From IMG/VR virus record IMGVR_UViG_3300048574_000533, positions 1 through 24,310 of that record: a stretch of DNA of 24,310 nucleotides; one strand, 5' to 3'. Under the pieces are notes generated by a model that was given only the letters and a program-made list of their open reading frames with translations, did no database searches and was not told the DNA's origin. This document shows positions 1 to 24,310 of the stretch, one piece after another. The first letter of the stretch is position 1. Every line of letters starts with the position of its first letter. The stretch is from a virus. Taxonomy: Duplodnaviria > Caudoviricetes. The translations under genes and the position numbers were made by a program.

Positions 1-81
1 TCAACCCTGGCCGACTACGAAGCGCTTCTCCCCTGGAACGTCAACCGAACCAGGATCATGCTGGATGGGATGGGGGGATGA
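1..81 (+). CDS. tnpC: IS66-family transposase, C-terminal fragment (5'-partial)
   Basis: Frame 1 translates STLADYEALLPWNVNRTRIMLDGMGG* with TGA at 79-81. Not in the ORF track. Confidence 0.75.
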   Translation, partial: STLADYEALLPWNVNRTRIMLDGMGG

Positions 82-93
82 TTTGACGCATAC
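1..93 (+). mobile_element. Right end of an IS66-family insertion sequence; terminal inverted repeat ends at 93
   Basis: The plus-strand frame encodes the LLPWN motif typical of IS66 TnpC C-termini. The reverse complement from position 93 reads GTATGCGTCAAATC, resembling IS66 GTAA/GTAWGCG termini. The Dam-like sequence stops looking Dam-like exactly at 93/94. Confidence 0.8.
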
Positions 94-411
94 GAGATAC
101 CTGGCGGCCCGCTGGATGTCGGTGAGGGTGTCGGGGTTGACCTGCATCAGGCGGGTGAACTCGTCGCGCGAGACCAGGACATATTTGAACTGACGATGTA
201 GTTCCTCAGGGTGATGCTTGACCGTGCGGTAGAGGGTGATCAGATCCCGGTCCAGATCGTTGATGATCTCGGTTCCTCTTGCCTCCTTGGCAAAGAAGAC
301 ATTGGCTGCTCCGGCAAACACCTCGACATAGCATTGGTGCTCCGGGAATTTAGCGATGATGGTTTTGGCCAGACGGCTCTTGCCGCCAAAATAAGGTATC
401 AGTGCTCCCAC
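94..411 (-). pseudogene. Dam/D12-class N6-adenine DNA methyltransferase, N-terminal part, interrupted by IS66
   Basis: PYFGGKSRLA, YVEVFAGAANVFF (SAM-binding motif I), EIINDLD and IQRAARYL match D12-class MTases. GTG start with AAGGAG RBS. No catalytic DPPY motif before the IS junction. Confidence 0.88.
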
Positions 412-455
412 GAAAGGCTCCTTGTGTTCGAGCAGGCAATATGCTACTACCCCCC

Positions 456-565
456 TGCGCTGCCATCAGCGTGCATCGGGGCTATAGCAGGTGAACCTGC
501 GGACCTCCTTCCGTGTTCCACCACGGCTGGATCGTTCGGGGAGGGTGTCAGCCCTCCCCAGTCCC
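456..565 (+). ncRNA. Candidate structured RNA or cis-element upstream of the methyltransferase (5' hairpin plus four-way junction)
   Basis: Hairpin GCGCTG/CAGCGT (457-472). Outer stem GGGGCT(478-483)/AGTCCC(560-565) encloses GCAGG/CCTGC, CCGTG/CACGG and GGGGAGGG/CCCTCCCC. G-U pairs work on the plus strand only. Confidence 0.5.
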
Positions 566-609
566 GTCCTCGGGTAATGTTCAGCTCACTCTCATGCTTA
601 CCGCATCCT

Positions 610-840
610 TCACGTCTCCAACTCATAGTAGGGCAGATTGGGGGCCTCGCCGATGACGGCACCGTCCCTGATGAAAGCCTTGCTCCCGGCGGCCACGTTG
701 GTCCCGATCACCCGCATGGTCCCGCCGCCGACCGTGGTCACCACACAGGTTCCATCCGCATTGACTGTGGCCACCGTAACGATCACGGTCGGGCTGTCGG
801 CAATCAGCCGCCGGAACCGTGCCCAGAGATTAGTCGCCAT
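610..840 (-). CDS. Small phage tail-associated protein (76 aa, MATNLWARFRRL...)
   Basis: ATG at 840 overlaps the end of the upstream tail gene. Last gene of the tail operon; beta-rich sequence. The track start at 915 lies deeper inside the previous gene. Confidence 0.75.
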   Translation of the reverse strand: MATNLWARFRRLIADSPTVIVTVATVNADGTCVVTTVGGGTMRVIGTNVAAGSKAFIRDGAVIGEAPNLPYYELET

Positions 841-2656
841 GGTAGCGCTCCACATCAAGGGTCTGCCGGACCACCACACCGCCTCGCGTCCTGGAAGCGG
901 TGACGCTGGTCCCAATCACCTGGCCGTTCCAAAAGCTCCCGCTGGTTTTGGTCACCCGCAACAGGGCGCCGGGCAACACCAGGCCGGGAACAGCCGGCGA
1001 GGCAAAAAGCGGGATGGTCAGGCGCTGCAATTCCCAGTAGCCAGAGGCCGCCAGCAAGCCGCGTCCCTTGGCCAGGGCGACATCCGTGTCGGTGATCAGA
1101 GCATGGGTGAACATCGGCGCCGCCACGTCGCCTGCCGTCCCGGCCCGCGTGACCTTGGCGGTGATGCCGCCGGTTCCCGTGCCGGAGACAAAGGCGGCGT
1201 TGTACTGCGTCTTCGGCTCCCACGATCCATCCATGCTCAGGATCATGGACTCCGGGATAATCAGATCCGGTGTCGATGAAGCCCACAGCCAGGGCATGAC
1301 CGAGTAACGCGGCTTGATCTGGATCGTCTTGGTCGTTGCATCGGTCTGGACAAAGCCATGCCCGGCCTCGGCAATATCCTGCAGGATCTGGATTGGCGTC
1401 TGCTCATTGCAGCTCCACAAGCCGCCGGGAATCAGCCAGTCCACCAGATCCCAGTCGATGGTCCAGCCGGCGACGTCGTCGAGTGCGGCCTCAGCCAGCT
1501 GCACCGCTGTCCGGTTGTTGCTCTCCGTCCTAGTGATGATCGGCCCAGCCGGCGCCGCCAAGGACGACGAGCGACTGCGGCCGGAGACCGACCGGGAACC
1601 GCCGATAAACTGCCGGCCCTCGTTCCACCGCTCCACCTGCAGGATAAAGAGGTGACCGTTGATGTTGACTTCCACATCCACCGGCGCGCCCGGCCGTAAC
1701 AGATCAAGGGCGGCGGTGGAGTTGAGGGTGGCGGAGAGCGACCAGCAAAACGAGTCCACATCAGTGGCCACGGTAATCGAGGCCACATCAATGGCGGTGC
1801 GCTCCGGCAGCCGGGTGAGCAAGGCAGAGTTCAGCACAAAATAGAACCTCTTGACCGGGCCGGCCGGAATGGCGTCCGGCTCGGTGTAAAAATAAGCGTC
1901 CCGCCAACCGGACGGTTCCCGCCAGGAGCAACGGCGGTCATAGGTGTATTGATCAAAATAGAAGGCGACATGATCCGCATCGCCAACCTGGGAGAGCGGC
2001 TTGTCGAGGTTGAAACGAATTGCCCCGCCAGCCGGCGGCGCATACTTGCGCCAACAGATCTCCTGGTAATACTTCCGCCCCCAAAGGGTGTGATGCCGCC
2101 GATCCTTGGGCGGCGGGTTGCCCCATGGCGATTCAAAGGCAGGGGCGTCCATCCTGTCGGCATGCTCATAGACCAAGACTTCACGAATATGCTTGCGCGG
2201 CGGGTAGGCATAGACCAGGTCCAGGGCCTGATCGGAATGAATGGCCAGTTTCTCCCAGGGCAACCGCTGGATGCGATCCTTGGTCCGCAGCCCATTCCAT
2301 GGCGAGTCCACGTCGTGGCTGGCTTGCAGGCGCAACTGATCCCACGAGACGGCGCGCTGATTATCGGATGGATGTGGGCGCATCCAGCCGCTCCGGGTGT
2401 CCGTTGAAAGCGGTTTGCGCTGTTTCCAACCGCTCCGCAGCGAGCGAACAAGCGCCCGCGCCTGATTCCATCCATCCCTGGTTGCGGCGTCGCGTACCGG
2501 CAGCTGTTGCCACGGCACGGCAAAGTCCGGGGTGAACGTCTGTGGAACCGGTTCGGCAGGGGGGGCGCCAAAGACAATTGCGTCACCGGCAGGTGGGACA
2601 TAGGTCTCGACGAACGCAAAGACAATCGCCGAACCTGATGGAGGGGTATAGACCAT
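830..2656 (-). CDS. Phage tail tip/hub-associated protein (608 aa)
   Basis: Long ORF tightly coupled within the tail operon. The C-terminal half resembles a tail hub fold (position and sequence character, not a search hit). Confidence 0.75.
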   Translation of the reverse strand: MVYTPPSGSAIVFAFVETYVPPAGDAIVFGAPPAEPVPQTFTPDFAVPWQQLPVRDAATRDGWNQARALVRSLRSGWKQRKPLSTDTRSGWMRPHPSDNQRAVSWDQLRLQASHDVDSPWNGLRTKDRIQRLPWEKLAIHSDQALDLVYAYPPRKHIREVLVYEHADRMDAPAFESPWGNPPPKDRRHHTLWGRKYYQEICWRKYAPPAGGAIRFNLDKPLSQVGDADHVAFYFDQYTYDRRCSWREPSGWRDAYFYTEPDAIPAGPVKRFYFVLNSALLTRLPERTAIDVASITVATDVDSFCWSLSATLNSTAALDLLRPGAPVDVEVNINGHLFILQVERWNEGRQFIGGSRSVSGRSRSSSLAAPAGPIITRTESNNRTAVQLAEAALDDVAGWTIDWDLVDWLIPGGLWSCNEQTPIQILQDIAEAGHGFVQTDATTKTIQIKPRYSVMPWLWASSTPDLIIPESMILSMDGSWEPKTQYNAAFVSGTGTGGITAKVTRAGTAGDVAAPMFTHALITDTDVALAKGRGLLAASGYWELQRLTIPLFASPAVPGLVLPGALLRVTKTSGSFWNGQVIGTSVTASRTRGGVVVRQTLDVERYHGD

Positions 2657-2657
2657 T

Positions 2658-2951
2658 TCACGTGGTGGCTACTTGCGAGACGTAATCCGCCACTTCGGCG
2701 TTGTAGGCCCCGGTGGTGTCGAGGGCGACCACGATCAGCACTCTCTCGGGATATTCCGCAACTCCTGTGATCTCCCACGCTCCTGTTGCCGGGTCTGAGA
2801 CAGTACCGGCAACCCATGCACAATTGCGGCGATCAAAAACCGCAATAAATCTCCTTGCCGGCTGGCCATCAACTGTCACGGAACCCGCGAGCCTGTGCCG
2901 GTCTGTCCGCTGGCCTGTACCGATACTTATTACTCCAAAAACAGTTATCAT
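2658..2951 (-). CDS. Tail fibre-associated hypothetical protein (97 aa)
   Basis: ATG at 2951 overlaps the TGA of the upstream gene (ATGA). Beta-sandwich-like sequence (SDPATGAWEITG). Confidence 0.7.
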   Translation of the reverse strand: MITVFGVISIGTGQRTDRHRLAGSVTVDGQPARRFIAVFDRRNCAWVAGTVSDPATGAWEITGVAEYPERVLIVVALDTTGAYNAEVADYVSQVATT

Positions 2952-3904
2952 AATCGCCAATCATCCAGGGAAATGAGCAGGTTAGACGGCGATATGGTAC
3001 TAACGTAGAAGTTGTTGCGGATTGAGAGGAAAGTTCGGCTATCTTTTACTACTGTTTCCAGCTGGCCAAAAGGAAGCGGATGGCAAGGGAAATACAAGCC
3101 GGGAAACCAGCCACGTATGGAATAAGCAGTCCCACTGGAGAAAAATGGTTGGGATAAATAGAGAGGATCGGCGGACGTATAGGGTATTCCATACATGCCG
3201 GGGGCATTGTCATGGCAAGGACCGCCGCCACGTATTAAAGCAACGGTAACGCCACCCACCGCGCCATTTTCGCGTCGTGGGAAATGGCACCTGAAGTACG
3301 GCGGAGTGGCCACGGCTGGCACAGTCGCACCTGACGATGGCACGGCCGCCCCGCCGAATATATAAAATTGATTTAAATTGCTGGCACATAAGGCACAGGC
3401 AAAAGCGTCTCCAGGTAGTCGTGCAATTACATCCCCGAAGAAAATACCGGTTACGTCAAGGTTCGCCGTGGTTGGCGGGGTCACGGTCGTAGTGTGCCAG
3501 ATGAAAAGAAAAAAAGCCCTGTCGTCAGCTAATAAGACCCACGGCCTCGAAGCTGGGCTAGCGGCATTCGAAGAATAGACTTCTTGCGCAACCCCGGTAT
3601 TGAACAAACCAACACCGTTGTCAATGTCGCTCATAACCTCATAACCCTGGAGGGCATGGGTATAAGCGTTGGCTGTAGAGAATCCGTTGACCTGCAGAAA
3701 GAATCCGGTCCCAGTTGCGGGATTGTTCCGAAAGACCGCCTTGTCGAATGTGGCGTTGATATATTCAAGGGTCCATCCGGCTGCCGCTTTGTCGCCGTAT
3801 CCATCGACCAAGCACGCCCGCAGGACATCGACGAGCGCCCGTCGTTCCCCTCGCATTACCGGGGCGGCGGCATCTGTACTCTTATAGATCTTCGGCGTTG
3901 CCAT
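2948..3904 (-). CDS. Putative tail fibre/receptor-binding protein (318 aa)
   Basis: The N-terminus (LRACLVDGYGDKAAAGW) is a motif seen in siphophage tail proteins. The C-terminal part is visibly AT-richer. Position in the tail operon fits. Confidence 0.65.
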   Translation of the reverse strand: MATPKIYKSTDAAAPVMRGERRALVDVLRACLVDGYGDKAAAGWTLEYINATFDKAVFRNNPATGTGFFLQVNGFSTANAYTHALQGYEVMSDIDNGVGLFNTGVAQEVYSSNAASPASRPWVLLADDRAFFLFIWHTTTVTPPTTANLDVTGIFFGDVIARLPGDAFACALCASNLNQFYIFGGAAVPSSGATVPAVATPPYFRCHFPRRENGAVGGVTVALIRGGGPCHDNAPGMYGIPYTSADPLYLSQPFFSSGTAYSIRGWFPGLYFPCHPLPFGQLETVVKDSRTFLSIRNNFYVSTISPSNLLISLDDWRL

Positions 3905-6900
3905 TATTCCGCGTCTCCTCGAATCTGGATGGTGAACTGATCATTGGGCTCGGTCACCGGTCCTTGGAGGGTGGTGCGGGCAATCCACAGGGGTCCGTTG
4001 GCTCCGGCGGTGTTGAACCGCAACACGTTGCCTGAAGCCCAGCCGCTGCCCCAGCCACGGTAATCGAGAAAGAAATAGGGTTGGTTGGTGGCCGCGTTGA
4101 TCGGCTGACAGTCGTTGGTGATGTAGCCTTCACCGACCACGCCGCGTTTCTCGCCGTTGATCTTGAAGTGATCGCTCGCGTCAAAGACCAGCGCCCACCG
4201 CTCGGTGACCGCGCCCTGGTTGGTGGCCGCCACGGGAAAGTCGATCTCGTTGTAGCTGGCATTGGCCGCGTCGCCGATCAGTTTATCCGACCAGGCGCTG
4301 GTCCAGGTCTTCTGATCAAAAAGGTTGTAGCAGCGGCTTTGCATGTCGCCAAACAGCAGCGCCGAGGAAACATACGTGCCTTCCACCGGGTAGTCGTGAC
4401 CGACTCTGGAGGCGACGATGATCTGACCATTGATCTGCACCTGGGACACCAGCTTCATGTCCTCGATCCGGTGCATGGCGAAGAGCGGCTGCGTGTAGGC
4501 GCTCAGATCCAGGGGGGCGGCCATGGTCAGAGTCTGGGCGTTTTCATCCCAGGTGTAGAGGGTTGAAGGGACATAAACCCCGGCGGAATCGTACAGCTCC
4601 ACATGATTGATGCCGGTGCGGGCAAAGGTCGTCACTTGACCGGGGCTCAACGGATTGGCCAACTGGGTCTCCTGGGTGTTGTGGATCACCACCACATCGC
4701 CGGCCTTGACGATTGGCACCCGGCCATCCACTGGCAGCCTGACCGGATCGATGCCAATCAGGTCGGCATCCAGCGGGATATAGGAGTAGACCACGCAGGC
4801 ATAGACCAACTGATCGGCAAAAACCGAGACCGGCTTCCAGATCTGGCCGCCAACCACGTCATCGGCGTCATACCAGTCTTCATCCACACACTCGGCGGCG
4901 GCGACCATTTCGCCAAAGGCCAGCTCAACAATGCCCAGGTCATAATCGATTCGCCCCTTGCACAGCGTGCCGGACAAGGTTCCGTCGGCCTCGGCCAACC
5001 CGGAGACGGCGCGGCCGTCAGCGGCCACGCCCTGGATCTGAAGCGAGGCCGGGCGCAACGGCGCGCCTGGGGTGCGGAAGGTGGCCGAGGCAATGAACTG
5101 ACTGCCAAAGCGGACCAGCAAAGATTGCAGGGTCAGGGTGTTGGGTGCGGCGTCATACGTGGTGATGGCGACCGTGCCGGCGGCATAATCAATGGATCCG
5201 ACTTCAACGCCCTGGCCTGTGGTCGCCGTTGGATTGCGATACATTTTCCCCGCCCGGTCAATGTAGCGAACGCCGCCCCAGACGATGTTGACGCTCCCCG
5301 GCACGATGGTTTTGCCGTAAGAGGCGGGCAGGAGATCGATGATGAACGGCAGGGCCGAGGCCGTTTCTTCGGCAGCGGCGGCAGCGGAGCCGGTCAAGGT
5401 GTATTGCACGTTGGCGCTGCCGGCGACAGTGGTTGCAGTCAAGGCCGTTGTTTCCGTGCCCTTGAGCCATTGCACCCACTGCATGTCAGAGTGGACTCCC
5501 GTGTATGTCCAGCGCCGGTAATCATAGAGGTATTCGGTCCGCGCGCCCGTTGCCCCGGCAAGGCTTATTTGCGCCACGCCCGTGGTGTAATTGATCGTGC
5601 CGGTTATCCCCGAGTACGCGTAGGAGGTGGTCATGAAATCATCCGGCGCACCGGTGGTCCCGCCTGCGGGAGCCGACAAGACGCCCGAACCGTTATCCGC
5701 CAGTTCATAGGTGTGGGTCGATGAATCGGAGAAGGTCACTGTCACTGAAAGACCGCAGGTTCCCGGAACCAAAGGGGCGGAGGGCAGGTTGAAGGTCGCC
5801 GACCCCCCGGCCACAGATCCGGCCACCGATGCCGTCACTACCGGGTATTTGTTGTAGGCCAGGGTGTATTCAGCGCCGCTGTCGGGCAACAGGGTTGGCT
5901 TCCACCGGATCACCCCGGTTGCGTAGTTCACTGTGCCGGCGGCGTCTCCGGTCAGCTCTCCCGCTCCGTTGTCGATGGCCGCAGCCGTCCCGGAACCAGA
6001 CGGCCAGGTGATGGTCAAAGAACCGGGAGCAATCGGCGCTTCGGTCGTTTGGTGGGTCATCTCAGCCACATCGATGCTCACCGCGCCGGAGATGTCAGCC
6101 ACTTCGAGCGGATTGCCCCACACATACATGATCGAACTGTCGATATCGGGCAGGGCCGCACAGGTCAGCACAATCGAACCTGTGCTGTAATTGACCGTGC
6201 CGGTTCCTGTGCCGTCGATGTCCGGAGCCAGCACCCCGGCGCCGTTGTCGCGCAACCGGTACCAGGTCCCCTGGGCCATGTAATCGACCACCACCGTGCC
6301 CGGAGAAGGCAACGGATCGAGAATCGCGGTGTAGTTGTATCCTTGAGTGGCCAGGGTCACGGGCCGGGAGGCGGTATTGGCAATCCGGGCTGCTTCAACG
6401 CCTATCCTGGCGGTGGCGGTGACCGTGGTGGTGGCGGCGGTTACTCCGGAGAAAGACAGGGCGCCGGTGGCGTAATCCACCGTGCCGCGCTGAGCCGTGC
6501 CTTCATAGAGCACGCCGGTGCTGTCGTCGGTCAGGGTATGGCCGCTGTAGACGAAACTGAGACTGCCGGGAACAATGCCCCGGTTGAAATTAAACTGGCC
6601 GCCACCAGTGACTGCAAACGAGGCAACGGTGAGCGTGTAGGGCTGGCCGCTGCCGATCACCGGGCTGGTCTCGCCCACCGAGAAATCGGTCAGAGGCGAC
6701 TCGCCCTGGGCCGACGGCACCAGATGGGTGTAGATCGAGTCGACATTGATGGCGACGTCGCCGCTGGTAATGGCTACCGTGGGCAACATCACTCCGTAAT
6801 ACTTGGCCGCGTCATAGACCGTGGTTGAGTACACTGTGGTGGCGGCCGAATCGTTTTTGGTGATCTCAATCCCCGCCTGGTTCTCGCGCAGGGCGTCGCC

Positions 6901-7488
6901 AATCTCGATTTTAAAGATATCGCGGGCAAAGGATGAGGCCATGGTCCCGTACTCGCTGCTCTCCGAGGTGGAGGTAAACTCGCTCCGGGTCGCCTCAACG
7001 CTGGTGATGCGGACATATTGGCCGCTGCCGCCGCTCAGATAGAGCACGTCGCCAATGGATGGCGACAGCGTGCCTTTAACCGCAAAGATCAGCAAGGATC
7101 TGGATCCAGACGGATGTTCGCCCCAGAGCCAGCCGGGGAACCGCGCTCCCTTGACCACGTAGCTTTCGATGTAGTCCCGCGCCGCAGTGCGTTCGTCAAA
7201 GGAGTTGCCGGTCTGAAACAGGCAGACGCTGACGTTTGCGTCCTGGGCCGGCACGCTGAGAATGACGTGCGCCCCTGAATAGGTGTCGTTGTCGGCGGTC
7301 TGCACGGCCACGAACGCCTCGCGCAGCGACACCCGGCCATAGGTCCGATCCAGCCTGGAGATATCGGGAAAGAGGTTGTTGACGTTGCCGTCGACCACCT
7401 CGTTGCCGGTCATCTGGCCGCCGCCGTCGTCGGTGTCGGTCAGTCGCTGGCTGGCCATGAGTTTGACGTCTGAAACTGAAATAGGCAT
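3904..7488 (-). CDS. Large phage tail structural protein (1194 aa)
   Basis: N-terminal RLTDTDDGGG...NNLFPDISRLDRTYGRVSLR motif of siphophage tail proteins, repeated GxI/VxYxxG modules, downstream of the tape measure. Confidence 0.8.
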   Translation of the reverse strand: MPISVSDVKLMASQRLTDTDDGGGQMTGNEVVDGNVNNLFPDISRLDRTYGRVSLREAFVAVQTADNDTYSGAHVILSVPAQDANVSVCLFQTGNSFDERTAARDYIESYVVKGARFPGWLWGEHPSGSRSLLIFAVKGTLSPSIGDVLYLSGGSGQYVRITSVEATRSEFTSTSESSEYGTMASSFARDIFKIEIGDALRENQAGIEITKNDSAATTVYSTTVYDAAKYYGVMLPTVAITSGDVAINVDSIYTHLVPSAQGESPLTDFSVGETSPVIGSGQPYTLTVASFAVTGGGQFNFNRGIVPGSLSFVYSGHTLTDDSTGVLYEGTAQRGTVDYATGALSFSGVTAATTTVTATARIGVEAARIANTASRPVTLATQGYNYTAILDPLPSPGTVVVDYMAQGTWYRLRDNGAGVLAPDIDGTGTGTVNYSTGSIVLTCAALPDIDSSIMYVWGNPLEVADISGAVSIDVAEMTHQTTEAPIAPGSLTITWPSGSGTAAAIDNGAGELTGDAAGTVNYATGVIRWKPTLLPDSGAEYTLAYNKYPVVTASVAGSVAGGSATFNLPSAPLVPGTCGLSVTVTFSDSSTHTYELADNGSGVLSAPAGGTTGAPDDFMTTSYAYSGITGTINYTTGVAQISLAGATGARTEYLYDYRRWTYTGVHSDMQWVQWLKGTETTALTATTVAGSANVQYTLTGSAAAAAEETASALPFIIDLLPASYGKTIVPGSVNIVWGGVRYIDRAGKMYRNPTATTGQGVEVGSIDYAAGTVAITTYDAAPNTLTLQSLLVRFGSQFIASATFRTPGAPLRPASLQIQGVAADGRAVSGLAEADGTLSGTLCKGRIDYDLGIVELAFGEMVAAAECVDEDWYDADDVVGGQIWKPVSVFADQLVYACVVYSYIPLDADLIGIDPVRLPVDGRVPIVKAGDVVVIHNTQETQLANPLSPGQVTTFARTGINHVELYDSAGVYVPSTLYTWDENAQTLTMAAPLDLSAYTQPLFAMHRIEDMKLVSQVQINGQIIVASRVGHDYPVEGTYVSSALLFGDMQSRCYNLFDQKTWTSAWSDKLIGDAANASYNEIDFPVAATNQGAVTERWALVFDASDHFKINGEKRGVVGEGYITNDCQPINAATNQPYFFLDYRGWGSGWASGNVLRFNTAGANGPLWIARTTLQGPVTEPNDQFTIQIRGDAE

Positions 7489-7494
7489 GTTGGT

Positions 7495-7875
7495 TTAAAT
7501 CTCCATTAACCGCAGGGTCAGGGTGTACCAGTCGTCGTCGGCCGGGGGACTCTTTTTCCGACGGGACTCGGCCTCGACCGGTAAGCCGTCGTCATACCGA
7601 AACATCACATTAAAGCTCCGGGCGTGCAGGGTGAGCACCATCTCCTTGCCAGCCACCACGGCCATGGCCTGGAGGGCGAGTACGGTCGAACGTCGCACCC
7701 AGGCCCGCTGCTCGTGGCCGGCCAGGGTTATCGGTCGACCGGCCTGTCTGGTCGAGCTCTCGACAATCAGTGCCCCGGCCAGACTGTACTCGGTGTTCTG
7801 TTCCACCGGCGTCCAATCGGTTTCATCGACCCACCACAGGTCAGCAGGCAATACCACTGCATCGAGACTGATCAT
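7495..7875 (-). CDS. Putative distal tail protein (126 aa)
   Basis: Immediately after the tape measure with an ATGA overlap. Has the SLAGALIVE...GRPITL motif. Confidence 0.7.
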   Translation of the reverse strand: MISLDAVVLPADLWWVDETDWTPVEQNTEYSLAGALIVESSTRQAGRPITLAGHEQRAWVRRSTVLALQAMAVVAGKEMVLTLHARSFNVMFRYDDGLPVEAESRRKKSPPADDDWYTLTLRLMEI

Positions 7876-10800
7876 GCGCTCAACCCCGCTGTCTCCAGAT
7901 GTTGGAGCAGCATCTCCACCGAACGTTCATCGCCTTGCACCTGGCCGCCGGCAAACCGCAGTTCCACCACTTTCGATGGGGCCGGAACAGCACTCGCGGC
8001 ATGAACCGCGCCGCCAGAGGCCAGATGCTGCACCGGCAACTGCGGCATGGCGCCGAGCAAACCACCCAGACGGTAGCCAATGCGGCTTTTTAGCCGCTTG
8101 GACAACTCGGCCATGACAACGTCAAACCGGCCGGCGTTGAAGGCCAGCGCAGCGGGAAGACCGGCCGCGCGAACAGACTCTTTGCGGATCATCACCTCCC
8201 CCGGTTCTCCCATCAGCGGCTCGGTATCGCCGCCGCCCCAACCAGGCAGGTGGCCGCCGCCAAGGATGTTGCGCACCCCGCCGCCAGCAGCCAAGGCTTG
8301 AATGATTCCGCCCCAGCGATAGCCGGCAACTCCGGGTGCGGCAGGGGCGCTCGCCTCGGTTGCCGCCGAGCGTTCCTTGACATTGACCCAGACTGTTCGC
8401 TCGGGAGTGACCAGTTTCAGAATCCGTTCTTCCACTGCCGCGACCGCTTCGGTTGACGCCGCCTGCATGCTCTTCCAGTTATTCATCCAGGCTTGACTGG
8501 CCTGATCCATGCCTTGGCTCAGATCGGCAAAACCGGCCTTCGAGATCAGGTTGTCCATGGCCCCGGCTGCGGCATCCCGCTGCTGGGTCAACACGTCGAT
8601 AGCCACCTGACCAGCCTGCTGCATGCCGGCCATAGAGGCCTTAAGGGCGTCACGGCTGCTGACCAGCACCTGGTCGCCGTCCTTGACCTCGGCGTTAAGG
8701 GCTTTGTAGGCGCTCTTGGCTTCATCAGCCAGCCGCTTGGCCTCATCAAATTTAAGGGCCGCTGCAGCCTGATCGCCCGCCTTCAACGCCTCTTTGCCCT
8801 GCTTGGCGGCCAACTGAGCGGCGGCGTAATACTCTGCAGCCTCTTTCTTTCGATCCTTCCAGGCTTCAATCTCTGTCATTCCTTCGCGGTTCATCTCCCG
8901 CAACTCGGCGGTCAACGACTGCTGACGGTCTGTGATCTCTTCCTGCAGGCTTTTGACCTGATCGGCATAGGCCTTGTACTGCTTCTGCATTTCCTTAAGC
9001 GCATCGCCGGTGGCCCGTTGCTGCGCGGCAGCCGATTGTTGAGCGCTTTCGGTGACCTTTTTCTGTTCCTGCACCTGAGTGGTCGAAGACTGTTTAGATT
9101 TGGCGTCAATCTCGGCAATCATCAGGGCATAGGTCTTACGGGCGTTCTCCATCTCCCGCTGAATCTGCCCGGTGTCGCCGCCGGTCATCCACTCCCAGGC
9201 CTCGCGGACTTTGAGCCAGCCCATGGTCAGGGTATGGGCCAGGGTGACGCCCGCCTTCTTGACGACGTCAAACTGATTGAGCCAGGAGCCGATTTGCCAC
9301 CCCACGGTCAAGGCGGTCATGGCCCAGGAGATCTGGCCGATTACACCAGGCACTGATCCCAAAGCCGCGACTGAATCCTTGGCCATGGCAAGCATTGCCA
9401 GCTTGGCAATCGAGGCCAATTTTGCGACCTGGCCAAAGACCAGACCGCCTGTGCCGATGGCCACCAAGGCAGCCGTAAGATTGGGCGCGGCGGCGGCCAT
9501 GTCCGCCATCACCCTGATCACCGTAATGATGGGGGCAAGGATAGCTCGCACCGCTGGCAGAAAAGTTGTGCCCAGATTGATGGCCGCCTCAACCACGGCG
9601 TTATTCAAAAGCTGCAGCTGATTCTCGGTGGTCTTGGTTCGTTCCTCAAATTCCTTGTTCATTGAACCGGCATAGCTGGCCTTGTCCGCCACCTGCCCCA
9701 TGGCGTCTCGATAGGTCCCTAGACTGCCCACCAACACACCGATATCGTCCTGAAACTCCCGACCAAACAGCCCAGTCAGCACCTCGGCCCGCTGCTGGCC
9801 GGAGAGCTTGCTCAAAGTCTCAAGCAGTGTGTCCAGCGCCCGCTGGGGATTCGACGCCACCTGTGCCGCCATCTCTTCGGCGCTCATACCGATCTTGCCG
9901 AGGGCCGTTTGGAACTCGCTGCTTTGCATGGTCGCGGTCTGCATCCGGTTGAGCATGGAGTTGATCGAGGTGGCCGCCACCTCGGGCGCCTTGCCTAAAG
10001 AAAGAAAAGCAGCCGACAATGCCGCTGTTGACTCTCTGGCCAGGCCAAACTGGTTGGCCGTGCCGCCGACCCTGAGCATTACTTCGACAATGTCTTTCTC
10101 ACGAGCCGCCGAAGTGTTGCCCAAGCGGTTGATCGTGTCGCCCAGCCCTTCGACCTCGCCGACAGCCAACTGATACACGTTCTTGATTTTGCCGATGGAG
10201 TCGCCTGCTTCCTGGGCGGTCATGTCAAAAGCGGTCGCCATCTTGGCGGTGACATTGACAAAAGCCGATATGTCCTGCGAAGCAATGCCCAGCTGACCAC
10301 CGGACTGCGCAACTTGCGCCAGTTCATTGGCCGTCAGCGGCAGTTGTCGAGTCATGGCCAACAACTCGGCACGCAGGGCGGCAAACTCTGCCGGCGTCGC
10401 TTCCACAACCTTTTTCACCCCGGCCATGGAACTCTCAAACTTGATCGCCTGGCTGATCGCCAACACGGTAGGAGCGGCCGCTGCAGCCACCTCGACCATC
10501 CCCGTCTTCACTCCAACCAACGCATCGCGCCAGCCTGTTGTTCGCCGGGTCAGTTCATCAATCCTACCACGCAAGACCACCTTGGCCTGAGCCAGCTCCG
10601 CCATGGAGAGTTTGCCGGAAGCGGCCAAGGCGGCGTATGCATTCCGGGCCTTGTCAATTTCCGCCGCAATCTCGGCATGGGGGGTGAGGCCCAGGGCGTC
10701 GCGGGCCTGGGCCACCTTGGCGAACTCCTGATACTTCAGCCTGGTTGCCTCGAGTTGTGCTCTCAGTGCCGTTTGTTGACCGGCAAGGTTGGCGGTCGAC

Positions 10801-11159
10801 ACACCGGCGCTCGCCATGGAGGTTCGGACCTGCTGCAACTGCTGATGTTGTCGGCCCAGTTCCTCCTTAAGCCGAGCAGCCTCAGCCTTGGCCCGTTCAA
10901 AATCCTTGGCCAGTGCGGCGCCGCCAACGCCCGACTTGACGGCCTTGGCCAGATCGACGACCTTCTTTTGCGTCTCGCCATAAGCCTTTGCCGTCTCTTC
11001 AGACTGCCGCTTGAGATGGGAAAAACCCTGAATAGACTCCAGCGCCTTGACTATCCCAGCCGAGGCCGTGCGGAACTCCGACTGTACCCGGTCGAGGTTC
11101 GTTTTGACCGTTCCGGCGTCAACGCCTATTTTGATCTCAACTGCCGAAGAGGTTGCCAT
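7872..11159 (-). CDS. Phage tail tape measure protein, TP901-like core (1095 aa)
   Basis: Ala-rich helical protein with the FESSMAGVKKV...GGQLGI...KMATAFD core, following the tail chaperone. Confidence 0.92.
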   Translation of the reverse strand: MATSSAVEIKIGVDAGTVKTNLDRVQSEFRTASAGIVKALESIQGFSHLKRQSEETAKAYGETQKKVVDLAKAVKSGVGGAALAKDFERAKAEAARLKEELGRQHQQLQQVRTSMASAGVSTANLAGQQTALRAQLEATRLKYQEFAKVAQARDALGLTPHAEIAAEIDKARNAYAALAASGKLSMAELAQAKVVLRGRIDELTRRTTGWRDALVGVKTGMVEVAAAAAPTVLAISQAIKFESSMAGVKKVVEATPAEFAALRAELLAMTRQLPLTANELAQVAQSGGQLGIASQDISAFVNVTAKMATAFDMTAQEAGDSIGKIKNVYQLAVGEVEGLGDTINRLGNTSAAREKDIVEVMLRVGGTANQFGLARESTAALSAAFLSLGKAPEVAATSINSMLNRMQTATMQSSEFQTALGKIGMSAEEMAAQVASNPQRALDTLLETLSKLSGQQRAEVLTGLFGREFQDDIGVLVGSLGTYRDAMGQVADKASYAGSMNKEFEERTKTTENQLQLLNNAVVEAAINLGTTFLPAVRAILAPIITVIRVMADMAAAAPNLTAALVAIGTGGLVFGQVAKLASIAKLAMLAMAKDSVAALGSVPGVIGQISWAMTALTVGWQIGSWLNQFDVVKKAGVTLAHTLTMGWLKVREAWEWMTGGDTGQIQREMENARKTYALMIAEIDAKSKQSSTTQVQEQKKVTESAQQSAAAQQRATGDALKEMQKQYKAYADQVKSLQEEITDRQQSLTAELREMNREGMTEIEAWKDRKKEAAEYYAAAQLAAKQGKEALKAGDQAAAALKFDEAKRLADEAKSAYKALNAEVKDGDQVLVSSRDALKASMAGMQQAGQVAIDVLTQQRDAAAGAMDNLISKAGFADLSQGMDQASQAWMNNWKSMQAASTEAVAAVEERILKLVTPERTVWVNVKERSAATEASAPAAPGVAGYRWGGIIQALAAGGGVRNILGGGHLPGWGGGDTEPLMGEPGEVMIRKESVRAAGLPAALAFNAGRFDVVMAELSKRLKSRIGYRLGGLLGAMPQLPVQHLASGGAVHAASAVPAPSKVVELRFAGGQVQGDERSVEMLLQHLETAGLSA

Positions 11160-11218
11160 GGTGTCCTATTCGCTCACCCGCTCAAAAGCTGTTCCGTTTA
11201 CTATTGTTGCCGCCGTGC

Positions 11219-11392
11219 TCATTTTCGCATGGCGTCGCTGAACTCGTCGATGGCCGCCTGATACAGCGACCAACTGTACTCATAGGCGTTGGCATGCCCC
11301 AGGCGGATCAACCGGCAGACATTTCGCTTGAGGCTGGCGGCGGCATCATCTTCGCGACAGCCCCCAGCCTCTCGCACATCCGCGATAAAAAA
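11219..11392 (-). CDS. -1 frameshift extension of the tail assembly chaperone (G-T type fusion)
   Basis: In-phase slippery heptamer T TTT TTA (11392-11386). The -1 frame is open to TGA at 11221-11219: FIADVREAGG...CRLIRLGHANAYEYSWSLYQAAIDEFSDAMRK*. Confidence 0.75.
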   Translation of the reverse strand, partial: FFIADVREAGGCREDDAAASLKRNVCRLIRLGHANAYEYSWSLYQAAIDEFSDAMRK

Positions 11393-11643
11393 TCGTTCAC
11401 CTCGGCCACAGCGGACCAGAGCCGTTCCAACTCACTGGGCAACACGTCGCCGCCCAGTTCTTCGACCGTCAGGCCAGAGCTGGCGATCACAGCATCGATA
11501 GGAATCGAAGAATTGATCAGCAGTTCAGCCGTGGTCGCCTTGCGATCAGCGGTTGCATTCTCAAACAATCCATCGACTTGCCGAACGGTCAGTTCCTTGA
11601 CGGTGATGGTTCTTCCGCCAAAATCGATATTTTTTTCTTTCAT
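11308..11643 (-). CDS. Tail assembly chaperone, short form (111 aa)
   Basis: Lies between tail tube and tape measure. ITVKELTV motif. ATG at 11643 with GAGGTG RBS. Confidence 0.82.
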   Translation of the reverse strand: MKEKNIDFGGRTITVKELTVRQVDGLFENATADRKATTAELLINSSIPIDAVIASSGLTVEELGGDVLPSELERLWSAVAEVNDFLSRMCERLGAVAKMMPPPASSEMSAG

Positions 11644-11651
11644 CGCACACC

Positions 11652-12398
11652 TCAACTCAAAAAGGTTAGATCATACGGCGAGGTCTCGCCGGTTGGCGTC
11701 TGAAAGGTGCCGTCAAAGCTCGCCTCGACAAACTTGTCGCTGATTAGCGCGATCTCGTTGCTGGCGGCCAACCGGATCTTTTTGCCGTTAAAGATGAAGT
11801 TGCGTCCCTTGGAACGCTCCTTGCCGTCAACCACAACCCTGGCCAGCACGTTGGCCCGAGTCGCCCCGGTGATTTTGACGCCGTTGACGGCTGCATGGGC
11901 GCAGGAGAGTTTACAGGTTGTGCCGCCAACAATAGTCCCGGTCGACAAAGCCTTGATCATGCCTAGCCGGGCGTTGACCTCATAATCTGTGCCGAGAGTA
12001 TAAGTGGTCGCACCCGTTGGATCTTTGACGACAGCCTCGCTGATCATCAGTTTGCCGCACTCCACCCAGCGATCAGACAAGAGCGTGATGGTCTGATCCG
12101 CCAAAGTGCCAACAGTCTGGGTCAGCGTGGTGGAGAGGCCGCTGAATCCAGCGGCAAACAGCTCCGCGTCCAACTGGGTAAACACAAAACTGACTGTATG
12201 CGGTTTGGGGCTGGTGTCCGACTCGATCACCATGCCGTAGTTATCACGGCCAAAACCGATCATTTCTTCAATCTCGCCAGCGCCTTTGATGGTGATGTTC
12301 TTGCAGTTGCCTTTGAGCTGCAACCCAGTCGGCATCCCGGCGTCATCGAAAATATCAATGAGGCAGTCGCCCGATCCTTTAAATCCAAAAAAATTCAT
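11652..12398 (-). CDS. Major tail (tube) protein (248 aa)
   Basis: Position between tail terminator and chaperone. FKGSG...GN N-terminus and a YTLGTDYEVNARLGMI insertion. Confidence 0.8.
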   Translation of the reverse strand: MNFFGFKGSGDCLIDIFDDAGMPTGLQLKGNCKNITIKGAGEIEEMIGFGRDNYGMVIESDTSPKPHTVSFVFTQLDAELFAAGFSGLSTTLTQTVGTLADQTITLLSDRWVECGKLMISEAVVKDPTGATTYTLGTDYEVNARLGMIKALSTGTIVGGTTCKLSCAHAAVNGVKITGATRANVLARVVVDGKERSKGRNFIFNGKKIRLAASNEIALISDKFVEASFDGTFQTPTGETSPYDLTFLS

Positions 12399-12568
12399 GG
12401 TTGATCCTCCCCGGTCTCATGGTCCAGTTCCTCGGTCTGCTCAATTGCGCCGACCGCACCTTTACCCAAAAGGTAGACAGCGTTTTCTTCCGCCAGTTTG
12501 ATGGAGTTTCCTGGCTTGTAGACCTTGCCGTCGTGCTCCAATGGTTTTTTCACAATGTATGTGGTCAT
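12395..12568 (-). CDS. Small phage head-tail region protein (57 aa), absent from the ORF track
   Basis: MTTYIVKKPLEHDGKVYKPGNSIKLAEENAVYLLGKGAVG..., with an AAAGGAG RBS. Its stop overlaps the tail tube ATG (ATGA). Confidence 0.8.
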   Translation of the reverse strand: MTTYIVKKPLEHDGKVYKPGNSIKLAEENAVYLLGKGAVGAIEQTEELDHETGEDQP

Positions 12569-12578
12569 AACGACTCCT

Positions 12579-12980
12579 TTATGTGTCTATGGTAAGAGGA
12601 TAGACGTCCAGGGTTACCCTGGCTGAATAAATCAACAGACTGTCCTCCACCCCTTCCCACCGTATGCGTGGTATACTTGCCTCCTCAGACCCTTTTTCGA
12701 CGGGCTCCCACCGGGTGAAAGCCGGCCGGACCGCATCAATCAACTCATCCATGGCAACCTGGCCTTTCTCAGGGTCCAGGTAGCTGACCAGGAGCGCAAT
12801 CTCGTAGGTCAACTTCCGGGCCGACTCCGGATCGTCAGTTACCGATTCGTCGCTATAAAGGTAGAACACCGCCGAGGGCGGCGACTGCAGGGCTCGTTTG
12901 CTAAAACCTCGCTCCACCACCTTGAACGTGCCCAGCCCTTCGAGCCTGGCCTTGATTGCGTTACCGATGGCAGCCAGCAT
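12579..12980 (-). CDS. Mu gp37-like tail terminator/completion protein (133 aa)
   Basis: Size and position directly after the gp36-like gene. MLAAIGNAIKARL...PPSAVFY pattern. Confidence 0.7.
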   Translation of the reverse strand: MLAAIGNAIKARLEGLGTFKVVERGFSKRALQSPPSAVFYLYSDESVTDDPESARKLTYEIALLVSYLDPEKGQVAMDELIDAVRPAFTRWEPVEKGSEEASIPRIRWEGVEDSLLIYSARVTLDVYPLTIDT

Positions 12981-13411
12981 CAGAGGCCTCGCGTTTGTTT
13001 GCGGGTGAACAGCCGCTCGTTTCCGGGCATGAGGCCGCTCAGGCTCTCGGTGACCGGGGTCACTGATGCAGCGTCAGCGCCCATGGAGGCCTCGCCGGTC
13101 TGCACCCGTTTGAGATAGGCCAGAGCCTGAGTGTTCCGATCCTTGACCGACTCGGGCACATCCACATGCGGCCGCCGCGAGTAGAGGTTGTAGATCGCCA
13201 GGTCGACCGAGAACTTGACGGCCAGCTTGGGAACCGGATTGAACAGGACCTGGTAGCGATCATGGCAATGGGCGTCGATCAGTGCCTCAGCCCCGGTCAA
13301 CGCCCAGTCGACCACGGTTCCGTTCACTGCGTCGGCCTGGGCGTCGTCGGTGAGGCTGATCAGATCCGCCTCGGCCATCTGCTCCAGGATGTCGGCCAGG
13401 CTGGCGTACAT
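12980..13411 (-). CDS. Mu gp36-like (DUF1320) head-tail adaptor (143 aa)
   Basis: MYASLADI...ALIDAH...RYQV...DLAIYNLYSRR...ALAYLKRV signature. Confidence 0.9.
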   Translation of the reverse strand: MYASLADILEQMAEADLISLTDDAQADAVNGTVVDWALTGAEALIDAHCHDRYQVLFNPVPKLAVKFSVDLAIYNLYSRRPHVDVPESVKDRNTQALAYLKRVQTGEASMGADAASVTPVTESLSGLMPGNERLFTRKQTRGL

Positions 13412-13668
13412 CAGGCGCTGGCTCCATCAGGCGCAGAATCGCCGCCCTCTGTTCCAGTCGGCTGCTTTTCTTTGCCGGCTTTGCCCTTGGAGCTTTTGGG
13501 TTCGCCCGGCTCTTTCTCCGCTGTCACAACGACAATCAGCATCGGTTCCTTTTGCAAGGTGGTCAGTTCCTCGGCGGTGAACCGGTCGTCGTCATAGGTG
13601 GTCGGGGTCTGACTATGGGCAACGCCGAGGCGGCGGAACCCGTCTTTCTTGCTTGTAATCGTGATCAT
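13411..13668 (-). CDS. HI1506-like/FluMu N-terminal domain protein (85 aa)
   Basis: ITITSKKDGFRRLGVAHS...EPMLIV signature, directly after gpT. Confidence 0.85.
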   Translation of the reverse strand: MITITSKKDGFRRLGVAHSQTPTTYDDDRFTAEELTTLQKEPMLIVVVTAEKEPGEPKSSKGKAGKEKQPTGTEGGDSAPDGASA

Positions 13669-13697
13669 GTGCGCTTCTCCTTTGGGGGCAGCCCAGA

Positions 13698-14591
13698 TTA
13701 TGCCAACCAGGGCGCCTTGAGCAGGTCGACTGCCTTGTAGTTGGTGTTGGAATCGCCGCCGTTGATCAGCTGAGCCTCGATGATCTTCTTGGCCTTGCTG
13801 TAATTGGAGGGGCCGACCACCAGCAGGTTGGGCGCCACGCCCAAGGGTTCGCCCCGGTCTTTCTTGAAGGCGCCCATGGCGTCATAGGCCGCCTCAAAGT
13901 TGGTCGCATCCAAGGTCGCCTTGGAACCAAAGGCCATCTGCCAGAAGCCGAAGCCCACGTTGCAGCGCGAGTCCACCCCGTAGAGGAAGGTCTTGCGCAT
14001 GAACACGTTCTCGTCGCGCTCCTGATTGAGCAGGACGAAGTTCGGGGCCTTGCGGTCCTGGAAGATGATCGGTTTGAGCGGCCGCCGGGTGTCGAGCAGG
14101 AACCAGGGGCTGTTCGATCCGGTCTGGAAGTTCGAGACCGAAGTGGCGTTGCCTTCGGCATCGAGCACCGGGTGATCAGCATCAAAGAAGTACTGGCCGT
14201 CGTAGCAGGCGGTGGCAAAGCCGGCGGTCAAAAGAGCAAACACCAGCTTGTCCGGATGGATCCGGGACTCGAAGCCCATGTTCTCCATCATCGGCGCGTA
14301 AATGCCGTACTGATCATCTTCGATCCGGTCGCGGTCCACGCCCACGGTCAGCTCAAAGGATTTGTTCTTGATCGCGTACTCGTGCATGCTCAGGTTGTTG
14401 ATCTGGCGGTCGCCCACCCATTCGCGCATGCCGGGGATCTGACCGATCCAGCCGTAGTCCTCAATCAGCGTGGTCGACGGCACGCGGGTCGCCACCTGTT
14501 GCCATTGCGACTCAGCGTTGTCGAATCCCCGCTGAAAGACCGTCTTGAAGGCGCGATACATGCCGGCCATATTGGTGCTGTTAATGAGCAT
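13698..14591 (-). CDS. gpT: Mu-like major head subunit gpT (297 aa)
   Basis: YGWIGQIPGMREWVGDR, CYDGQYFFDADHP, PWFLLDTRRPLKPIIFQDR and GFGFWQMAFG motifs. Confidence 0.95.
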   Translation of the reverse strand: MLINSTNMAGMYRAFKTVFQRGFDNAESQWQQVATRVPSTTLIEDYGWIGQIPGMREWVGDRQINNLSMHEYAIKNKSFELTVGVDRDRIEDDQYGIYAPMMENMGFESRIHPDKLVFALLTAGFATACYDGQYFFDADHPVLDAEGNATSVSNFQTGSNSPWFLLDTRRPLKPIIFQDRKAPNFVLLNQERDENVFMRKTFLYGVDSRCNVGFGFWQMAFGSKATLDATNFEAAYDAMGAFKKDRGEPLGVAPNLLVVGPSNYSKAKKIIEAQLINGGDSNTNYKAVDLLKAPWLA

Positions 14592-14623
14592 GATGTTCTC
14601 TCCTGATGTTGAATGAGCGCCGG

Positions 14624-15028
14624 TTAGCGCAAATCGATCCAGACGCCCTGGCTGTCGACGTCAAAGACCTTGCCGGCAATGGACCGGGTCGAGCTGCCGT
14701 TGGTCTTGGCCACGGTCTGATCATCGACGATGTAGCAGTCGTTGCCGATGTCGGCAGTGGTCAGGGCCTCGGTCGAGGTCGAGTTGGCAAAACAGAAGAT
14801 GCCCTTCTCGATCTCGATGTTGACCGCTCCGGCCACGGAGCCGTTGGTGATCTGTTCAGCGAACCGGCCAACGCCGCGCAGGGTTGTGGCGGTGGCGCCT
14901 GGCGTGGCCCGGCCGTTGCCGTCTCGGGCCGCCAGTCCGCCGGCGTAACAGGTGACCGATGCCGCCACGGGCAGGGAGAGTTTCCTGCCGCTTCGTTCCT
15001 TGGTGTCTCTGTCCTTGGTCAATGCCAT
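14624..15028 (-). CDS. Putative capsid decoration/cement protein (134 aa)
   Basis: Lies between protease and gpT. DIGNDCYIVDDQTVAKT...AGKVFDVD motif and a CAGGAGG RBS. Confidence 0.75.
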   Translation of the reverse strand: MALTKDRDTKERSGRKLSLPVAASVTCYAGGLAARDGNGRATPGATATTLRGVGRFAEQITNGSVAGAVNIEIEKGIFCFANSTSTEALTTADIGNDCYIVDDQTVAKTNGSSTRSIAGKVFDVDSQGVWIDLR

Positions 15029-15061
15029 GGGGTGTTCCTCCTGGGGTGAGGCAAGCGCCGA

Positions 15062-15553
15062 TCAGACGGCAGCCTTGCGGTATTCTTCTTCCGTGACGCC
15101 AAGCCGGTCACAGATGGCCCGCTCGTCGCTGTTCAGGGCCTGATCGCTCTCCGGCGGCTTCTTGTTATCCAGACCGGATGGATCACCGATGGCCGGGGCA
15201 GCCTTACAGAAGTCGGCGAACCGTTGCAGGCCGCCTTCCTGCCGGCACTGGGCCTTGTGATACTCCGCTGTGGCCGGAGTGATCTTGCCTGCCGCGAGCG
15301 CTCCATTGATCGCGGTCTCAATCTCGCCCTCGAGTTTCTGTTCTTGGATGGCAGCGAGGGATTGCTCGGCGTTGGCGGCCCGCGCCAAGGCGGCGTCATA
15401 GTCGGACCGGGGCACGAACTTGGTCAGACTGGGGTTCTCGGCCCGGTTGTTCGCCGTGGCCAGGTTGTCTCTGAGGGTGGAGATCACCGCCAGGGCTTGC
15501 CCCTGGGTTGCGGTCTCGGGCAGCTCGAGGGCTGCCAGCAATGCTTTCAGCAT
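15062..15553 (-). CDS. Nested in-frame scaffolding protein (Mu gpZ-like, 163 aa)
   Basis: Internal AAGGAG-AACCCC-ATG, in frame, right after the protease domain. Helical Ala/Glu-rich product, same arrangement as Mu I/Z. Confidence 0.65.
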   Translation of the reverse strand: MLKALLAALELPETATQGQALAVISTLRDNLATANNRAENPSLTKFVPRSDYDAALARAANAEQSLAAIQEQKLEGEIETAINGALAAGKITPATAEYHKAQCRQEGGLQRFADFCKAAPAIGDPSGLDNKKPPESDQALNSDERAICDRLGVTEEEYRKAAV

Positions 15554-16030
15554 GGGGTTCTCCTTGGAAGCCTCTTCGCTTCCGGTAGAATGATTAAGGG
15601 CCTGCAGGTTGAAGTTGGGGCGATTGGTCAAGGCCACCGAGGTCAGACCGGCAATCAGGCCGCTGTCTTTTTGGTAGAGGATCACCGGGCTCAGGTAGCG
15701 ATACTGCTTGCTCCCGACCAGGTCGCGGCCAACGGGATTCCACTCGACCCGGCCCCAGACGGCGCCGTTTCTGTTCTCCAAGCCTTTGATCCAGCCGGCG
15801 GCCGGGGCCGGTTCGCCCTTGGGGGCCTTCAGCTCGGTGGCGTGCTCCAGGTCAACCGGCAGATCCATGCCCTGGGCGACAAAGGCGTCTAAAATCCCTT
15901 GGGGCTGGGTGTTGTTCCAGGCCCTTCCGTCCCGCCCTACAACCCGGCCCGCCGGGATCAGTTCCACCCACTCGGGCAGGCCGCCTTCCAGGAGGTCAAG
16001 TTCGGTGCTGTTCAGTGCTGTTTGCTGCAT
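15062..16030 (-). CDS. gpI: Mu-like prohead protease gpI with C-terminal scaffold (322 aa)
   Basis: PEWVELIPAG, GRDGR, PVDLEHAT, APAAGWI, YRYLSPV and VALTNRPN motifs. Confidence 0.93.
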   Translation of the reverse strand: MQQTALNSTELDLLEGGLPEWVELIPAGRVVGRDGRAWNNTQPQGILDAFVAQGMDLPVDLEHATELKAPKGEPAPAAGWIKGLENRNGAVWGRVEWNPVGRDLVGSKQYRYLSPVILYQKDSGLIAGLTSVALTNRPNFNLQALNHSTGSEEASKENPMLKALLAALELPETATQGQALAVISTLRDNLATANNRAENPSLTKFVPRSDYDAALARAANAEQSLAAIQEQKLEGEIETAINGALAAGKITPATAEYHKAQCRQEGGLQRFADFCKAAPAIGDPSGLDNKKPPESDQALNSDERAICDRLGVTEEEYRKAAV

Positions 16031-16171
16031 GGTTGTCCTCGCCCCTTGCTGTTGTCCGGAACCGCGTTTAAAAACCGTTTAAAAGTCTTTGTATTGGATT
16101 GGCGAGGAGCCTCGCGGCCAACGGGGCGTATCAACCCAAGATTGAAAAACAGGCCGTTTTGTGCGCCGCGC

Positions 16172-16702
16172 TCAAAGATCAAGCAATCGCGCCCGAATCA
16201 CGTTGATCACCATGGTCCGATCCTTCTCCGCCAGATCCATCTCCGTGCCCCGGTTCAAAGCCAGATAAGGCCGGGCCGGGATGGTGACCTTCTTCCCCCT
16301 GCCCGCCTTGCCGCCAAACTGATGGATGGCGGCGTAGGGGATGTGCCCGCCGGTCCCGATGGCGACGCTGGTCTTACCCGCCTGGCTATGCACCGAGCCT
16401 TCCAGGTCGCCGCGCTCCCAGAGGATGCGCTTGCCGGTCAGGTAGCGTTTGCCTTTGGCCGAGAGGTAACCGTCCTTCTTCCAGCCCTTGTGCCTGGCCA
16501 GGCCCAGATGCAGGGTGACCTCGGCAAGCGGCGTCCAGGGCGTGCCGTCCGGCGCTGTTTGCGCCTTGAAGTTCTCGACCACCGAGCGTTCGTAAAAGGC
16601 TCCAATCGCCTGCATGGCCGGGGTCAAGTCCTGGGCCCGATCCCGCAAGCGGGTCAGCAGATCCCGCACCTCGCGGTCGTTGATTTCAACCTGTATGTCC
16701 AT
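16172..16702 (-). CDS. gpG: Phage virion morphogenesis protein (Mu gpG-like, 176 aa)
   Basis: DLTPAMQAIG...APDGTPWTPL...YAAIHQFGG...IPARPYL signature. Confidence 0.92.
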   Translation of the reverse strand: MDIQVEINDREVRDLLTRLRDRAQDLTPAMQAIGAFYERSVVENFKAQTAPDGTPWTPLAEVTLHLGLARHKGWKKDGYLSAKGKRYLTGKRILWERGDLEGSVHSQAGKTSVAIGTGGHIPYAAIHQFGGKAGRGKKVTIPARPYLALNRGTEMDLAEKDRTMVINVIRARLLDL

Positions 16703-16730
16703 TGCCAGGCTCCCCCTTGGGCCTTATATT
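16702..16730 (+). promoter_or_regulatory. Sigma70-type promoter pointing into the cloverleaf array
   Basis: TTGCCA (16702-16707), 17-nt spacer, TATATT (16725-16730). The predicted start at ~16737 is just before unit A. Confidence 0.7.
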
Positions 16731-16734
16731 CAAG

Positions 16735-17208
16735 GTGAAGGATTCGTTGACTGGTTCCACTCCCAGGGAACCGACCTCGCAGGGTTTGTAGTTGGCGAGG
16801 CCCAGGTGAGTCCTCTCCCTCCCTCACCTGGATCAACGAATCTCCTCACGTGAACGATGGTTCTCGTTAACCGGCTCGGCTAAGCCTGCCGACGCTCTGG
16901 CCTGAGGGCCCTTGGATGAGCGCAAGGGATGTGTTGGCGGATCCCCGGTTAGCGAGTTTTCTCAAATACGACATTCGTTGACTGGTTCTCCTCCAGCGAA
17001 CCAACCTCATGAGCCTTGTTGTAGGCAATGAGGGCCAGAAGGGTTCCCCTCTCCTTTCCCCCTTCTGGGTTAACGGATTTTTTGATCATGTTGCTCTTGC
17101 TGGGCTTCGTTGACCGGATCGGCAAAAGTGCCGGCGCTTCTGGCCGCCAGGGCTGAAAGAAGTGCACATGAGGGGCGGAAGAGCCCCTCCGGGTCAACGA
17201 TTATTTTT
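16735..17208 (+). ncRNA. Candidate structured ncRNA array: four tandem four-way-junction units (16741-16842, 16863-16956, 16973-17078, 17107-17200)
   Basis: Each unit is closed by TCGTTRAC...RTYARCG and encloses three hairpins. Units 1/3 and 2/4 show compensatory changes. G-U bias favours the plus strand. There is an upstream promoter and a T-rich tail after unit 4. Confidence 0.75.
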
Positions 17209-17220
17209 GCCTTCCCCAGC

Positions 17221-17967
17221 TCATCCAGCTATCCACTCTTCCAGTCCCATGTTCATGATCAGCTGCATCCAGACCTCAGCAATGTCCTGAGGCATCCTTC
17301 CCATCTTCTCCAGCATGGCGTCGGCCAGGTGTTGCTTGCCAGCCGTGCCCACGTTGTAATCCCAGCCCTTGTCCGGCAGATCCTGCCAGTTCTCAGGCCG
17401 CATCCGTAATTCTGGCCGGGCCGCCTCGTACTCGGCCCTGGTCGCCGCCACAGCCCTGCACTTGCACCCCCAGCCGTTGGGCGGGTAGTTGATCTGCCAG
17501 AACGGATCGGTGCGCGGCAGGATGATGCCGTCCATGGCCAGATGGTTGGGCCGTGGGTTGCGCACCCCGTCGTTGTGCACGTATTTCAAGAATTCTACGT
17601 TCGCGATCTCGAACTGCTGCCAGCGGCCCGCCTGGTAGGCGGTTTGGATATTGGTCCGCCAGATCAGATCCGATCTCCAGGCAGGCCCACCGCCCTGCAA
17701 TTGCCAGCCGTAGCGTTCCACCAAGGGCCGGAACTGCTTGCGGAACGCTCTGATGTCCGTGCCGCCGGCAATGGCCTTGTCCGTCATCTGCCGCAGTTCG
17801 TTGAGGAGGTCTGCCTGATACGCTCCGGCGCTCATGAACCCCTTGCCGTGGGCGGAGCCTTCCAGTTCGTCCCACTTGGTCGTCGGGATGTTGAGTTTAT
17901 CGCGGAACCAAGCGCTGGCCTCGGCAAAGGGCAGGCGGAAGACGTGCTCGAACTCAGCGGCTTCCAT
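17221..17967 (-). CDS. gpF: Mu gpF-like head morphogenesis (minor head) protein (248 aa)
   Basis: RTNIQTAYQAGRW, RPNHLAMDG, DPFWQINYPPNGWGCKCR and PDKGWDYNVG motifs. Confidence 0.93.
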   Translation of the reverse strand: MEAAEFEHVFRLPFAEASAWFRDKLNIPTTKWDELEGSAHGKGFMSAGAYQADLLNELRQMTDKAIAGGTDIRAFRKQFRPLVERYGWQLQGGGPAWRSDLIWRTNIQTAYQAGRWQQFEIANVEFLKYVHNDGVRNPRPNHLAMDGIILPRTDPFWQINYPPNGWGCKCRAVAATRAEYEAARPELRMRPENWQDLPDKGWDYNVGTAGKQHLADAMLEKMGRMPQDIAEVWMQLIMNMGLEEWIAG

Positions 17968-18154
17968 GGCCTTGTTGCTCCTGGTACGGGTATTCCCTGG
18001 CCAGACGTTCCAGCTCGCGCCAGTCGGCCATCATTTTGGCCTCCGGAACCTCAACGGCCTCGCCCTGATACAGGTTGCCGGCCACATACAGTCCCAAGAC
18101 AATCACCAGGAGCAACATCCCTTTCTGAATGCAGTCCCATGCCCAGCGGTTCAT
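17954..18154 (-). CDS. Small single-TM hypothetical protein (66 aa)
   Basis: ATGA overlap with the portal stop and a GGAGGT RBS. Fills the portal-gpF gap. Hydrophobic run MLLLVIVLGLYVAG. Confidence 0.65.
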   Translation of the reverse strand: MNRWAWDCIQKGMLLLVIVLGLYVAGNLYQGEAVEVPEAKMMADWRELERLAREYPYQEQQGHGSR

Positions 18155-19731
18155 GCTCCCACCTCCATCCGTCCAGCCAGGTTGCCGAGCAGATCCAGCT
18201 GGGCCATGATCTCGCCCAACTCTTGCGGGTAAGTCTCGGCAAAGAGATCAATCAACCGTTCCCGGAACTGCTCTACACTCTCCGCCTGCGCCAGGAGGGC
18301 TTCGGCGTTCTTGATCAAGACGTAGGCAGCTGCGGCCGACTCAGCCTTGACCCAGTGCAGCAGGGCTGCTTCCAAGGGATCGTCGGCATGCTCTTGCTGG
18401 CTGTTCTTGGCCGACTTGGGCGGCTCCGGTTTTTCGGGTACTTCAGCTGGATCATCGACCGCCGGATCGTTAGGTTGTTCAGCCGGCTGCGGCGTGCCCA
18501 AGCACTCCGCGCCTTCTTCCGGATCCGGCAGGCCCAGTTTGTCGCGCACCACCGATTGCTCCACCTTCAACCCCAGAGGCACCAGCTTTTCCAAAGCCGT
18601 GATCAAGAGCTGAGTGTCTTCCGGCTCCACCGCCTTGATGATCAGCTCCGGATAGAGTGACTGCGGTCCCCAGTTCAGATCAATGAACGGCCGGATCAGA
18701 TCCCGGTTGATGGTCTCCGAGAGCTGGCTGGCGTCGTCGTCGCGAATGTCTTCCCGGACCTCGGCTTGGGCGTCCTCGTTGCCGAGCTTGCCGGCCGTGC
18801 CTTGCGTGGTGGCGGTCTGCCCCAGAATGCCCCGGCTCACCTGGGCGTCCAGCCAGTCGGCAAGCTTGTTGAACAGCTCATGACCGCCGGTGGCTTTGGC
18901 CGACTCGATAAACTCAATCAGCATCGACTCAGGGATCACTGCCGCCGCATCGCTGCCCAGGTTGGCCACCGCAGCTTTCAAAATGGCGATGTCGTCCTTG
19001 GACGCGCCGGGCTGGTACTTGCCCACCCTGAGCGGCATGCCGAACACCTCGGCAAAGGCCAGCCAGTCCTTGACCGTGTAGTTCTTGCACATCCAGGCCC
19101 AGGCGGCGACGCGGGCAATGCCGCCCCGGATCGGGATGCCGGTTTTCAGATGCGGCAGGTGGCTGATGAACTTGAACGGGGCAAGTTCGATTCCGTCCGC
19201 CACATTGGCCTCATCCAAGAGCCGGATCTGCCGCTGAGACGCCCGATCAAAGGTGAAAAAGCGTTGATCGCGCCACTCATAGGCGCGAGGCGTCCACTTT
19301 GCCCCACGGGACCACAAAATCTCGCAGACCGAGAACCCCTTGCCGAGCGCGTCAAGCAGGTCTTTAAGCAGGCTCCGGAACCCGGCTTGTTTAGCCAGCG
19401 CCCGGACCTCGTCGGCCAGCTGCACATCGTTGGGATTATCGCTGGCCGCCTCGACCGTGATCGGCAGCGCGGCCACCGCCAGTTTGCGTTTGGAGATCTC
19501 GCAGCGGTAATGCAGATCCCGCTCTTCCATCTCTTCTGCAAGCGTCAGGTACTCGGCAATGTCGCCCTCGGCCGCGCGCTGCAGCAGGCCCGCCAGCTTC
19601 GACGGCGTCAGGCCGGAGGCCACGGTCGCATCCCAGACGCTGCGGATCCCGGTCAGGCTCGGAGCCGCGACTTCTTCCGTCAATGTCTGGGTCTTGACCG
19701 GTCGGCCAAGGTGGTCATAAATCATCACCAA
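18151..19731 (-). CDS. Portal protein (Mu gp29-like, DUF935); start could be 19731, 19728 or 19725
   Basis: LAEEMEERDLH, LLDALGKGFSVCEI, DWLAFAEVFGMPLRVGKY and ILGQTATT motifs. Confidence 0.95.
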   Translation of the reverse strand: MVMIYDHLGRPVKTQTLTEEVAAPSLTGIRSVWDATVASGLTPSKLAGLLQRAAEGDIAEYLTLAEEMEERDLHYRCEISKRKLAVAALPITVEAASDNPNDVQLADEVRALAKQAGFRSLLKDLLDALGKGFSVCEILWSRGAKWTPRAYEWRDQRFFTFDRASQRQIRLLDEANVADGIELAPFKFISHLPHLKTGIPIRGGIARVAAWAWMCKNYTVKDWLAFAEVFGMPLRVGKYQPGASKDDIAILKAAVANLGSDAAAVIPESMLIEFIESAKATGGHELFNKLADWLDAQVSRGILGQTATTQGTAGKLGNEDAQAEVREDIRDDDASQLSETINRDLIRPFIDLNWGPQSLYPELIIKAVEPEDTQLLITALEKLVPLGLKVEQSVVRDKLGLPDPEEGAECLGTPQPAEQPNDPAVDDPAEVPEKPEPPKSAKNSQQEHADDPLEAALLHWVKAESAAAAYVLIKNAEALLAQAESVEQFRERLIDLFAETYPQELGEIMAQLDLLGNLAGRMEVGA

Positions 19732-21092
19732 GTCCCCTCTATGGCGCCGAAGCCGGCGGTGGTCCGGATCTCGCGGTCGCTCGGTTCCATCTCTCGTTTA
19801 CGCACCGGATGGTACGCATACTCCACGGCCTTCCCATGGGCGGCGGTTGCCGCCAGGAACTTGGCCCAGGCCCGGTCCGCATGCCCGGAGGAATCGCTCT
19901 CGGCCACGAACCGGGGCGCGCCGGTGGGTCCCTGGACCTTCTTGAGCTTGTGAAGATCCGAGCGGAGATCCTTGTCGCCCATGGGGATGCGGGCTTTTCT
20001 GTCCTCGAACTGCTCCTTGCCCAAGGTGGCCATGATCAGTTTGTTGGGCGTGGTGAACAGCACGCCTTCCACGCGGGAAGCGCCATGATTCTTTTTGGCG
20101 TCCTCCACCGGCTTCTCGCCCATGCCCGTCTGGTCCATGCAGCAGCGGAGCACCCGGTAACGCAGGAACACGTCGGCAAGCAAGGCGTCCTGCTCGGCAA
20201 AGCTGATCCGTTTTCTGGCGATGATCTCCCGGTTCCAGGCCACGTCGCCCACTATCTCATCCACCCAGATCACGAACAGATCGTTGCGCGCCCCGATGTC
20301 CACGCCGACGTAGCAGGGGCCCCCCTGGTAGAGTTCTGGCCGGCCGGCCAGATCATCCTCGCAGCTGCTGATCAGCTCGAAGCTGAGCCAGGCGCTGGCC
20401 TCATCGAGCCATTTCAGCTCGTACTCCTGGGACCAGGCGTCTTCATCGTTCAGCGCGGTGCGCAGCTCATCAATGTCGCGAGGCAGGCCGTCGGCCACCG
20501 CCTGGTAGATGTCCGTGGTCTGGCGATACCAAAGCGAGTCAGTACCGGTCATCAGGTCATAGAACTTGTTGCCCTTGCCGTTGGGCGTGCTCACCACTCG
20601 CAGCTTGAACCCGGCGCTGATCACCGGGAAGAGCGCGGTCCAGATCTTGCGGCTGTCCTGATGGAAGGCGAACTCATCCAAAAAGACGTTGGCCGAGAAG
20701 CCGCGCGCCGTGTCCGGATTAGCCGGCAGGGCCGTGATCCGGGAACCGTTGGGGAACTCCACCTCCATCGAACGGTAGGTCGCGCCGTCGGTCTTGAAAT
20801 CTTGCTCGTAGCTGCGCACAATCGAGCCCAGGGCCTGGCAATGGCGTTTGACGCCCTCTTCGATGGCTTCCTTGGCCTGGCGCTCGCCCCGGCTGAGGAT
20901 CACCCACCGCGCCCGCTTGCCGCCCAGGTCCGCCAGTTGGCTGTCGCTGGCCACCTCAAAGGTGGTGGTAAAGGTCTTGCCGGTCTGGCGGGCGAACATG
21001 CCGATCTTGAACCGGCTGTCGTTGCCGGCCCACCGCTGCTGATAGGGATAGAACAGACCCTTGGCTGTCGGTGGGACAGGATTAAATTCCAT
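19725..21092 (-). CDS. Terminase large subunit (Mu gp28-like, 455 aa)
   Basis: YPYQ Q-motif, ARQTGKT Walker A, VFLDEFAF Walker B, VSTPNG, nuclease GVDIG, DQTGMG and GHADRAWA. Confidence 0.95.
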   Translation of the reverse strand: MEFNPVPPTAKGLFYPYQQRWAGNDSRFKIGMFARQTGKTFTTTFEVASDSQLADLGGKRARWVILSRGERQAKEAIEEGVKRHCQALGSIVRSYEQDFKTDGATYRSMEVEFPNGSRITALPANPDTARGFSANVFLDEFAFHQDSRKIWTALFPVISAGFKLRVVSTPNGKGNKFYDLMTGTDSLWYRQTTDIYQAVADGLPRDIDELRTALNDEDAWSQEYELKWLDEASAWLSFELISSCEDDLAGRPELYQGGPCYVGVDIGARNDLFVIWVDEIVGDVAWNREIIARKRISFAEQDALLADVFLRYRVLRCCMDQTGMGEKPVEDAKKNHGASRVEGVLFTTPNKLIMATLGKEQFEDRKARIPMGDKDLRSDLHKLKKVQGPTGAPRFVAESDSSGHADRAWAKFLAATAAHGKAVEYAYHPVRKREMEPSDREIRTTAGFGAIEGTW

Positions 21093-21666
21093 AGACCCGC
21101 TTGATCTCAGCCTGCAGTTGTTCCGGGGTCATGGCCTGGGATGGTTCGCCCTGGCCTTGTTTGTTCAGCTGTTCCAGCATGGCCATGGCCTGCTGCAGCT
21201 CCTTAATCGCCGCCAGGGTCAGCGCGCCCGGCTGCTGGATCAGGGTGGCGATCTTCTGCTGCAGGGCCAGCTTGAGGCCGTCGATCATGTTGACCGGATC
21301 GGCCGGCGCCGTCTCATTGGCCGCTGGTCGCTCGGCGCCGCCGCTGCGCTGGCGCGCCTCCTGTTCAATCACCTGGCCCGAACCCACCAACGAGGAAAAG
21401 GCGTAGGCCTTCTGTGGATCCTCCTCATTGATCACCGACTCGATCAGCTTTGCTTTCGCGAGCATCACCCCACGCCGCACCGAGACCTGGGCCTGGCGGT
21501 ACTCCCGTCGCCGGTCCGGCCAGGATGGTTCAGAGTCGGCGGACCATCGTTTGAGTTGGGTGACGGAGACGCCGGTGCGTTCGGCCACCTGCTCAAAGGT
21601 GAGGCCGTCGAGGATGTACAGCTCCTCGGCAGCCTCAATGGTCTCCCATCCGTAGGACTCGGGCAT
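21082..21666 (-). CDS. Putative terminase small subunit, N-terminal HTH (194 aa)
   Basis: HTH-like LTFEQVAERTGVSVTQLKRW. Directly upstream of and overlapping the large subunit. Confidence 0.75.
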   Translation of the reverse strand: MPESYGWETIEAAEELYILDGLTFEQVAERTGVSVTQLKRWSADSEPSWPDRRREYRQAQVSVRRGVMLAKAKLIESVINEEDPQKAYAFSSLVGSGQVIEQEARQRSGGAERPAANETAPADPVNMIDGLKLALQQKIATLIQQPGALTLAAIKELQQAMAMLEQLNKQGQGEPSQAMTPEQLQAEIKRVYGI

Positions 21667-21670
21667 CGTG

Positions 21671-21928
21671 TTAACTCCCCGCCATCCCCAGGGCGCGTTT
21701 CAGGGCAGAAATGTCTGCCAAAAGGCCCATATACTCGGCGTGCTTGCCGGCCAGCTCCACCGCCTGAGCTGCAGCCTGATCCGGCTTGATCTCGGTCAAG
21801 GGCGCATAGGGTTCAAGCGCCGCCCGCACGGCAAAGATGTCGCCCTGCATCGAGGACTCCAGCTCCCGCACCCGGCTCTCTTTCTCCGCCAACAGGCCAC
21901 GTCTGGTCAGCCGTTCGTTATCCAACAT
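21671..21928 (-). CDS. Hypothetical coiled-coil phage protein (85 aa)
   Basis: Operon-coupled ORF with a GGAGG RBS. Confidence 0.7.
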   Translation of the reverse strand: MLDNERLTRRGLLAEKESRVRELESSMQGDIFAVRAALEPYAPLTEIKPDQAAAQAVELAGKHAEYMGLLADISALKRALGMAGS

Positions 21929-22328
21929 TTCTGCCTCCTTTAAGCAGGTGCCCGTCGATCCGGTCGACCAGCTTGGTCATGGACTGGGTGTTGAGGTGGA
22001 TGATCCCGGCCAGGTCGTTGGCCAGCTTCTCGTAGCCCTGGACCAGGATGACGTTGTTCTCGTAGTTGCGGACCACCTCTTCAAACCGCTTCTCCTGGGC
22101 GGCCAGCATCTGCATCACCATCTCGCGAAAGCCGGTGATGTCTTCGCGGTGCTTGATCTCGCGGTCTGCTTCCAGTTGCACGGCGGACAGTCGCATCCGC
22201 TCGGCCCGGCGATGGTCGAGGTACATGAAGGCCATGATCACGGTCGGGGCCAGCATGCAGACGATCAGCAGTCCCGGTGCGCCCAGGGTGGTGATCAGGG
22301 TGTTGATGATGCTCAGTTCTCCGTTCAA
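21918..22328 (-). CDS. Membrane-anchored coiled-coil protein, possibly lysis-related (136 aa)
   Basis: N-terminal hydrophobic segment followed by a charged helical region. Overlaps both neighbours. Confidence 0.65.
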   Translation of the reverse strand: MNGELSIINTLITTLGAPGLLIVCMLAPTVIMAFMYLDHRRAERMRLSAVQLEADREIKHREDITGFREMVMQMLAAQEKRFEEVVRNYENNVILVQGYEKLANDLAGIIHLNTQSMTKLVDRIDGHLLKGGRNVG

Positions 22329-22534
22329 CGGGGTCTCCTTTGCTCATGGGTTTGCTGACACTCCACACAGCGGGTGCAGCCTTGGGCCGCCTTGCGCCTG
22401 GCCTCGGGGATGGATTCGCCGCAGTCCTCGCACTCCAGGGCCGACTCGCCCTGGGGCATGGCCTCCTGACAGCGTTTGAACGCCAGGCGGTCGAAGTGTT
22501 CCCGGCTGGCTTGGGCGTGATCCGCTTCGTCCAT
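22325..22534 (-). CDS. TraR/DksA C4-type zinc finger protein (69 aa)
   Basis: MDEADHA (DxxDxA) plus CEDCGESIPEARRKAAQGCTRCVECQ. Confidence 0.93.
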   Translation of the reverse strand: MDEADHAQASREHFDRLAFKRCQEAMPQGESALECEDCGESIPEARRKAAQGCTRCVECQQTHEQRRPR

Positions 22535-23031
22535 TACCGGCCAGCGAGTTCCAGCCGGGCCGCAGCCGTCTCCCGGACGATCTCAACGATCTCCCGCACC
22601 ACCAAGGCCTTCTCAGCGCCGCTGGAGCCAACGCCCAGTTGCTCCACGATCCGGGCCTTGATCAGCAATGCCAGGTCGTTGAATGATGCTCGGGTTGCCG
22701 GATCCAGGTTCAGGTCGTTGAGCTTGTCCGCGATCACCTGATCAATGATCGCGGCCGGCACGCTCTCGCTTTCCTCGCCAAGCACCGCCAGCACAGTGGT
22801 GGCAGCGGTATAGGCGGGAAGCGCCGTATCGGGCCGGGCAGTAAAGGCAAGCCCCACGGCCACACGGATGGTGGCGGCCTCAACAGCGTCCACCTGGCCG
22901 TTGCCCAGGGTGGAAGCGCCCTTGTCGGCAAAACAGGCGGTAAGCGTGATCAGCAGCAGGAGTGCCGCCAAGACAAAGGCCAGGATGGGAGCCAGTTGTT
23001 TTAGGCGTTGTGCGGTGAGCAGTGGGTGCAT
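22534..23031 (-). CDS. Predicted lipoprotein in the lysis cassette (165 aa)
   Basis: Signal peptide ending in the lipobox LTA-C, with an AAGGAG RBS. Directly follows the endolysin. Confidence 0.7.
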   Translation of the reverse strand: MHPLLTAQRLKQLAPILAFVLAALLLLITLTACFADKGASTLGNGQVDAVEAATIRVAVGLAFTARPDTALPAYTAATTVLAVLGEESESVPAAIIDQVIADKLNDLNLDPATRASFNDLALLIKARIVEQLGVGSSGAEKALVVREIVEIVRETAAARLELAGR

Positions 23032-23059
23032 GGTGTCTCCTTGGGGTTGGGTTGATGGT

Positions 23060-23605
23060 TCAGGTGCGGGCGAACACGCCCGGAAAGTCCTCGTGCTGCC
23101 GCCAGTTCTTGTAGTGGAGGTACTGTTCGCCGTTCTGGCACTTCACCAGGAGGCGCGGCGGCCTATTGCGCAAACAGAGCAAGGTGGTCTCCAAGGTTTT
23201 GGCGCCCATGGCCCCGTCCACGAACAGATCCGGGTACAACCGTTGGCTGGAGTTGAGGGCGTTGAGTGCGTGCTGAAGGAACTTGACACCGTTGCCTGGC
23301 CCGCAGTTGACCGAGGCCTCGAACAGTTCCTCAGCCACTTCCGGGCTCACCGGATCGATCTGATGGCACCGCAGCGGCTGCCAGAACTCGTTGAAGTAGA
23401 ACTCCCGCACCAGGTCGGTCAGCTTTGGTTCCAGGGACAAAGCCTGGCCCGCTTTGCGGCAGGCGTCGATGATCGGCCAGCCGGCCCACTGGGGATGCTT
23501 GTTGCGGGCAATGCCCATGAAGGTCTCGCCGCCCGTGTCCTTGGGATTGTTGGCGTAGCCCTGCTCATATTGCATGGTGGTCGCGAATGCGTTGGCAAAA
23601 CTCAT
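23060..23605 (-). CDS. Endolysin, glycoside hydrolase family 108 with C-terminal peptidoglycan-binding region (181 aa)
   Basis: EQGYANNPKDTGGETFMGI, FEASVNCG, LQHALN and VDGAMGAKT motifs. Confidence 0.9.
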   Translation of the reverse strand: MSFANAFATTMQYEQGYANNPKDTGGETFMGIARNKHPQWAGWPIIDACRKAGQALSLEPKLTDLVREFYFNEFWQPLRCHQIDPVSPEVAEELFEASVNCGPGNGVKFLQHALNALNSSQRLYPDLFVDGAMGAKTLETTLLCLRNRPPRLLVKCQNGEQYLHYKNWRQHEDFPGVFART

Positions 23606-23639
23606 GGTCCCTCGTCATGGGTAAGGATCTCAACCTCAA

Positions 23640-23670
23640 GACGGGGCGGGCTGCGAGACCCGCCCTTGTC
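23640..23670. promoter_or_regulatory. GC-rich hairpin in the leader of the endolysin/late operon
   Basis: GGGCGGG-ctgcgaga-CCCGCCC, with extension GAC/GTC. Confidence 0.45.
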
Positions 23671-23828
23671 CCAAGGAAAAGGAGAATGCATGGCTTGTCC
23701 GAGCCATGGTGACGAGGGAAATATAGGGGAGATGGGAGGGAGCTTTCAGCCTGCGCCGGCACAGCGCTAAAATTACATAGAAACCGAGCAATTTCTGGTA
23801 AATAACTCGATTGCTCTGCTCTTTGTCG

Positions 23829-23861
23829 TTGATGCGCCTGATTGTTTAATGTTATACATTA
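23829..23861 (+). promoter_or_regulatory. Putative promoter with overlapping palindromic operator for the two plus-strand genes
   Basis: TTGATG (23829-23834) followed by TGtTATACA. The palindrome TAATGT-TAT-ACATTA (23847-23861) covers the -10 region. Confidence 0.5.
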
Positions 23862-23896
23862 TTCACCAACAAGGAACGCAACCCAAGGAGCAAACG

Positions 23897-24064
23897 ATGA
23901 CCATCCAGAAATTTGAATTTAACACCTTAGCCATGGCCACCCGGTTCACCGAACGGGCCATCAAACCGATGGACATTATTCTGGGCGACAACGGCCTTTT
24001 CTGGGTGGTTACCCTGGCCGACGGCGAGCGGTTGGTCAGAGCCGGTTACGAAAGAGCTGAATAA
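23897..24064 (+). CDS. Small hypothetical protein (55 aa, MTIQKFEF...)
   Basis: AAGGAG RBS 6 nt before the ATG at 23897, which is better supported than the track start at 23849. Confidence 0.75.
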   Translation: MTIQKFEFNTLAMATRFTERAIKPMDIILGDNGLFWVVTLADGERLVRAGYERAE

Positions 24065-24076
24065 AAGGAGGAGAGC

Positions 24077-24310
24077 ATGATCAAAGGACGTGGCGGCGCT
24101 GGACGCGGCCAAGGGCGAAAGCCCGTGGATGTGACGTTAAAGAGGGAAGTAAAGGCCATCCGCCTCCCTGCCTGGATCTGGCAATGGATCGATCAGCAGG
24201 AGAATGACCGGGGGCATGTGATCGAGGAAGCGTTGAGGCAATATTACAAGATTACGTTTTCCACGTGGAGGGATAATAGGGGAGAGAGCGGCGAAAGGCT
24301 ATCTAGATAA
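24077..24310 (+). CDS. Small DNA-binding protein (GRGGAGRGQGRKP motif plus ribbon-helix-helix-like segment, 77 aa)
   Basis: AAGGAGGA RBS. Gly/Arg AT-hook-like motif followed by KAIRLPAWIWQWI...RGHVIEEAL. Confidence 0.7.
   Translation: MIKGRGGAGRGQGRKPVDVTLKREVKAIRLPAWIWQWIDQQENDRGHVIEEALRQYYKITFSTWRDNRGESGERLSR

Follow-up and report, generated by a model that had tools for sequence, protein, structure and literature searches.

A tandem array of structured RNAs in a Mu-like provirus and its linkage, in related phages, to a predicted virion-delivered nuclease

The locus analysed here raises the question of what a Mu-like provirus keeps in the gap between its genes gpG and gpF, which consists of four closed, multi-branched RNA units. 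The window, by which we mean the whole stretch of 24,310 nucleotides, codes on its minus strand for the virion morphogenesis protein gpG (16172..16702; PF05069) and for a short, 248-aa form of the MuF protein gpF (17221..17967; PF04233, E 1e-16). The latter contains the MuF N-terminal domain and is located between the portal gene and gpG in the head module. The closest named relatives of this gpF are encoded in genomes of Desulfobulbaceae and neighbouring sulfate reducers, which are therefore the likely host group. Two further elements were observed close by, namely a 66-aa ORF with a hydrophobic stretch in the portal/gpF interval (17954-18154; no PHROG match and a weak Pfam match) and an AT-rich, repeat-like element in the interval between gpG and the protease gene (16066-16084), which recurs in the related loci L229, L233 and L235 and is possibly a late-promoter activator site. 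As set out below, the gap contains members of an RNA family that is absent from the catalogues searched and whose genes are strongly associated with a predicted virion-delivered nuclease.

The four units are all located on the plus strand, comprising unit A at 16741-16842 (102 nt), unit B at 16863-16956 (94 nt), unit C at 16973-17078 (106 nt) and unit D at 17107-17200 (94 nt), with linkers of 20, 16 and 28 nt between A/B, B/C and C/D, respectively. All 32 stem arms named in the first-pass annotation were located in the order given there, and the folding check returned a z-score of -6.07 for the whole region, with none of 100 shuffled sequences being equally stable. The individual plus-strand z-scores amounted to -3.2 for A, -1.9 for B, -4.9 for C and -5.1 for D, and units B, C and D folded better on the plus than on the minus strand. 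The lowest-energy fold of unit B differs from the previously proposed three-hairpin fold, which is 3.8 kcal/mol higher in energy and is the one backed by covariation (see below). The division into four units of about 94-106 nt was retained, but they are not four unrelated RNAs: they represent two alternating four-way-junction subtypes, A/C and B/D, ordered A then B, and the array in the window consists of two A-B pairs. The description of the linkers as unrelated had to be dropped, since the A-B linker is conserved among homologues.

A single sigma70-like promoter, absent from the first-pass annotation, was detected just upstream of the array at 16702..16730 on the plus strand (TTGCCA-17-TATATT; 10/12 matches; one site found versus 0.2 expected), from which we infer a transcription start near 16737. 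It overlaps the start codon and the ribosome-binding site of gpG on the other strand, and its orientation agrees with the claim that the array is read opposite to the late operon. Comparable -10 boxes precede the arrays of L007, L100, L222-L225 and L239. The last unit is followed by a U-rich tail on the plus strand (17201..17209), where a terminator scan made no call; runs of T5-T8 are present after the last unit here and at six related array ends, and the tail is likely the end of the transcript. As to a protein-coding frame across the region, which had been considered before, none is open through all six A-B cassettes, and the four overlapping ORFs of the array region gave no credible Pfam match. 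Contigs from the RNA libraries of five studies (X15-X19) map to the array, most of them with 95-100% identity, and indicate presence only, since they carry neither strand, ends nor level and missing cover is uninformative. Within the same limits, as contigs cannot rank genes, long contigs over 19.9 kb fall solely on the array in X16 and X17, and the summed depth over unit B reaches 466-582 in X18. One contig of X17 links unit B at position 16863 to a different upstream unit end, indicating that another array variant is present in that sample.

We compared the array with known RNA families and repeat elements. Rfam gave no match for the window up to E 10, as expected from the statement that no known family was recognised, and none over 20 related loci; over ten more loci it returned only CRISPR repeats (L243) and a tRNA (L133). 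BLAST of the array against annotated phages and plasmids yielded no match, and neither ARAGORN nor RF00005 recorded a tRNA in the window. Integron attC cores are of the form RYYYAAC...GTTRRRY, and CRISPR arrays consist of identical repeats with spacers. The array shows only short partial direct repeats, and its arms have GTT first and AAC last, so that the earlier exclusion of tRNA, CRISPR and attC was borne out. A role as packaging RNA, as played by the pRNA of phage phi29, was ruled out because close relatives lack any gap at this position.

In many relatives, gpF occurs in long forms with C-terminal extensions. Of 22 such extensions obtained from the gpG search, 17 carried PBECR2 or PBECR3 domains that passed the Pfam cut-off. 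According to the available text of PMC5512222, PBECR domains are predicted RNases that the virion delivers, with a helix-meander fold and an active site made up of a His within the N-terminal helix together with a C-terminal Ser/Thr, while their targets are given as guesses only. The extensions associated with B-type RNAs form one clade of about 116 aa with a KYERIR-like tail, and they stay below the Pfam cut-offs, with weak PBECR1 matches in 4/6 (E 0.002-0.075) and none in 2/6. In the Atlas clusters nearest to them, PBECR families (0.90-0.93) are present on 10-49% of the members. A structure model of this domain reached a middling pLDDT of 68; Foldseek returned nothing significant for it (best match a CDI system chain, E 0.11), and a PDB sequence search had no match. 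The top rows obtained with VIA-align were BrnT (Z 5.7, rmsd 3.5, 74 residues aligned) and CDI complexes, and the comparison with the colicin D tRNase gave Z 4.8 (rmsd 3.5, 86 aligned). The top structural matches of the model are thus mostly RNase toxins or toxin-immunity complexes, at Z values of 4-6 that may reflect a common arrangement. On the basis of these models, we predict that the extension of B-linked gpF is a BECR-like RNase domain. The gpF of the window stops at the very point where this domain starts in the gpF of L176 and L178, and a profile of the domain found no match within the 24.3-kb record, which is itself about 61% complete. Because gpF ends just before the nuclease domain, the RNAs of the window are orphans.

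Next to the nuclease, the B-type RNA is encoded singly and tail-to-tail with gpF, and the 3' arm of its closing stem is antisense to the last codons of the gene, which read Ile/Val/Leu-Arg-stop in most of the nuclease-linked loci. Because of this overlap, the linkage is in part physical, and the conservation of the closing stem need not mark a processing signal. In order to avoid a protein-first bias, we ran an RNA pattern over viral contigs, and 19 of the 89 matches were true B RNAs. A convergent, predicted nuclease domain followed within 650 nt downstream in 13 of the 14 non-redundant B RNAs versus none of 70 other pattern matches; several of these loci had come up before in the protein search. 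A census of 214 gpF genes (125 clusters at 90%, the window being merged with L001) pointed in the same direction: among the clusters with a located gpG, a gap of at least 80 nt precedes gpG in 73/81 long but only 6/29 short forms, and of the six gapped short forms, four are arrays and two are long genes that are broken. The gaps of two of the 73 long forms (L233 and L235) hold a different element instead of an RNA. Of the 67 gaps measuring 80-200 nt, 46 had a promoter-like site in antisense orientation, compared with seven in sense orientation, 6.4 expected from shuffled sequences and 3/31 in gap-less loci. Fold z-scores below -2 were obtained for 29/67 gaps versus 2/31 gap-less controls; a fixed-window fold score separated the classes poorly and was discarded. 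The longest sense ORF over the 67 gaps codes for 59 aa (median 30), and 18 of them have room for one of 40-59 aa, which makes a tiny immunity protein possible at some loci. Extra ORFs between the promoter of the RNA and gpG were observed in L080, L118, L130 and L181, so the site takes protein cargo as well.

The presence of the RNA also follows the predicted active site. Upon aligning 37 related extensions, the His together with the Ser/Thr was found in 23 of 27 RNA-linked domains versus none of ten RNA-less domains, with the labels assigned by reading the loci, not blind, and the counts uncorrected for kinship; the His is missing from its column in 4/27 RNA-linked domains, while the B-linked domains of the alignment carry both residues. 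The alignment thereby shows that the RNA is lost where the predicted catalytic residues are lost. Extensions without the His and without a gap before the next gene were observed in L111, L113, L123, L134-L136, L180 and L217, and these are likely dead domains that lost their RNA.

The structure of the B family was supported by covariation, as had been suggested as a check. Among 25 B RNAs, in an alignment that was fitted to the structure, double changes occurred at 23 of 34 pairs, a value matched in none of 500 shuffles and far above that of slid controls. In addition, the loops vary in concert: all nine RNAs with GCC in loop 1 carry the pairing GGC in loop 3, and 15 of the 18 with GGC in loop 1 carry GCC or GTC alone, while two have both and one (L196) is a truncated match. 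Supported branches of the B tree force at least two switches of this pair, and the near-identical loci L258 and L263 differ by exactly the loop 1/loop 3 double change. This covariation leads us to predict a 3-bp loop-loop contact resembling the elbow of a tRNA, represented in unit B of the window by AGCC in loop 1 and GGC in loop 3, missing in unit D and not seen in A or C. Unit D scores as a diverged B-type RNA (37.8 bits, E 1e-6, outside the training set) which keeps the four stems and has lost both kissing-loop motifs, as has the B RNA of L251. All B units taken from arrays without a nuclease group in a single clade (99/98), which is nested in the nuclease-linked RNA clade of L176, L178 and L242 (100/99). 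Units B and D therefore belong to the nuclease-linked RNA family.

Each nuclease clade is accompanied by its own RNA family or fold. The RNA linked to the extension in L133 scores as a tRNA with RF00005 (35.8 bits) and is not called by ARAGORN. RNAs with tRNA-like D- and T-loops were observed convergent with other gpF extensions in L133 (4261-4339), L181, L179 and L131. At least three further uncatalogued folds, each with its own extension clade and one of them with CUCCC in its loop 1 and GGGAG in its loop 3, were noted at loci coding for PBECR2 (L017, L022, L049, L125, L155) or PBECR3 (L036, L048, L055) and at L117, L138 and L175.

The convergent layout, together with a promoter placed over the start of gpG, would also suit a type I-like silencing mechanism, in which the opposite-strand promoter and its RNA, by interfering with transcription or by forming a duplex, repress leaky late-operon expression of the gpF-nuclease in the lysogen, and the fold only stabilises the RNA. 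The loss of the RNA from loci with a dead enzyme agrees with such a mechanism, as does the RNA-library contig of X15 that runs from unit B into gpF (16925-17635), the strand of which is not given by the contig. Still, we regard it as unlikely, because the RNA and the nuclease gene overlap by only about ten bases, and neither the loop-loop covariation nor the tRNA mimicry is required by it. It also leaves unexplained the solo copies on host chromosomes and the stacks of non-cognate RNAs described below.

The site varies strongly among relatives, as had been anticipated for the gpF-gpG position, with 0, 2, 3, 4 or 5 units. In the closest phages (L001-L006 and L011), gpF overlaps the start of gpG without any gap; two units are present in the L007 group, L224 and L239, three in L100, and five together with a second promoter in L222 and L225. 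The third unit of L100 (3752-3796) was observed to be a 45-nt stub with just the closing stem and the T run left. Phages with and without an array are intermixed in the gpF tree, where the sister of the window is the empty L001 (100/98); the array is therefore dispensable. Its absence from close relatives and the degenerate state of unit D and of some other last units might be taken to indicate a relic, that is, RNAs that stayed behind when the nuclease domain was deleted, decaying and duplicated by chance. This is highly improbable in view of the A-B order, promoter and stems conserved across divergent phages, of the RNA-library contigs on the arrays, and of arrays outlasting broken head genes, as in L222, L224 and L225, where the array was kept although gpF or gpG is broken. 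The idea that an arm of the last unit is an in-frame relic of gpF was dropped, as it applied to 3/7 arrays, which is the chance level.

Orphan copies are kept not only in decayed prophages but also in mixed cassettes with nuclease fragments and on host chromosomes. Locus L178 (4079-4660) contains the nuclease with its B RNA, followed by a nuclease-like C-terminal fragment with a different RNA and then by a second B RNA and a promoter, the likeness of the fragment to the C-terminus of another nuclease being judged by reading; gpG was observed upstream of gpF at this locus. L197 holds the cognate RNA plus an extra one. In L242 (1501-1790; genome G037), three RNAs are stacked, one with tRNA-like D- and T-loops and two of type B, adjoining a CRISPR-like locus and enclosed by an ORF that we take to be cas2-like and the end of an IS-split nuclease. 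L243 (1501-1600) and L244 (genomes G031 and G033) each contain a lone B-type RNA that has a promoter of its own and comes directly after a CRISPR array, the repeats of which match RF01330 in L243; the RNA is followed by a presumably nitrogen-regulator-like gene, and no phage genes were seen in 3 kb. Host genes likewise surround a lone B RNA in L253 and an A-B cassette in L251. A search of genomes G031, G033, G288 and G027, whose completeness is not given, returned no match to the nuclease domain.

Units A and C belong to the other subtype, with CUCC-rich loops, and score 96.5 and 87.9 bits, respectively, with their own model, both being part of its training set. The fold is kept among ten related sequences, with 94.5% paired and double changes at 6 of 33 pairs, and a pyrimidine CUCUCC-like tract in loop 3 is kept in all ten aligned copies. 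In several arrays, A-type RNAs score 25-44 bits on the B model and B-type RNAs 20-29 bits on the A model, while A and C of the window fall short of E 0.01 on the B model. We read A and C as a derived subtype that came from a B copy and arose once in the lineage. No A-type RNA was found beside a nuclease, either with the metagenome pattern (four loci) and the viral pattern (four loci, one known type) or with the A-type model over 100 loci. The model matched in 1/151 genomes of the order, 0/151 of the phylum and 2/119 of the family, none beside a nuclease. A looser A-type pattern was abandoned, as nine of its 13 matches were chance matches. All A RNAs found sit in nuclease-less arrays, which leaves half of the array in the window without a known partner.

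A search for antisense targets of the A and C loops gave nothing specific. An 11-nt perfect complement of loop 1 of unit A was observed on the minus strand near 9200 in the tape-measure gene; it lies within chance for six loops, as judged without a formal null, and is probably fortuitous. Duplexes between loop 3 of unit A and the start regions of several late genes come to -14 to -21 kcal/mol. A and C likely either cover another nuclease variant or have gained an anti-Shine-Dalgarno antisense role. Pairing of the CUCUCC-like loop with late-gene starts, together with the dedicated RNA family of each nuclease clade, would also fit a different scheme, in which the RNA serves as cofactor or guide of the gpF domain in a ribonucleoprotein effector, and the A type acts in trans as an anti-Shine-Dalgarno RNA, keeping phage or host messages from being translated, for superinfection control by antisense. 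This scheme is distinctly unlikely, because a cofactor is useless without its protein, yet orphans are retained, and because C-rich loops bind most ribosome-binding sites and no specific or covarying target emerged.

We favour, at a probability of roughly 0.55, the reading that the array confers RNA immunity to a virion-delivered nuclease and has been kept as an orphan array. Its ancestor would have been a single RNA gene located tail-to-tail with the predicted RNase domain on gpF. Going by the literature on MuF proteins, gpF would be packaged and injected with the virion. Its domain would act as an active BECR RNase cutting tRNA or mRNA. The RNA may take on a compact, tRNA-like shape by means of its four-way junction and the loop-loop pairing and bind the enzyme as a substrate mimic. 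A lysogen producing it constitutively would be protected from the gpF-borne RNase, and orphan copies would offset the nuclease that a superinfecting or neighbouring phage brings in. A bolder version, which we consider possible but would rather bet against, treats the tRNA-shaped RNAs with one fold per nuclease clade and the orphan arrays, which prophages and host chromosomes would gather and expand, at times next to CRISPR loci, as an RNA-based acquired immunity to toxins delivered by virions, with A re-purposed as an anti-Shine-Dalgarno regulator. The first-pass annotation had left the role open between superinfection control, a decoy for host defence and a guide or antisense function; the evidence favours a specific link to MuF-fused BECR-like nucleases, which is invisible from the window because its phage has lost the domain. 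Of the roles named there, decoys would be tRNA-like RNAs absorbing host anticodon nucleases or RNA-binding defence proteins, as does pseudo-ToxI of phage phiTE. The available text of PMC3475682 provides the precedent for such an expansion of a phage-borne RNA mimic, and tRNA-like members and a variable unit number exist here as well; we nevertheless deem this improbable, since neither the tight link to the intact domain of the phage's own gpF nor the retention beside CRISPR arrays in hosts is explained by it.

PBECR domains are found widely on MuF proteins, and a cognate RNA would open their targets and control to testing with a domain of about 120 aa and an RNA of about 100 nt. If immunity by RNA is the correct reading, RNA antitoxins would act not only on the ToxN-type families but also on virion-borne enzymes of the BECR fold, and an unannotated gap in many Mu-like prophages would be explained. 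The family would then be the first RNA immunity in a polymorphic toxin system, within the literature searched, and a source of natural tRNA mimics inhibiting RNases. A pairing of PBECR or MuF proteins with an RNA was not found in this literature, which leaves most subscription papers outside. PBECR and MuF are absent from the main text of PMC10690425, a collection of 10,006 candidate phage RNAs, and had no match in six of its supplements; the motifs may be listed unnamed elsewhere in its supplements. The pairing is not described in the available part of PMC11699363, and bioRxiv 10.64898/2026.08.28.747851, supplements aside, does not mention non-coding or tRNA-like RNA.

Among known systems, type III toxin-antitoxin systems (ToxIN, CptIN and TenpIN) come close, as they combine an endoribonuclease with a structured, pseudoknotted non-coding RNA, and their RNA families track the toxin clades, according to the available text of PMC5086642. 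In contrast, the enzyme predicted here is of the BECR fold and fused to a virion protein, and its RNA is mostly a single four-way junction of about 100 nt, convergent and with its own promoter, instead of repeats located upstream in one operon. The Pfam families of ToxN, CptN and TenpN were not recorded in 47 extension domains, which returned PBECR, MuF_C or LPD3, weak unrelated matches or nothing. The pairs thus differ from type III systems in three tested features, namely toxin family, bicistronic operon and short tandem repeats, and we propose only by analogy that RNA and nuclease may work like a type III pair. The pseudo-ToxI of phage phiTE represents expanded, phage-borne copies of an RNA antitoxin without the toxin (PMC3475682, available text); it counters a host defence toxin, whereas the ancestors of the present RNAs were partnered with a domain that is encoded by phages. 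The MuF polymorphic toxins share the MuF N-terminus, a variable, nuclease-like C-terminal domain and the occurrence of short and long forms, of which the window has the short one (PMC5576092 and PMC5512222, as far as available). Their known immunity factors are small proteins encoded downstream (PMC5576092, available part), a slot that is occupied by RNA genes here, and the available texts of both papers make no mention of an RNA partner. The DUF3800, drum and skipping-rope motifs resemble our families in that many folds accompany one protein domain in either orientation, often together with terminators (PMC5737381, available text). They are associated with another protein, and no such motif was matched by Rfam in our loci. 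The c4 antisense RNA of P1 and P4 is a cloverleaf phage RNA with loops complementary to a co-transcribed target and an RNase P-type CCA end, and cuckoo RNAs have C-rich CCUCC loops. The cloverleaf shape and, in A and C, the C-rich loops are shared by the array, which differs by having no Rfam match, 3' CCA or cognate target. Finally, CDI, Rhs and Maf loci carry stacked non-cognate immunity units and C-terminal toxin fragments and keep immunity genes without the toxin. The layout of L178 resembles these orphan cassettes, with the difference that the stacked units are RNAs instead of proteins.
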